Origin: a bacterium
GTDB lineage: Bacteria > UBA8248
Assembly: GCA_965204535.1 (NCBI GenBank)
Contig: CBDBEV010000001.1
Location: 2,272,001-2,336,000, forward strand
DNA: 64,000 bases
Direction of reading: 5' to 3'
Below are positions 1 through 64,000 of this stretch, piece after piece. Every line of letters begins with the position of its first letter. Within the stretch, counting starts at the first letter, position 1. The notes beneath the pieces were generated by a model, which had not been told where the DNA came from, did no database searches, and worked only from the letters and a program-made list of their open reading frames with translations. Position numbers and translations under genes: made by a program.

Positions 1-870
1 ATCAACATCGTCGCGGGTTCGGGGCGCTCGACGGGTGCCAAGATTGTGGGTCATCCTGATATCCGGAAAATCGTCTTCACCGGAGGCACCGAGGGCGGCC
101 TGGAAGTCCTGGGACTCGCCGCCACGAACGTGACCCCGGTGCTTGCGGAACTTGGCGGCAAGGGCCCCATCATCGTGTGCGAGGACGCCGACTTAGACGA
201 GGCGGCCGATGGCGTGATGAGCCAGGTGTTCGCCCGCCAGGGCGAGGTCTGTTTCGCCGGAACCCGCCTGTTCCTCCCGCCTTCCATCCACGATGCGTTC
301 GTCGAGAAGATTAAAGAGCGCGTAGAGGGAATCAACGTGGGCGACGCCATGGATGAAGAGACGGATATGGGGCCGCTCATCTCTCCCGATCACCTCGCAG
401 ACGTCGTCGGCTACGTCGAATCGGCGGTGGAAGACGGGGCCAGCGTCGCCTGCGGAGGCGACCGCGCAAAACCTGAAGGGCAGCCGGATGGGAACTTCAT
501 GCAGCCCACGGTGCTCACGGGCGTGAACCAGGGAATGGAGGCGGCGTGTGAAGAGATTTTCGGCCCCGTTCTCACGGTTCATGAGTATGATTCGCTCGAC
601 GATGCTGTTCGTGACGCCAACGCCACGGACTTCGGGCTGGCGAGCTACGTCTGGACGAGCGACCTGCGCCGGGCGCATCGGCTTGCTCAGGAGCTTGATT
701 GCGGAAACGTGTTCATCAACACCTACCGCTACGGCTCGGAGATACCTTTCGGCGGCGTGAAGAAAAGCGGCATCGGCAGGGAGCATGGCGAGGAGGCGCT
801 GCGCGAATATACCCAGGTGAAAAGCGTCTGCATCGGCCTGTCGAGATGGCATTCCTGGAATCGTGATTAG
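1..870 (+). CDS. Aldehyde dehydrogenase family protein (5'-truncated by the window edge)
   Basis: Frame is open from base 1 (INIVAGSGRSTG...). ALDH motifs FTGGT, ELGGK, catalytic Cys in GEVCFAG, EEIFGP and PFGGVKKSGIGRE. Confidence 0.93.
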   Translation: MNIVAGSGRSTGAKIVGHPDIRKIVFTGGTEGGLEVLGLAATNVTPVLAELGGKGPIIVCEDADLDEAADGVMSQVFARQGEVCFAGTRLFLPPSIHDAFVEKIKERVEGINVGDAMDEETDMGPLISPDHLADVVGYVESAVEDGASVACGGDRAKPEGQPDGNFMQPTVLTGVNQGMEAACEEIFGPVLTVHEYDSLDDAVRDANATDFGLASYVWTSDLRRAHRLAQELDCGNVFINTYRYGSEIPFGGVKKSGIGREHGEEALREYTQVKSVCIGLSRWHSWNRD

Positions 871-936
871 GACGATCCCGTGAATTTTTATGAAACCTTT
901 CAACGCACTTTAAGCGAATCTTAAGGAGGAAACACC

Positions 937-1896
937 ATGAAGAAGTATTTACTGGTTTTCGCACTCGCCTTCGTCGTCGCGGCGGTGTCGGCTGCGCCCG
1001 TCTCGGCGGCCTACCCGACGAAGCCCGTCGAGATGACCATCACCTTCAAGGCCGGCGGCGCTGCGGACATCTCCGGGCGCACCGTGGCGAAAGCGGCCGA
1101 GAAAGTGTTCGGACAGCCCATCGTCGCCGTGAACCGTCCGGGAGCGGGCGGCACGATCGGCTTCGCCTACGTCAAGACCGCGCCGGCGGACGGGTACAAG
1201 ATCGGCTGGCTTTCGGCCTCGATTCTCACCGGCACGAACATGGGGCGCCTGCCCTATGACTACCGCGCATGGGATTACGTTTCCCGCCTGGTGTTCGAGG
1301 GGACGGCCATCGTCGTCCGGGGCGATTCCCCGTATAAATCGCTTCCGGATCTCGTAAAGGCGGCCAAATCGAAGACGCTCAAGATCGGAAGCGCAGGTTC
1401 GGGCAGCTTCACGCGGCTCACGGCTTCGGCGCTCTCCCAAAAGGCGGGCTTCAAGTTCCGTCACGTCCCCCTGGGCAAGCGCCGCGTGCCGAGCCTGCTG
1501 GGCGGCGAGGTCGACGCGATTTCCGTCCATCCGCCCGAGGTTCTGGCCCTTCACAAGGCGGGCAAGGTCCGCATGCTGGCCGTCTCTTTCCCGAAGCGCC
1601 ATCCGGCCTACCCCAAGGTTCCCCTGTTCAGCGAGCACGGGTGGGACGTCGGCTTCTATCAGTTCCGGGGGCTGCACGTTCCCAAGGGAACGCCCAAGGA
1701 AGCGGTTCAAGCGCTCCACAAGGCCTTCTCAGCGGCTGCCAAGGATCCGAAAGTCCTGGCCACCGCCGAGAAGCGAGGTTTCCTGGTCTCCTACATGGGT
1801 CCGGACAAGTTCCCGGGCTTCGTGGCCGAGCAGAACGCTCTGATCAAGAAAATCGTCGTATCCTTGGGTCTGGATAAGAAGAAAAAGAAGAAATAG
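937..1896 (+). CDS. tctC: Tripartite tricarboxylate transporter substrate-binding protein (TctC/Bug)
   Basis: AGGAGG RBS, signal peptide, YPTKPV...AGGAAD, NRPGAGG and ADGY motifs; followed by tctB- and tctA-like genes. Confidence 0.9.
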   Translation: MKKYLLVFALAFVVAAVSAAPVSAAYPTKPVEMTITFKAGGAADISGRTVAKAAEKVFGQPIVAVNRPGAGGTIGFAYVKTAPADGYKIGWLSASILTGTNMGRLPYDYRAWDYVSRLVFEGTAIVVRGDSPYKSLPDLVKAAKSKTLKIGSAGSGSFTRLTASALSQKAGFKFRHVPLGKRRVPSLLGGEVDAISVHPPEVLALHKAGKVRMLAVSFPKRHPAYPKVPLFSEHGWDVGFYQFRGLHVPKGTPKEAVQALHKAFSAAAKDPKVLATAEKRGFLVSYMGPDKFPGFVAEQNALIKKIVVSLGLDKKKKKK

Positions 1897-1938
1897 ACTT
1901 CTGAATCGTGTCGAGGATGAAAAGCCACAAGGGATACG

Positions 1939-2430
1939 GTGTTCATGACGGAGGAGACTAAAAAAATCCAAAGCAAACTCGGACGCCTCGTCGTTCCGAT
2001 CCTTCTGGTGGTTTTTTGCATCTGGTATGGTTCGATCATTCTGGAGTTGCCCCAGGGGCCTGGAGAAGAAGGTCCCCTGGGGCCTTCTTTTGTCCCCTGG
2101 GTGTGGGCTGCGCTGCTGGTCGTCCTCACGCTGGTCGATATCGGGACGGATTACCTCGGTAAAACGCAAGAGAATGCGCACGTCGCCATTGAGCGGAAAG
2201 GCGTTTTCGACGCCTGTATTCTTTGCCTTTTGCTGGTCGGTTTCGCGGTATTGATGCAGTATGCCGGCTTTTCCGCCTCGGTCGTCGCCTTTCTCGCCGT
2301 CTCCATCTTGTGGAGCGGAATACGCTCCTGGAAAATCATCATCCCCTACGTCGTCATCTTCGCCTTTGTGGTGAACTACGTCTTTCACCATGTGCTCAAG
2401 GTTCCCCTGCCCCAGGACTGGCTCTTCTAA
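1939..2430 (+). CDS. tctB: TctB-family small membrane protein
   Basis: About 4 TM helices, GPSFVP motif, C-terminal LKVPLP; lies between tctC and tctA. Start may be GTG 1939 or ATG 1945. Confidence 0.8.
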   Translation: MFMTEETKKIQSKLGRLVVPILLVVFCIWYGSIILELPQGPGEEGPLGPSFVPWVWAALLVVLTLVDIGTDYLGKTQENAHVAIERKGVFDACILCLLLVGFAVLMQYAGFSASVVAFLAVSILWSGIRSWKIIIPYVVIFAFVVNYVFHHVLKVPLPQDWLF

Positions 2431-2432
2431 AG

Positions 2433-3923
2433 ATGAATCTCCTGGTGGACGGCCTCGTCCAGGCACTGGCGTGGAAGCCTCTTCTGTTCGCCGTTCTGGG
2501 AAGTTTTATGGGAATCATCTTCGCGGCCATTCCGGGCTTGACGGTGAGCATGGGCATCATTCTCCTGCTTCCTTTCACCTTCCACATGGCGAGCGTTACG
2601 TCGATGAGCCTTCTGGTGGGCGTTTTCGTCGGCGGGATGACGGGGGGCAGCATCTCGTCCATTCTCCTCAACATTCCCGGCAACCCCGCCGCCATCGTCA
2701 CGAGTCTGGACGGGCACCCGCTCGCCCGGAAGGGCAGGGCTGGGGTCGCGCTGGGCGTGGCTTTTTTTTCGAGTTTCCTGGGCGGGCTTTTCAGCCTTAT
2801 TTGCCTGATTACCATCGCCCCCCAGCTGGCGGAATTCGCCCTGAATTTCGGCGCGCCGGAACTGGCGGCGCTGGTCCTGCTGGGTCTCTGCCTCATCTGC
2901 GGATTCGCCCAAACCTCAATGAGCAAGGCGCTTATCTCGGGCGTGCTGGGCTTGAGCTTCTCCACCGTCGGCATGGACCCCATCGACTCCATACCGCGCT
3001 TCACGTTTTCCGTGGTGCAGATACAGCAGGGCGTTTCATTCCTGCCGGTGATGATAGGGCTTTTCGCGGTGCCCGAGATCATCTCGGGCATGCGCGGCTC
3101 CGCCGTCTCCCTGCCGGATTTCTCGACGCGCCTGCGCGACCTGCTTCCCTCGCCGGGAACCTTGCTTGGCCTTTGGAAGACGCTCGCGCAATCCTCCCTC
3201 ATCGGGACCACCATCGGGCTGCTGCCGGGCACGGGTAGCGCCGTCGCCGCCGTGCTGAGCTACAACACGGCGCAGCGCCGCTCGCCGGAACCCGAATCGT
3301 TCGGGAAGGGAAAGCTCGAAGGCGTTTCCGCGCCCGAGGCCGCCAACAGCGCGATGACCGGCGGCGCGATGATCCCGATGCTCACGCTGGGAATTCCCGG
3401 CGATCCCGTCACCGCCGTCATGCTCGGCGCGCTCACCATCCAGGGGCTCGCGCCGGGTCCTCTCCTGTTCGAGAGCCACGGCGGTTTCGTGTTCTCGATA
3501 TTCGGGTCATTTTTCATCGCGCTTTTCCTGACCATCGTCATCGCGCTTCTGGGCATTCGCCTGTTCGTCCAGGTCTTGCGCGTACCGCCGGGGCTTCTCT
3601 TCCCGAGCATCGCGGTGTTCTGCGTCATCGGCGCGTTCGCGCTCCAGAACAGCTTTTTCGACGTTTTCCTGATGATTGGGTTCGGTCTGCTCGGCTATTT
3701 CATGCAGAAGTTCGACTATCCCATCATGCCCCTGCTCCTGGCGATCATCCTGGGGCCGGTGTTCGAGAAAAACGCGAGAATGTCGCTCATCCTCTCGGAC
3801 GGCGACCCCGGCATCTTCTTCCGCAAACCGATAAGCCTGGTGTTCCTGACCCTGGCTTTACTCTATCTCATCAGCGTCTTTCTGAAGAGGACTTCATTTT
3901 GGAGGGAGCGGAGCCGCGCTTGA
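2433..3923 (+). CDS. tctA: TctA-family tripartite tricarboxylate transporter permease
   Basis: AIPGLT, GGSISSILLNIPG, DGHPLA, APEAANSA and LTLGIPG motifs. ATG 2433, just after the tctB stop, chosen over the ORF-track start. Confidence 0.92.
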   Translation: MNLLVDGLVQALAWKPLLFAVLGSFMGIIFAAIPGLTVSMGIILLLPFTFHMASVTSMSLLVGVFVGGMTGGSISSILLNIPGNPAAIVTSLDGHPLARKGRAGVALGVAFFSSFLGGLFSLICLITIAPQLAEFALNFGAPELAALVLLGLCLICGFAQTSMSKALISGVLGLSFSTVGMDPIDSIPRFTFSVVQIQQGVSFLPVMIGLFAVPEIISGMRGSAVSLPDFSTRLRDLLPSPGTLLGLWKTLAQSSLIGTTIGLLPGTGSAVAAVLSYNTAQRRSPEPESFGKGKLEGVSAPEAANSAMTGGAMIPMLTLGIPGDPVTAVMLGALTIQGLAPGPLLFESHGGFVFSIFGSFFIALFLTIVIALLGIRLFVQVLRVPPGLLFPSIAVFCVIGAFALQNSFFDVFLMIGFGLLGYFMQKFDYPIMPLLLAIILGPVFEKNARMSLILSDGDPGIFFRKPISLVFLTLALLYLISVFLKRTSFWRERSRA

Positions 3924-3986
3924 TGTGCAAATTTATTGATGTGGATTCTTGAATCGAAACGAGACAGGGAAGAGGAGCATCCAACC

Positions 3987-5123
3987 ATGAAGCGAAGCAC
4001 GGAGAGAATACTCACGACCCACACGGGGAGCCTGCCGCGTCCCCGGGAAGTGGTCGATTTACTGCTGGCCCAGGAGGAGGGCGCGGCGGACTCAGGAGAA
4101 CTCGATGCCGCCGTGTCGCGCGCGATAGAAGACGTCGTGGAGAAACAGGCGGAGGCGGGCGTCGACGTGATCAACGACGGCGAGCAGGGCCGGCCCGATT
4201 ACACCTCCCACGTCAAGCACAGGCTGACGGGCTACGAGGGGCCGAGTTCGCCACCGCTCGGCACGGGTGAAGAGCGTTTTCCCGAACTCGCCGAGATACT
4301 CTCTCAATTCGCCTCGCCACTTCAGAACCGACCGGCCTGTTCCGGCCCCGTGGACTGGAAGGACTGGCCCGCCGCCCAGGTGGACATCGAGCGGGCGAAA
4401 AGCGTCCTCGGCCGCGCCGACGTGGAAGAGGCGTTCATGACCTCCCCCTCGCCGGGGCAGATTTCTCGCTATCTCAGGAACCTCCACTACCCGAGCGAGG
4501 AAGAATACATTTTCGCGCTCGCGGACGTGATGCGCCGCGAGTACGAGGCGATTGTGGACGCGGGCCTGCTCCTGCAACTCGACTGCCCCGACCTGGCGCT
4601 CAGCCGCCACACCGTGTTTCGCGATTTGAGCCTCGCGGATTTCCGCAAGGAAATCGAAATGCACGTCGAAGCCCTGAACCACGCGGTGCGCAACATCGCG
4701 CCCGATCGCATGCGCATGCACATTTGCTGGGGCAGCACGCTGGGGCCGCACCATGAGGACGTTCCGCTCAAGGACATCATCGACATCGTGCTCAAGGGCG
4801 CGCCCTGCGCCGTCTCGTTTCCCGGCGCGAACCCCCGACACGGCCATGAGTGGAAGGTATGGTGCGAAGTCGACTTGCCCGAGGACAAGAGCATCATCCC
4901 CGGCGTCATCGATTCGACGTCGAACTTCGTGGAGCATCCCGAATTGGTGGCCGAGCGCATCGTGAACTACGCCGAGGCGGTGGGGCGCGAGAACGTCATC
5001 GCCGGCGTCGATTGCGGCTTCGGCACCTTCGCCGGCCGCGTTCAGGTGGATCGGCGTATCGTGTGGATGAAGATGGCCGCTCTCGCCGAGGGCGCAGCCC
5101 TGGCGTCGGAGCAACTCTGGTAG
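3987..5123 (+). CDS. Cobalamin-independent methionine synthase II family (MetE C-terminal-domain-like) protein
   Basis: TTHTGSLPRP, DGEQ, LQLDCPDL, HICWG, PGVID and DCGFGTF motifs; GAGGAG RBS upstream of ATG 3987. Confidence 0.88.
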   Translation: MKRSTERILTTHTGSLPRPREVVDLLLAQEEGAADSGELDAAVSRAIEDVVEKQAEAGVDVINDGEQGRPDYTSHVKHRLTGYEGPSSPPLGTGEERFPELAEILSQFASPLQNRPACSGPVDWKDWPAAQVDIERAKSVLGRADVEEAFMTSPSPGQISRYLRNLHYPSEEEYIFALADVMRREYEAIVDAGLLLQLDCPDLALSRHTVFRDLSLADFRKEIEMHVEALNHAVRNIAPDRMRMHICWGSTLGPHHEDVPLKDIIDIVLKGAPCAVSFPGANPRHGHEWKVWCEVDLPEDKSIIPGVIDSTSNFVEHPELVAERIVNYAEAVGRENVIAGVDCGFGTFAGRVQVDRRIVWMKMAALAEGAALASEQLW

Positions 5124-5377
5124 GGCGGTAAAGGACTTGGTCGTTCCCGATTGGTGTTTTATACCTCGGGAACGGCGATTCCCCCTCTTGATTCATGCCC
5201 ACAAGGAAAGTTCCGCCTCCGTTGCCGGACTGATCGAAATCTCCATTTTTCTCGAAAATAAGACGGCTCTATAGCTCACCCCCTCCCGTGAGCCCCCGCT
5301 GCGCAGAAAATCCTTACTTCCCAAACGACGTTTGTTGCCAAAAACGCGAATTTTTTCAAAAAAATGCGCATTTTTCG

Positions 5378-5407
5378 TTGACAAAATCAAAAAATGACCT
5401 ATATATA
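5378..5407 (+). promoter_or_regulatory. Sigma70-type promoter for hsp20
   Basis: TTGACA (5378-5383) followed 16-18 nt later by TATATA, in an AT-rich intergenic stretch. Confidence 0.55.
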
Positions 5408-5421
5408 AAGTGTAATACATA

Positions 5422-5454
5422 TGATTATATGAGTTCAAATAACTCATATAATCA
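5422..5454. promoter_or_regulatory. Perfect 14-bp inverted repeat with HAIR-like core (putative HspR-type operator)
   Basis: TGATTATATGAGTT-CAAAT-AACTCATATAATCA. The core TGAGT-N7-ACTCA matches HAIR (CTTGAGT-N7-ACTCAAG) and lies between the promoter and hsp20. Confidence 0.65.
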
Positions 5455-5530
5455 GAATTTTCAGCCGCTAAACATGAAAAATGGGGAAAGCAAGTCCCCG
5501 AAATCACTTTCACCACAAGGAGGATTCAAA

Positions 5531-5947
5531 ATGCCCAATCTGATGAGACCCGGTTCGATTCACGACGTATTCAACCGCTTTCTGGAAGATTCCTTCGTCA
5601 AGCCTCTTGCCACCGATGGCGAGGAAGGGATTCTGCCCGTCGACATCGCGCAAACCGATACGGACGTCGTGGTGCGCGCTTCGCTTCCGGGGTACAAGAA
5701 AGAGGATATCGACCTTCGGATCGAGAAGGGCGTACTCTCCATCAAGGCGACGAAGCAATCGGACCAAGAAGTCGAAGACGAGAAGTTCTATCGCCGTGAA
5801 CGTTTCATGGGTTCCGTGAGCCGCCGCATTGTGCTGCCCGGTATGGTGCGGAACGACGCATCGAGCGCGGAACTCGTCGACGGCGTCCTCACGCTTCGCG
5901 TACCCATCGCCGAGGCGAACAAGCCGAAGCAGATCCTGATCCAGTAA
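5531..5947 (+). CDS. Small heat-shock protein, Hsp20/alpha-crystallin family
   Basis: AGGAGG RBS; PVDI, LPGYKKEDI, YRRERFMGSVSR, A..DGVLTLRVP motifs and a C-terminal IxI-like motif. Confidence 0.93.
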   Translation: MPNLMRPGSIHDVFNRFLEDSFVKPLATDGEEGILPVDIAQTDTDVVVRASLPGYKKEDIDLRIEKGVLSIKATKQSDQEVEDEKFYRRERFMGSVSRRIVLPGMVRNDASSAELVDGVLTLRVPIAEANKPKQILIQ

Positions 5948-5961
5948 GCGAGCCATCCTGT

Positions 5962-5997
5962 CCGGCCCCCGGCGTTGCGTCGGGGGCCGGTTCGTTT
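5962..5997 (+). terminator. Stem-loop after hsp20, probable intrinsic terminator
   Basis: CCGGCCCCCGGCG-TTG-CGTCGGGGGCCGG followed by TTCGTTT. Confidence 0.55.
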
Positions 5998-6118
5998 GAA
6001 CGCTCCCCATTTCTCGTATTTTGTTGAATCAATCCTGGATTATCGTCAGGTATCATAAGAACGCCGGTTCAGCCCGAGTCGTTTCAGGTGAAAATCGGTT
6101 GTTTCCGATTCGATGCGG

Positions 6119-6386
6119 GGTTGTTGAAGAAGTCTTGTCCGGCTTTTGAGATTGTTCGCTGTAGGGACAGGCCCCCGTGCCTGTCCCTCTGAATCGCAAC
6201 CAAGGGGATGGACATATCCGATACGGGCGGCCACGGGGGGCCGCCCCTACGGGGGAATGCGGTTTTGTTAGTCATTCCGGCGACAGCCGGAATGACTAAG
6301 GATAGCCACGCACGTCCGTAGGGACAGGTCGCGACCTGTCCCTACAAAACCTGCAATCCCCGTTCATCGGGACTTTTTCAACAGCC
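6119..6386. mobile_element. MITE-like non-coding element carrying REP palindromes
   Basis: Terminal inverted repeats GGTTGTTGAAGAAGTC / GACTTTTTCAACAGCC (14/16). Inside are GTAG-REPs at ~6161, ~6225 and 6318 and a GTCATTCCGGC..GCCGGAATGAC palindrome. Confidence 0.6.
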
Positions 6387-6438
6387 TTGATACCTCATGG
6401 GTGGTACGGTCGATGCTACTTGCTCGATGGTGTCAGTC

Positions 6439-7827
6439 TTACGCCCCCGCCACGGTGAGGCGGATGAGCTTTTCCGCCTTCTCTTGCGCCTCCAGCGTGC
6501 GGCAGGTTTCGATGATTTCCCCGTAGCGCGGCTCCGGAATCGGCAGCCCCGGGGCGATGCCACAGATGCGGTTCACGAGTTCGTCGAAGTTGAAAATGAA
6601 CTCCCGCCCGGTGGCCTGTCTGGTGAAGACCCCTCTTTCTTTGGTGAAGATACTCACCCTGGGGGCGAAAAGCCCCATATCGCGGGAGGGGATGATTCTC
6701 ACCCGCTCCATCATTTCGAGCACCTCGGGCGGGTCGTCCTCGCCCGGTGGTTTGTTCAGCAGCGGATAGCCGCGCTTCACGACGCCGAAGGCCGCATAGT
6801 AATGCGTGCCGCCCGGTCGCGGCGCGCCGTCCTCGCGGCGGTTCGTGAAGGCGGGGCTCGGGTACTGCGTCTCCAGCCAGTTCACGAGAGTCTCCACGCG
6901 CTCGACCTCCTCAATGCGGATGTCGTTCTCCTCGCAGAGGCTCGCCGTCACGTCGATGTGGGCCAAGTTGTAGCCCGAGGTGGAGTAGATGCGGAACAGT
7001 GTTTCGAGGAACAGCCACTCCTCCCCAAGCCCCTCGGTGATTTTGCCCAGGCTCGTCCTCGCCTCGCCCGTGAAGCTGTACGTGAGGCGGCCCTCGTTGT
7101 TTCCCGTGTAGGCGTGATAGAAACCGGCTTCGCCCTCCAGCACCGTTTCCCCGCCGGCGTGGCCCCGCTCGGCTAGGGCCACCGCAAGGAGGGCGTTTCG
7201 CACCGCGCCGCCTTCTCTGAGCGCCTGCCCGCCGCTGCGCGGGCCTTCGAGGTTTCCGCTCGCGAGACTCGCGCAGAGCGCAACCGTGCTGTTCAATTGC
7301 TCCTCATCCAGTCTCATGATCTTCCCGGCGGCGACGGCGGCCCCGAAAATCCCGAAGACGGGACCCGCGTGAAAACCGCGCGACATCACCGTGGGGATGA
7401 AGTCCGACGCGAGGCGCTCCATGACTTCATAGCCCGCGGCGACGCCCGTCAGAAAATCCGCCCCTGAGGCGCCCCTCGTTTCCGCCGCTGCCAGGGCGGC
7501 GGGGATGATGGAGGTTCCCGGGTGGGTGAGCATTCGGAAGGTGTCCCACTTGCCGCCCGCCAGAGCCATTTCTGCGTTCGCAAAGGCGGCGCCCCCTTTC
7601 GTCGCTCCGGCTCCGCTCACCATGATGGTCGCGCCGCGATGAACGCCTGTTTCTTCTTCTGTGATGAACGCGACGGCCCTGCGCCCGTCTTCGGTTCGAG
7701 AACCCAGAAGAGCGGAACCGATGGCTTGTAAGGTAACGCCCTTGGCGCGGTCGACGACTTCTCCCGGCAGATCCGCGAAACGAAGCCCCGCCGCCCACCT
7801 CGCGAGAGTGCGGCTTAAAGACGCCAT
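6439..7827 (-). CDS. MmgE/PrpD family protein
   Basis: LRFADLP, HPG...IPAALA, GYEV..R, RGFH, FGAAVAAGK and EGEAGF motifs. Start set at ATG 7827. Confidence 0.85.
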   Translation of the reverse strand: MASLSRTLARWAAGLRFADLPGEVVDRAKGVTLQAIGSALLGSRTEDGRRAVAFITEEETGVHRGATIMVSGAGATKGGAAFANAEMALAGGKWDTFRMLTHPGTSIIPAALAAAETRGASGADFLTGVAAGYEVMERLASDFIPTVMSRGFHAGPVFGIFGAAVAAGKIMRLDEEQLNSTVALCASLASGNLEGPRSGGQALREGGAVRNALLAVALAERGHAGGETVLEGEAGFYHAYTGNNEGRLTYSFTGEARTSLGKITEGLGEEWLFLETLFRIYSTSGYNLAHIDVTASLCEENDIRIEEVERVETLVNWLETQYPSPAFTNRREDGAPRPGGTHYYAAFGVVKRGYPLLNKPPGEDDPPEVLEMMERVRIIPSRDMGLFAPRVSIFTKERGVFTRQATGREFIFNFDELVNRICGIAPGLPIPEPRYGEIIETCRTLEAQEKAEKLIRLTVAGA

Positions 7828-8102
7828 CTTGGTGGTCTTCCCGAAGGTGCAGGATGCGCACCGCGGATGAGCGATCGCCTGGCCTGCGGGGGGTTGATGG
7901 GGGGAATTCTGATCATGAAAACGGCAATCCTCGAAACATGGGTGAAACAAAACAGAAACGACAATTTAACCGAACCGCAAGATTCCCGCAAAGAAACCTC
8001 TCTATATTTCCATTCTGTCATCGAAGATTTTCTGTGTTCGTTTTGTTTTCAGGCCGCAAGAGACGGCCGCTTTTACAGAGATAAGAAGGGGAGACTGAAA
8101 GA

Positions 8103-9431
8103 ATGAAGAGTAAGAAGAAGTTGATCGGAGCAGAAAAGCTGTCCCGCAGGAGGTTCCTGAAGAAAGCGGGAGCGATGGGACTCGGCGCCGCGGCGATGAG
8201 CGCGCTTCCGTTCCCGAACGTGATTCGGGCGGCCGAGCCCATCAAGATAGGGGTTCTGCACTCTCTGAGCGGAACCATGGCGATCAGCGAGGTTTCGCTG
8301 CGCGACGTGGTGATGATGGCCGTGGAGGAGATCAACTCGGCGGGCGGCGTGATGAAGCGCCCCATCAAGCCCGTGGTCGTCGACCCGGCTTCTGACTGGG
8401 ATTTGTTCGCCGAGAAGGCGAAGCAGCTTCTCCTGAAGGACAAGGTGGACGTGACCTTCGGCTGCTGGACGTCGGTGAGCCGCAAATCCGTCCTTCCCGT
8501 GTATGAGAAGAACAACGGCCTGCTCTTCTACCCGGTGCAGTACGAGGGCGAGGAGTGCTCGAAGAACGTCTTCTACACGGGCGCGACGCCGAACCAGCAG
8601 TTGATTCCGGCGGCGGATTACATGATGAGCGAGGACGGCGGGGGATTCAAGAAATTCTACCTGCTCGGCACCGACTACGTGTTCCCGCGCACGGCGAACA
8701 AGATACTCCGGGCCTTCCTGCTGGCGAAAGGCGTGCCGGCTGCGAACATCATGGAAGAGTACACGCCCTTCCACCACCAGGATTACCAGACCATCGTGGG
8801 CAAGGTGAAATCCTTCGCCTCGGGCGGCGACGCCGCCGTGCTCAGCACCATCAACGGCGACAGCAACGTGCCCTTCTACAAGGAGTTCGCGAACCAGGGG
8901 CTGCGCTCCGAAGACGTGCCCATCATGGCGTTCAGCGTGGCCGAGGACGAGCTGCGCGGCATGGACTCGAAATCGCTCGTCGGGCACCTGGCGGCCTGGA
9001 ACTACTACCAGTCGATCGACACGCCGCAGAACAAGAAGTTCGTCAAGAACTTCAAGACCTACTGCAAGAAGATGGGCCTGCCGGGCGGTGCGAGCCGCGT
9101 GACGGACGACCCCATCGAAGCGGCCTATCTCGGCGTCTACATCTGGAAGCAGGCGGTCGAGAAAGCGGGCACCACGAAGGTGGACGACGTACGCAAGGTG
9201 GCTTACGGGATGGGTTTCGAGGCGCCGGGCGGATTCAAGAAGATCGACGAGAAGAACCACCATCTGCACAAGCCCGTGCTCATCGGCGAAATCCTCAAGA
9301 ACGGGCAATTCGAAATCGTCTCGCAGACGAAGGGCCTCGTGGCGCCCGAACCCTGGAGCAAGTACACGAGTCCGGACAAGAGCTGTGACTGGGTAAATCA
9401 CCAGGGAACGTATAAGAAGTCTGCCACCTAG
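8103..9431 (+). CDS. urtA: Urea ABC transporter substrate-binding protein
   Basis: Tat signal SRRRFLK; LHSLSGTMAISE, FGCWTSVSRKSVLPV, YPVQYEG and DYVFPRTAN motifs. Confidence 0.95.
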   Translation: MKSKKKLIGAEKLSRRRFLKKAGAMGLGAAAMSALPFPNVIRAAEPIKIGVLHSLSGTMAISEVSLRDVVMMAVEEINSAGGVMKRPIKPVVVDPASDWDLFAEKAKQLLLKDKVDVTFGCWTSVSRKSVLPVYEKNNGLLFYPVQYEGEECSKNVFYTGATPNQQLIPAADYMMSEDGGGFKKFYLLGTDYVFPRTANKILRAFLLAKGVPAANIMEEYTPFHHQDYQTIVGKVKSFASGGDAAVLSTINGDSNVPFYKEFANQGLRSEDVPIMAFSVAEDELRGMDSKSLVGHLAAWNYYQSIDTPQNKKFVKNFKTYCKKMGLPGGASRVTDDPIEAAYLGVYIWKQAVEKAGTTKVDDVRKVAYGMGFEAPGGFKKIDEKNHHLHKPVLIGEILKNGQFEIVSQTKGLVAPEPWSKYTSPDKSCDWVNHQGTYKKSAT

Positions 9432-9440
9432 TTGCAAGAA

Positions 9441-9479
9441 CCGCCCGGGGGGAGCCGAAGCCGGCTCCCCCATGGGCGG
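9441..9479 (+). other. Intercistronic GC-rich stem-loop after urtA (transcript stabiliser or partial terminator)
   Basis: CCGCCC-GGGGGGAGCCG-AAGC-CGGCTCCCCC-AT-GGGCGG hairpin between urtA and urtB. Confidence 0.5.
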
Positions 9480-9543
9480 CCCAAAAGAAAAACATGTGAA
9501 TCGCAAATACCGGCGATGTGCCAAATACGGCGAAGGAGGGGGT

Positions 9544-11274
9544 ATGCAGCAAGCCGGCGTTAGGGCGATTCCGCGTGGAGCGTCGGCGCGATCACTCATA
9601 TCTCGCGTCCTTATTCTGGTTTTCGCGCTCGGCTTTGGCTTGGCCGCAAGGGGAGAAGCGCGAACCGAAACGTTTTCACCGGCCATCCAGGCGGAAATCG
9701 CACAGTTAGGATCGAAGAATCGAAAGAAAAGAAGACGCGCTGCCCTCGGTCTCGCGAAGCGCCTCGAGCCAAAGCTGCTACCCCTTCTTTTGGCGCTTCG
9801 CGAGGGCAGCCTTTTTCGCTGGAAGCCTGATTCGGGCGAGACCCGGTTCGTCATCGGCGGAGACGCCGTGACGCGAGACGATAAGGAATACGTTCCCCTT
9901 TTCTCGATTCATGGAAAAAAACAGCTCACCTCCGCAGACGGGAAACCCCTTTTCGTTCCCGATGAACAACTCGGTAAAATCCGCGCCGGCAGAAGAATCC
10001 GCCGCGCCATCAAGCCCTATCTGAACCAGCTCCAAAGCTCGGCGCAGCTCGATTCCGCCGACCCGAACGTGCGCCGCGCGGCAGCCACGCGGATGGCGCG
10101 GGTGGGGGATAAGAACCTCATCCCGCTGCTCGACAAGGTCCTCAAGAACGAGACCCACTGGCTGGGCCGCCATGCGCTCATCGAGGCGAAGGCGCTGATC
10201 CGGTTGAAATCGACGGATCCCGAAGAGAGGCGCTCAGCCGCCGCCGCCCTCGGCGAGATTCACGGGCTGAACGCCGTCTCGGTGCTCCAGCGCCTGGCGG
10301 ATAAGGACGCCGACGCTTCCGTGCGCGCGGCGGCGAGCGAAGCCATCGGGGAGATCGAGGACTACCAGAGCTGGACGGCGACGATCGACACCCTGTTCCG
10401 GGGCATGAGCCTGGGCTCCATCCTGTTGCTGATGGCGCTGGGGCTGGCCATCGTCTTCGGCTTGATGGGCGTCATCAACATGGCGCACGGGGAGTTGATG
10501 ATGCTTGGCGCCTACGCCACCTTCATCATCCAGGGTGTTTTCATCTCGTATCTGCCGCAGAATTACTTCGGCTGGTATTTCTTGCTGGCGCTACCCGTCG
10601 CGTTCCTGGCCTCGGCCCTGATGGGCTGGCTCATGGAGATTTCCATTATCCGACATCTGTACGGCCGTCCGCTGGAGACGCTGCTGACCACTTGGGGGAT
10701 CAGCCTGATTCTCCGGCAAGCCGTCCGCCAGGTGTTCGGCGCGCAGAACGTGGACGTGAAATCTCCCGAATGGCTGAGCGGGGGCTATCACCTGATGGTC
10801 GGCGTCCAGTTCCCCTACAACCGCATGTTCATCATCGCGCTGGCCGTCTTCTGCGTGGCGGGCACGTATCTCTTCCTCTTCCGCACGCGGGCGGGCCTGC
10901 GGATTCGCGCCGTGACCCAGAACCGGGGCATGAGCACTTGCCTGGGCGTTCCTTCCCGCCGCGTGGACGCGGGCACGTTCGCCTTCGGCGCGGGGCTGGC
11001 CGGCATGGCGGGCGCGGCCCTGAGCCAGGTCGGTAACGTGGGGCCCGATTTGGGGCAGAACTACATCGTGGATTCGTTCATGGTGGTGGTGACGGGCGGC
11101 GTCGGCAAGATTCTCGGAACCATCGTGGCGGGCTTCGGCATCGGCGGCATGAACAAGATGCTCGAGCCGGCGATGGGCGCGGTGTTCGGCAAGGTGGTGA
11201 TTCTGGTTCTGGTGATCCTCTTCCTGCAGAGAAGGCCGGAGGGGCTGTTCGCCGTCCGCACGAGAGGGGCTTGA
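9544..11274 (+). CDS. urtB: Urea ABC transporter permease with N-terminal HEAT-repeat-like soluble domain
   Basis: GLMGVINMAHGE and LYGRPLETLL motifs; N-terminal DPNVRRAAA / DASVRAAA repeats; AGGAGG RBS before ATG 9544. Confidence 0.9.
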   Translation: MQQAGVRAIPRGASARSLISRVLILVFALGFGLAARGEARTETFSPAIQAEIAQLGSKNRKKRRRAALGLAKRLEPKLLPLLLALREGSLFRWKPDSGETRFVIGGDAVTRDDKEYVPLFSIHGKKQLTSADGKPLFVPDEQLGKIRAGRRIRRAIKPYLNQLQSSAQLDSADPNVRRAAATRMARVGDKNLIPLLDKVLKNETHWLGRHALIEAKALIRLKSTDPEERRSAAAALGEIHGLNAVSVLQRLADKDADASVRAAASEAIGEIEDYQSWTATIDTLFRGMSLGSILLLMALGLAIVFGLMGVINMAHGELMMLGAYATFIIQGVFISYLPQNYFGWYFLLALPVAFLASALMGWLMEISIIRHLYGRPLETLLTTWGISLILRQAVRQVFGAQNVDVKSPEWLSGGYHLMVGVQFPYNRMFIIALAVFCVAGTYLFLFRTRAGLRIRAVTQNRGMSTCLGVPSRRVDAGTFAFGAGLAGMAGAALSQVGNVGPDLGQNYIVDSFMVVVTGGVGKILGTIVAGFGIGGMNKMLEPAMGAVFGKVVILVLVILFLQRRPEGLFAVRTRGA

Positions 11275-11280
11275 TACGCA

Positions 11281-12447
11281 ATGCCGGGTGAAACTTTGGT
11301 GGACAGGATGGAGAAGAAAGTCGGCGGCGTCGTGCTCGTGATCGCGGCGCTGTGGTTCATCGTCGCCATGCCCTCGCTGAACGCCTTCGGGACGCCGGGT
11401 TCGTTTTTCCATGTTTCTGATTTCACGCTCAATCTGTTCGGAAAATTCCTGGCCTACGCCATCTTGGCGCTGGGTCTCGACTTGATATGGGGCTACACCG
11501 GCATCCTGAGCATGGGCCACGGCGTATTCTTCGGCCTGGGCGCGTATTGCATGGGCATGTACTTGACACTCGAGATCGGCGGCGAGGGGGTCTACCAGAG
11601 CAAGCTGCCCGATTTCATGGTCTGGAACCGGGTGAAGGAGCTGCCCCTGTTCTGGAAACCGTTCCACTCGTTCTTCTTCACCACGCTCGCGGTGGCGGTG
11701 GTGCCCGGTATGCTTGCGGCCGTCTTCGGCTTCCTCGCCTTCAGGACGCGGGTGCGCGGCGTGTACTTCGCCATCATCACGCAGGCGCTGGCACTCTCCG
11801 CCTGGCTCGTCTTCAACAGGAACGAGGTGAACCTGGGCGGAACGAACGGCCTCACCAACTTCAAGAAAATCCTCGGCTTCACGCTCACCGAAGCGTCCAC
11901 GCAGCGGGGGCTTTACGTCGCAACCGCGCTCGCGCTATGCGGCGCGTACCTGCTCTGCCGCTGGATAGTGAAATCGCGCGCCGGGAAGATTTTATTGGCG
12001 ATTCGGGACGCGGAGAACCGCGTGCTCTATTCCGGCTACACGCCCGCGAACTACAAGGTATTCGTCTTCACCGTATCCGCCATGCTGGCGGGGGTCGCGG
12101 GCGCGCTGTACGCCCCCCAGGTGGGCATCATCACCCCCGGGCGGATCGGCGTGCTGCCCTCCATCGAGATGGTCATCTGGGTGGCGGTCGGAGGACGGGG
12201 GTCGCTCATCGGCGCCGTGGTCGGCGCTGTCGGGGTGAACTGGGCGCGGAGCTACCTCACGTCGAGTTATCCGGATTACTGGCTCTATTTCCTGGGCGGC
12301 ATATTCGTCCTGGTCGTCCAGTTCTTCCCGGACGGCATCCTCGGCGTGGTGCGCGATGCGCCCCGCAAGCTGGAAAAGTGGGTCCGCCGAACGAATCGCC
12401 CGGCGGCCGGGGATGAGGGCCTTGCGCCTGTGCGCAGCGAGGGCTAG
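11281..12447 (+). CDS. urtC: Urea ABC transporter permease
   Basis: DLIWGYTGILSMGHG, LPDFM, GVYFAIITQA, GGTNG and WVAVGGRG motifs. Confidence 0.93.
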   Translation: MPGETLVDRMEKKVGGVVLVIAALWFIVAMPSLNAFGTPGSFFHVSDFTLNLFGKFLAYAILALGLDLIWGYTGILSMGHGVFFGLGAYCMGMYLTLEIGGEGVYQSKLPDFMVWNRVKELPLFWKPFHSFFFTTLAVAVVPGMLAAVFGFLAFRTRVRGVYFAIITQALALSAWLVFNRNEVNLGGTNGLTNFKKILGFTLTEASTQRGLYVATALALCGAYLLCRWIVKSRAGKILLAIRDAENRVLYSGYTPANYKVFVFTVSAMLAGVAGALYAPQVGIITPGRIGVLPSIEMVIWVAVGGRGSLIGAVVGAVGVNWARSYLTSSYPDYWLYFLGGIFVLVVQFFPDGILGVVRDAPRKLEKWVRRTNRPAAGDEGLAPVRSEG

Positions 12448-12456
12448 GGGGAAAGC

Positions 12457-13224
12457 ATGACGCTGACGTCGAAAAGCATACTCTACATGGAAGACGTGTT
12501 CGTCGTCTTCGACGGCTTCAAGGCGCTGAACGCGCTCAACTTCAGCATGGACAAGGGGGAGCTTCGCTGCGTCATCGGCCCGAACGGCGCGGGGAAAACG
12601 ACGCTCCTGGACGTCGTGACCGGCAAGGTAAAGCCCGATTCGGGACGGGTCGTATTCAAGGAGAAAACCAACCTCGCGCGGATGCGCCAGGAGGAGATAT
12701 CGAACGCGGGGATCGGCAGAAAATTCCAGACGCCGACGATTTACGAGAACCTGACGGTGCGCGATAATCTCGAACTCTCCGTGAAGCAGGACAAGAAGGT
12801 GACCTCGCTCCTTTTCGGCGGGGCTACGCCCGAGGCGCAAGAGCGCGTCGAGGAGACGCTCGACGTCATCGGCCTCGCTTCGAAGAGCGGCTGGCGGGCC
12901 GGTCTGCTCGCCCACGGCGAGAAGCAGTGGCTCGAGATCGGCATGGTGGTGGTGCAGGACCCCGACTTGCTCCTCGTCGATGAGCCCGTGGCCGGCATGA
13001 CGGAGGGGGAGACGGAGAAGACGGCGGCGTTATTGAGGCGCATCGCCGAGCATCGCTCGGTCCTCGTCATCGAACACGACATGAAATTCGTGCGCGAGAT
13101 CGCCGAGCGCGTCACCGTGCTGCACGAGGGCGCGGTGATATGCGAGGGCTCCATCGACCACGTTCACAAGGACGAGCGGGTGGTCGAACTCTATCTGGGC
13201 AGGGGAAGCGAGGAACATGCTTAG
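12457..13224 (+). CDS. urtD: Urea ABC transporter ATP-binding protein
   Basis: Walker A GPNGAGKT; GRKFQTP, LAHGEKQWLEIGM and DEPVAGMT motifs. Confidence 0.93.
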   Translation: MTLTSKSILYMEDVFVVFDGFKALNALNFSMDKGELRCVIGPNGAGKTTLLDVVTGKVKPDSGRVVFKEKTNLARMRQEEISNAGIGRKFQTPTIYENLTVRDNLELSVKQDKKVTSLLFGGATPEAQERVEETLDVIGLASKSGWRAGLLAHGEKQWLEIGMVVVQDPDLLLVDEPVAGMTEGETEKTAALLRRIAEHRSVLVIEHDMKFVREIAERVTVLHEGAVICEGSIDHVHKDERVVELYLGRGSEEHA

Positions 13225-13912
13225 GGTGGACGGGCTGCACGCCTACTACGGGGAGAGCCACATTCTGCGCGGCCTCGACCTCGAGGTGCGTCCCGGCGAA
13301 ATCGCGGGCATCATCGGCAGAAACGGCATGGGCAAGACCACGTTCCTGAAATCCATCGTCGGTCTGCTCAGGCCCAAGCTCGGGAGAATCGAGTTCCTGG
13401 AGCGCAACATCACCGCGTCGAGGCCCGAGGCGCGCGCGAGGCTCGGCGTCGCTTACGTCCCCCAGGGTCGGGAGATTTTCCCCCAGCTCAGCGTGCACGA
13501 GAATCTCCTGCTGGGGCTGGAAGCCCACCCCGAACGCCCCAGATATTATGATGAAAGCGTATTCGAGCTTTTCCCCGTCTTGAAGGAGATGCTCGGAAGA
13601 AAGGGAGGGGTGCTGAGCGGCGGCCAGCAGCAGCAACTCGCCATCGCCCGCGCCCTGGTGAGCGAACCCAGGCTCTTGCTGCTCGACGAGCCGACCGAGG
13701 GCATTCAGCCCTCCATCATCATGGACATCGAGAGCGTTCTGTGGAAGATCAAGGAACGCGGCGACGTAGGAATAATACTGGTGGAGCAGTACCTGGAGTT
13801 CGCCTGGCGGCTTTCGGATCGATACTACGTGATGGAAAAAGGAGAGTTCACGGCCACGGGAGAGGCGCAGGGCGAGTGCGACGCCGCGCTGCTCGACCGC
13901 CTGACCGCCTAG
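13217..13912 (+). CDS. urtE: Urea ABC transporter ATP-binding protein
   Basis: GRNGMGKT, YVPQGREIF, LSGGQQQQLAI and DEPTEGIQPS motifs. Confidence 0.93.
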   Translation: MLRVDGLHAYYGESHILRGLDLEVRPGEIAGIIGRNGMGKTTFLKSIVGLLRPKLGRIEFLERNITASRPEARARLGVAYVPQGREIFPQLSVHENLLLGLEAHPERPRYYDESVFELFPVLKEMLGRKGGVLSGGQQQQLAIARALVSEPRLLLLDEPTEGIQPSIIMDIESVLWKIKERGDVGIILVEQYLEFAWRLSDRYYVMEKGEFTATGEAQGECDAALLDRLTA

Positions 13913-13948
13913 GGCCGCTCGCAGGAGTTTACTGACAGGAGGCAGACG

Positions 13949-14254
13949 ATGCATCTGACCCCGAGGGAGCAGGAGAAGCTCCTCGTTTTCGTTGCGGCGG
14001 AGTTGGCGCAGAAGCGCCGCGCGCGGGGCCTCAAGCTCAATTACCCCGAAGCCGTCAGCATCATCACGGCCGAGGTGCTCGAAGGCGCGCGCGACGGCAA
14101 GTCCGTCGCCGAACTGATGCGCTACGGCGCGACGATTCTCACGCGAGACGACGTCATGGAGGGCGTGCCCGAGATGATTCACGAGGTGCAGGTCGAGGGC
14201 ACGTTCCCCGACGGCACCAAGCTCGTGACGGTGCACGACCCGATTCGCGGCTGA
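13949..14254 (+). CDS. ureA: Urease gamma subunit
   Basis: [19 protein letters not shown] and [15 protein letters not shown]. Confidence 0.98.
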
Positions 14255-14264
14255 AGGAGAGGGC

Positions 14265-14636
14265 ATGATACCCGGCGAATACATTCTGGCGGAGGGCGAG
14301 ATCGTCCTGAACGAAGGGCGCGAGACCGCCACGCTCCTCGTGGCGAACCGGGGCGACAGGCCCATACAGGTGGGTTCCCACTTTCATTTTTTTGAAGTCA
14401 ACCGCCTGCTCGATTTCGACAGGAAGGCGGCGTTCGGCATGCGGCTGGACATCCCGGCGGGAACGGCGGTGCGCTTCGAGCCTGGCGATGAGAAGGAGGT
14501 GACGCTCGTCGCCTTCGGGGGGGCGCGCACCGCCATGGGGCTGAACGCGCTGACCGAAGGCGCGCTCGACTCGGCCGCCGTGCGCGAGGGCGCGATGGAG
14601 AAAGCCCGCGCCGAGGGATACGGGGGGACGGACTGA
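14265..14636 (+). CDS. ureB: Urease beta subunit
   Basis: [20 protein letters not shown] and GTAVRFEPG. Confidence 0.98.
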
Positions 14637-16348
14637 TGGCTTTTCGAATGGACAGGCGCGCCTACGCCGACATGTTCGGCCCCACGGTGGGGGACAAGGT
14701 GCGCCTCGCGGACACCGAGCTTTTCATCGAGGTCGAAGAAGACCGCACCGTCTACGGAGACGAGTCGAAGTTCGGCGGCGGCAAGGTGATCCGCGACGGG
14801 ATGGGCCAATCCCCCACCGAGACGCGCGAAGCCGACGCGCTCGACCTGCTCATCACGAACGCGCTGATCCTCGACTACTGGGGCGTGGTGAAGGCGGACG
14901 TTGGCGTCAAGGACGGAAAAATCGTCGGGGTCGGCAAGTCGGGCAACCCCCACCTGATGCATGGGGTGGATATGACTATCGGCGCCGCCACGGAAGTCCT
15001 GGCGGGCGAGGGGATGATTCTCACCGCGGGCGGCATCGACACCCACATCCACTTCATCTGTCCCCAGCAGATAGACGAGGCGCTTTCCTCGGGCGTCACC
15101 ACCATGTTCGGCGGGGGAACCGGCCCCGCCACGGGCACGAACGCCACCACCTGCACCCCGGGTGCGTGGAACATCGCCCGGATGCTCCAGGCGGCGGAGG
15201 CCTACCCCATGAACCTGGGCTTCCTGGGCAAGGGGAACGCCTCGCGCCCCGAGCCGCTTATCGAGCAGATCCGCGCGGGCGCGGTGGGGCTGAAACTCCA
15301 TGAGGACTGGGGAACCACGCCCGCGGCGATCGATTGCTGCCTCGGCGTGGCGGAGGATATGGATGTGCAGGTCTGCATCCACACCGACACGCTCAACGAA
15401 TCGGGCTTCGTCGAGACCTCCATCGCCGCGTTCAAGGGCCGGACCATCCACACCTACCACACCGAAGGGGCGGGCGGCGGCCACGCGCCCGACATCATCC
15501 GCGTGTGCGGGGAGGCGGGCGTGCTGCCCTCCTCGACGAACCCCACGCGCCCCTTCACGGTGAACACGGTGGACGAGCATCTCGACATGCTGATGGTGTG
15601 CCACCACCTGGACAGCAAGATTCCCGAAGACGTGGCCTTCGCCGAGTCCAGAATCCGGGCGGAGACCATCGCGGCCGAGGACATTCTCCACGACATGGGC
15701 GCTTTCAGCATGATGGGTTCGGATTCCCAGGCCATGGGCCGCGTGGGCGAGGTGGTCATCCGCACCTGGCAGACGGCGGACAAGATGAAGCAACAGCGCG
15801 GCGCGCTGGCCGAGGAAAGCGGCGCCAACGACAACTACCGCGCGAAGCGCTACGTGGCGAAATACACCATCAACCCCGCGGTCGCGCACGGCATTTCCGA
15901 TTACGTCGGCTCTATCGAGGTGGGCAAGATGGCGGACATGGTGCTCTGGAAGCCCGCCTTCTTCGGCGTGAAGCCCGAAGTCGTGGTGAAGGGCGGCTTC
16001 ATCGCCCATGCGGCGATGGGCGACCCCAACGCTTCCATCCCCACCCCACAGCCCGTTCTGGGCCGGCCCATGTTCGGTTCGATGGGACGCGCGGTCGGCG
16101 CGACTTCCTACGCCTTCGTCTCTGGGGCGGCGGCGGAAGATCGACTGGGCGACACGCTGGGTCTCACCAAGATCGTCGCCCCCGTCTCGAACTGCCGCGC
16201 GATCGGCAAGAGGGACATGCGGCTGAACGACGCCCTGCCCGCGATCGAGGTCGATCCCGAGACTTACGTGGTGAAGGCGGACGGGGAGACGCTCACGTGT
16301 GAGCCCGCCGAGGTGCTCCCCATGGCGCAGCGGTATTTTCTTTTCTAG
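14636..16348 (+). CDS. ureC: Urease alpha subunit
   Basis: [37 protein letters not shown] and [10 protein letters not shown]. Confidence 0.99.
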
Positions 16349-16357
16349 GAGGCGGCG

Positions 16358-16801
16358 ATGATCCTCGTCGAAGAAATTCGGGGCAGGCTCTGCGCGGATG
16401 AGAGCAGGCGCGTCGAGCGCGTGGCCCTGGGCTGGGAGGACAGGCTCAGGAGCCGCCAGCGCGTGTGTTCCGACTCGGGCACCGAAATCGGCGTTAAACT
16501 GCCGACCGGGCAGCCTCTGAGAGAGGGCGACGTTCTCTTCGAGGACGAGGAGCGCGTGGTGGTCGTCGCCGCGGTTCCCGAAGACGTGCTCGTTCTCTAT
16601 GCGGATTCACCTCTCGAGATGGGCCGGCTCTGCTATCAGGTGGGAAACCGCCACGCGCCGATCTGCGTTCAGGACGGCCGCGTCCTCACGCCCTACGACT
16701 CCGTGCTGGAGGCGTATTTCGTCAAGATGGGCGTCAGGTGCGAGAAGGCGAAAGAACCCTTCACGCACGATTTCGGCGCCTTTCACTCACACCACCACTA
16801 G
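16358..16801 (+). CDS. ureE: Urease accessory Ni chaperone
   Basis: LREGDVL, YQVGNRHAP motifs and a short His tail (HSHHH). Confidence 0.92.
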   Translation: MILVEEIRGRLCADESRRVERVALGWEDRLRSRQRVCSDSGTEIGVKLPTGQPLREGDVLFEDEERVVVVAAVPEDVLVLYADSPLEMGRLCYQVGNRHAPICVQDGRVLTPYDSVLEAYFVKMGVRCEKAKEPFTHDFGAFHSHHH

Positions 16802-16804
16802 AAG

Positions 16805-17485
16805 ATGAGCGCCTACCGGCTTCTGCAGATATCCGATTCCGCCTTCCCGCGCGGCGCCTTCGCGCATTCCTACGGCCTCGAAACCTACGTGGCGGAAGGG
16901 GCCATCGCCTCAGCGGCGGAGCTCGAAGAATTCATCGCCTCCGTCCTGCGCCACGGCGTGGCGACGCTCGACGGCGTCTACCTGCGCGAAGCGTTTCTGG
17001 CGAAAGGGGAGGACGACCTGCCGAAAGTCCTGGCGCTTGATGCCGCCTACGACGCCGCGCGGCCCGTGAAATCGCTGCGCGATGCGAGCAGGAGCGTGGG
17101 CCGCCAGTTCCTGCGCACGGCGCGGGGTTTCATAAGGGATACTTTGCTGGACGAGTTGGAAGAGGAGGCGAGGGTGGATCGGACTTCCGGCCACTACCCG
17201 ATAACACTTGGCTGCGTCGCCGGGGCCTTGGGACTTGGTTTTGAAGAGGGCCTCGAATCGCTTTGCTACGGCGTCGTCTCCGGCCTGGTATCCGCCGCGG
17301 TGCGGCTGGTCCCGCTCGGCCAGACGGAAGGCCAGCGCGTCATCTCGAATCTGGAAGGCGCGGTTCACGAGGCGGTCGAGACGGCTACTGCGCTTTCCTT
17401 GGAAGACGCGCACTCCTGGGGGCCGGGGCACGAGATAAGGGCCATGACGCACCGGAGGCTTCACACGCGATTGTTCGTTTCTTGA
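16805..17485 (+). CDS. ureF: Urease accessory protein
   Basis: [26 protein letters not shown] and C-terminal RLFVS. Confidence 0.95.
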
Positions 17486-17496
17486 TGAGGAGGACG

Positions 17497-18114
17497 ATGA
17501 TGGAGAAAGCGCCCGTAAAGATAGGCGTGGGCGGGCCGGTCGGCTCCGGCAAGACGGCCCTGGTGGACAGGCTGTGCAAGCGGATGCGCGATACATACGC
17601 CATCGCCGTGGTGACGAACGACATCTACACGAAAGAGGATGCGGAGTTCCTGACGCGGAGCGGCGCGCTCGCAGCCGAGCGGATATCGGGCGTGGAGACG
17701 GGCGGATGTCCGCATACGGCGATCCGCGAGGACATATCCCTGAACCGCGAGGCCATGGAGATACTCGCCCGCGATTTTGACCCCTTGGACATCATTTTCG
17801 TGGAAAGCGGGGGCGACAACCTCGCCGCCACCTTCAGCCCCGAACTCGTGGACGCGTCGATCTACGTCATCGACGTGTCGGCGGGGGACAAGATTCCCCG
17901 AAAGGGCGGCCCCGGCATCACGCGCTCCGAACTCCTGCTGATCAACAAGATAGACCTGGCCCCGCTCGTGGGCGCGAGCCTCGAAGTCATGGACCGCGAC
18001 GCGCGCAAGATGCGCGGCGAGCGGCCGTTCCTGTTCACCAACCTGAAAGCCGAGCAGGGCCTGGATGAGGTGATCGGCTGGATCGAGCGCGAACTCCTCT
18101 TCGTGGGGGCCTGA
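17497..18114 (+). CDS. ureG: Urease accessory GTPase
   Basis: [28 protein letters not shown] and NKID motifs; GAGGAGG RBS. Confidence 0.97.
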
Positions 18115-18971
18115 TGCCGCTCGCGAGCGCCACGGCGCCCTCCCGGGTGGGACGCCACGGCGTCGCGCTCGCGCATTTTAAGCGTTCGGGGAGCCGTACA
18201 TATCTCGCGGATTCATTCTTCCGCGTGCCGCTTCAAGTGATGCGCCCCCTCTACCCCGAGGGGGGAACCCCGGCCCACATGACGCTCATCAACCCCACGG
18301 GCGGGCACGTGGGCGGCGATCTGCTGGAACTCGAAATCGCGCTCGATGAGGGCGCGTGCGTCTTGTGGACGACGCAGGGAGCCACCAAGGTCTACAAAAG
18401 CCTGGGCGAGCCGGTGGCCTCGACGACCAAAATCGAGATGGATTCAGGGAGCGGTCTCGAACTCCTGCCCGACCCCGTCATCCCCTATGCCGATTCCATC
18501 TATTTACAGGAGACGCGAATCTCCATGGCCGAGGGCGCGAAACTCCTCTACGGGGAATCGCTCTATCACGGCCGGGTCGCCTCGGGCGAGCATTTTGATT
18601 ATTCCACTCTGGGGTTGAAACTGCATATCGACTACGCGGGCGCGCCCCTCTTGCGCGACGTGATGGAGGTGAAGCCGGAAGATTCGAATCCCGAGCGCCT
18701 GGGCCTGTTCGAGCCGTATCCTTATCTCGGTTCTTTCTACATCGGGGGCGGGTCGGATGAAGAGTTGAACCTCATCGCGGAGCAGGTCGATTCTCTGCTG
18801 TCTGAAGCTTCCGGCCTGGCGGGCGGCTGCTCGCGGCTTTCCGGCCCCGGCGCGCTCGTCCGCTGGCTCGCGGATTCGCCCGAAGTCTTGAGGAAGACCC
18901 ACTTTGAAATCTGGAACGTCGCCAGAAATACGCTTTTCGGCCGGGAGGCGACGCCGCTCAGGAAGTTTTAG
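18114..18971 (+). CDS. ureD: Urease accessory protein UreD/UreH
   Basis: PLQVMRP, GGHVGGD, TTQGATKVYK and LPDPVIPY motifs, C-terminal LRKF; TGATG overlap with ureG. Confidence 0.92.
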   Translation: MPLASATAPSRVGRHGVALAHFKRSGSRTYLADSFFRVPLQVMRPLYPEGGTPAHMTLINPTGGHVGGDLLELEIALDEGACVLWTTQGATKVYKSLGEPVASTTKIEMDSGSGLELLPDPVIPYADSIYLQETRISMAEGAKLLYGESLYHGRVASGEHFDYSTLGLKLHIDYAGAPLLRDVMEVKPEDSNPERLGLFEPYPYLGSFYIGGGSDEELNLIAEQVDSLLSEASGLAGGCSRLSGPGALVRWLADSPEVLRKTHFEIWNVARNTLFGREATPLRKF

Positions 18972-19036
18972 GGGCGCGCGGTCTCGACGAAAGCGGATTC
19001 GTGAAACCTCCTGACGGGTCAAAAAGCGATGGTTCT

Positions 19037-19402
19037 GTAGGGGAGGACATATATGTCTGACCTGTGTGTCCTCCCCCTGCACGACGTTTTGATTGTGAGC
19101 TGTATGTAGGGGCCGCATACATGCGGCCCATGACCGGACGGCGAAAAATCTTGGGTCGCATATATGCGACCCCTACAGACCAAACCCGGCCGAGAAGGGG
19201 TTGTTGAAAAAGCCTTTGTTAAAAGAATAACCCCCCCTACCCCCCCTTGTCAGGGGGGTATGAAAAGGCGATGCGCCCCCGCCGGGCTGAGGGGCTTTTG
19301 CTCTTTTTTACCCCCCTGACAAGGGGGGGTAGGGGGGGTTGGTTTTCTGAGCGAGAGGGGTGTTCCCTCTGCCCCCCGAAAAGGAATTTTTTCAACGGCC
19401 CC
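19037..19402. repeat. Repeat mosaic: three GTAG-type REPs plus a MITE-like unit (19197-19402) with a long poly-C/poly-G hairpin
   Basis: REPs GTAGGGGAGGACATATATGTCT, GTAGGGGCCGCATACATGCGGCCC and GGGTCGCATATATGCGACCCCTAC. Ends GGGGTTGTTGAAAAA / TTTTTCAACGGCCCC. Internal CCCCCCTACCCCCCCTTGTCAGGGGGG...CCCCCCTGACAAGGGGGGGTAGGGGGG. Confidence 0.8.
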
Positions 19403-19420
19403 CTAAAGTCCGGCTCGCTG

Positions 19421-20443
19421 CTACTCTTCCGTGCTCTGGAAGTGGGGGAGGACTTCTTCACCTAGCAGGCGGATCGCGTTCATTATCTTGGCGTGATCGA
19501 GACCCGGGAACTGGATACGGAAGTGCATCGAGGTCGTTCCGAGTTCCTCCCGGTATCGTTCAATCTGGCGGATGCAGTCATCCGGCGAGCCCAGGATGAA
19601 GCGCTGCCTGAGATTTTCCGTGGCCTCGGCGCCTCGCTCCACGGGCTGGCCCTCGTCGTCCACGAGATGGCCCCAATCGAGATACTCCTGGTAGTTGTAG
19701 AGGATGGGTTCGCGCGCCTCCTCCCAGGCTTGTTCGCTCTCTTCGGCCACGTAGGCTTCTCGCCTCAGGGGGAATTCCACGCCGGACGTGTCCTTCCCCG
19801 CCTCGGCCAGGGCGTCGAGATAGACCTGTTTCCGCTCCTTGAGCAGCTTGAGCGGCGTGACCGGGTCGGCGAGCCATGCGTCTCCCATGCGCGCGGCGCG
19901 GCGGACGGCGGCGGGCAGCTTGGCTCCCACCCAGATGGGCGGGCAGGGCTTCTGCTCAGGCCGGGGCATGAGGGTGACGTCCTCCATCGGGAAGCAAGGG
20001 CCCGGGTGCGTCACGCCCCGCTCCGTCAGCAGCCTGCGAAGGAGCCCTAAAGCTTCTTCGAAACGCGCGGCGCGGTCCTCGAAAGGAACATTGAACGCCG
20101 CGAATTCCTCCCGCCTGTAGCCGAGTCCCACCCCCAGCACGAAACGGCCCCGCGACATGATGTCCAGCACCGCGGCGTCCTCGGCCACCGCCAGCGGGTG
20201 ATAGAAGGGCAGGAGGAGGACGCAGGTGCCGACGCGCATCTTCTCCGTGCGGGTGGCGATGCCGGCGGCGGTCACCATGTTGGAGGGGAAATAGCCGTTG
20301 TCTTCCACCATGTGGTGCTCGCTCGTCGTCACCATGTCGAAGCCGTACTGCTCCGCCAGTTCGATCTGCTCCAGCGAATTGTGATAGGCGTCCACCCAGT
20401 GCCCGGTGCGGGACTGGTAGCTGTAGTGCAAGGCGAACTTCAT
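19421..20443 (-). CDS. LLM-class (luciferase-like) flavin-dependent oxidoreductase
   Basis: GFD...SEHH, HPLAVAEDAAVLD, SRGRFVLGVGLGYR and PRPEQKPCPPIWVG motifs; AGGAGG RBS before ATG 20443. Confidence 0.92.
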   Translation of the reverse strand: MKFALHYSYQSRTGHWVDAYHNSLEQIELAEQYGFDMVTTSEHHMVEDNGYFPSNMVTAAGIATRTEKMRVGTCVLLLPFYHPLAVAEDAAVLDIMSRGRFVLGVGLGYRREEFAAFNVPFEDRAARFEEALGLLRRLLTERGVTHPGPCFPMEDVTLMPRPEQKPCPPIWVGAKLPAAVRRAARMGDAWLADPVTPLKLLKERKQVYLDALAEAGKDTSGVEFPLRREAYVAEESEQAWEEAREPILYNYQEYLDWGHLVDDEGQPVERGAEATENLRQRFILGSPDDCIRQIERYREELGTTSMHFRIQFPGLDHAKIMNAIRLLGEEVLPHFQSTEE

Positions 20444-20621
20444 GTTTCGTCCTCCTGAACGCATGCGGTTTCGCCGGAAACGGCTGCGTTCCCGCCATGT
20501 GACGCGAAGCCCGGGGGCGGCGATTTCAAGGGCGAACTTCGCTCCGCGCCCCCGGCCGGCCTCAGGCGCCGGGGCCGGCCGGGGCCGTTATTCTCGGTCT
20601 TGCGCAACTACCGCGAAGCGG

Positions 20622-21584
20622 TTATTTCTTCTTCACGAGCTTGTCCACGAGCGCCTTCATGTTCTTGTTTTCCTCCACCATGAAGGATTCGAAGTCCTTT
20701 CCGCTCATGTAGATCACCCGTTCGCCCATGCGCTTCACCATGGACTGGAAGGATTTGTCCTTCACGCCCTTGTCGAAGGCCGCCCGGAGCTGGGCCAGGA
20801 TGTCCGCGGGCGTCTTCTTCGACGCGAAGACCGTCCGGAACATGGCGAACTGCACGTCGAAGCCCTGCTCCTTCATGGTGGGCAGGTTCGGAAGCTGGGG
20901 CAGCCGGTCCGGCGCCGTAATTGCGAGAACGCGGACATTTCCCTTGGAGAGCTGGGGCATCACCGTGGAGGCGAAGGCGGGGGCGATATCGATGTGCCCG
21001 CCGAGGAAGGCCTTCCAGGTGGGGCCGCCGCCCTGGAACGGGACGAACTTCAGCTTGATGCCCGCCTTGAGCGAGAGAAGCTCCATGGGAATCTGGTCCA
21101 CCCCCAGGCCGGGGACGCCCCCGAAGGAGATCTTGCCCGGCCTGCGCTTGGCGTCCTCTATCAGGTCGCGCAGGTTCTTCCAGGGGGCGTCTTTCTTCAC
21201 GGTGATGAGAAGGGGGCTGTAGTTGATCCGCCCCACCGGCACGAAGGACGCCGAGGTATAGGGAAGGCTCTCGATGAGAGGCTTCACCAGGATGCTCTGC
21301 TGATCGCCCAAAATCAGGGTGTGTCCGTCCGCCCGGGCGCGGGCCACGAAGCTCGCTCCGATGGAGCCGCCGCCGCCCGCCCGGATGACCGCGAGCATGG
21401 GCTGGCCCAGATAGGGTTCCATGACGCTCGCGAAGGCGCGCGCGTGCGCGTCGTGCGAGCCGCCCGGCGAATAGGGAATGACCAGCCGGACGGGCTTGTT
21501 CGGGAACTTCGCGGCCTCCAAGTGGGTCGGCGCCAGCCACAGCGCCATGGCCGCGATGAGCAAAATTGCCGAGAGTCGTTTCAT
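20622..21584 (-). CDS. tctC: Tripartite tricarboxylate transporter substrate-binding protein
   Basis: Signal peptide; FPNKPV..IPYSPGGSHD, ADGHT, VPFQGGG and LPNLPTMKEQG motifs. Confidence 0.9.
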   Translation of the reverse strand: MKRLSAILLIAAMALWLAPTHLEAAKFPNKPVRLVIPYSPGGSHDAHARAFASVMEPYLGQPMLAVIRAGGGGSIGASFVARARADGHTLILGDQQSILVKPLIESLPYTSASFVPVGRINYSPLLITVKKDAPWKNLRDLIEDAKRRPGKISFGGVPGLGVDQIPMELLSLKAGIKLKFVPFQGGGPTWKAFLGGHIDIAPAFASTVMPQLSKGNVRVLAITAPDRLPQLPNLPTMKEQGFDVQFAMFRTVFASKKTPADILAQLRAAFDKGVKDKSFQSMVKRMGERVIYMSGKDFESFMVEENKNMKALVDKLVKKK

Positions 21585-21653
21585 GTGAATTCCCTCCTGT
21601 GGGTTGTGATTGCCTTCTCTGAAATCGTGCGCCCAGATTCAGTGAAACCCTCC

Positions 21654-23159
21654 TCATTCATCGCTGCCCAGCGGGGTTCGGCGGCGGGCGCCCCAGACGA
21701 CGAACCCCGCGGCCAGCAACAGGAAAACGAGCGATATAGGCCGGCGGATGAACAGGGAGAGGTCGCCGTCTCCCAGAATGAGCGATTGTCCGAGGGAAGA
21801 CTCGAACGCCTGCCCCAGAATGAAGGTGATGATCAGGGGCGCGACCGGGAAATCGAATTTTCTCAGAAAATAGCCCACCGCACCGAATACCAGCATCACC
21901 TTCACGTCGAAGAAGCTGTTGTTCAGCGCGTACGTCCCCACCACGCAGAACGCCGCCACCACGGGGAAGACCGCCCGTTTCGGGAACCGCGCGATCATGG
22001 CCACGTAGCGCAGGCTGAAGTGCCCGAGGACGAGCATGAGGGCGTTGCAGAGCAGCATGGCGATCAGGATGCTGTAGACGATCGCGCCGTGCTCCTCGAA
22101 AAGTCGCGGCCCCGGCCGGAGCCCCTGCACCATGAAGGCGGCGAAGAGCACCGCGGTCACGATGTCGCCCGGTATCCCGAAGCTGAGCAGGGGGATGAGG
22201 CTCGAACCGTTGACCGCGTTGTTGCCGGTCTCGGCGGCGGCTACGCCCTCGAGCGATCCCTTCCCGAACCGCTCGGGCTCCTTCGACCTCCGGTGGGCCA
22301 GGCCGTAGGAGACGAACGCGGACACCACCTGGCCCAGGCCTGGTATTGCGCCAATGATCGTGCCGACCACCGCCGAGCGCGAAATCGTCCGGCCGCAGCT
22401 CTTGAACTCCTCCAGGGTCAGGGGTTCGTTGCCCTCGGCATTCCATGCGGTCACGCGCTTCTCGTCCTCGGCCACCCGCTCCTCCCGGGTCCTCTCTCCG
22501 TAGAGGAATATCTCGGAGAGCGCGAAGATTCCGATGAGCATCGCGATGAAAGAGATTCCCCCGGTCAGGTCCACCGAGCCGAAGGTGAAGCGCCGCACCC
22601 CGATCAGGGGGTCGAGGCCGACCGAGCTCAGGAACAGCCCGAGGGCGGCGGCCATCAGCCCCCGGATCACCGAGCGGCCGGTGACGCAGCTGATGATGGC
22701 GAAGCTGAACACGAAGATGGCGAAGTATTCAGGCGGCCCCACCAGGAGGGCGACCGCCGCGATGGCGCCCGCGATGAAGATGGTGACGATATCGCTGAAG
22801 GTGTCCCCGATGACGGAGGAATAGAGCGCCATCTCCAGGGCCTTCCTCGCCTTTCCCTGCTGGGAGAGGGGGTAGCCGTCCAGGACGGTGGCCGCGGCCG
22901 CGCCCGTCCCCGGCGTGTTGATGAGAATCGCGGGTATCGATCCGCCGAAAATCGCTCCCTTCGTGATGGCCAGGAGGAAGGGAATCCCCAGAACGGGTTC
23001 GACGAAGAACGAGATCGGCAGCAGAACCGCCACCGCCATGGCGGCCGTGAGGCCGGGGAGGCCGCCCACCACGATCCCCAGCAGCATCCCGATCACCAGG
23101 ACGGCGAGCACGTCGAAGCGCAGGCTCAGGAGCAGGCCTTCCCCCAACTGGGCCCACAT
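21654..23159 (-). CDS. tctA: TctA-family permease
   Basis: GLPGLTA, GGSIPAILINTPG, DGYPL, ETGNNA and FGIPGD motifs. Confidence 0.92.
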   Translation of the reverse strand: MWAQLGEGLLLSLRFDVLAVLVIGMLLGIVVGGLPGLTAAMAVAVLLPISFFVEPVLGIPFLLAITKGAIFGGSIPAILINTPGTGAAAATVLDGYPLSQQGKARKALEMALYSSVIGDTFSDIVTIFIAGAIAAVALLVGPPEYFAIFVFSFAIISCVTGRSVIRGLMAAALGLFLSSVGLDPLIGVRRFTFGSVDLTGGISFIAMLIGIFALSEIFLYGERTREERVAEDEKRVTAWNAEGNEPLTLEEFKSCGRTISRSAVVGTIIGAIPGLGQVVSAFVSYGLAHRRSKEPERFGKGSLEGVAAAETGNNAVNGSSLIPLLSFGIPGDIVTAVLFAAFMVQGLRPGPRLFEEHGAIVYSILIAMLLCNALMLVLGHFSLRYVAMIARFPKRAVFPVVAAFCVVGTYALNNSFFDVKVMLVFGAVGYFLRKFDFPVAPLIITFILGQAFESSLGQSLILGDGDLSLFIRRPISLVFLLLAAGFVVWGARRRTPLGSDE

Positions 23160-23160
23160 C

Positions 23161-23643
23161 CTAGAAAACCCCGCCGAAAAGCCTGCCTTCCGGCAGCACG
23201 ACGCCCAGAAAATGTCCGAAGAAGACCCAGATGAAGAGCGGGGTGAGCAAGACGATCAGCGCGAGGGTCCGCCATTCGCGCATCCCGAGCTGAAAGGCGA
23301 ACAGGGCGACAGCGACGGGGGTGGCGGGGAGCATACCGAACCACTCGACGAGGAAGATGTAGAGGACGAAGGTGGCGAACGGCGCCAGGGCGCGGGCCCG
23401 AAGCGGCCCGCCGGGAGGAGGCTCACGCCCGGAGGAGGGGGCGAACCAGGCTCGCGCGGTCATCAGGGCGGCCATGAGCGCCAGCAGGGAGAGGGCCAGA
23501 GCGGGGAAGGCGCCGGGTGGAAACGGGATGGTCCGCTCCCCCAGCTTTCGGAGCAGCACCTGGCTGGGTATCAGCGCAAGCCCTGTCAGGCTGAAGGCGA
23601 GAACGAAAAGCCCGACCCACGTTTCCCAGTGAAACCGCTTCAT
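23161..23643 (-). CDS. tctB: TctB-family small membrane protein
   Basis: About 4 TM helices, PGAFP motif, C-terminal LGVVLPEG; directly upstream of tctA. Confidence 0.8.
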   Translation of the reverse strand: MKRFHWETWVGLFVLAFSLTGLALIPSQVLLRKLGERTIPFPPGAFPALALSLLALMAALMTARAWFAPSSGREPPPGGPLRARALAPFATFVLYIFLVEWFGMLPATPVAVALFAFQLGMREWRTLALIVLLTPLFIWVFFGHFLGVVLPEGRLFGGVF

Positions 23644-24020
23644 GGTGCTCTGCCTCCAGCCGAGCGCTCATGACTGCAAGGCCGGCTCTCCGAGCAAAGC
23701 GCAGCGATGATCGACCTGACGCTCCTCCGCGGAAAACGGCTCGGCGAAGGATCACGCTTCCGGCGGCCTTTTTGGGGGCCGAGGGAGCCGTCATTTCGAT
23801 TTCTGCTATGCACACAGATTACGGGAGCGTGTCTTTCGGGTCAAACGGAATTGTTTCCCGACCCGCTCCGCGGCCGCTTTTTCACCGGGTGAGCATGGGG
23901 AAATCTCCTGTATGTTTTCCCTTTGCGATTTCGCCTCGGTTGCCACCCCAAAACCCCTTGTGTAATGTTGATCGAACCGAAAAGACAGATTCTCTAAATT
24001 CCTGCACGAGGGAGGGTGCC

Positions 24021-25409
24021 ATGGCTACAAAGACCAAGGTAGATGTCCTGATCGAGAACGGAACCGTCGTTACCGTGGACCCTGAGCGGCGGGTCATCCG
24101 AAACGGCGCGGTCGCCATCACGAGGAACCGGATCAAGGACGTCGGGAAGGCTTCGGCGCTCCGGAAAAAATACGAGGCCAAACGGACCTACGACGCCACC
24201 ATGAAGCTCGTCACCCCCGGCCTCATCAACGCGCACATCCATTTCTACCACCACATGCACCGGGGTCTCTCGCCCGAGACCCTGGCGGGGATGATGTGGT
24301 CCGACTTCGTTCACCGCAAGGTCGCCACCATCGTGAGTGCGGAGGACGAGATATGGGGCGGACTCGGGATTCTGGTCGAAACCCTGAAGACCGGCGTTAC
24401 GACCTTCCTCGAGGCGGGCTCCTACAACATCGGCCCCGTCATCGAGGGCGTCTCCCGCATCGGAATGCGGGGCCTGATGGGCCGCAGGTCCTTCGATATG
24501 GTGAGCCAGGGCCACGACATGCTGGTCGATAGCACCCGGAAGTGCCTGAACGAAAACGAGAAGTTCATGAAGGACTACCGGGGCGGGGTGGGGCTCGTGA
24601 AACCCTGCGTCGTCGTCGTGGGGATGGGGCGTTGCTCCGACAGGCTCTACGTCAAGTCCAAGGAGATGGCGGATGAGTACAAGACCATCCTCCACATGCA
24701 CCAGGCCAACATGATCGAGAACGTCCAGGAGAGCCTGAGCTTGAACGGCGCCCGCCCCATCGAGCACCTCTACAACATCGGCGCCCTCGGAAAGAACGTG
24801 GCCCTCACCCACATGATCCACGTGAGCGCGAAGGAGATCGGGCTTCTCGCCGAGACGCGGGCGAACGTCCTGCATTGCCCGAGCACCGCCATGAAGATCA
24901 GCTACGGCCTCGCCGCCTTCGGGAAGTTCCCGGAGATGATGGAGGCGGGCGTCAACGTCGCCATCGGGACCGACGCGTCCGACTGCTCGAACTTCAACGA
25001 CATGGTGCGACTCATGTTCCTGGCGGCGGCGACGCCCAAGGACTACCGCTACGACCCGGCTGCGGGGAGCGCCGAGAAGGCCATCGAGATGGCGACCATC
25101 AACGGCGCAAAGGCGATGAACATGGAGCGGGAGATCGGCTCCCTGGAACCCGGCAAGAAGGCCGACGTCGCCATCTTCGACATGAAGCGGCCGGACTGGG
25201 TTCCCCTCTACAACGAACTCCAGAATTTCGTCTATTCGGCCCAGGGCAACAGCTGCGAGAGCGTCATGATCGACGGGAAGTTCGTGATGGAAAACCGCGA
25301 GGTCAAGACGATAGACGAGATGGAGATCGTGGAGCAGGTCGGGCGCCTGGCGAAAGGGGTCATGAAGCGGAGCAAGGTGCCGCTCTACAGCCCGTGGAAG
25401 TTCATCTAG
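24021..25409 (+). CDS. Metal-dependent amidohydrolase (MTA/SAH/guanine deaminase-like, SsnA/AtzA type)
   Basis: PGLINAHIH, GVTT, HCPST, VAIGTD, EMATINGA and GSLEPGKKAD motifs; GGAGG RBS before ATG 24021. Confidence 0.88.
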   Translation: MATKTKVDVLIENGTVVTVDPERRVIRNGAVAITRNRIKDVGKASALRKKYEAKRTYDATMKLVTPGLINAHIHFYHHMHRGLSPETLAGMMWSDFVHRKVATIVSAEDEIWGGLGILVETLKTGVTTFLEAGSYNIGPVIEGVSRIGMRGLMGRRSFDMVSQGHDMLVDSTRKCLNENEKFMKDYRGGVGLVKPCVVVVGMGRCSDRLYVKSKEMADEYKTILHMHQANMIENVQESLSLNGARPIEHLYNIGALGKNVALTHMIHVSAKEIGLLAETRANVLHCPSTAMKISYGLAAFGKFPEMMEAGVNVAIGTDASDCSNFNDMVRLMFLAAATPKDYRYDPAAGSAEKAIEMATINGAKAMNMEREIGSLEPGKKADVAIFDMKRPDWVPLYNELQNFVYSAQGNSCESVMIDGKFVMENREVKTIDEMEIVEQVGRLAKGVMKRSKVPLYSPWKFI

Positions 25410-25436
25410 TCCCGGCTACCCGGACGAGGAACCCTC

Positions 25437-26570
25437 ATGACGCGCATCGCCACCACCCACGTCGGGTCGCTGCCGCGCAGCCGGCGGGCGCTCGATTTTC
25501 TCTTCGCCCGCGACCGGGAGGAGCCCTACGACGCGGAAGAGTTCGCCGCCTGCATGGCGGAAGAATGCGCGGAGACGGTTCGCAAACAGGTCGAAGCTGG
25601 AGTCGACATCGTCTCCGACGGCGAGACGTCGAAGATTTCCTACACCACCTACGTCAAGAACCGCTACACCGGCTTCTCGGGCAACAGCGCGCGAGCCGTA
25701 CCGGGGGACCTCAAACTCTTCCCGCGCTATCTCGAACGCCTCGCGAGCCAGGGCGGGACGCCCAAGCTCGTCCGCCCGCAATGCACCGGGCCGGTCGCGC
25801 CCAAGGACGACTTGGAGCTTCGGGCCGACATCGCCAATATGAAGAACGCGATGGCGGCGCACGGTGCGGAGCGCGGATTCCTGAACGCGGCGTCGCCCGG
25901 CGTGGTCGCGCTGTTCATGCCGAACGCCTACTACCCCTCCCGCGAGGCCTACATGGAGGCCCTCGCCGACGCGCTGAAGGCGGAATACGACGCGATACTC
26001 GCGGCGGGCTTCGACCTGCAGCTCGACTGTCCCGACTTGGGCCTCGCGCGCCACGTGCTGTATGAGGATCGCACAGACGCCGAGTTCGGCGAGATCGCGG
26101 CGGCCAATGTCGAGGTACTGAACCACGCGCTGCGCGACGCCGACCCGGCGCGGGTGCGGGTCCACATCTGCTGGGGCAATTACGAGGGGCCCCACGTGTG
26201 CGACGTCGGGCTGGACCACGTGTTCTCCGCCCTGATGTCGGCGCGCGCCCGCTACGTCCTGTTCGAGAACGCCAACCCGCGCCACGAGCACGAGTGGACC
26301 GTATTCCGCGACCGGCTGGCCGAGATACCCGGGGAGACGATACTCGTGCCGGGCGTCATCGACACGACGAGCAACTTCGTGGAGCATCCGGAACTCATCG
26401 CGCAGCGGATCGGGCGCTTCGTGGAAATCGTGGGTCCGGAGCGGGTGGTCGCCGGAACCGACTGCGGGTTCGGGACCTTCGCCGGCTTCGGGTCGGTCGA
26501 CCCCGACATCGTCTACGTCAAGCTCGCGGCCCTGGCCGAGGGCGCCGCCATCGCGTCCGGGAGAATCTGA
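25437..26570 (+). CDS. Cobalamin-independent methionine synthase II family (MetE C-terminal-like) protein, second paralog
   Basis: TTHVGSLPR, SDGE, HICWGNYEGPH, FENANPRHEHEW and DCGFGTFAG motifs. Confidence 0.9.
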   Translation: MTRIATTHVGSLPRSRRALDFLFARDREEPYDAEEFAACMAEECAETVRKQVEAGVDIVSDGETSKISYTTYVKNRYTGFSGNSARAVPGDLKLFPRYLERLASQGGTPKLVRPQCTGPVAPKDDLELRADIANMKNAMAAHGAERGFLNAASPGVVALFMPNAYYPSREAYMEALADALKAEYDAILAAGFDLQLDCPDLGLARHVLYEDRTDAEFGEIAAANVEVLNHALRDADPARVRVHICWGNYEGPHVCDVGLDHVFSALMSARARYVLFENANPRHEHEWTVFRDRLAEIPGETILVPGVIDTTSNFVEHPELIAQRIGRFVEIVGPERVVAGTDCGFGTFAGFGSVDPDIVYVKLAALAEGAAIASGRI

Positions 26571-26704
26571 GGCGCGCCGCAACCGGCGGGCGAAGCTGAA
26601 AGCCCCCTTCCGGAGAAACTGACGTGGGAAAACAACGGCTCGAAAACAGGCCTTGCATAATGACCTGTTTATGGACTATATTTGGTTCGGCAAGGAGGGA
26701 GCCA

Positions 26705-26980
26705 ATGAGCCTGTCCAGCCGAATCAAGCCAATCAGTTATCTCAAGGCCCACGCTTCGGAGATTGTGCGCACGCTTCGCGATGAAGGGGAACCCTTGATC
26801 ATCACCCAGAACGGTGAAGCCAAGGCGGTCGTGCAGGATATCGACGCCTACGAGCAGATGCAGGAGACCATGGCGCTGCTCAAGATCCTCGCGCTGGGGA
26901 GCCGCCAGATCGAAGAGGGCCGGGTGCAACCAGCCGCCGACATCATCGCGCGTTTGCGGGAGCGGCGACAGACTTCCTGA
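26705..26980 (+). CDS. Type II TA antitoxin, Phd/YefM family
   Basis: IKPISYLKAH...PLIITQNGEAKAV motif; AGGAGG RBS; TGATG overlap with the toxin gene. Confidence 0.9.
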   Translation: MSLSSRIKPISYLKAHASEIVRTLRDEGEPLIITQNGEAKAVVQDIDAYEQMQETMALLKILALGSRQIEEGRVQPAADIIARLRERRQTS

Positions 26981-27306
26981 TGCCCTTTTCGGTGCAGTTG
27001 ACCGATGACGCGGCGCGCGACCTGGAGGAACTCTGCGATTACATCGAAAGACACGATACGCCGGGAAGGGCGGATCATGTTTTGGAACAACTCGAAAAGG
27101 TGTTCGACAACCTGTCCGCGTATCCCCACCGAGGAAACTATCCGAAAGAATTGCTGGAAGTCGGGATTCGGGAGTACCGTGAAGTCTTTTTCAAGCCCTA
27201 TCGTGTTATCTACCAAGTGATAGAAAACGAGGTCTATGTGCTCCTGATCGCAGACGGGCGGCGCGACATGCAGACGTTGCTGGAGCGGCGCTTGCTGCAG
27301 ACATGA
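26980..27306 (+). CDS. Type II TA toxin, RelE/ParE family
   Basis: AARDLEELCDYI, YPHRG, KPYRVIY and DGRRDM motifs. Confidence 0.9.
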   Translation: MPFSVQLTDDAARDLEELCDYIERHDTPGRADHVLEQLEKVFDNLSAYPHRGNYPKELLEVGIREYREVFFKPYRVIYQVIENEVYVLLIADGRRDMQTLLERRLLQT

Positions 27307-27384
27307 CCCCCATCTTTTCACCCGGCCCGGCAACGTTCCCGTCAGGAGATGCGTGTCCGATGGCGGCGATTTCTAAGACGAGCT

Positions 27385-28779
27385 TTACTCCGAGCTTTTA
27401 GACGCGGCGCGCGCGACGAATCGGCCGTAGCCCGGCTCCTGCACCAGTTCCCCGTCCCGGAGGAGCGGCCTCCCGCGCAGGAGGCTGTGCTCCAGTTTCC
27501 CTTTGAGTTCCCATCCCTCGAATAGCGAGTAGTCGGAATTCGTGTGCTGCCCCGCCGCCGTCACTCTTGAACTCCCTTCGGGGTCGACCACGACGAGGTC
27601 GGCGTCGGAGCCGACGAGAAGCGCGCCTTTCTGCGGGTAGCAGCCAAGTGCGCGCGCGGGGTTCTCGCTCGTGAGCTGCACGAGGCGCTCGGCGGAAATC
27701 CTCCCGCGGGCGACGCCCTCGCTGTAGAGAACGGGCAGGAGCGTCTCGATGCCCGGCGCGCCGAAGGGCGATTCGGTGAAGGGCGGGTCGTTCTTCTGCG
27801 CCTTCGTGTAGGGGGCGTGATCGCTCCCGATGAGGCTGATCCATCCCTCCTCGATGCCCTTCCAGAGCGCCGCGATGTCCGCCTCCGCCCGCAGCGGAGG
27901 CGCCACCTTGGCCGGGGCGCCCATCTCCCGGATGGCATCTCCTGTGAGGGTCAAATACTGCGGGCAGGTTTCCACGACGATGTCCTTCCCGGCGGTCAGC
28001 CCGCGCCGCGCCTCATCCAGGGCCAGTTCCGCCGTCAAGTGAACGATGTAGAGCGGGCAGCCCGCGAGATCCGCCAGGCGGATCGATTTCGCGACCGACT
28101 CGGCTTCCAGCTCCGGCGGGCGCGAGTATTCCTGGAAGTCGGCGCCGTCCAGGCCTTCGCCAAAGGCCTTGTTCTCCAGGTAGTCGATGACGGGGCCGTT
28201 TTCGGCGTGGACGAGCACGGTGCCCCCGTGACGCCCCACGATATCGAGCGCCGCGTAGAAGTATTCGTCCGGGATGCAGCGCCCGCGGCCCCGCTTCTTG
28301 TAGCCCATCATGACCTTGAACGTCGTGACGCCGCCCTCGATGGCCCTGGGGATCTCGGCGAGGTAGTCGAAGTCCTCGAATATCCAGGCGTGCAGCGAAA
28401 AGTCGACCACGCTCCCCGCTTCGCCCTCCTCGCGGATGCGGTCCAGCGTGGTGAGCATGGTCTCGTTCTCCTCGCCCGTGGCGAAGACGACCATGGTGGT
28501 GACGCCCCCGTGGGCGGCGCTGCGGGCCACGTCGGCTAAGGAATCGATATGGCTGGAGTACGCCCGGCAGTGGACGTGGGGGTCGATGACGCCGGGCATG
28601 ACGAGCCTGCCCGTCACGTCCAGCACCTCAACGGCGGCGGGCATATTTTCCGGCGCGCCGATACAGGCGACCCTCCCGTCGCGGACGCCGAGAGCGGCCT
28701 CCTGGCGGCCCTGGCCGGATACGAGCGTGCCGCCCCTCACGAGCAGGTCGAGCGGTTTCTGACGGGTACTGTCTGACAT
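27385..28779 (-). CDS. Cyclic amidohydrolase (dihydropyrimidinase/hydantoinase/allantoinase-like)
   Basis: PGVIDPHVH, GGVTT, FKVMM (carbamylated-Lys position), VHAEN, ETCPQYL, PPLR and SDHAP motifs. Confidence 0.88.
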   Translation of the reverse strand: MSDSTRQKPLDLLVRGGTLVSGQGRQEAALGVRDGRVACIGAPENMPAAVEVLDVTGRLVMPGVIDPHVHCRAYSSHIDSLADVARSAAHGGVTTMVVFATGEENETMLTTLDRIREEGEAGSVVDFSLHAWIFEDFDYLAEIPRAIEGGVTTFKVMMGYKKRGRGRCIPDEYFYAALDIVGRHGGTVLVHAENGPVIDYLENKAFGEGLDGADFQEYSRPPELEAESVAKSIRLADLAGCPLYIVHLTAELALDEARRGLTAGKDIVVETCPQYLTLTGDAIREMGAPAKVAPPLRAEADIAALWKGIEEGWISLIGSDHAPYTKAQKNDPPFTESPFGAPGIETLLPVLYSEGVARGRISAERLVQLTSENPARALGCYPQKGALLVGSDADLVVVDPEGSSRVTAAGQHTNSDYSLFEGWELKGKLEHSLLRGRPLLRDGELVQEPGYGRFVARAASKSSE

Positions 28780-29022
28780 GGAAAACCTCCCTTGCGGACG
28801 GCCGCCGGCGCCGGAACAGGCCCTTCACGCCCGCTCCTCTTATGGCGAAATGATCCGGCGGCGAAGCGGCAATCGAATTGTAATGCTTTCGCTGATGAAG
28901 GAGGAGCATACCATAAAACCCGCGTGGGTCGCCTGTTGATGGGGAATCGCAGCGGCGGGTCGCATCTATGCGGCTCCTGCAACAAAAGACTGGATTGCAA
29001 TGGGTCCGTTGGGGCCGTATAG

Positions 29023-29178
29023 AGAGTTGTTGAAAAAGCCCTCTTGCCAGGGAATAAAGGCAACCCCCCCTACCCCCCCTTGTCAGGGGGGTAAAAAAAG
29101 CAAAGCCCCTTCAACCCGGCGGGGACGTATCGCCTTTTCATACCCCCCTGTCAAGGGGGGGTAGGGGGGGTTGGTTTT
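29023..29178. repeat. REPIN-like hairpin with MITE-type end
   Basis: GTTGTTGAAAAAGCC end and poly-C/poly-G inverted arms. The spacer is the reverse complement of the spacers at ~19260 and ~32580. Confidence 0.75.
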
Positions 29179-29181
29179 TGA

Positions 29182-29223
29182 GTCGAGGGCGCAACGGATG
29201 TGGACATAGAGGACTACCACTGA
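29182..29223 (+). pseudogene. higB: 3' remnant of a HigB-type toxin
   Basis: Reads VEGATDVDIEDYH*, the typical HigB C-terminus (..DVD.EDYH). TGATG overlap with higA; the upstream part is replaced by repeats. Confidence 0.7.
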
Positions 29224-29528
29224 TGATCGAGAGACACCCTTCCATCGACCCGGCGCATCCGGGAGAAATCCTGCGCGAGGACGTACTGCCCGCCCTGGGC
29301 GTCAGCAAGACGGCGGTGGCCGCGGCCCTCGGCATATCCCGGCAGACGCTCTACGACATCCTGAACGAGAAGCAGCCGGTCACCGCCGAGATGGCGGTCC
29401 GCTTCGGCAAGCTCTTCGGCAACGGCCCGGGCTTCTGGAGCAACCTCCAGCGCAACTACGATCTGGCGCGCGCGGAACGGGCGGTGGACGTAAGCGGGAT
29501 ACCGACGCTCGAAGCGAGGGGCGTTTAG
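29223..29528 (+). CDS. higA: HigA-family addiction-module antitoxin
   Basis: HPGEILRED, HTH ALGISRQTL, VTAEMAVR and FWSNLQ..YDL motifs. Confidence 0.92.
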   Translation: MIERHPSIDPAHPGEILREDVLPALGVSKTAVAAALGISRQTLYDILNEKQPVTAEMAVRFGKLFGNGPGFWSNLQRNYDLARAERAVDVSGIPTLEARGV

Positions 29529-29962
29529 GGGGTTGTTGAAAAAGGCCTCTCCTCAGGGGATAAAGGACAGCCCCTCCTCGGGGCTGTCCTGCCCCCCCTA
29601 CCCCCCCTTGTCAGGGGGTCTTTTTTTATTCCCCCCTGTCGGGGGGACCTTCTTCTACCGAGAAGAATTTTACATTCACTCCCCCCTTGAGGGTCGGTCT
29701 TTCCCCTCGGGAAGACCGACGGCAAGACGAGGGCGAAGCCCGAAGTCGCGCCGGTGGGGGGAGCTTTTATTTGTGGCATGTCCCCCCACCGAATCGGCCT
29801 TCGCACAAACCGCTCGGCCTCTTCGTCTGGCTTTCCCCTTGGGAAGCCAGACCCTCAAGGGGGGAGTTGATCCTTTTTTGCGGGGGTTGCCTTTTCATAC
29901 CCCCCTGTCAAGGGGGGTAGGGGGGGTTGGTTTTGTAGGGACAGGTCGCGACCTGTCCCTAC
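29528..29962. repeat. Repeat mosaic (MITE end, poly-C/G hairpins, ACTCCCCCCTTGAGGG-bounded element, GTAG-REP)
   Basis: GGGGTTGTTGAAAAA end; element ACTCCCCCCTTGAGGG...CCCTCAAGGGGGGAGT (~29679-29867); GTAGGGACAGGTCGCGACCTGTCCCTAC (29935-29962). Confidence 0.8.
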
Positions 29963-30020
29963 GGATAAATCTAGAAGGTCGGGATTCACTCCCCCCCGAC
30001 ACTCCTGCCTGCGCCTGCCC

Positions 30021-32333
30021 CTACAGCGGCCCGAAATCGGGCGGGGGGACCCGGCGCTTCGAGGCCGCCTCGTAGGTCGAGGCGATCCGCAGCAGGACGT
30101 CCTCCCGGCCGGGTTCGGCGCGGAAGACGAGGGAAAACGGCAGGCCGGGCTCGGGGATGGTGGTGGCCTGATCGTTGTGGGCGGAGACGAACCGCGTCCC
30201 GTCCTCGCTGAGCTCGAATACCGGGTCGTAGGTCGTGCGCACGTAGCCCGCGGGCACGAGCATCTCGGTGAGCCCTGCGTTCGGGCCGCTCTGCGATTCG
30301 GGTCTTGAGTTCAGCAGGAGGCCGGGCTGGACCGCCCCGCCGATGATGGCCGGCGGGAACGGCGTGTGCAGCCTGACCAGGGCGTCCAGGTCGTTCTCCA
30401 GGATCACCATCATGTCCACGCGGCGCAAAAGCTCGCGCAGCATGATGCGCTCGTTCACCCCCTGCCGGCTCCCGTGGGGGTTGCGCGGGTCCGAGACTTC
30501 CTCCCAGTTCCTGAAGGCGGCGCGGTGGTCGTCCCCCCAGAATTTGGAGCGCGCGTTGAGCTCGGGAAAGCCCGTGATGGTCTCGCTGAAGCCGCGCGCC
30601 TCCCAGTCCTCCGCCCGGCGCGAGAGGTACTGGTGGATATGGTAGCGGAACGTCATGGCGAGTTCCTGCTGCTGCACGGTGGCGAGGTCGAGGTTCACGG
30701 GCTGCTCGATTCGGCCCTCGCCCATGGCGAGCATGTAGTCGATGGGCTGCATGGTTCCGGAGCCTAAGACGACGCCCGGCGCGAACTCGGTGGGGACGAT
30801 GGCTTCTGCGAACTCGGTGAAGAGCGGCCCGCCCTCGGGCGTGAGCCGGAACATGATGTCGGGCATGAAGACGGGGATGAGCCTGGCGAGCGCGCGGCGG
30901 AAATCCGTCTTCATGGTCTCGATCTCCGGATCCCCCGCCCAGAGCGGGTCGGTGGATTCCAGGAGCTTCGCGCCGAGCTTCCGGCCGAGGACTTCCTTTA
31001 TCTCCCGGCCCGCCGCGATGACGATGGGCTCTTCGGATTTCGAACCCCTCGGATAGACCATCGACTCGCGGATGACGCCGATACGCACGCCCTCCAGCGC
31101 GCCCGCCTCCCCGCTCGTTCTCACGTGCGACGCGTAGGGCGTATCCAGGACGGAGGAGCGCGGCACCGTCGTGAACGGGTCGCGCGGGTCGTAGTAGCCG
31201 TTCACCGGGTCCTTGAGGGCGTCGAGCACCCTGGCGCAATCGGCGAGTGATTTCGTGATGACGCCGCTCCTGTCGCAGTAGATGTCCGCCCCGATGGCGC
31301 CGCCGTCGAAGCCGAGCATCGCCTTGTGCGGCAGGATGAGCGCGACGGCGTTGTGGTTCGACGGCCCCCGGCAGGAGGCCCGCGTCTCCTCGCCCAGGCT
31401 CGCCATCACCATGTTGGTGCTCACCGAGAGGGCGGAGCCCGAACTCGACCCCAGAGAAGCCGCCCGCGTGGTGTCGTAGGGGTTCGAGGGGTTCCCGCCC
31501 CAGGTGCTGCGCTGGTAGCCCAGGACGGAGGGCAGCACCTTATCGGGCGCGTGCCGCCCGCCCGGATCGCCCGCGCGCCCGTTGTATTCGGTGCTGACGG
31601 CCTTGGCGAAGATGACGGCGCCCTTGTTCCTGAGCTGTTCGACGAGGATGTGGTCGCGCGCGGGGAAATCGATGTCGTAAGCCGCGTCGCCACCGCCCGT
31701 GGAGCGCATGTCCTTCGTGTCGAAGGGGTCCTTGAAGGAGAAGGTGACGCCGTACATCGGCATTTTCCCAAAATCGGGGTCGGCGCCGTACTCGGCGTCG
31801 AGCTCCGCCGCGCGCTCCAAGGCGTCGGGGTAGTGGCGGAAGACCTCGCACATGGGCGGCGCGCCGGGCGGCAGGGGGCCTTCCGCCGGATGCCGGTCGA
31901 AATCGCCCTTGCAGGTGACGGAGCGCTCGCCGCGGATGTTCAGGGTGGCGAGGGCGTTCACCTGGCCCGCGTTCGGGACCCCGACGATCATGCCGTATTG
32001 CTGCTCGACCTCGGGGTCGGAAGCCGTATCCTCCATGCGGCCGAACTCGAGCGGCTTTCCAACGTATTTATCCAGATCGGGCAGGTAGTCGGCCGCCTTC
32101 ACCGTATCGGTCGGGAAGCGCAGCGGCGCGCCGCCGCGCACGACGCCCCTGGCTTCGGGGACGGGCGCGCCGTCTTCGGTGACGAGCATGCTGGCGACGC
32201 CGTTGTACGCGCGGACGCGCGCGAGGTACCCCTCGACGACTTCTACGCACGTCGTGCGGCCGGCGCGAATCGCCGCGTGCAGATCCTCGATGGACGCTTC
32301 CTCCAGGCGAAACGCCCCGCTCTTATCCTCCAT
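30021..32333 (-). CDS. Amidase-signature family protein, long (~770 aa)
   Basis: FSFKDPFD (Lys), NPYD...LGSSSGS and EETRASCRGP (Ser) motifs. Start moved to ATG 32333 because the ORF-track extension runs through repeats. Confidence 0.85.
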   Translation of the reverse strand: MEDKSGAFRLEEASIEDLHAAIRAGRTTCVEVVEGYLARVRAYNGVASMLVTEDGAPVPEARGVVRGGAPLRFPTDTVKAADYLPDLDKYVGKPLEFGRMEDTASDPEVEQQYGMIVGVPNAGQVNALATLNIRGERSVTCKGDFDRHPAEGPLPPGAPPMCEVFRHYPDALERAAELDAEYGADPDFGKMPMYGVTFSFKDPFDTKDMRSTGGGDAAYDIDFPARDHILVEQLRNKGAVIFAKAVSTEYNGRAGDPGGRHAPDKVLPSVLGYQRSTWGGNPSNPYDTTRAASLGSSSGSALSVSTNMVMASLGEETRASCRGPSNHNAVALILPHKAMLGFDGGAIGADIYCDRSGVITKSLADCARVLDALKDPVNGYYDPRDPFTTVPRSSVLDTPYASHVRTSGEAGALEGVRIGVIRESMVYPRGSKSEEPIVIAAGREIKEVLGRKLGAKLLESTDPLWAGDPEIETMKTDFRRALARLIPVFMPDIMFRLTPEGGPLFTEFAEAIVPTEFAPGVVLGSGTMQPIDYMLAMGEGRIEQPVNLDLATVQQQELAMTFRYHIHQYLSRRAEDWEARGFSETITGFPELNARSKFWGDDHRAAFRNWEEVSDPRNPHGSRQGVNERIMLRELLRRVDMMVILENDLDALVRLHTPFPPAIIGGAVQPGLLLNSRPESQSGPNAGLTEMLVPAGYVRTTYDPVFELSEDGTRFVSAHNDQATTIPEPGLPFSLVFRAEPGREDVLLRIASTYEAASKRRVPPPDFGPL

Positions 32334-32520
32334 GACGCATCCTTTCGTGTTGTGCCGCGTTCCCGCCCCATGTCGGCGGGGGGAGCGATCTCCGGTCTCA
32401 ATCGATTCGGGAATACTATGGGCGGCGCCCGGTTTTGGCAACGGCGGGCGGGGAAGATGCCGGCCGAATCCGGGCGGGGAGACGGATACCCTGCCTCCCC
32501 GATTGCCCGCTCTCGCCTGG

Positions 32521-33163
32521 AAAGGACAGCCCCTCCTCGGGGCTGTCCTGCCCCCCCTACCCCCCCTTGTCAGGGGGGTATAAAAAGGCGATGCGTTCCC
32601 GCCGGGCTGAGAGGGCTTTGCTTTTTCTTGCCCCCCTGACAAGGGGGGGTAGGGGGGGTTGGTTTTCCCGTAGGGGTCAGACATATATGTCTGACCCTGT
32701 GGCGCCCTGTCCCCCGTGGCCGCCCGTATCGAAGATTTCTATTCCCGTGGTTGTCCTTCTGCAGGACAGGCACGGGGGCCTGTCCCTACGGTGAACAATT
32801 CGGTGATCGGGATTCCCTCCCTCCTCGGGCTTTTTCAACAACCCTTTGTCAGGGGGGTCTTCTTTCTATTCCCCCCTGTCGGGGGGACTTTTTTCTTTTA
32901 CCCCCTTTGTCGGGGCATTGCTTTTTTTACCCCCCTGACAAGGGGGGGTAGGGGGGGTTGGTTTCAAACCGGGGGCAGGGCGGACACATCGGCCCGCCCC
33001 TGCGGATTCGTTACGTTCGGTTTTGTAGGGGCCGTTCGCGAACGGCCCTTGCCGGAGAAACGGGCGCTTCACGAAGCGCCCCTACGACACCCTTCCGGAG
33101 AGATCGCAACACCCGTCATTCCGGCTACCGACCCCGTAGGGACAGGTCGCGACCTGTCCCTAC
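32521..33163. repeat. Large repeat mosaic between the amidase and autotransporter genes
   Basis: REPIN-like hairpin ~32551-32658; GTAG-REPs at ~32670, 32764, 33025, 33062 and 33136; TTTTTCAACAACCC end at ~32831. Confidence 0.8.
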
Positions 33164-33330
33164 AGGATCGGCGGACAGGCGCCGGGGCCTGCTCCCGCGC
33201 TCCCGGCCCGGATGCGCCCCGCCTCATCGCCTCCCTTCCGCGCCTCCCGGGAGTGGCGGCAGGGAAAACGTGAAAATACACGAAAAAGGCACGAAACCCC
33301 AAAAAAAGGATATAAAATTACGGTCGGCCA

Positions 33331-33350
33331 TGATATAATTGATCGATCAA
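33331..33350 (+). promoter_or_regulatory. Extended -10 promoter with adjacent palindromic operator
   Basis: TGATATAAT (TGnTATAAT) overlapping the perfect palindrome TTGATCGATCAA, upstream of the autotransporter gene. Confidence 0.5.
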
Positions 33351-33437
33351 ATAATAAATAGATGTTCCACCTGAAGGAGAGGCGGACGGCTCCATCACGG
33401 GAAGCCGAAATACCGAAAAGGAAGGAGAACCAGGAAA

Positions 33438-36400
33438 ATGAGACATCGCTCGAGGGGAACCCGCCGGGGCTTGCAGGCGGAGGCGGCTACGGTCCGTCAT
33501 CCGTCATCCGAAGAAGAGGCCGGCATGAGCCCCGGACGGCTGCCCGGGCGCCGCAAGCCGGCTTCCCGAACCCCGGCGGAGCCCGTCCCGGGTTTATCGA
33601 GGGGCTCCCTCCCGCCTGACCCGGCCTCCGCCCCCCGCGGGCGCGCCGGCAAGCTCCTTTCCCCTTCATCCGGATCGTCCGGCGGCCATGGCGCCGTTCC
33701 GGCGGGCTCGCGCCGGGCCGCGTCCCCGTGGCGCCGCCTCGCCCTCCTTCCCGTCCTCGCGCTGCTGGCGGGCGCGTTTCTTCTGCTCGACATCGCGCCC
33801 GCAGCGGCTCAGACGCCCGTCTGGTCGGCCACGCTGACCGTGCATGGCCAGCACACGTCCGGAGTTGGCTGCGACAATGAGAATAATGCTGCACGGTGCA
33901 GATCAGTACTGTCGAGCGCCAGTTTCACACACGATAGCACGCAGCGCCACATTTACTATCTGTTCCTCAATGGTGGCGGACTCAGGATCATGTTTTCATC
34001 CGGTATTGGCTTTTTCCCTGTGGATGTGGGGACCTCGCTGGACGCTTACCAGCTCTGTGTCGGCTCGAACGGGAATTCGAAGGCACTGTCGTTTTCGTCG
34101 GCGACGCATGGTGGGACTAGTAACGGCGAACGCAGTTGGTCCAACACTGGCCTTTCCTGGTCCGTCGGCGACACGGTCCCGCTCAGCATCCAGTCTTCCT
34201 GCCCCACGACCCCCACCGTCTCGCTCTCGGCCACCCCGAACCCGGTGACGGAGGGCTCGCCGGTGACGGTGACGGCGACGCTGTCGTCGGCGGCGACGAG
34301 CACCGTGACGATCCCGCTGACGGTGACGGCGGGCACCGCCGAGACCGGCGACTACATGGCGCCGACGTCCATCACCATCGCCGGCGGCTCGACCACCGGC
34401 ACGGGCACCATCACGACGGCGCAGGACGCGGACTTCAACGACGAGACCTTCACGGTGGCGCTGGGCACGTTGCCCTCGGGGTACTCGGCGGGCAGCACGA
34501 GCTCGGTAACGGTGACCATCCGCGACGACGAGGCGCCGCCGAAGCCACTGACCCTGAGGGCGAGCGGCGCGCCGCGCGAGGGCGGCGGCCCGGTCACGGT
34601 GACGGCCACGCTGGACAAGACTTTTAGTCGCGAGGTGCAGGTGGTCGTCAACCTCGGCGGCACGGCGTCCTGGTTGGATAGCAGCCACGGGACGAGGTCC
34701 GGGACGGACTACTGGACACCGGTACCGGCCGGTAGAAGATATAACGTTTACAGGACGCCGGGCGGCAGGGCAGCCTGGTTCACCGCGACGCCGAGCGCTC
34801 GGTTCACCCAGGCCGCGGCGCTGCTGACCATCCCCGCGGGCAGCAGGAGCGTCATCTTCGAAATCCACGTCCTCGACGACGCGCACGAGGATTCGGGCGA
34901 GACGATCGAGATCGAGGTCCAGGCGTACGAGAACATCCCCTTCACCGCCTCGCAAAGGCCGGAGGGCTGGACGGGGCCGTGCCCCAACGAGGCGTGCAGG
35001 GCGGCGTCCTGGATGAAGTATCTGACGGGCGCTTCCGACACGCTCACCCTGACGATCGCGAACCACGAGGACGCGGAGACGGAGGCGGCGCGGCTGGCGG
35101 CGGAGGAAGCGGCGAAGGCGGAGAAGCAGCGGCTGGCGGCGGCGCGCGCGGCGGCGGGCGGGCCGCTGAGCGGTCTTGCGCTCATGGCCGGCTCGCAGGC
35201 GGTGGCGCTGGTCCCGGCCTTCTCGCCGGGGGTGACGTACTACCGGGCGGAGGTCCCGGCGGGGACGGCGGGCGTGTCGCTGGCGCCGTCGTGGGGCGCG
35301 GAGGCCGAGCTGGGCGGTCCGCCGAGCCTGTGGGCGAGTTCGCGCGGGCCGGAGTCCCTGCTTCTGGCGCAGAAGCGGGTCCATTCCTCCGGCGGCGCGG
35401 CGGCGCTGGCGCTGGCGCCGAACGGCCCGACCAGGCTGGAACTGACGGTGATCGAGCCGGACGGTTCGGGGAAGCCATGGCAGGGGACGGCCACGACGTA
35501 TCGCGTCGAGGTGGTCGGGGCGGCGGTGCAGACGCCCGAGGAGCGGACCCCGCCGGAAGAGGAGAAGCCCCAGACCGTAACGGTGGCGTTCGGCAGCGTC
35601 CCGCCGGAGCATGACGGGCGGACGCCGTTCGCGCTGGAGGTGCAGTCGGGTTCGAAGCCCGCTCCGGAGGCGTTCAGGGTGACGGCCGGGAAGGTAACGG
35701 GCGTGGAGTCGCTGAACCCGGCGCTGTGGCGTGTCCGGGTCGCGCCGAAATCCTGGAAGGACGTGACGGTGGCGCTCGGCGGGGCGTCGGCGACGGTCCG
35801 GGGCCCGGCGCGGGTCCGGGTCGCGGACGCGCGGGCGAAGGAGGGCAGGGACGCCTCGCTCGATTTCGCGGTGACGCTGAGCCGCGCGGCGGCGCATGCG
35901 GTGTCGGTGGACTACGCGACGGCGGACGGCGCGGCGAAGGCGGGGGCGGACTACACGGCCGCGTCCGGCACGCTCGTCTTCGCGCCGGGCGAGACGGCGA
36001 AGACGGTGAGCGTGGCGATCCTCGACGACGCGGTGGACGAGGGCAAGGAGACGTTCACGCTCAGGCTCTCGAACCCGCGGGGGGCGTTCCTGCGCGCGAT
36101 GCACCGCGAGGCGAAGGGTGTGATCCGGAACTCGGACCCGATGCCGGTGGCGTGGCTCGCGCGCTTCGGGCGCACGGCGGCGGAGAACGTGGTGGAAGCG
36201 GTGGGCGCGCGCATCGAGGGGGGCGCCGGGGCGGCGAGGATGGTGCTGGGCGGGCAGGAACTGGGCCTGGACGGCTCCGCCGGTCGCGAGGCGCTCCTCG
36301 CGCGCCTGGCGGAACGCTACCGGCGCGAGGCCGGCGCCCGGCTCGAGCGCGGGGAATACGCGCCGCCCCCGGTGCGCGAGGTCTCGATGAGCGAACTCCT

Positions 36401-37541
36401 GCTCGCGAGCTCGTTTCATATGGCCTCGGCGGGTGACGCGGACGCCTCCCCGGGGCGCTGGTCGGTGTGGGGCCGCGGGGCGCGCTCCTCGTTCAGCGGC
36501 AAGGAGGGCGTCCTCACGCTCGAGGGCGACGTGACGACGGCGGCGCTGGGCGCGGACTACGAGCGCGCGCGTTGGCTGGTGGGCGTGGCGCTCGCGCGGA
36601 GTTCGGGCGACGGTTCCTACAGGGCGGACGGCGCGGGCGGTGCGGGCGGGGTGGAGAGCACCCTCACGGGCGTCTACCCCTACGCGCGCTACCGGGTGAG
36701 CGGGTCGTTCTCGCTCTGGGGCGTGGTGGGCCTGGGCTCGGGCGAGATGACGCTCACGCCCGGGGGCGCGCCGCCGGTGGACGCCGACGTCGATATGGGA
36801 ATGGCGGCGGGGGGCGCGCGCGGCGTCCTCCTGCCCGCGCGGGCGCCGGGCGGGTTCGAGCTCGCCCTTCGCGCGGACGTCCTCGTGACGGACACGCGCT
36901 CGGACGCCGCGGCGGATCTCGCGGAGACCGAAGCGGGGACGAGCCGGGTGCGGCTCGCCCTCGAGGGTTCGCGCTCGCTCCGGTTGGGCGATGCGGTGCT
37001 GACGCCCTCGGTGGAGATAGGGTTCCGGAACGATTCGGGCGACGCGGAAACAGGCGGAGGCGTCGAGGCGGGCGGCGGCCTGCGCTGGTCCTCGGGCGCC
37101 CTGACGGCGGAGGTGAGAGCGCGCGGCCTCATCGCCCACGGTGAGGGCGGTTATGAGGAATGGGGCGTGAGCGCCTCGGTGGGGTACGCGCCGGGCGCCG
37201 ACGGGCGCGGTCTCTCGCTCCGGGCGGGTTCCTCGTGGGGCGCGGCCGCGGGCGGCGCCGAGCGGCTCTGGTCGCAGGCGGCGGGCCTCTCGCCGGGCGG
37301 TGCGTTCGAGCCGGGCGCCGCGGGCTTCGACGCCGAGGCGGGCTGGGGCCTCGACGCCTGGGGCGGACTCCTGACGCCCTACACCGGCTTCACCCTCACC
37401 GGGAGCGGGGAGACGTACCGCGCGGGCGGGCGCTTCCGGCTCGCCGAATCCCTCACCATGAGCCTCGAGGGCGACCTGCGCGAGAGGGACGGGGGCGCTT
37501 CCGTCCACGGCGTGGCGCTCAAGGGCTCGATGCGGTGGTAG
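33438..37541 (+). CDS. Autotransporter-like surface protein with Calx-beta/cadherin-like domains
   Basis: Signal-like hydrophobic stretch ending PAAA/QT; Calx-beta motifs (VDYATADG...DY...GTLVFAPGET...ILDD, DETFTV); WLARFGRT linker; C-terminal beta-barrel ending in Trp. Start codon uncertain. Confidence 0.8.
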   Translation: MRHRSRGTRRGLQAEAATVRHPSSEEEAGMSPGRLPGRRKPASRTPAEPVPGLSRGSLPPDPASAPRGRAGKLLSPSSGSSGGHGAVPAGSRRAASPWRRLALLPVLALLAGAFLLLDIAPAAAQTPVWSATLTVHGQHTSGVGCDNENNAARCRSVLSSASFTHDSTQRHIYYLFLNGGGLRIMFSSGIGFFPVDVGTSLDAYQLCVGSNGNSKALSFSSATHGGTSNGERSWSNTGLSWSVGDTVPLSIQSSCPTTPTVSLSATPNPVTEGSPVTVTATLSSAATSTVTIPLTVTAGTAETGDYMAPTSITIAGGSTTGTGTITTAQDADFNDETFTVALGTLPSGYSAGSTSSVTVTIRDDEAPPKPLTLRASGAPREGGGPVTVTATLDKTFSREVQVVVNLGGTASWLDSSHGTRSGTDYWTPVPAGRRYNVYRTPGGRAAWFTATPSARFTQAAALLTIPAGSRSVIFEIHVLDDAHEDSGETIEIEVQAYENIPFTASQRPEGWTGPCPNEACRAASWMKYLTGASDTLTLTIANHEDAETEAARLAAEEAAKAEKQRLAAARAAAGGPLSGLALMAGSQAVALVPAFSPGVTYYRAEVPAGTAGVSLAPSWGAEAELGGPPSLWASSRGPESLLLAQKRVHSSGGAAALALAPNGPTRLELTVIEPDGSGKPWQGTATTYRVEVVGAAVQTPEERTPPEEEKPQTVTVAFGSVPPEHDGRTPFALEVQSGSKPAPEAFRVTAGKVTGVESLNPALWRVRVAPKSWKDVTVALGGASATVRGPARVRVADARAKEGRDASLDFAVTLSRAAAHAVSVDYATADGAAKAGADYTAASGTLVFAPGETAKTVSVAILDDAVDEGKETFTLRLSNPRGAFLRAMHREAKGVIRNSDPMPVAWLARFGRTAAENVVEAVGARIEGGAGAARMVLGGQELGLDGSAGREALLARLAERYRREAGARLERGEYAPPPVREVSMSELLLASSFHMASAGDADASPGRWSVWGRGARSSFSGKEGVLTLEGDVTTAALGADYERARWLVGVALARSSGDGSYRADGAGGAGGVESTLTGVYPYARYRVSGSFSLWGVVGLGSGEMTLTPGGAPPVDADVDMGMAAGGARGVLLPARAPGGFELALRADVLVTDTRSDAAADLAETEAGTSRVRLALEGSRSLRLGDAVLTPSVEIGFRNDSGDAETGGGVEAGGGLRWSSGALTAEVRARGLIAHGEGGYEEWGVSASVGYAPGADGRGLSLRAGSSWGAAAGGAERLWSQAAGLSPGGAFEPGAAGFDAEAGWGLDAWGGLLTPYTGFTLTGSGETYRAGGRFRLAESLTMSLEGDLRERDGGASVHGVALKGSMRW

Positions 37542-37560
37542 GGGCGGACCCGGGGAGGGC

Positions 37561-38600
37561 ATCGAATTGTTCACCGTAGGGACAGGCCCCCGTGCCTGTC
37601 CTGATGTGGGGCGGCCACAGGGTCAGACATATATGTCTGACCCCTACGGGAGCCTTGTCGTTCGGGAATCACTCCCCCCTTGTCAGGTATAAAGGACAGC
37701 CCCTCCTCGGGGCTGTCCTGCCCCCCCTACCCCCCTTGTCAGGGGGGCAAGAAAGACCCCTCCCCCGACAAAAAAGGATCAACTCCCCCCTTGAGGGTTT
37801 TGCCAATCAACGAGAGAAGGGATCAACTCCCCCCTTGAGGGGGAGTCAGCAAGACGAGGGCGTTAGCCCGAAGTCGCGCTGGTGGGGGGAGCTTTTATCC
37901 GTGGCATGTCCCCCCACCGGTTCGGTTTCGGGCAAAACCCCCCTCACCTCACCGTCTGGCTTTCCCCTCGGGAAGCCAGACCCTCAAGGGGGGAGTTGAT
38001 TGCATATCTCGCGCGTGAAGGGATGACCCTCAAGGGGGGAATTGCTCCTTTTTTGGGGTCTTGCTTTTTCATACCCCCCCTTGACAGCGAACAAAGGCAA
38101 CCCCCCCTACCCCCCCTTGTCAGGGGGGCAAGAAAGACCCCTCCCCCGACAAAAAAGGATCAACTCCCCCCTTGAGGGTTTTGCCAATCAACGAGAGAAG
38201 GGATCAACTCCCCCCTTGAGGGGGAGTCGGCAAGACGAGGGCGAAGCCCGAAGTCGCGCCGGTGGGGGGAGCTTTTATCCGTGGCATGTCCCCCCACCGA
38301 ATCGGCCTTCGCAAAAAACGCTCGACCTCTTCGTCTGGCTTTCCCCTCGGGAAGCCAGACCCTCAAGGGGGGAGTTGAAAAGGCCCCTGCGCACCCCTCG
38401 AACGGCGACTGTAGGGGTCAGACATATATGTCTGACCCCGTGGCCGCCCGTCGGTCGTATTCACCCAGATACAGCAAGGGCGCGAGGGCCACGGACAGGC
38501 ACGGGGGCCTGTCCCTACGGTGAACAATTCGATGATCGGGATTCCTTCCCCACCGGAGGGTTTTTCAACAGACCCCTCAAGGGGGGGGGCAGGGGGGTTG
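37561..38600. repeat. About 1-kb repeat mosaic bounded by 41-bp perfect inverted repeats, with an internal ~280-bp duplication
   Basis: 37561-37601 is the exact reverse complement of 38493-38533. 37721-37999 is repeated at 38101-38378. Confidence 0.85.
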
Positions 38601-39128
38601 GTTTTCGAGCCGGGGCGCATTTGCCCGCATTTGCCGTCATCCCCAAAACCGCAGACTGCGCTATCGTGCGCGCAACGCGGGGAAGGGGTTTTTCCCCGGC
38701 GGATTGAGGCGCAGGCAGAGGAGGCTTTCTCATGGGATGGGGTGATGGAGCGGGGAAGCGTAACGGGAATGGGTTCAGGGACGGCATGAAAATAAAAATA
38801 ATGATATTTCCTAAAAAATGCGATAAATTCACGGGGTTTTCCTGTAAATTTCTGAAAATTACCGGCCATGCAAGTGGTTGTAATAAAAAGAGTTGCCATA
38901 GAAACCTGAGTGTTCCGCACTCAGATATGGCGGCAAAAAAAGTTTTTCGCCGACCCCCGCATTTGCCCGCAACGGCCCGCATTTCCTCCCGCACCGCATC
39001 ACGCCGGCAAAGCCTCATTCATCAATCGGCTTTGACCCCCGCAATTGCCCGCATTCGCGCACTCGCCCGGGGCGTCCGCCCGGCACGGCGCAAGATATTG
39101 ATGATACGGGCGTTCCGGTAGCGGGCAG

Positions 39129-39515
39129 CTAGCCGGGGCGCAGGACGCTCCTGGCCTTCTCCCCTTCGGGCGTCACGGCGAGCACCTCGAGACTCGGCCG
39201 CGCGGGCGACCTCGTGAGCAGGAGCTCCACGGGCTCGTCGAGCGCCATGATCTCGTGCACCTCGCCGGGGCGGAACTGCACCAGATCGCCGGGCGCGGCT
39301 TCCAGTATCTCCCCCTCCACGGCCAACCGCAGCCCGCCCTTCAAGAGATAAAGGAACTGCTCGTCATGGTGGTAATGGGGGTTGGAGTGGCCCCCCGCCT
39401 CCATGCGGAAATAACCGATGGTGGTATGGGCGCCGTCGACCCAGGCGGCGTCTGCGGTGACGTAGTCGGCGGCTTTCCCCTGGTTCTGCGCGGCGAGATT
39501 TCTGTAGATCGGCAT
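39129..39515 (-). CDS. Cupin-domain protein
   Basis: HYHHDEQFLYLLKG and PGDLVQFRPGEVH cupin motifs; AGGAG RBS. Confidence 0.85.
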   Translation of the reverse strand: MPIYRNLAAQNQGKAADYVTADAAWVDGAHTTIGYFRMEAGGHSNPHYHHDEQFLYLLKGGLRLAVEGEILEAAPGDLVQFRPGEVHEIMALDEPVELLLTRSPARPSLEVLAVTPEGEKARSVLRPG

Positions 39516-39666
39516 GGAATAAACTCCTGTAGTTGAGGCGTTTACGGAAGATGGAGCGTCAGACGCATTCTAACGGCACCGACTCGCAATCTGTCCAGCG
39601 CCCATGTATATTTGAGCGGCATGAGGAGCGCATCCCTCACTTCACAAAGTAATTCGGAGGCATTTC

Positions 39667-40701
39667 GTGAGCGTCCAGCCCGTGGATGAGTTCGAGTATT
39701 TCTTCGACAAGCCCTGGTCGGACGGCCTGCCGGTCATCCCCCCGACGGAAGAGCGCCTGGGCCTCATGCTGGCGGGAACGAGGCGCGACCCGGACGAAGT
39801 CCTGGGCGACGTGCCCCCGCTTCTGGCGCAGGCGGACGTTCGGACGGTCGCCGCTCATGCCGTCATGGCCGGGTGCAAGCCGGCGTATATGCCCGTCCTC
39901 ATCGGGGCCGTGGAGGCGATTCTGGAGGAAAAGTTCAACGTGGGCGGCGTGCAGGCGACGCTCTCCTGCGCGGCGCCTCTGCTGATCGTGAACGGCCCTT
40001 ACGCGGGGGAAATCGGCTTACACGGCGGGCTCGGCTGTTTCGGCCCCGGGAACCGCGCCAACGCGACGATCGGGCGCGCCATCAGGCTTTTGCTCCTGAA
40101 CATCGGCGGCGGAATACCGGGCATCACCTCGATGAGCACGTTCTCTCAGCCGGGGCGGTTCACGTACTGCATCGCCGAGAATGAAGCGGAAAGCCCCTGG
40201 GAGTCTCTCGCGCAGACGCAGGGTTTCGATGCGGGGGAGGATGTCGTCACCGCCGTGCACGTGGAAGGCCCCGTCATGTCCTGGGACGACGTGAGCGACG
40301 ACCCCGAGCGCATGCTCCCCTCCATCGCGGACACCATGTCGCATCTGGGTTCGTGGAATTGCTGGGCCAGCACGGATCTCGTGGTGGCGATGAGTCCGCA
40401 GCAGGCCGCGATTTGCGCCAAAAAGGGGTATTCAAAGGCGGATGTCCATGGGCGGCTTTGCGAAATCGCAGGCCGCACGGTGGGCGAACTCAAGACGGGG
40501 GGTCATTACCGGGAGAACCGCATCAGAGACTTCCCGTTCCCCGTCAATCTGGATGATGACGATGCGTTCGTTCCGACGATCAAAGAGGCCCGAAGACTGC
40601 TCCTGATCGTGGCGGGCGGGGTTCCGGGGCCGATTACGGCCGTGATGCACGGCTGGAACGGGAGCAGCCGTTCGGTATCGCGCGGGTTTGAATCGTCATA
40701 A
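39667..40701 (+). CDS. Uncharacterised 'WSDGLPV' family protein, paralog 1 (putative UGSC partner)
   Basis: GGAGG RBS; WSDGLPVIPPTEER, AVMAGCKP, NGPY and GCFGPGNRANATIGRA motifs shared with the three downstream paralogs. Confidence 0.8.
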   Translation: MSVQPVDEFEYFFDKPWSDGLPVIPPTEERLGLMLAGTRRDPDEVLGDVPPLLAQADVRTVAAHAVMAGCKPAYMPVLIGAVEAILEEKFNVGGVQATLSCAAPLLIVNGPYAGEIGLHGGLGCFGPGNRANATIGRAIRLLLLNIGGGIPGITSMSTFSQPGRFTYCIAENEAESPWESLAQTQGFDAGEDVVTAVHVEGPVMSWDDVSDDPERMLPSIADTMSHLGSWNCWASTDLVVAMSPQQAAICAKKGYSKADVHGRLCEIAGRTVGELKTGGHYRENRIRDFPFPVNLDDDDAFVPTIKEARRLLLIVAGGVPGPITAVMHGWNGSSRSVSRGFESS

Positions 40702-40729
40702 GACCCATATATCGTCATAAGACCCATAT
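40692..40729 (+). repeat. 19-bp tandem direct repeat
   Basis: ATCGTCATAAGACCCATAT twice, spanning the stop codon of paralog 1. Confidence 0.9.
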
Positions 40730-40743
40730 ATAGCAAGGGGTGA

Positions 40744-41778
40744 ATGGTTGTGAACGACCCTCAAGATGAATTCGAGTTTTTCCTGGAAAAACCCTGGTCG
40801 GACGGCCTGCCCGTCGTCACCCCGACCGAAGAGCGCATCGAGCGCATGCTCTCGGGCACGAAGAGAAGCCCTGCCGAGGTCATCGGCAGCGTTCCTCCCG
40901 CCATGGGGGAGGCCACGGTCCACAGCGTGGCGGTGCATGCGGTCATGGCCGGGTGCAAGCCGGAATACCTGCCGGTCGTACTCGGCGCCGCCTCCCTCAT
41001 GCTTCGCGATGAATTCAACATGAACGGCGTGCAGGGCACGATGCACGGCGTGGCGCCCCTGATGATCGTGAACGGCCCGTATTCCGGGGAAATCGGCATT
41101 CACGGGGGCAATGGCTGTTTTGGCCCCGGCTTCAGGGCCAACGCCTCCATCGGCCGCGCGATACGCCTGATTCTGATGAACCTGGGCGGGGGCATCCCGG
41201 GCGTTTCTTCCATGACGATTTTCGGCACGCCGCTGCGCTATACCGCGTGCGTCACGGAGAACCTCCAGTTTCACCCCTGGGAGACGCTCGCTGAATCGAG
41301 AGGATACGGGGCGGAGGAGAACGTGATCACCATGGCCATGGTGGAAAGCCCGCGCCTGACCTTCGATGACGTCAGCGAGGAGCCCGAGAGGCTGCTCCGG
41401 GGAATCGCCGATGCGATGACGGGTCTGGGTTCCTGGAACATGCACGCGCCCAGAACCGACATGGTCGTCGCCATGAATCCCCAGCATGCGAAGATTTGCT
41501 CCGAGGGCGGCCTTGCGCGCGCGGACGTGCACCGGCGGCTGTGTGAATTGGCCGGCCACAAGGTGAAGGACCTGAAACAAGGCGGAAACTGGCGTCGTGA
41601 GCGCGCGCTGGCGATGTATATCCACACGGATCCGGATGATGATGAATTTTTCGTTCCCGTCATCAAGGATCCCCGTGACCTCCATTTGATCGTCGCGGGC
41701 GGCTGGGGGTCGGGCAGTGCGGTCTGTCATGGATGGAGCGGCGGCAGCCGCGCCGTTCATGGCGTGTATGAAGTGTAA
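40744..41778 (+). CDS. Uncharacterised 'WSDGLPV' family protein, paralog 2
   Basis: Same motifs as paralog 1; variable segment GVQGTMHG. Confidence 0.8.
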   Translation: MVVNDPQDEFEFFLEKPWSDGLPVVTPTEERIERMLSGTKRSPAEVIGSVPPAMGEATVHSVAVHAVMAGCKPEYLPVVLGAASLMLRDEFNMNGVQGTMHGVAPLMIVNGPYSGEIGIHGGNGCFGPGFRANASIGRAIRLILMNLGGGIPGVSSMTIFGTPLRYTACVTENLQFHPWETLAESRGYGAEENVITMAMVESPRLTFDDVSEEPERLLRGIADAMTGLGSWNMHAPRTDMVVAMNPQHAKICSEGGLARADVHRRLCELAGHKVKDLKQGGNWRRERALAMYIHTDPDDDEFFVPVIKDPRDLHLIVAGGWGSGSAVCHGWSGGSRAVHGVYEV

Positions 41779-41819
41779 TGCCGGATTTCCCGCATTCCGT
41801 CTGGTAAAGTCATTTTCCA

Positions 41820-42836
41820 ATGGATGAATTCGAGTTTTTCTTTCAAAAACCCTGGTCGGACGGCCTGCCGGTAATTCCCCCTACAGAAGAACGAATGGCC
41901 GCCATGCTTTCGGGTACCAGACTTGAAGCCTCGGAAATCATCGGTTTGGTGCCGCCCCTCATGGGGGAGGCCGGCGTGGAGGCGATTGCCGCGCACGCCG
42001 TGATGGCGGGGTGTGAACCTTCGTTTTTGCCCCTTGTTATTGCAGGGCTTAGAGCGCTTCTTGCGCCGAAACTCAACTTGAACGGCGTACAGGGCACCAT
42101 GCACAGCGCGGCCCCTTTGATCATCGTGAATGGGCCGTATGCGAAAAAAATCGGCCTGCACGGCGGCACAGGGTGCTTCGGGCCGGGTTTTCGGGCGAAT
42201 GCGACGATTGGACGCGCCATCAGGCTAATACTCATGAACCTGGGCGGGGGTGTGCCGGTTTCCGCCTCGATGAGCACGTTCGGCTCGCCTGCCAGATATA
42301 CGTTTTGCATCGCCGAGAATGAAGCAGAAAGCCCCTGGGAGCCATTGTCCGTCACGAGGGGATTTCAGCAGGATGACGATGTCGTTACCGCCGTGATGAC
42401 CGAAGCGCCTCAAGGCTATATCGACGATTACTCAAAAGAGCCGGAATCTTTTTTCGTGGGTCTGGCGGATAAAATATCCACCTTGGGTTCGCTGAATATA
42501 TGGCTGAAAACCCAGGTAGTCGTTGCTTTGGGTCCCGATCATGCGCGCATGTGCGCGGACGCGGGTCTGGATAAAAAAGATGTTCATCAGAGAATTATGG
42601 AACTCGCGCGCAGGCCCTTGGGAGAGTTAAAAAAATCGGGTTATTGGCGTGAGGAGATGATAGCCAAGTGGCCATTTGACGTGGACCTGCAAGATGATTC
42701 GTATCTGGTTCCGGCGATTAAGGATGAGGACGATCTGATTCTTCTCGTCGCAGGGGGTACGCCCGGCCCGGTGACTGCCGTCATGCCCGGCTGGGTGGAT
42801 GGCAGTGAGGCGGTCTCGACGGATTATCAACCATAA
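41820..42836 (+). CDS. Uncharacterised 'WSDGLPV' family protein, paralog 3
   Basis: Same motifs as paralog 1; variable segment GVQGTMHS. Confidence 0.8.
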   Translation: MDEFEFFFQKPWSDGLPVIPPTEERMAAMLSGTRLEASEIIGLVPPLMGEAGVEAIAAHAVMAGCEPSFLPLVIAGLRALLAPKLNLNGVQGTMHSAAPLIIVNGPYAKKIGLHGGTGCFGPGFRANATIGRAIRLILMNLGGGVPVSASMSTFGSPARYTFCIAENEAESPWEPLSVTRGFQQDDDVVTAVMTEAPQGYIDDYSKEPESFFVGLADKISTLGSLNIWLKTQVVVALGPDHARMCADAGLDKKDVHQRIMELARRPLGELKKSGYWREEMIAKWPFDVDLQDDSYLVPAIKDEDDLILLVAGGTPGPVTAVMPGWVDGSEAVSTDYQP

Positions 42837-42871
42837 GTCTTTCTGTCGGCTTTGCTTGTGAGGATAAGCGC

Positions 42872-43891
42872 ATGGATGAGTTTGAGTTTTTCTTTGATAA
42901 AGAATGGTCGGACGGCCTGCCTGTCGTGACGCCCACGGAAGAGAGAATGGGCTTGATGCTCACAGGAACGACCAGGGAACCGGGCGAAGTGCTTGGCCAA
43001 GTGGCTCCGGCGGGCGGGGACCTCAGCATTCAAAGCGTGGCGGCCCATGCCGTGATGGCGGGTTGTAAGCCCGAATATATGCCGGTTTTGATAGCTGGGC
43101 TGGAGGCGCTTCTCGATGAGCGTTTCAACGTGAATCTGATTCAGGCCACAACGAGCGCGGGCGCTCCTTTTTTGTTGGTCAATGGCCCTTACGCCAGGGA
43201 AATCGGGCTGCACGGCGGTGTGGGCTGTATGGGTCCCGGTTTTCGCGCGAATTTGACCATTGGCCGCGCCGTGAGGCTCATCATGATGAACGTGGGCGGT
43301 GGTATTCCCGGAATCACATGTCTCGGCGGTTTTGGCGGTCCCTGGCGAAATACTTATTGCATCGTGGAGAACGAGGAGGAATCACCCTGGGAGTCGTATG
43401 CGGAGTCCAAAGGGTTTTCAAAAAGCGATAACGTGGTGACCATGATTCCTCTCGAAGGCCCAGTCCAGGTATGGGACGATGCGAGCCTCACCCCTGACCG
43501 GCTTCTTACGACGGTGGCCGATATGATGTCCGCCTTGGGTGGGCCCAATATGTATCGCCAAGCGGATATGGCGGTTGTCCTGGGCGCGCAGCATGCGCAT
43601 CTGTGCGCCGACGCCGGGCTGACCCGCAGCGATGTGCATCAACAATTATTGGCAATGGGCGGACGCACCATCGGGGATATAAAGCGCGGCGGCATATGGC
43701 GGGGCGAGAAAGGCGCGGATCGATGGCCGTTTCCCGTGGATGTGCATGATGATGATTTTTTCGTGCCCGCCGTCGGAGATCCCGACGATCTTCATTTAAT
43801 CGTCGCGGGGAGCAGGGGTTCACCCTCCAGCATGGTCATGCACGGAATTACGGTGGCGTGTCGGACCGTGACAAAAAAATTTAACTTGTAA
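42872..43891 (+). CDS. Uncharacterised 'WSDGLPV' family protein, paralog 4
   Basis: Same motifs as paralog 1; variable segment LIQATTSA. Confidence 0.8.
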   Translation: MDEFEFFFDKEWSDGLPVVTPTEERMGLMLTGTTREPGEVLGQVAPAGGDLSIQSVAAHAVMAGCKPEYMPVLIAGLEALLDERFNVNLIQATTSAGAPFLLVNGPYAREIGLHGGVGCMGPGFRANLTIGRAVRLIMMNVGGGIPGITCLGGFGGPWRNTYCIVENEEESPWESYAESKGFSKSDNVVTMIPLEGPVQVWDDASLTPDRLLTTVADMMSALGGPNMYRQADMAVVLGAQHAHLCADAGLTRSDVHQQLLAMGGRTIGDIKRGGIWRGEKGADRWPFPVDVHDDDFFVPAVGDPDDLHLIVAGSRGSPSSMVMHGITVACRTVTKKFNL

Positions 43892-43998
43892 ATTTGTGTA
43901 GGAATGTGGACTGTAATGCCAGGATGGCGTGGCAGAAATAGCTGTGTTCCTTACTAAAAATCTTTGTGAAGCCAGAAATGTTTTGGTGTTTTCTAAAG

Positions 43999-44031
43999 AA
44001 AAAAGCCCCGGCATTTTGCCGGGGCTTTTTT
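43999..44031. terminator. Bidirectional intrinsic terminator
   Basis: AAAAAAGCCCCGGCA-TTT-TGCCGGGGCTTTTTT between convergent genes. Confidence 0.9.
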
Positions 44032-44048
44032 GTGTGATTGGTGTTCAG

Positions 44049-46310
44049 CTAATGGCCGTTGCTTTTTCCGTTTTTCTTCATGACCGCCCAGCAGACACGT
44101 TCGGGCGTGATGGGCAGGTCGTAGACTTCCGTGCCTATCGCATCGTTTATGGCGAGGGCAACGGCGGCCGGCGCATTGTTGCATGGAGGCTCGCCGACGC
44201 CGCGTGCGCCATATGGCCCCGCGCCCTCTCCACATTCGAGAACAACAGACTCAAACTCGCCAATATCCGATGAAGTGGGGATCAAATACTCGTGAAAGCT
44301 TTGTGATCGACAGTCCCCTTCCACCATGGTGATTTCCTCGTGGAGCGCATATCCGATCCCCATCACCGCGCCGCCTTCAAATTGTCCCTCCACGCTTTGA
44401 GGGTTCAACGCTCGCCCCACGTCATGGGAAGCGACGTGCTTCAAAAGGTTCACTTCACCTGTTTCGATGTCGACTTCCACTTCGCTTGCATGAACACCGA
44501 ATGTGTAGTCCGACCATCCGCCCATGCCGTTCATGTATCGCTCCGGATTTTCATATTCATGTCCTGGCATGTTGTAACCATGCGTGCAATGCAGTGCCTC
44601 ACCCATTTTTTTGGCTTCGCCAGCTGCAGCACCGATGCCAACTCTTCTCTCGGGAGCGGAGGCCACCCATGCCTCCCCGCTTCCCACGCGAATATCCTCT
44701 TCAGCAGCCTCGAGCAACGAAGCGGCGCCTTTGGTCACGGCTTTCCGAACCTCATCTGCGGCAAGTCGAACGGCGTGCCCCGCCATGAGTGTTTGACGGG
44801 AGCCTGCCGTGATTCCTGAGAGCGGTGTTGTGGCGGAATCTGATAGACGGGTGGATACCTGATCGAGCCTGAGCCCCAGGGTTTCAGCCGTGATGCTTTG
44901 AAGCGTAGCGCCCTGGCCGGCGCCTATGTCCGGCGCGCTCACGCGAACTACGGCGCTGCCGTCCGGCTCGAGGTGAACTGCCGCATTCGCGTCGTCATTC
45001 GGCCTTCCGTAGCCGGTGATGTTCGCCGCCGCCGCACGCCCAATGCGTTTCCCTGGGCCTGGTTCTGTGGGTTCGCCCAAGGCCTGAAGCGCACTGTCAA
45101 GGCATCCTTCCAGGTTCGGTTCATAAGGTATTTTCTGTCCGGTCGGCAGTTCCTGGTTTTTCTGGATGAAATTTTTGCGCCTGAATTCGTATTTATCCAT
45201 CCCGATGGCGTCTGCAACCAGGTTCATTTGGGTCTCATATGCGAAGCAAACCTGGTTCGACCCCACACCACGCATCGCGTTGGTGATGGGATTGTTGGTG
45301 AGATAGCCGTGCGCGCGTATTTTAGCGTTGGGCACATCGTAGGGGCCTGCAGCGATGCACATGGCGCCCAGGAGGAATAGATTGGATTTGTACGGATAGG
45401 CTCCAGCGTCACCCACGATATCCGCTTCTACGGCAAGAATTTTCCCGTCCTTGGTCGCTCCTGTTTTGTACCTCATATAGAAAGGATGTTTTTTCGAGGT
45501 GTTTCGGATGCCGTGCTCGCGGCCCAACACCATTATGGCCGGTCTTTGCGTATGCCAGGTGAGTAATGCCAGGTAAGGTTCCACGGTCAGCATGCCCTTG
45601 GCGCCGAATCCGCCGCCGACATATGTGCCGAGGTGGCGGACGCGGCTATGCGAGATTCCTAAAATCGCCGCAATGGCGCGATAGTATTCAATTAGCTGTG
45701 TGCCGACGCGGATGGTGATGACGCCGTCTTCCTCCATCCATGAAGTACCGGAAGCGGGTTCCAGGAAGGCGTGTTCAGCGAGTTGCGTGGTATATGTTTT
45801 CTCAATCACCACGTCGGCTTCGTCAAACGCTCTTTTTATGTCTCCACGTGTAGCTTCAAAGTCACACGCTTGTCGCTTCTCGGCGTTAGTTTCATCGTGA
45901 CGCGTTGTCCACACGCCCTCTTCCGACTCGATTTCCAATTCGATCGCAGCTATCGCGGCATCAAGCGCTTCTCTGTTTTCGGCGCCTACGATGGCGAGGG
46001 CATCTCCAGTAAATTCGATCTTATCTTCCACCAGCACCGGCTGATGGGGCAGGCCCGGCGTCCCGGAGCCGAATCGCGCGTTTGTGCCTGGAATGTCCTT
46101 TGCGGTCAGAATGGCGGCTACGCCTGGAATTTTTTCGGCTTTAGAAGTGTCGAGTTTTTTGAGGCGGCCTACGGGGACGGGCGTAAACAAGACGCCGCAC
46201 TGCAAAGCGCCTGCGGGGATCGCGTCTTCTCCGTAGGGCATAGAGCCATCTGCTTTCGGAATGGCGTCGTATCGAACATTCGACTTGCCGATGATATCGT
46301 AATCGGCCAT
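44049..46310 (-). CDS. Xanthine dehydrogenase family molybdopterin-binding large subunit
   Basis: EHAFLEP, VGGGFGAK, DAGAY, AMRGVG, DIGAGQ, DVGRALNP and GARGVGEPP motifs; AAGGAG RBS before ATG 46310. Confidence 0.92.
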   Translation of the reverse strand: MADYDIIGKSNVRYDAIPKADGSMPYGEDAIPAGALQCGVLFTPVPVGRLKKLDTSKAEKIPGVAAILTAKDIPGTNARFGSGTPGLPHQPVLVEDKIEFTGDALAIVGAENREALDAAIAAIELEIESEEGVWTTRHDETNAEKRQACDFEATRGDIKRAFDEADVVIEKTYTTQLAEHAFLEPASGTSWMEEDGVITIRVGTQLIEYYRAIAAILGISHSRVRHLGTYVGGGFGAKGMLTVEPYLALLTWHTQRPAIMVLGREHGIRNTSKKHPFYMRYKTGATKDGKILAVEADIVGDAGAYPYKSNLFLLGAMCIAAGPYDVPNAKIRAHGYLTNNPITNAMRGVGSNQVCFAYETQMNLVADAIGMDKYEFRRKNFIQKNQELPTGQKIPYEPNLEGCLDSALQALGEPTEPGPGKRIGRAAAANITGYGRPNDDANAAVHLEPDGSAVVRVSAPDIGAGQGATLQSITAETLGLRLDQVSTRLSDSATTPLSGITAGSRQTLMAGHAVRLAADEVRKAVTKGAASLLEAAEEDIRVGSGEAWVASAPERRVGIGAAAGEAKKMGEALHCTHGYNMPGHEYENPERYMNGMGGWSDYTFGVHASEVEVDIETGEVNLLKHVASHDVGRALNPQSVEGQFEGGAVMGIGYALHEEITMVEGDCRSQSFHEYLIPTSSDIGEFESVVLECGEGAGPYGARGVGEPPCNNAPAAVALAINDAIGTEVYDLPITPERVCWAVMKKNGKSNGH

Positions 46311-46504
46311 TTGTCTGCTCCTTAAGGTAAGAGGTTTTCCGTAAATTAGACTTGATTTTGCCAAAATTCGGCGAATCTGAGAAGCGGAAAAAACATCATT
46401 CGCATTTTCATCGGGAAATCGAATGGGCTGATATCGTAGACAATGAATGAATTGCGGGATATGATTTAGTCTCGGTTGAGTTCACATATCATTTGGAGAA
46501 AACC

Positions 46505-47035
46505 ATGGCGAACGGAATGGGATTCATCGATCCGACGGCGGGAGGATCGGCCGCGCGAATCGAGCTTGCGCAACGGCCCGGCGATCTTTCGGGAAAGGTG
46601 GTGGGGCTCCTCGATAACACCAAGGAACAAGCGGATATCATTTTGGAAACCTTGGGCAATGCACTTCGTGAGCAATACGACGTGGCCAGAGTCATTTCGA
46701 GGCGAAAAGAGCATTACTCGAAGCCTGCCACGGATGAAATGATCGAAGAAATGGCCCAAGAGGTGGATGTGGCGATAGCCGCATTGGGAGGCTGAGGCTC
46801 CTGCACGTTGTGCAGTGTGCACGACACGGTTGAATTTGAAAAACGGGGCATTCCTTCAACGACCATCATCACCGAAGCCTTCAAGAACGCGGCGGACTTT
46901 CAATTCCGTGGCAAGGGCATGGAAGGGCACCCTTATATTGAGTTGCCTCACCCGGTTAGCAATCTACAGCCTGATGAAATGAGAGACACGACGCTCAAGT
47001 TTGTTGAAGAAGTGGCCAGCCATCTGAAAAGCTGA
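46505..47035 (+). CDS. UGSC-motif selenoprotein (Sec encoded by TGA 46793-46795), 176 aa
   Basis: ORFs 46493-46795 and 46808-47035 are in the same frame. Read-through gives AIAALGG-U-GSCTLCSVHDTVEFEKRGIP (UxxC), and a SECIS-like hairpin follows. Confidence 0.88.
46796..46830 (+). promoter_or_regulatory. Putative bacterial SECIS element (UGSC gene)
   Basis: Stem GTTGTGC (46807-46813) / GCACGAC (46819-46825), loop AGTGT, separated from the UGA by 11 nt. A competing hairpin CTGCAC-GTT-GTGCAG is possible. Confidence 0.55.
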
Positions 47036-47074
47036 TTCGAATTGAGTTGAAAAGATATTTCCCAGGAGGGACAC

Positions 47075-47857
47075 GTGCGCGAGTTTGAAACATTATCCTA
47101 TACGGAAGAAGGTGGATTGGCGGTAGTGAAGTTCAACCGTCCGGAGAGTCTGAACGCAATCAGCTTCAAGATGGCGGAAGAATTCGTGGAATTAACGCGA
47201 ACTTTGGCCGACGCGCAAAATGTTCGCGTTGTGATACTCACCGGCGAGGGACGTGGTTTCAGCACGGGCCGCGACCTGAAAGAAAGCACTACGCATACGA
47301 AGGAGATGGCCGATCAATATCAGCGCTACGTGATGGTGGCGACATCGTTATGGGAACGCTTGCCCATGCCCACCATCGCCGCCATCAATGGTCATACGTT
47401 CGGCTGGGGTGTGGAAATTACCTTGGTATGCGATATCAGACTGGCTGCGGAAGAAGCCACTCTTTGTTTTCCGGAATGCAGTTTGGGTATTTTCCCCGGA
47501 GCCGGCGGCGTGGTCTGGCTTCAAAGGGTCATGCCGGCCGGTCAGGCGAAAGAATTGGTTTACACGAGCAAGCGAATCGATGGCAAGGAGGCCGAGCGCA
47601 TCGGTTTGGTGAACAAAGCGCATCCGCTGGATGTGTTGATGGGTGAAGCCACTTCCATCGCGGAGAGGATCAGAGACAATGGCCCCTTGGGTGTTCGTGG
47701 CGCGAAAAAAGTGATCGATCAGACGCTCGATATGCCGCTCGCTCAGGCTATCGAATTTTCGAACGCCCACAGGTTGCCGTTGAATCACACCAAGGATTTC
47801 GCGGAGGCGCTGCAGGCGTTCAAAGAGAAGAGGAAACCTGTTTTTACCGGAGAATAA
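47075..47857 (+). CDS. Enoyl-CoA hydratase/isomerase (crotonase) family protein
   Basis: AGGAGG RBS with GTG start; NRPESLNA, FSTGRDL, GWGVE, PECSLGIFPG and FKEKRKPVFTG motifs. Confidence 0.92.
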   Translation: MREFETLSYTEEGGLAVVKFNRPESLNAISFKMAEEFVELTRTLADAQNVRVVILTGEGRGFSTGRDLKESTTHTKEMADQYQRYVMVATSLWERLPMPTIAAINGHTFGWGVEITLVCDIRLAAEEATLCFPECSLGIFPGAGGVVWLQRVMPAGQAKELVYTSKRIDGKEAERIGLVNKAHPLDVLMGEATSIAERIRDNGPLGVRGAKKVIDQTLDMPLAQAIEFSNAHRLPLNHTKDFAEALQAFKEKRKPVFTGE

Positions 47858-47885
47858 AAAGGCGCCTAATCTTACTTGTAGTATC

Positions 47886-47914
47886 AAGCCTGTCCCTTAG
47901 GGGACAGGCTTTTT
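47886..47914 (+). terminator. Intrinsic terminator
   Basis: AAGCCTGTCCC-TTAG-GGGACAGGCTTTTT. Confidence 0.8.
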
Positions 47915-47931
47915 GTTCATTGTGACTAAAT

Positions 47932-48633
47932 ATGAATAGTGACTTCCTTCACATGCATAGCGAATCTCATATCGCGATTATCACCGTGAATCGGCCGGAA
48001 GCGCGAAATGCGTTCAACACATCACTCATGGAAGCCATGTGCAGGGAGATGGATGAAATTCAAAAGATGTCAGATATTAGAGTGCTTATCGTGACTGGGG
48101 CGGGAAGTTCTTTTTCTGCAGGGCGCGATCTGAAGGAAAGCGCCACCCATACGGCAGAACAAGCGAAGCGATTCATGATGTTGGGCGAGAGGTGGAGTAC
48201 GGCACTTCGTGAACTGCCCATCCCGACCATAGCAGCGGTAAACGGACCCGCTTTCGGATGGGGGATGGTGTTGATGCTCTCATGTGATATTCGTGTTGTG
48301 GTGGATGACGCTGTTTTGGGATATCCGGAGACTGCGTTGGGAGTATTTCCGGGAGGAGACGCCACAGTTCGCCTGACGCGGCAGATTTTTGTTCCTTCTG
48401 CAAAAGATTTGGTGCTCACTGGCAGAAGATTTGATGCACAAGAGGGGTATCGCTTAGGATTGGCGAACCGCGTCACATCGAAAAAAGACCTGCTGAGAGA
48501 AACAAGCGCTATGGCCGATGAAATCGCTCAACACCCGCTGGAGAGATTAAAGGCGATGAAATCTGCGTTTTTAAAAATTGAAGCGATGCCGCGATTCGGG
48601 CATTTGTCGGCGGCTCGGAAAATCGATCGATGA
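47932..48633 (+). CDS. Crotonase family protein, second paralog (only one canonical Glu)
   Basis: NRPEARNA, FSAGRDL, GWGMV (first Glu absent) and PETALGVFPG. Confidence 0.85.
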   Translation: MNSDFLHMHSESHIAIITVNRPEARNAFNTSLMEAMCREMDEIQKMSDIRVLIVTGAGSSFSAGRDLKESATHTAEQAKRFMMLGERWSTALRELPIPTIAAVNGPAFGWGMVLMLSCDIRVVVDDAVLGYPETALGVFPGGDATVRLTRQIFVPSAKDLVLTGRRFDAQEGYRLGLANRVTSKKDLLRETSAMADEIAQHPLERLKAMKSAFLKIEAMPRFGHLSAARKIDR

Positions 48634-49013
48634 AAGTCAGGGAGTGTTTTTTGCAGGCGGTAGCGATTGTTGGAGTGGAAGAAGACACTAGAGAAACCTG
48701 GGCGGCCATGAACAGGATAAACGCGCCCTGGGCGGCGGTTTTTGATGGTACGCACCTGGTTGGCATAGTAAACAAACAAGACCTTGATGCGTTTGTTCGC
48801 GTGCCCGAAGTTTTTCAGGACGTTGGTGAGGTGGCCCAAACGGACATACCTGTCAAGCGAGGGATATCGCTATCCCCGAACGCGGATTTGAACGAGGCTG
48901 TTCTTCAGCTTGAATTGGCGAGAGCGGATGCCGCCTTTGTCGAGGGCATTGGGAGGCCGCCTGGCGTCATGGAAATGGAAACGGCCAATCGCGTATTGTC
49001 TTGTTCTTCATGA
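48630..49013 (+). CDS. Small CBS-domain-like protein
   Basis: MKVRE start, VFDGTHLVGIV..QDL and SPNADLNEA motifs; ATGA overlap with the upstream gene. Confidence 0.55.
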   Translation: MKVRECFLQAVAIVGVEEDTRETWAAMNRINAPWAAVFDGTHLVGIVNKQDLDAFVRVPEVFQDVGEVAQTDIPVKRGISLSPNADLNEAVLQLELARADAAFVEGIGRPPGVMEMETANRVLSCSS

Positions 49014-49086
49014 TACGCTTTTGTTTTCCTTAAAGTGATTGATCATTTGCCTCGCTTTCAAGGGGCAATTGACGGGAGGAACGTCC

Positions 49087-50283
49087 ATGGAATTCACGTT
49101 GAATGAAGAGCAAATACGGATTCAGCAGATAGCCAGAAAATTTTCCGATGAAGAATTGGCCCCGGTGGCTCCAGAGCGCGATCGTATTCAGAACTGGGAA
49201 GAGCGGATGCCGTGGGATCTCACGGAAAAAGCAAGCGCTTTGGGTTTAAGGCAGCTCCCTTATCCCAAAGAATACGGTGGTATGGGAGCTGATGTGCTTT
49301 CGTGCTGTCTGGCGGGGGAGGAGCTTGCAGCGGGAGATCTGGGTTTTGCGGTGAACCTGGATCAGACATGGAAGCTGTCCCATATATTCGAAAAAGTAGA
49401 ACCTGAAGTCAGAGACCCCTGGATGAAACGTTTATGTGAAGAGCCAAGATTCCTGGCTGCGATTTCCATGACGGAAGAAGGGGCGGGAACCGACCATCAG
49501 GGATATTATGACGATCCCTCCATTGCGCTTTTTACGCGCGCGGAGAAAGAAGGCGGCAAATGGATCCTCAACGGGAAAAAACGCTATGTCAGCAATGGCC
49601 CTGTTGCGTCGTTGTACGTTTTGGCGGCAAGAACCGATCTCAGCAAAAACTTGAGGGAAGGCTTAACGGGCTTTCTGGTTCCTAGAGAGACCCCCGGCAT
49701 ATCGATAGGCGAAGTGCATGAAAAAATTGGCCAGCGTCTTTCGATGAATTCTGAAATTTTCTATGAAGACGTCGAGATTCCCGAGAACCACATCATCCTG
49801 GGTGAGGGAAACATGTTCGAAATCAGGGGTAATCTTCTGGCGATGGGAAAACCGGAAGCAGCCGCAACGGCCCTGGGTGTCGGGCGCGCTGCATTCGAGA
49901 AATCACTTGTCTACAGCCGAGAACGCGTCCAGGGCGGCAAGCCCATTGGTCAACACCAAGCGATTGAAACCATGCTCGCCGATATGGCGATGAATCTTGA
50001 CATTGCGCGCACGTACATTTGGCGCACCGCTTGGGCGGTGGATCATCAAAAACCTTATGATTTCACGCAAGGATGGAAATGCAAAGTTTTCGCATCTGAA
50101 GTCGCTTTTGATTGTGCGAGACTGGGCATGGAGGTATTCGGCGGTGCGGGCATCATGCACGATGCTCCTATGGAGAAATACCTTCGCGATGCCAGTACGT
50201 TCTTGCACTCAGACGGCACGAATCAAATTCTGCGGTTAAGAACCGGGCAAGCTTATGTGAAAGGAGTAGCCACGGCGTTTTAG
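49087..50283 (+). CDS. Acyl-CoA dehydrogenase family protein
   Basis: PKEYGG, MTEEGAGTD, ILNGKKRYVSNG, RVQGGKPIGQHQ and FGGAG...EKYLRDA motifs; GGAGG RBS. Confidence 0.92.
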   Translation: MEFTLNEEQIRIQQIARKFSDEELAPVAPERDRIQNWEERMPWDLTEKASALGLRQLPYPKEYGGMGADVLSCCLAGEELAAGDLGFAVNLDQTWKLSHIFEKVEPEVRDPWMKRLCEEPRFLAAISMTEEGAGTDHQGYYDDPSIALFTRAEKEGGKWILNGKKRYVSNGPVASLYVLAARTDLSKNLREGLTGFLVPRETPGISIGEVHEKIGQRLSMNSEIFYEDVEIPENHIILGEGNMFEIRGNLLAMGKPEAAATALGVGRAAFEKSLVYSRERVQGGKPIGQHQAIETMLADMAMNLDIARTYIWRTAWAVDHQKPYDFTQGWKCKVFASEVAFDCARLGMEVFGGAGIMHDAPMEKYLRDASTFLHSDGTNQILRLRTGQAYVKGVATAF

Positions 50284-50306
50284 TGGCATGAAAAGGAGAA
50301 TTTCAG

Positions 50307-50858
50307 ATGGCACGCCTGGCAGATAAGTGGCGACAGGTTGAATTGTTCCAGCAAGACGGGGAATCGCTGGAACATCATGTTGCCGAGTGGCTCCAGAAGG
50401 TGCGTGCGGAATTCTCCGTGTTTGTATCGGATGAAGGTATTGCGGAAATAAGAATGCTGAATGGCGTAGAAAAACCTCTCGTGGCAAATCATGCGAGGGA
50501 GCAATCAACACCGTTGAGTCGTCGAGCTTCAAAAGAGATAGAAGAATATCTAAACGGCGCGCGAAAAAGCTTCAAACTCAAAACGGACCTCTCTGCACTC
50601 ACGCCTTTTATGGAAAAAGTGCTGAGGAAGACGGAAGAAATTCCATACGGAGAGACGCGCTCTTACGGCTGGGTCGCGAAGGAAATCGGAAACCCGAAAG
50701 CATCACGCGCCGTCGGCCAGGCGCTTCATAGAAATCCCGTTCCTCTTGTAATACCATGACATCGGGTCATCGCGGGCTCGGGCGAGCTCGGTGGATTCGC
50801 AAGCAGCGTATCTTTGAAGTTGGCGCTCTTGGTCCATGAGATGAATCATAAAGATTAG
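50307..50858 (+). CDS. ogt: Methylated-DNA-protein (seleno)cysteine S-methyltransferase, Sec at TGA 50757-50759
   Basis: IPYGETRSY and RAVGQAL..NPVPLVIP-TGA-HRVIAGSGELGGFA...K..LL..E to TAG 50858. The TGA occupies the Cys of PCHRV. Confidence 0.85.
50760..50793 (+). promoter_or_regulatory. Putative bacterial SECIS element (ogt)
   Basis: Stem CGGGCTC / GAGCTCG (50773-50790) with a G-first loop GGGC 20 nt after the UGA, and a lower CAT/GTG stem. Confidence 0.6.
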
Positions 50859-50907
50859 GGTATCTGGATTTCGCTTGGAGGCATCCAAATTCATGGGGGG
50901 ATGAAAG

Positions 50908-51483
50908 ATGTCTAAGAAGATGAATGATTTCATCGACCAAGTACGCGAAATTGTACAGACTGGCGGTACCGAAGAAGAAGTAACGGCTCATGTTGTGACG
51001 GCCCTTGAGCCAATTTTGGATGAGCCGAACCTGTTGAATGCCGATCAACTCTTGGTGAAAAAAGAGGGTTTTACGCTCAACCGGATTCATGTCGAACCGG
51101 ATGAGAGCTTTTCTATAGGCGCCGGTATATGGGATGTGGGACAGACCACCCCGATTCATGATCACGGCACCTGGGGAGTGATAGGTATTTACCGAGGAAT
51201 GGAAAACGAAGAGAGTTTCTTGCGTGAAGGCCCCCGAGAGAGCGGCGCTCGCGTAAAGCTCACGCCCCTAGGCAAACGCCTGGCCGGGCCCGGAGATGTC
51301 TTCGTCTGCTGTACGAAGGACAACGATGTGCACCGCGTGAGTTGTGCTTCGCTTGAACCCGTGGTGGGCATTCATGTCTATGGCGATGATCTCGCCAAGT
51401 TAACTCGCTATAAATATGAGGAATCAACCGGCGAGGTGAAATTGTTTGTTACGGGATGGGATTATGCAAAAACATCGGCTTGA
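50908..51483 (+). CDS. Cysteine dioxygenase-family (thiol dioxygenase-like) protein
   Basis: GQTTPIHDHGTWG and DVHRV give the 3-His facial triad; IHVYG supplies the His/Tyr pair. Confidence 0.8.
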   Translation: MSKKMNDFIDQVREIVQTGGTEEEVTAHVVTALEPILDEPNLLNADQLLVKKEGFTLNRIHVEPDESFSIGAGIWDVGQTTPIHDHGTWGVIGIYRGMENEESFLREGPRESGARVKLTPLGKRLAGPGDVFVCCTKDNDVHRVSCASLEPVVGIHVYGDDLAKLTRYKYEESTGEVKLFVTGWDYAKTSA

Positions 51484-51597
51484 TTTATAAAAGCCGACTA
51501 AATCGATAATTAACGCCGCTCAACACTTTTTCCATCGAAGCAATCACTAGACACCTGCCTACCGAACACCAGCTACGTGATGAAATAAACACGCTTT

Positions 51598-52302
51598 CTA
51601 CCAGGGCATGGGTTTTCTGTCCTGGAAGTATCCACCGGTAGGCCCGTCCTTCGGCAACAAGGCGAGCCATACGGGCGTATCTGCTCCTTCGTCTATTGAT
51701 TTTGAGGCGCCCCGACCGCCCATGTCGGTTCTCACCCATCCTGGATGGCAACAATTCACTAATACGCCAGTTCCTCGGAATTCACTCGCCAGTACTTTCG
51801 TCATCGCATTCAATGCGGTTTTGGTAATTCTGTATCCGGGAGAGCCTCCTCCCATGCTGGCGAGAGAACCCATGCCGCTTGAGACATTCACGATTCTACC
51901 GGCTGAGCTTTTTTTCAGTAGTGGTGCCAAGGCTTGGCAAATCATCAGAGGGCCATAGAGGTTGGTTTCCATCATTTCGCGGACGACCTCGACTGGAACG
52001 TCCAACCCCATCATGCCGGCATCTTTTCTGATGGCCGCGTTGTTGATTAAAATGTCTAGTTTTCCAAATTCTTTGGCCAAAAAGCTGGCTAGAGAATCGA
52101 TGCTATTCTCGTCGGTGACATCCAGGGGATGGAATATGATTTCCAGCCCCTCTTGTTTTAGCTGCTCTTTAGCGACTTCACCCTTGGAAACGTCTCGCGC
52201 CGTGAGGATGGTTCGAATTCCTTGGCTTGCGAGCGATCGGCAGATCCCGAAGCCAATGCCTTTGTTCCCGCCCGTTACGACGGCGATTTTCTCATCCGGC
52301 AA
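51598..52302 (-). CDS. Short-chain dehydrogenase/reductase (carbonyl-reductase-like)
   Basis: TGGNKGIG, INNAA, NVSS, YRITK and PGWVRTDMGG motifs. Confidence 0.92.
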   Translation of the reverse strand: MPDEKIAVVTGGNKGIGFGICRSLASQGIRTILTARDVSKGEVAKEQLKQEGLEIIFHPLDVTDENSIDSLASFLAKEFGKLDILINNAAIRKDAGMMGLDVPVEVVREMMETNLYGPLMICQALAPLLKKSSAGRIVNVSSGMGSLASMGGGSPGYRITKTALNAMTKVLASEFRGTGVLVNCCHPGWVRTDMGGRGASKSIDEGADTPVWLALLPKDGPTGGYFQDRKPMPW

Positions 52303-52471
52303 CTTTCATCTCCTTTTTCTGTGTGCTTCGCTGGATAATTTTCACTGAATTCATGTGTTTCACCAGCACGATCAGGAATGATTCTGGAATCAATTCGCCT
52401 CCCTGTTATATCATAGAGGGGAATCATCTCTCGCTCAGAGTATTTCCAAGCATATACATTGGAAGAAATGA

Positions 52472-53182
52472 TTGAGTTCAACTCATCTAATCCTGTTCGA
52501 CGTGGATGGAACGCTGCTTTTAAGCGGAGGAGCAGGGGCGAGAGCGTTGAATATCGCTTTTGAGCGGATATACGGGATTCCAAACGCTATGCGTCATGTT
52601 CATCCGCACGGTAAGACGGATGAATTCATCATACAAGAGATGTTTCGTTCTCATCTTGAGCGTTGTGGGAGCGAGCCTGAGGTAAAGGCCCTATTGGACA
52701 GATATTTGGAAGTCCTGCCCATCACGGTTAGGGATTCTAAAAATTTTCACCTGATGCCGGGAATCCCAGGTTTGCTTTCATATCTCAGGAGCCGAAAAGA
52801 CGTGTTCATGGGATTGGGAACGGGCAATATCGAAGAGGGCGCGCGAATCAAACTCTCGTGTGGCGGGCTGAACAAGTTTTTTTCGTTCGGTGGTTTCGGG
52901 TCTGATTCTGGAGACAGGACGGAGTTGCTGGAAGCAGGATTTCAGAGGGGCGAGGAAATCATTATAAAGGAATATCCACGCGAATCCGTTTCCCGTTGGG
53001 TGATAGGTGATACGTGGCGTGACGTAGCAGCAGGGCGTGCATGTGGAGCGAAGACGATAGCTGTGGCTACAGGAGGGGATTCACTTTACGAGTTGGCGAG
53101 TGCTTCTCCGGATTTTCTTTTCGCTACGCTGGAGGATCAAAAGGCGATTTCTGAAATCTTGGATGAGGGCGATAGGGCGTGA
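52472..53182 (+). CDS. HAD-superfamily hydrolase
   Basis: LFDVDGTL, GKTD, TGN and IGDTWRD motifs. Confidence 0.9.
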   Translation: MSSTHLILFDVDGTLLLSGGAGARALNIAFERIYGIPNAMRHVHPHGKTDEFIIQEMFRSHLERCGSEPEVKALLDRYLEVLPITVRDSKNFHLMPGIPGLLSYLRSRKDVFMGLGTGNIEEGARIKLSCGGLNKFFSFGGFGSDSGDRTELLEAGFQRGEEIIIKEYPRESVSRWVIGDTWRDVAAGRACGAKTIAVATGGDSLYELASASPDFLFATLEDQKAISEILDEGDRA

Positions 53183-53862
53183 GTGAATCTTCTTATCCGG
53201 TTACGCCAAGTGAAATCGCCCATGTCTATCGGCAAATCCCCGTGTGGGCCATGGGCGAACTCGCCGGTTTATCCGAAGTGCAGTTGGATAGAACTGGGAC
53301 AGAAGAATGGGCGCGTTGGTCCCTAAGAAGGCAGCTCAGCCATATGGCTTACATCACGACGAGGTGGTTCATGGTTCTCTACGGCGCCACTAGCCTGACC
53401 TGGCCCTCTGTGGATATGAGCCAATTCAGTACGTTCATCAATACGCGAGAAGATGACCGTCGTTTTTCTTCTGAGCGGTATGCGGATCCAGAATGGCTGC
53501 ATTTACGTTTTTCCGAGGCGTGTGAAGCAGCAGCGAACCAAGTTGAAAAGCTGGAGAAAGAGCGTTCGGCTAATAAATTGCTCTTGTTTGTTTTTTCAGA
53601 CTCATCAGTCGTGGGTGTCAGCGAAGAGCGTTCCGTTGATTTGTGGAATCGTTGCATGAAATGTCATCCAGATGGATTTACGCTCGATGCTGGCTACGCA
53701 CACGGATTTCGTATGACGCCTTTGGCGACTTTGCGTCATGTGCTTTGGGACGATTTGATTCACTTGCGCTCCATCAGGCTCCATCGCAAAGCCTTGGGTT
53801 TGTCTCCCGTTTATCCTGATGCCCCTGTCGGCGGCTACGCTTCGGCCTATCCGGTTTCTTGA
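53179..53862 (+). CDS. DinB-superfamily-like protein
   Basis: WSLRRQLSH near the N-terminus and LRHVLWDDLIHL near the C-terminus; GTGA overlap with the HAD gene; similar to 55414-56085. Confidence 0.6.
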   Translation: MSESSYPVTPSEIAHVYRQIPVWAMGELAGLSEVQLDRTGTEEWARWSLRRQLSHMAYITTRWFMVLYGATSLTWPSVDMSQFSTFINTREDDRRFSSERYADPEWLHLRFSEACEAAANQVEKLEKERSANKLLLFVFSDSSVVGVSEERSVDLWNRCMKCHPDGFTLDAGYAHGFRMTPLATLRHVLWDDLIHLRSIRLHRKALGLSPVYPDAPVGGYASAYPVS

Positions 53863-54365
53863 TGAAAATTGCTGGTTCACCTCGGGCAAATTTCCTTTTT
53901 TGGTTGTTGTTCATCTCATTTGCATCAATCGCAGGCTCACTTTTGTTCTTTTCGAAACCACTATTTCTTTCCAAAACAGGCGTAAAAGCGTCCTTGTCAG
54001 CAGAAGCAAAGAAGTTGAGAGGCATGCCTCCGGGCGTTATCACAAAAAACATAGGACGCACGCTCAAGAAATATCTGGATGCTTCAAAGCACACCAGTCG
54101 CGCGGAAATTCGCGTTTCCGAGACGAGTCCTGTGAGGTTGTCTATCGATATCCAGTTGCCATGGGCGGAGGTGAGCGCAAAAAAAAGAAGACAAAGAGCA
54201 GAGTTGGTCTGCCGCCTGGGAAGAGGCATGCTTGAGAATGCGGGAGCAAAAGGTACAATTTTCTTGGTTAATATCCTTCGCATGACGAGAGACGCGACTG
54301 CCAGCGAGCGTGCAGGTGCGATGGTGTATTCCTCAAAAGACAAAAAGTGCATCTGGAAAGAATAG
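53859..54365 (+). CDS. Hypothetical membrane-anchored basic protein
   Basis: Single N-terminal TM segment; overlaps the upstream stop; no recognised family. Confidence 0.5.
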   Translation: MMKIAGSPRANFLFWLLFISFASIAGSLLFFSKPLFLSKTGVKASLSAEAKKLRGMPPGVITKNIGRTLKKYLDASKHTSRAEIRVSETSPVRLSIDIQLPWAEVSAKKRRQRAELVCRLGRGMLENAGAKGTIFLVNILRMTRDATASERAGAMVYSSKDKKCIWKE

Positions 54366-54496
54366 CTTTTTCAGAAAGCTAGCCATATCTGAAGCCAAAT
54401 ACATTAAATGCCAACGCCTTTTCTCTGAAGAGCCCCATTTCTGCTAGACTCTGTTTATTTTGGTTATTTATTTTTCGGGCGAGAGGAGGTGTTCAC

Positions 54497-55396
54497 ATGT
54501 CCCTTAAAACTGTTGCCATCATCAGCCCGGGAGATATGGGACATGCTGTGGGGCGAATGCTGGGTTTGCATGGGCTTGAGGTAATAACCTGTCTCGCAAA
54601 CAGAAGTGAGCGGACGAAGCAATTGGCCGCGAAAGGGGGTATTCGGGATTATCCGACAATGGCTGAAATGCTGGAGCGCGCGGATATTGTTTTGTCCATC
54701 GTGCCTCCGGGTTTAGCCGCTCAGGCGGCGGGCGAAGTGGCGGAATCTATGTCGAACTCTGGTTTTTGTCCCCCGTATGCGGACTGCAATGCTGTATCAC
54801 CCGAAATGGCAAAAGCAATGGCAAAAAGGATTTCAGATGCAGGAGCGGATTTTATCGATGGGGGGATATTGGGTCCCCCGCCGAATGAGACACGGAACAG
54901 CACCAGGTTTTACTTCAGCGGTGCGCAGGCGGGATTGCTCTCGGAACTGGACGGAAAGGGAATCATCGTTCGTCAGCTTGGGCCTGAGATTGGTCGGGCA
55001 TCTGGAATCAAGATGTGTTACGCCGCTCTTACGAAAGGAACCCATGCGCTTCAAACTGCCGTTATCACTCTGGCCGAAGCGCTTGGTCTCACCGAGGAAG
55101 TGACCCATGAGTTTCAAACAAGCCAAGAGGCTTCTTATAAACAAATAACCTCGAGTGCCCCCCGTCTTCCCGTCGTGGCGTGGCGGTATATCGACGAGAT
55201 GAAACAAATCGCACAGACCTTTGAGGCCGCCGGCGTCACTCCGAAATTTCACGAAGGAGCGGTGGCCGTCTATTCCCATCTCGCGACGACGCCTTTGGCG
55301 GATCAGGCTTTAGAGACGATGAACAAGAATTTGTCGCCACAAGAAGCGGCGGGGGTTTATGCAGAAAACTTGCCGATGAAAATGGACCACATTTGA
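54497..55396 (+). CDS. NAD(P)-dependent oxidoreductase (6PGD/HIBADH-like, DUF1932-type C-terminus)
   Basis: SPGDMGHAVG, DCNAVSP, IDGGILGPPP, KMCYAALTKG and AWRYIDEM motifs; AGGAGG RBS. Confidence 0.85.
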   Translation: MSLKTVAIISPGDMGHAVGRMLGLHGLEVITCLANRSERTKQLAAKGGIRDYPTMAEMLERADIVLSIVPPGLAAQAAGEVAESMSNSGFCPPYADCNAVSPEMAKAMAKRISDAGADFIDGGILGPPPNETRNSTRFYFSGAQAGLLSELDGKGIIVRQLGPEIGRASGIKMCYAALTKGTHALQTAVITLAEALGLTEEVTHEFQTSQEASYKQITSSAPRLPVVAWRYIDEMKQIAQTFEAAGVTPKFHEGAVAVYSHLATTPLADQALETMNKNLSPQEAAGVYAENLPMKMDHI

Positions 55397-55413
55397 TGTC
55401 TTGAGGAAGCGAT

Positions 55414-56085
55414 ATGCCAGAAGACCTATCCACTCCAGGGTTGGACGTTTTCCCGGAATATAGAAATTTAGCGGATTTGTTTCGGGAAGAAACGAACGGG
55501 CTTCCGCAGGAATTATGGGAATGGAAGCTGCCAGAGAAGAGTTGGGGAGCTTGGTCCATCAAAGAACAAATCAGCCATACGGCATGGATACCGTATCTTT
55601 TTTTCTTGGAATTTTGGCCGCCCGTTTTGTATCCGGATTCTTTGCCGCGAGATAAGTCTCTGGCGGATCAAGGTGGGGCAGACAGAATGTTGGATCCGGT
55701 GCGGTTTCCAGATGTGTCCGATGTTCTGGCAGCGCTTGATGACGCGTGTGCTTTGTGTCGGGAAGTTTTATCGAATGAGACGTTTGCCACACTAAGAGAT
55801 AAAGAATTGCCCAGAAAATACTCTCCGGACAGAACTTGGGCGAACGGTGAGCGAGTGATGGATTATTTTCTAAATCTCGTTTTGCCAGCTCATGAGAGGG
55901 GTTTTCGCAAAGACGAGAACGATCCTTATTTGTATTACCAGACGCTCGAGTGCACGTTCCGCCACATATTGTGGGAGTCGAATGTGCACCTGATTACCAT
56001 TCAGGAATTTAAGCGAATCAAAGGCTTGCCAATTCATTCGACTGTCCCGAGAGACGGGTATGCCGCGATGCTCACGTGGGAATGA
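55414..56085 (+). CDS. DinB-superfamily-like protein, second paralog
   Basis: WSIKEQISH and FRHILWESNVHL motifs. Confidence 0.6.
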   Translation: MPEDLSTPGLDVFPEYRNLADLFREETNGLPQELWEWKLPEKSWGAWSIKEQISHTAWIPYLFFLEFWPPVLYPDSLPRDKSLADQGGADRMLDPVRFPDVSDVLAALDDACALCREVLSNETFATLRDKELPRKYSPDRTWANGERVMDYFLNLVLPAHERGFRKDENDPYLYYQTLECTFRHILWESNVHLITIQEFKRIKGLPIHSTVPRDGYAAMLTWE

Positions 56086-56161
56086 ATGTGATTATTCTTT
56101 GAAGTAGGATTCTCTTTCGTATTTCTGCATTTTCGGATTCCAATCGGACCAGAACAGGAGA

Positions 56162-58033
56162 TTGCTGATGAATGCTCCTCGACAGGGGATTGGTGCGCTG
56201 CGAGAGTATTTTTATGGTGAAGACATTGGTGAGGCGGAGATAGCTCCTGAAGGCCCGATCATAGTGGGCAGGATGGGGAAGTGGCGTGTTACCTACGAAA
56301 TTGGCCCGCATGGAATCGGTCAAGGCGGTGGTATTCGCTTCACGCCACCCAACGGGTTCACAACGCCCCAATTTGAAGATGTGACAGCTCCGGGATATTG
56401 CAAATTCAGGTGCTCGAACGCGAATGCCTTTTTGATTCCTTCAATGATCAAACCAATGCTCGGTTATACATTCTTGCCGGCCAGCTTGGATTTGAAGGTT
56501 CAGGGCGCTTCTCTGGCGGAAGGTGATTTGATTGAAATCAACTACGGCTGGACGCCATCAGGCATCCCGGGCGTGCAAGCGCAATTTTTGGCCATGTCCG
56601 TAGAGTTTACCTTATCCATTGATTCTCTTGGTGAGGATGACTGGGAGCTTCTTACAAATCCCCCGATCTTTGATGTACTGCCCGAGGAGCCATCCTTCCT
56701 TTGGGTGACGGCGCCGGCGCAGGTAGTGGCGGGACAGGGCTTTTCCGTCCGGGCTGTGGCGCGAGATTGCTTTCATAATGTAGCGACAACAGCGTCATCC
56801 ATTCCAAAGCTTGAATTACCTGATGAAAGTACGGTCTCTTTTCGCCAGGAGTCGCCCGGAATTTTTGTTTGCGAAAATATAGTGTTAGGAGCGCCTGAAG
56901 TTCATCGGTTAAAGGTTTCGGCTGATGGATTGCCGACAGTTCATACGCCACCGATTCAGGTATTGGATGAAACCCCTGTTCGCACGCTTCTTTTTGGTGA
57001 CCCGCATTGCATGAGCGGGTTGTGCGTGGGCGAGTATCCGAGACCGTCTACGGCGCGTGAAATCGTGGAATACGTCCACACCTATGCGCGGGATTGCGCA
57101 GGGGTAGACTTCGCCGCCTGCACCTCCTTGGCCATGCGAATGGACGAGGCGCAGTGGAAAGAAGTCACCGAGGCTGCGAATCGGTTTTCGGAGGCGGGAA
57201 GATATGTAGCCCTTCCTGCGTATGAATGGTTTGGCATGCTTGAGCAAGACGGAAACAAGAACGTTTATTTTTTAGATCACAAAGAGATTTTAAAACTTGA
57301 TTCTAGGCATCCGGATTCCGATCATCCGGAAAAACTCTGGGAACAACTCGAAAAATTCGAAGGTCGTGTGATGACGATTCCCCATCACTCGGTGAGTGCT
57401 GTGATTGGCACGCGATGGCGCTGGCACGACCCGAGGTTTCAGCGCCTTGTCGAAATATATTCCTGTTGGGGTAACTCCGAAGCCAATGGCTGCGAAAGGC
57501 CTTTGGTCAATCCGGCGCGCTACGAGGGGCAAAGCGTACAGGATGCGCTTGAGAAAGGATATCGTTTGGGCATCATCGCCGGCTCGGATACGCATACGTC
57601 TCAGCCTGGATTTTCGAATCGATTGCGGCTCAAGAATGCCTGGAGAGGCGGCTTGGCCTGTGTATGGGCGGAGACCTTCAATCGGGAAGGGATATTCAAG
57701 GCCCTTTGGGAGCGACGTTGCTATGGCACGACAGGGGCACGAATTATTCTTGAATTTTTCTTGAACGATGCCCCCATGGGTTCAGAGATGAAATTGGATG
57801 AATCGGCTGCGAGAAAATTGATGGTCCGTGCTGAAGCCTGCTCCCCGGTTCATAAAGTCGTCATCATCAAAAATGCGAGAGAAATTCACGTAAATGTGCC
57901 GGGACGGGAGTCGATCGATTTTGAATGGATCGATTCGAGAGGGAAGGAACGGCAGTCGGATTATTATTATGTCCGGTTAGAGCAAGACGATGGGGAAATC
58001 GCTTGGTCGAGTCCCATCTGGGTGGATTCCTAG
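56162..58033 (+). CDS. PHP-like metallohydrolase (DUF3604/CehA-McbA-like)
   Basis: FGDPHCMS, PAYEW, IPHH, LVEIYS.WG, GSDTH, RRCYGTTGARI, DYYYVR and AWSSPIW motifs. Confidence 0.78.
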   Translation: MLMNAPRQGIGALREYFYGEDIGEAEIAPEGPIIVGRMGKWRVTYEIGPHGIGQGGGIRFTPPNGFTTPQFEDVTAPGYCKFRCSNANAFLIPSMIKPMLGYTFLPASLDLKVQGASLAEGDLIEINYGWTPSGIPGVQAQFLAMSVEFTLSIDSLGEDDWELLTNPPIFDVLPEEPSFLWVTAPAQVVAGQGFSVRAVARDCFHNVATTASSIPKLELPDESTVSFRQESPGIFVCENIVLGAPEVHRLKVSADGLPTVHTPPIQVLDETPVRTLLFGDPHCMSGLCVGEYPRPSTAREIVEYVHTYARDCAGVDFAACTSLAMRMDEAQWKEVTEAANRFSEAGRYVALPAYEWFGMLEQDGNKNVYFLDHKEILKLDSRHPDSDHPEKLWEQLEKFEGRVMTIPHHSVSAVIGTRWRWHDPRFQRLVEIYSCWGNSEANGCERPLVNPARYEGQSVQDALEKGYRLGIIAGSDTHTSQPGFSNRLRLKNAWRGGLACVWAETFNREGIFKALWERRCYGTTGARIILEFFLNDAPMGSEMKLDESAARKLMVRAEACSPVHKVVIIKNAREIHVNVPGRESIDFEWIDSRGKERQSDYYYVRLEQDDGEIAWSSPIWVDS

Positions 58034-58045
58034 GAAGGAGCGGTT

Positions 58046-58280
58046 GTGGCGCATCTAACAGCAGATGCCGTCGTCATTGGTGGTGGCGTGATGGGATGTT
58101 CAATTGCCTATCAGTTGGCGAAACGAGGATGTGGAAAAATCATCCTATGTGAGCGAGATGATAGCGGATTTGATTATGACCGGAAATTGCGAGGAGCCTG
58201 ATATTAAAGACTATCGCATGACGCGTTTTGATGAAAGGTATTTGATGCAAAGTGGTTTCGGAACAGGGTTTCAGGATTGA
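58046..58280 (+). pseudogene. FAD-dependent oxidoreductase (DAO/sarcosine-oxidase-beta-like) with a large internal deletion
   Basis: AAGGAG RBS and GTG start give MAHLTADAVVIGGGVMGCSIAYQLAKRG..ILCER. This is joined out of frame to a C-terminus-like MIADLIMTG...DIKDYRMTRF. Confidence 0.75.
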
Positions 58281-58283
58281 AAA

Positions 58284-59063
58284 CTAGGACTTTGGTCTGG
58301 GGTACACTTCGATAAGAGGAAATAATTTTTTCGCATTTTCTTTTAAGCCAAAAAAGACAGGCCCGGCGGCTTTATCGCCAGTCGCGAGTTTCTGGAGATC
58401 GAGAGGAAGTCCATCTGGGTGATATGCACCTCCCCCTACTTCGTGTAATACGGCCATGGGGCCCAAGATATCCCAGATTTGGGGTCTATCGACCAATGCG
58501 GCGATGACGCCTCCGGTAGCTGCATACGCCACGTGTGCGGAAGCGCTTCCATAGGCAACGGATTTCCCTGGATAATCTATTTTATAAAAACGTTTTCGGG
58601 ACGAAGGCCCTAGCATGACGGTTTGATTGGTGATTTCCATATCCTTCAGATTTGGAAGTATCTTTCCGTTTCTTGTGGCGCCCTCTCTTTCGAGTGCAAG
58701 GAACATTTCATCAACTACGGGCATATAGAATCCTCCGGCGATGGGTTTCCCGTTTTCCATAACACCGATGGATACACCCCAGGTGGGCAGACCATTCAGA
58801 AATGGATTGGTGCCATCAATGGGGTCGATCGCCCAAAGACGAGGGTGCTTCTGGTGTTGCGTTTCTTCGCTTCCGAGTTCTTCTCCAATCACATTGTCAT
58901 TCGGGAATGATATTTTTAGGCATGAAAGAATGAATTTTTCTACTTCAAAGTCGGCCTCGCTCACCAAGCTCCGGTCTTGTTTTTGGACGCCTTTGGCATT
59001 GTTTGTGAACGTCAAGGCTAGTTTGCCTGCGTCTTTCAGGGTTTTTTCTATGAATTCAATCAT
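58284..59063 (-). CDS. Inositol monophosphatase family protein
   Basis: VSEAD, GEE, WAIDPIDGT and WDI motifs. Confidence 0.92.
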   Translation of the reverse strand: MIEFIEKTLKDAGKLALTFTNNAKGVQKQDRSLVSEADFEVEKFILSCLKISFPNDNVIGEELGSEETQHQKHPRLWAIDPIDGTNPFLNGLPTWGVSIGVMENGKPIAGGFYMPVVDEMFLALEREGATRNGKILPNLKDMEITNQTVMLGPSSRKRFYKIDYPGKSVAYGSASAHVAYAATGGVIAALVDRPQIWDILGPMAVLHEVGGGAYHPDGLPLDLQKLATGDKAAGPVFFGLKENAKKLFPLIEVYPRPKS

Positions 59064-59217
59064 GAAAGCACCAAACCCTTCGCCTGCATTGAGCGTGGAT
59101 ACATCACTATGGGGAGCAACCTATCTTGTGGAGTGAAAACTTTCCAGCCTTCCGGGGAAATCTCCCCAATCCATAAACCCGGCATCCATTTTGTTTTGAT
59201 TAGGATAAGATTTGCGC

Positions 59218-60639
59218 ATGGCTTTCTGGCGAACGGGAACGAAAAGATATGATTACACCAAAGGCCCCATCGGGCGAGGCTTGGTGGTTCTCTCCCTGCC
59301 GATTTTCGCGGAACTGATTTCTTGGAACATCGATACGATTGTTGAAATTTACTGGGTGGGCCGATTGGGCTCGGATGCGCTCGGAGCGATGTCCTTGGGC
59401 TACATGATTCCCATGATGGTGAGAGCGGCGGGCATGGGAATTCGGGTGGCAGGCCAAGCGTTGGTTGCGCAAAGAGTTGGCGCGAATGATGAGGAAGGCG
59501 CTGCTATAATCGCGGGCCAATGCATTTTGCTTCAAACGCTCTTCTTCATTCCCTTATGCAGCGTGGGATATATCTTCTCACCTTATTTCATGGGGTGGAT
59601 GACGTCTGATCCAAGGCTTTTATACTTGTCGACGATATATCTTCGGGCCGGGTTTCTCATGCTTTTGTTCGTTGACGGTATATTCACTCTTGCAAATATA
59701 TTCCGTGGTGCGGGTGAACCAAAATATTCGCTTTTGGGGATGATTATCAATTCAGGCGTTACATTCATCGCCATGCCCGCTTTTATTTTTGGTTTCGGAT
59801 TGATCCCCCCGCTTCATCTGGCCGGCGCGTATTTCGGTTTAGGTATTGGCAGGCTGGCAGGTTCCGTCGTGATGCTGATCATTCTTTTCAAGGGGAATGC
59901 CAGAATACACCTGAAGTGGCGTCATCTGATTCCGCGGTCCTCTGAGATGAAGCGCATTCTGGGACTGGGTTGGCCTGCTTGGGGGCAAATGTTTTTTGAG
60001 AGAGGCGCGAACTTGGTATTGGTATGGATGCTTGCTCCGTTTGGCGCGCTGGCACTTGCAGCATGGGGCCTTGGCAGTCGTGTCAACAATATGGGAAGAA
60101 TGCCCGGATTTTCCCTCCAGGGGGCTGTTCGTACGATGGTGGGCCAAAATATCGGCGCGAGAAAACCTGAGAGGGCCATACGCAGCGCTTGGGTGACGTT
60201 AGGGGCGGTTGTTTCCATCATGGTTGTCGTCATTACAGGTTTCGTTGTTTGGAGTAAGGAAGTCGTTACTTTTTTCGGGATAAAAGGCGCCGCGTTGCCC
60301 CACGCGGTGATTTGTCTACAAGTTTTGTGTGTAGGCCTTGGATTTGAGGCTACGAGGCGTGTAGTAGCGGGAATATTTGAAGGATCGTCATCTACCAGGC
60401 CTCCCATGATCGTTGAAGCAATCGTTCGCTGGGTCGTGCAGTTGCCGGGTGCCTATATGCTGGCGGTTTGGATGGGATTACAGGAACTGGGAATTTGGTG
60501 GGCAGTGGCGGCGAGTCAGCTCATCGGTGGTTTGGCGTTGTTCTTGTGGTTTGCGATTGGTTGGCGGCGGCGTATGGAAAGTATGGCAACAAAGGCCAAG
60601 TCATCTGCGCGGTCAAATTTTGAGTTTCATTCCTCATGA
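59218..60639 (+). CDS. MATE-family efflux transporter
   Basis: DYTKGPI, WVGRLG, VAQRVGA, FRGAGE and VGQNIGA motifs; about 12 TM helices. Confidence 0.9.
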   Translation: MAFWRTGTKRYDYTKGPIGRGLVVLSLPIFAELISWNIDTIVEIYWVGRLGSDALGAMSLGYMIPMMVRAAGMGIRVAGQALVAQRVGANDEEGAAIIAGQCILLQTLFFIPLCSVGYIFSPYFMGWMTSDPRLLYLSTIYLRAGFLMLLFVDGIFTLANIFRGAGEPKYSLLGMIINSGVTFIAMPAFIFGFGLIPPLHLAGAYFGLGIGRLAGSVVMLIILFKGNARIHLKWRHLIPRSSEMKRILGLGWPAWGQMFFERGANLVLVWMLAPFGALALAAWGLGSRVNNMGRMPGFSLQGAVRTMVGQNIGARKPERAIRSAWVTLGAVVSIMVVVITGFVVWSKEVVTFFGIKGAALPHAVICLQVLCVGLGFEATRRVVAGIFEGSSSTRPPMIVEAIVRWVVQLPGAYMLAVWMGLQELGIWWAVAASQLIGGLALFLWFAIGWRRRMESMATKAKSSARSNFEFHSS

Positions 60640-62012
60640 GACCCGAGAAGCGCTATGACTACACAAAAGGCTCAATTAGCCGTGGGCTGTTTCGCTTGGC
60701 TGTTCCCTCATGCCTGGAACCGATAGCCTGGAACGCCGACACACTCGTCGAAATCTTTTGGGTGGGGCGTTTGGGGCCCGAATATCTGGCAGCGGTGTCT
60801 TTGAGCTTTATGATCATCTTCTTTTTTCGTGCGATTGGTTTCGGCATCAGAATCGCGGGCAGCGCTTTGGTGGCACAGAGAATCGGAGCGAAAGAACCTG
60901 AACAAGCAAGCCACGCGGCAGGCCAAGCGTTTTTGCTTGCAGGCATCTATTACGTTGCCATCAGCATTCTGGGGTATATGCTGTCCTCGCATCTGCTTGG
61001 CCTTTTAACCTCTGACGCCAATGTGATGCGAGTTGGCGTTGGGTATTTGCAGGCATCGTTTCTCACCATCGCGTTCGTGGACGGTATTTTCACCGTCTCG
61101 CATATGTTGAAATCTTCCGGCGAACCTGGAAAGTCTCTGATCGGCCTTGGAGTTTCGACACTTTTGTCCATTACGTTCATCCCTCTCCTTGTTTTTGGTA
61201 TTGGGCCGTTGGCGGGGTTTGGACTTCCGGGTTCCGCCATTGGCATTGGAATAGGTCGCATCATTGGCATTTTTGTTGTTCTGTGGATTTTGACATCAGG
61301 ACATTCTCGCCTCCGTATCAGGTGGGTTCATCTCAAGCCCCATGCGCAAACCATGCGGCGCATCATTCATTTGGGATGGCCTGCAGCGGCACAAAATTTG
61401 CTTGAGCGCGGCGCTCTTCTCATATTACTGAAGATTTTGGCGTTGTTTGGGCCAGTGGTGTTAGCCGCATGGTCGATTGGAAATCGGCTAGGGACATTTT
61501 CACGATTGCCCGGTTTTGGAATTCAGTCCGCCGTCCGTACGATGGTGGGTCAAAACGTAGGCGCCAACCGGCCGGATCGGGCGCTAAAAAGCGTCTATCT
61601 TGCTATGGCTGGCTTGTTTGCCATTATGTGTGGCGTGACGTTTCTTTTGTATTTTTATGCAAGGGAAATTGTCTTGATCTTTGGAATGAAAAACGAGGGA
61701 ATCGATGTTGGTGTCATGTGTGTCCGTATACTCACCATCGGCACTTTGTTTGAAGCTATCCGGCGAATGTTGGCGGGTGCTTTTCAAGGAGCGGCGAACA
61801 CGAAGCCGCCTATGGTTGTGGAAGCCTTCATCCGGTGGGGTTTTCAGATCCCTCTTGCATATTTTGCCGCTTTGCCGTTGAGATTCGAAGCCTCTGGCGT
61901 ATGGGGCGCGATGACGATAAGTCATTTTATGGGTGGCGTATGCCTACTGGTTTGGTTCCTGGTTTGGAGCCGACGGAGAGGAATAGGCTCACATGCAGAA
62001 GCAAGATATTGA
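60636..62012 (+). CDS. MATE-family efflux transporter, tandem paralog
   Basis: Same motifs as the upstream MATE gene; ATGA overlap. Confidence 0.9.
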   Translation: MRPEKRYDYTKGSISRGLFRLAVPSCLEPIAWNADTLVEIFWVGRLGPEYLAAVSLSFMIIFFFRAIGFGIRIAGSALVAQRIGAKEPEQASHAAGQAFLLAGIYYVAISILGYMLSSHLLGLLTSDANVMRVGVGYLQASFLTIAFVDGIFTVSHMLKSSGEPGKSLIGLGVSTLLSITFIPLLVFGIGPLAGFGLPGSAIGIGIGRIIGIFVVLWILTSGHSRLRIRWVHLKPHAQTMRRIIHLGWPAAAQNLLERGALLILLKILALFGPVVLAAWSIGNRLGTFSRLPGFGIQSAVRTMVGQNVGANRPDRALKSVYLAMAGLFAIMCGVTFLLYFYAREIVLIFGMKNEGIDVGVMCVRILTIGTLFEAIRRMLAGAFQGAANTKPPMVVEAFIRWGFQIPLAYFAALPLRFEASGVWGAMTISHFMGGVCLLVWFLVWSRRRGIGSHAEARY

Positions 62013-62227
62013 TGTTAAGCAAAATGGGTTTCGCATGGGATGCTGGGTCAACGACAACCGATGGCGGGTGCACCAATGAGGTTGTGGCAACTCCTCACTC
62101 GCGCACGGCTGAAAATCGGTAGTATATGTGTGTGGTAGATATGAATATATGGTGAGACAATTTGACATTGGATTTATTCTTCACCTTGAAACTGGCTGGC
62201 ATAAAAGATGTTGAAAGCGAGAGACTC

Positions 62228-64000
62228 ATGAGCCGCAAAAAGGTTTGTCTTTATTCCATCTTGGTGATTTTGTTTTTTCTCTCATCTCTAGCATATGTGG
62301 CGGATGTTGCTTCAAGCGAAACAACAGAATCAAATGATTGGGCGATCGTTTTGCAAGATGCGACCCGATATATTCAAGGTGAAGGGAAAACACCAACTCT
62401 CACTCAGGGATATTTGTCCCTGGTGCGGCAAGTCCGCTCACGGGCATATGATGTTAAAACAAGATCCCAACAAGTACTCCTCCAGTCTGAAAAGTTACTC
62501 AATGCGATTGGCCCTCCTCCCGGAAAGGATAGCCCGCCAGAGGCGAGTGAAATAGCCGACAAAAGAGAGCGATACAAACGTCAAGTTACAACTGCCCGAG
62601 CGCGCATCGCTGAGGCTGACTTGGCCATTGTTCGTGCTGCGGAGTTGGAAGAATCTTTCTCCCGAGAGAGGTTCGAGCGGCTTTTGGGAGAAATTTACCG
62701 ACGTACGCCGATACCTATCGCACCGGGCGTGCTCGCAAAGGGCGTGCCGGCGATTGCGGTTGAAGTTCGAAGTATTCTCCGTTCTCCAGGGGATTGGTTC
62801 GCAAAACTACCTCCTGGAATTGGTGCCACCGCTGTATTTCTGCCCGGGATAGTGGTTTTGATTCTAGGCTTGTTTGTTGGGTGGGGAATACGGCGGAGCA
62901 TTTTGAGCATGTTCGGCCGCGACACCGGAATATTGGAGCCCTCATATGCGCGTAGGTTTAGCTCCGCCATCGCAGATGGCGTTGGCAACAGCATTTTGCC
63001 GGGAGCGGTTTTAGCAGCTCTTTATATATGGGTGACTCGACCGGGTGCTTTGGTGAGCGGTCTGTTTGCAGAAGCGCTCACGTCTTTTATTTTGGTCATT
63101 TTGTTATTTTGTTTGGTTGTTGCGTTTGTGAGGTCTTTTCTCTCCCCCGGTCAACCGGCTTGGCGGCTCACAGGACAATCTTCAGAGAATGCGCAAAGTG
63201 CTTATCGCTTGATTTTTCTTCTTGCGGCTGTTTTCTCAATCGACATGCTTTTTTCAAATCTTTGGGGCGAGGAGGGAGTTTCCGCTGATGCAGCGTCTAT
63301 ATATTCAGCGGTGTTTGGCACTCTGGAGGGCTGGATTTTTTTGAGGCTGGCACGAGAAGAACTCTGGCGAACTGAAACGTCTCAAGAGGGTGAAATCCCG
63401 CAGGAAGGACAGGCCTGGAAATTCACATGTCGCACAGCAAGAGTGCTTGCGCTAATCGGCATTGCGGCGTTGTTTGTCGGATATGGCGCTTTTGGCAAAC
63501 GGCTTCTCACAAGCCTTATTTGGACTGGTCTTTTGCTGTGGATAGTAGTTCTGTTGCGTGGCCTCATCCACGAATTGGTATCCTGGTCGACTAAATCCGA
63601 ATCCATACCAGACAAACTCCATATTCCTTCCCGCATGATTGAAAGATTCCGTTCCTGGTGGCGAGTCATTGTCGATCCTGTTGTTTTCCTTTGCGGCATC
63701 CTCATTATCGTGCCTGTTTGGGGAGTGCCGCCGGGTGATCTGATTCGCTGGACGCTCCAGGTATTATCCGGGTTCCAGGTGGGGAGCATTCGCATCTCTA
63801 TCATCGATATTTTCCTGGCTATCGCCGTATTCTTTTTCGCCATGGCCGGAGCAAGGTTCCTGCAAAGGCAGTTGTCCGAGCGGATTCTGGAGCAGACGAG
63901 TTTGCCTGCAGGTATACGCCACTCCCTGAATGCAGGGTTCGGTTATGCGGGTGTAATCATTGCGGCGTTATTGAGTATTTCGGTGACGGGAATCGATCTC
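62228..64000 (+). CDS. Large MscS-family mechanosensitive channel (DUF3772-type N-terminus), 3'-truncated
   Basis: Absent from the ORF track, as expected for a frame with no stop in the window. Signal peptide, IGPPP..PPEA motif and many TM helices; ends ...AGIRHSL..GFGYAGVIIAALLSISVTGIDL (MscS TM1-2). Both ends are in frame. Confidence 0.8.
   Translation, partial: MSRKKVCLYSILVILFFLSSLAYVADVASSETTESNDWAIVLQDATRYIQGEGKTPTLTQGYLSLVRQVRSRAYDVKTRSQQVLLQSEKLLNAIGPPPGKDSPPEASEIADKRERYKRQVTTARARIAEADLAIVRAAELEESFSRERFERLLGEIYRRTPIPIAPGVLAKGVPAIAVEVRSILRSPGDWFAKLPPGIGATAVFLPGIVVLILGLFVGWGIRRSILSMFGRDTGILEPSYARRFSSAIADGVGNSILPGAVLAALYIWVTRPGALVSGLFAEALTSFILVILLFCLVVAFVRSFLSPGQPAWRLTGQSSENAQSAYRLIFLLAAVFSIDMLFSNLWGEEGVSADAASIYSAVFGTLEGWIFLRLAREELWRTETSQEGEIPQEGQAWKFTCRTARVLALIGIAALFVGYGAFGKRLLTSLIWTGLLLWIVVLLRGLIHELVSWSTKSESIPDKLHIPSRMIERFRSWWRVIVDPVVFLCGILIIVPVWGVPPGDLIRWTLQVLSGFQVGSIRISIIDIFLAIAVFFFAMAGARFLQRQLSERILEQTSLPAGIRHSLNAGFGYAGVIIAALLSISVTGIDL

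What the first reader, a model, noticed from the sequence alone, without database searches (positions are those of the whole stretch)
39667..43891. Four-copy tandem array of a divergent uncharacterised family with localised variable segments
All four share DEFE(Y/F)F..K.WSDGLPV..PTEER, AVMAGC.P, NGPY, HGG.GC.GPG.RAN, IGRA.RL, C..EN....PWE and L.VAG, including three invariant Cys. They differ at discrete loops: QATLSC/QGTMHG/QGTMHS/QATTSA and LGSWNCW/LGSWNMH/LGSLNIW/LGGPNMY. All frames are intact, short spacers suggest one operon, and a terminator follows. Inference: these are maintained specificity variants or subunits of a hetero-oligomer rather than a recent amplification.
Basis: partly seen in the sequence, partly recalled or inferred. 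Interest (0 to 1): 0.75.

Follow-up and report, generated by a model that had tools for sequence, protein, structure and literature searches.

The report
Four partner subunits, one selenoprotein
Four neighbouring genes are old, conserved copies of an unnamed protein family that travels with the function-unknown UGSC selenoprotein, and they likely act as interchangeable substrate-binding subunits that share one selenium-carrying partner, which would give a ready-made panel for finding out what this abundant aquatic enzyme does.

Summary
The array is real: four intact genes, 50-57% identical, tandem in 22 of 22 other genomes of the genus searched (order checked in 18), each under purifying selection (dN/dS 0.07-0.12). 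It is neither a mis-assembly nor a recent amplification. The family has no Pfam, NCBIfam or PDB match; it is the 'Unknown_1' domain noted in 2008 as fused to the UGSC selenoprotein. The cognate UGSC gene lies 2.6 kb downstream; its 68-75% identical orthologues sit directly beside the same subfamily in Betaproteobacteria and Chloroflexota. UGSC is a distant relative of the selenocysteine domain of glycine/betaine reductase GrdB, but the large subunit is unrelated to GrdE. Paralogue-specific residues cluster in four loops. Copy number and mix vary across lineages (1 to 4 or more), and one copy plus one UGSC suffices in a Chloroflexota genome, which favours specificity variants over a fixed hetero-oligomer. 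Best reading: substrate-binding subunits of a selenocysteine-nucleophile reductase that share one UGSC; chemistry and substrate are inferred. The scan reported this family with UGSC on other DNA five times before, once as a similar four-gene array.

The parts
39667..40701 (+). c1, large UGSC-partner subunit, 344 aa
   Evidence: ORF; AlphaFold2 pLDDT 95.9; orthologues 81-97% in 18 of 18 genomes; dN/dS 0.12
40744..41778 (+). c2, large subunit, 344 aa; the type also found in Chloroflexota, Betaproteobacteria and Tectomicrobia
   Evidence: dN/dS 0.08; clade 100/100
41820..42836 (+). c3, large subunit, 338 aa; type seen only in this genus among the rows sampled
   Evidence: (dN/dS 0.09)
42872..43891 (+). 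c4, large subunit, 339 aa; type also found in Tectomicrobia, other Nitrospinota and Betaproteobacteria
   Evidence: dN/dS 0.07; clade 100/100
39931..39981 (+). Paralogue-specific segment 1 (c1 residues 89-105, around invariant N91, Q96, T98)
40114..40161 (+).
40333..40410 (+). Paralogue-specific segment 3 (c1 residues 223-248, around L227, G228, N231)
40612..40674 (+).
44000..44030 (.). Terminator-like hairpin with A-tract before and U-tract after, between c4 and the convergent XDH-family gene
44049..46364 (-). Xanthine-dehydrogenase-family molybdopterin subunit; conserved neighbour in the genus and in Nitrospinota/Tectomicrobia loci, not in the Betaproteobacteria or Chloroflexota loci
46505..47035 (+). 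Cognate UGSC selenoprotein, 176 aa, motif U97-G-S-C100-T-L-C103, in-frame TGA at 46793-46795
   Evidence: PF24696, 175 bits; NF041046, 150 bits, cut-off 125
46807..46825 (+). Candidate SECIS hairpin just after the TGA
   Evidence: identical at nucleotide level in 40 of 42 loci with the motif; folds as a short stem, energy not above shuffles (z -0.56)
39129..39515 (-). Divergent cupin gene, conserved upstream neighbour in the genus and in Nitrospinota/Tectomicrobia loci

Best explanation
The four genes are anciently duplicated, selectively maintained members of the UGSC-partner family, and they likely serve as alternative substrate-binding large subunits of a two-component selenoenzyme whose one shared small subunit is likely the UGSC selenoprotein encoded 2.6 kb downstream. 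Shown: age, selection, family identity, linkage to this UGSC clade, UGSC's distant kinship to the Sec domain of GrdB/PrdB, and clustering of fixed differences in four loops. Inferred: the large subunit binds and polarises a small organic substrate in a pocket lined by those loops; Sec97 of UGSC attacks a carbon-heteroatom bond as in glycine/betaine/proline reductases; Cys100/Cys103 release the product; a thioredoxin-type chain re-reduces UGSC. Guess for the substrate class: compounds with an already polarised bond, such as quaternary ammonium or sulfonium osmolytes, since no GrdE-type pyruvoyl subunit is involved and this clade has a fixed Asp-Asp pair (207-208) and several aromatic residues in the loops. 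Odds: shared-UGSC, variant-subunit architecture about 0.7; Sec-nucleophile reductive chemistry about 0.5; onium substrates about 0.2.
For: Array tandem in 22 of 22 other congeneric genomes, order and downstream UGSC in 18 of 18 examined. dN/dS 0.07-0.12, no internal stops in 76 of 76 genes. c1-c4 as one clade rejected, p-AU 1e-10; group named after a first tree was seen. 73 of 344 columns are fixed within and different between paralogues; five 12-column windows hold 7 or more, reached in 0 of 5000 shuffles. Loop signatures persist across phyla. Family matches Unknown_1 of PMC2398784 Fig. S1A. 41 of 66 long representatives scanned carry a UGSC piece; 5 of 66 carry AhpC/redoxin, FTR-beta or TrxR-like domains. 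In this genome 7 of 8 UGSC genes abut distant family members and the eighth is the window's; the seven close-clade genes have no other. A UGSC 68-75% identical to the window's directly abuts this subfamily in 17 of 25 betaproteobacterial-type loci (5 cut short, 3 without) and 2 of 2 Chloroflexota loci. One close-clade gene plus one cognate UGSC in G054 and G055. UGSC hits TIGR01917 GrdB in 33 of 51 alignment members at E up to 1 (best 1e-5), also GrdH, GrdF, PrdB; hhalign probability 72%, E 3e-5, 91 columns, Sec on Sec.
Against: No activity or substrate is known. The GrdB kinship is weak and covers only the Sec domain; the large subunit has no detectable kinship to GrdE or GrdB (E 0.45, 0.31). 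No GrdA was found in 4 of 5 genomes that hold the array, so the Grd route for product release is not available there. The supporting fumarate-hydratase comparison is weak (Foldseek E 2e-3, TM 0.32/0.37; VIA Z 3.5-4.2) and a sequence test of the register failed. Neighbouring genes differ between phyla and name no substrate. Stable pairs in Betaproteobacteria and two-domain fusions fit a heterodimer as well. The Chloroflexota genomes are MAGs of unstated completeness.
Confidence: 0.55

Rival explanations
1. The paralogues are obligate subunits of one hetero-oligomer (for example heterodimers or a c1-c4 assembly) that works with UGSC on a single substrate; the variable loops are interface or half-site specialisations.
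For: Tight operon kept in the same order in 18 of 18 genomes. Betaproteobacteria keep two fixed c2 subtypes side by side in either order. Five proteins read in full hold two diverged copies of the domain in one chain. H246 is Gln in c1 and in one copy of several other arrays. The weakly similar fumarate hydratase alpha subunit is a constitutive dimer (bioRxiv 2022.09.03.506457, passages).
Against: Number and mix vary: one (Chloroflexota), c2+c2 or c2+c4 (Betaproteobacteria), three to four of other types (other Nitrospinota). Three more close-clade genes lie alone elsewhere in the genome. No copy shows relaxed selection.
Confidence: 0.2
2. The large subunits are non-redox enzymes or sensors (lyase, hydratase or isomerase, perhaps metal- or Fe-S-dependent, on a class I fumarate-hydratase-like scaffold), and UGSC only activates, repairs or reduces them, or the pair is a general thiol/peroxide redox system.
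For: Foldseek's first eleven ranks are class I fumarate hydratases. Neighbours are often organic-acid catabolic genes and transporters. C70 and C168 are family-wide. Fusions to AhpC/redoxin, FTR-beta and TrxR-like domains.
Against: The positions that line up with the three cluster cysteines carry no conserved Cys. No sequence kinship to PF05681. Near one-to-one pairing of distinct UGSC genes with distinct large genes (8-20 large, 6-18 UGSC per genome in 5 genomes) is more than a general reductant would need. UGSC is GrdB-like rather than thioredoxin-like.
Confidence: 0.2
3. The array is a mis-assembly or a recent, decaying amplification.
For: A G+C step falls inside the array (GC3 0.82 and 0.79 in c1-c2, 0.62 and 0.65 in c3-c4).
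Against: Same array in 22 of 22 other genomes; orthologues 81-99% against paralogues 50-57%; purifying selection and no stops; no sign of gene conversion; the G+C step recurs in some relatives and not in others.
Confidence: 0.01

Closest known systems
UGSC-containing selenoprotein (PF24696, NF041046) and its 'Unknown_1' fusion partner (Zhang and Gladyshev 2008, PMC2398784, Fig. S1A)
   Same: The array proteins carry the Unknown_1 block (AVMAGC.P ... NGP) and the downstream gene passes both UGSC cut-offs.
   Different: The paper notes only a fusion and no function, and suggests a Trx-like fold for UGSC; here the model is a three-layer flavodoxin-like/Rossmann-like domain with GrdB kinship, the parts are separate genes, and one UGSC goes with four to seven large genes instead of one.
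Protein B of glycine/sarcosine/betaine reductase (GrdB/F/H with GrdE/G/I) and D-proline reductase (PrdB with PrdA)
   Same: Homologous Sec-bearing domain with the U-G-x-C-T-x-C motif; two-component layout; several substrate-specific sets per genome (PMC10838667, passages).
   Different: UGSC is 176 aa against about 430 for GrdB and scores far below the cut-offs; the partner shows no kinship to PF09338; no GrdA was found in 4 of 5 genomes with the array; here the paralogues multiply on the non-Sec side.
Class I fumarate hydratase alpha subunit (PF05681; 7XKY, 5L2R)
   Same: Weak full-length fold resemblance with the same order of elements; the paralogue-specific loops appear to fall where the cluster cysteines and substrate residues sit (one VIA alignment ends with model 330 on Cys346 of the Leishmania enzyme).
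   Different: Scores are below significance, there is no sequence kinship, the three cluster cysteines are not conserved, and no beta subunit gene was seen beside the array.

Membership tests
Unknown_1 / UGSC-partner family | Conserved AVMAGC.P ... NGP block with its Cys | tested here: met
   Fig. S1A text compared by eye with the alignment; C70 in 98% of the 100 distant rows
Unknown_1 / UGSC-partner family | Fusion or adjacency to UGSC | tested here: met
   41 of 66 long representatives; 17 of 25 and 2 of 2 loci; UGSC downstream in 18 of 18 congeners
UGSC family (gene 46505-47035) | Score above curated cut-offs of PF24696 and NF041046 | tested here: met
   175 bits against 25; 150 against 125, reading TGA through
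UGSC family (gene 46505-47035) | In-frame TGA read as Sec, with SECIS and tRNA-Sec | tested here: met
   TGA in 42 of 42 loci with the motif, hairpin identical in 40 of 42; tRNA-Sec in the genome; hairpin energy not above shuffles; recoding itself not shown
Glycine/betaine/proline reductase protein B | Sec subunit homologous to the Sec domain of GrdB/PrdB | tested here: met
   Weak but specific: TIGR01917 in 33 of 51 members, best E 1e-5; hhalign 72%, E 3e-5, Sec on Sec
Glycine/betaine/proline reductase protein B | Full-length GrdB/PrdB above family cut-off | tested here: not met
   19 bits against 602 for TIGR01917, 12 against 300 for TIGR04483
Glycine/betaine/proline reductase protein B | Partner is a GrdE/PrdA-type proprotein (PF09338) | tested here: not met
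   No Pfam or NCBIfam hit; hhalign against 23 PF09338 proteins E 0.45
Glycine/betaine/proline reductase protein B | Coupling to GrdA/GrdC | tested here: inconclusive
   GrdA found in 1 of 5 genomes that hold the array, 70 kb region far from it; GrdC not searched; genomes 94-100% complete
Glycine/betaine/proline reductase protein B | Reductive cleavage through a selenoether intermediate | not testable with these tools
   Needs biochemistry
Class I fumarate hydratase alpha | Shared fold | tested here: inconclusive
   Foldseek E 2e-3, TM 0.32/0.37; VIA Z 3.5, rmsd 5.5, 184 aligned; C-terminal half Z 4.2, rmsd 3.4, 90 aligned
Class I fumarate hydratase alpha | Sequence family PF05681 and three conserved cluster cysteines | tested here: not met
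   No hit; hhalign E 0.22; sliding test at chance; no conserved Cys at the corresponding loops
Thioredoxin-fold selenoprotein (suggested for UGSC in 2008) | Thioredoxin fold | tested here: inconclusive
   Model (pLDDT 92.7) matches flavodoxin-like and Rossmann-like domains, Z 9-11 with no clear winner

The most novel reading that the evidence does not exclude
UGSC and its partner form an undescribed, widespread class of selenium-dependent reductases: a minimal GrdB-type selenocysteine domain docks on a large subunit of unassigned fold that replaces the pyruvoyl subunit, and this lineage runs a one-to-many version in which a single Sec module serves four to seven exchangeable substrate-binding subunits, each cleaving a different ammonium or sulfonium osmolyte from its host or from seawater.
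Probability: 0.25. Interest if true: 0.85.

Novelty: new variant of a known kind. Interest (0 to 1): 0.6.

Why it matters
UGSC was among the five most abundant selenoprotein families in the ocean survey of 2008 (255 sequences, 37 samples; PMC2398784) and a 2026 review still lists it without a function (PMC13188914). Its partner family is very large (5791 clusters at 50% identity with E up to 0.001), reaches 8-20 copies per genome in Nitrospinota, Betaproteobacteria and Chloroflexota, and has no Pfam, NCBIfam or PDB entry. The array gives four selected variants with one cognate Sec partner, so one expression experiment can test binding, chemistry and specificity together. The link of UGSC to the GrdB Sec domain gives a concrete chemistry to test.

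Tried and rejected
No hit for the four proteins in Pfam, NCBIfam, PHROGs or PDB sequences. The ESM Atlas returned only unnamed clusters and one UGSC-containing cluster at 0.88. The wide fold search found nothing above Z 5.0 for c1; that does not show a new fold. Kinship of the large subunit to GrdE, GrdB or fumarate hydratase alpha was not found by hhalign; my by-eye register to fumarate hydratase failed a sliding profile test (ranks 12-42 of about 320 for 8 of 8 segments; the full alignment score was only slightly above block shuffles and in another register). No thioredoxin-fold chain was among the listed matches for UGSC. Model coordinates are not returned, so loop and Cys distances were not measured. 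Gene conversion rejected: same-genome codon identity only 2-3 points above cross-genome. Neighbourhood clustering over 38 loci gave no gene other than UGSC common to all lineages. No full-length Cys form of this UGSC clade among the best 120 of 1744 hits. RNA-library contigs of related strains (4 runs, 3 studies) cover pieces of c1-c4 and UGSC, but DNA carry-over was not controlled, so transcription is not shown. The sigma-70 scan found no promoter before c1; its two sites are within chance. The FastTree grouping of c1 with first-position genes of other Nitrospinota (support 86) did not hold in IQ-TREE. Literature: 'UGSC'+'selenoprotein' (9 papers), four UGSC terms (8 papers) and whole-word 'UGSC' (17 papers) gave no title or abstract assigning a function; subscription journals are mostly outside the library.
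Full report
Observation. The four ORFs lie at the stated coordinates, are intact and are 35-42 nt apart. They are 50-57% identical. A strong terminator-like hairpin follows at 44000-44030. Four cysteines are shared by the four copies; in an alignment of 140 homologues only C70 and C168 are kept by the 100 distant rows (98% and 95%), while C124 and C250 belong to the close clade. No Pfam, NCBIfam, PHROGs or PDB sequence matches.

Age and selection. The window lies in a 4.56 Mb genome with a tRNA-Sec; record titles of close relatives say Nitrospinota or Nitrospinaceae. All 18 congeneric genomes of the first search hold the array in the order c1-c2-c3-c4 with orthologues at 81-99%, a cupin upstream and an XDH-family subunit, UGSC, an enoyl-CoA hydratase and an acyl-CoA dehydrogenase downstream; 4 further congeners also show four tandem matches, 22 of 22 in all. 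Nei-Gojobori dN/dS over 19 genomes is 0.12, 0.08, 0.09 and 0.07 for c1-c4 (171, 171, 155 and 162 of 171 pairs kept, dS 0.05-1.5), within the range of the neighbours (0.05-0.18); none of 76 genes has a stop; the four types form four clades. There is no sign of gene conversion. Mis-assembly, recent amplification and relaxed selection are refuted.

Identity of the family. The family is large: 7929 of 7998 scored candidates and 5791 clusters at 50% identity. It matches the 'Unknown_1' domain that Zhang and Gladyshev reported fused to the UGSC selenoprotein (PMC2398784: passages; supplement 1). Of 66 representatives that I picked as longer than 400 aa from the 150 listed, 41 carry a UGSC piece, 3 an AhpC/redoxin domain, 1 a ferredoxin-thioredoxin reductase beta chain and 1 a thioredoxin-reductase-like domain; five read in full hold the domain twice. 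This genome has 15 family genes and 8 UGSC genes, all 8 with an in-frame TGA. Seven UGSC genes abut distant family members. The close clade (c1-c4 and three lone genes) has only the UGSC at 46505-47035. That gene is the cognate partner: UGSCs 68-75% identical to it directly abut c2-type genes in 17 of 25 betaproteobacterial-type loci (5 cut short, 3 without) and 2 of 2 Chloroflexota loci. Its TGA is kept in 42 of 42 loci with the motif and the hairpin behind it is identical in 40 of 42, though its folding energy is not above shuffles.

Variants or hetero-oligomer. 73 of 344 columns are fixed within each paralogue and differ between them; they cluster in segments 89-105, 150-165, 223-248 and 316-336 (five windows with 7 or more of 12; 0 of 5000 shuffles), interleaved with invariant residues and lying in loops or at strand ends of the model. 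The signatures persist across phyla. Trees place c2 with Chloroflexota, betaproteobacterial and Tectomicrobia genes (100/100) and c4 with Tectomicrobia, Nitrospinota and betaproteobacterial genes (100/100), and reject c1-c4 as one clade (p-AU 1e-10; 31 of 122 rows used; group named after the first tree). The mix varies: one c2 with one UGSC in two Chloroflexota MAGs, c2+c2 or c2+c4 in Betaproteobacteria, three or four genes of partly other types in other Nitrospinota. This argues against a fixed four-subunit complex. Against my reading, Betaproteobacteria keep two fixed subtypes as a pair, two-domain fusions exist, and H246 is replaced by Gln in c1 and in one member of several arrays; heterodimers remain possible. 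No complex could be modelled.

Structure. The c1 model is confident (pLDDT 95.9, pTM 0.94) and has no clear match (best Z 5.0-5.1). Foldseek's first eleven ranks are class I fumarate hydratases (best E 2e-3, TM 0.32/0.37), with long but loose VIA alignments (184-190 residues, Z 3.5-3.8). By eye the order of elements agrees, and segments 1, 3 and 4 fall where that enzyme has its three cluster cysteines and substrate residues (residue roles from bioRxiv 2022.09.03.506457, passages); one VIA alignment runs from model 202 to 330 against 221 to 346, ending on the third cluster cysteine. Sequence tests did not support the register and the cysteines are not kept. I treat this as a hint that the loops line a pocket, not as membership.

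Chemistry. The UGSC model (pLDDT 92.7) matches flavodoxin-like and Rossmann-like domains. With the TGA read through, UGSC hits the GrdB, GrdH, GrdF and PrdB models around their Sec (33, 26, 23 and 14 of 51 members at E up to 1; best 1e-5), and a profile comparison with 22 GrdB-type proteins aligns Sec on Sec over 91 columns (probability 72%, E 3e-5); the window's U-G-S-C-T-L-C matches U-G-T-C-T-R-C. In those enzymes Sec attacks a polarised bond to give a selenoether that a cysteine resolves, and many bacteria hold several substrate-specific sets (PMC3091704 and PMC10838667, passages). The large subunit is not GrdE-like and GrdA was not found in 4 of 5 array-bearing genomes. So the system likely works like protein B or proline reductase but is not a member. 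Re-reduction by a thioredoxin-type chain is inferred from the fusions. The onium-substrate guess rests on the clade's fixed D207-D208, on aromatic residues in the loops and on my recollection that betaine reduction needs no Schiff base; it is untested, and neighbours name no substrate.

Novelty. The UGSC fusion has been in print since 2008. Three searches (listings only, except the two papers read as passages) showed no assigned function. The scan noted the family-UGSC link five times on other DNA, once as a four-gene array; I had the same reading on record before that look-up. Verdict: real and conserved, a new variant of a known kind of selenoenzyme with unknown substrate; interest 0.6.

Noticed in passing
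G000:C2:70161-74754 (L159, L180): The genome has a separate GrdA, GrdE-type and GrdB-type locus; its GrdB and those of several relatives read U-G-T-G-T-R-S, lacking both cysteines after Sec.
   Followed up: no
G000:C2:2666124-2666516 and 2200145-2200552: Short open frames (about 175-185 aa) match only positions 215-345 of PF07355 (GrdB) and recur two to three times per genome across the order.
   Followed up: no
L115, L119, L120, L127, L132: The lone close-clade gene (o6 type) is followed by a different XDH-family gene (29% to the window's) on the opposite strand in 5 of the 11 o6 loci, echoing the array's layout.
   Followed up: no
L086-L111 (betaproteobacterial loci): Two fixed c2 subtypes occur as a pair in both gene orders; one has Gln for His246 and a shortened loop.
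   Followed up: partly
P0124, P0129, P0136, P0140, P0152: About 710-aa proteins hold two diverged copies of the family domain in one chain.
   Followed up: partly
window:41800-64000: G+C falls from 0.62-0.72 to about 0.50, starting inside the array and lasting about 40 kb; the step is seen in G002 and G004 but not in G001, G007, G009 or G015.
   Followed up: partly
window:29000-38620: A dispersed intergenic repeat family rich in C and G runs (CCCCCCTTGTCAGGGGGG and companions), many copies, some 96-100% alike over 57-150 nt.
   Followed up: no
window:40694-40732: A tandem duplication of about 19 nt spans the c1 stop codon and the c1-c2 spacer.
   Followed up: no
window:33438-37541 (+): A 1367-aa ORF with Calx-beta and LapA hits that looks like a surface protein with an autotransporter-like end (the last label is from recall).
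   Followed up: no
window:50908-51483 (+): A conserved 191-aa ORF with an H-D-H motif that resembles thiol dioxygenases (recalled); no Pfam or NCBIfam hit.
   Followed up: no
L039 / L134 (G009:C6): A second partial copy of c3-c4 with the XDH gene on a 9.8 kb contig, possibly a strain duplicate.
   Followed up: no
L080:6821-7845: The fourth array gene appears split across two frames.
   Followed up: no
G000:C2:1791766-1793352 (L062): One UGSC is fused in frame, through its TGA, to a family domain and followed by a second family gene.
   Followed up: no
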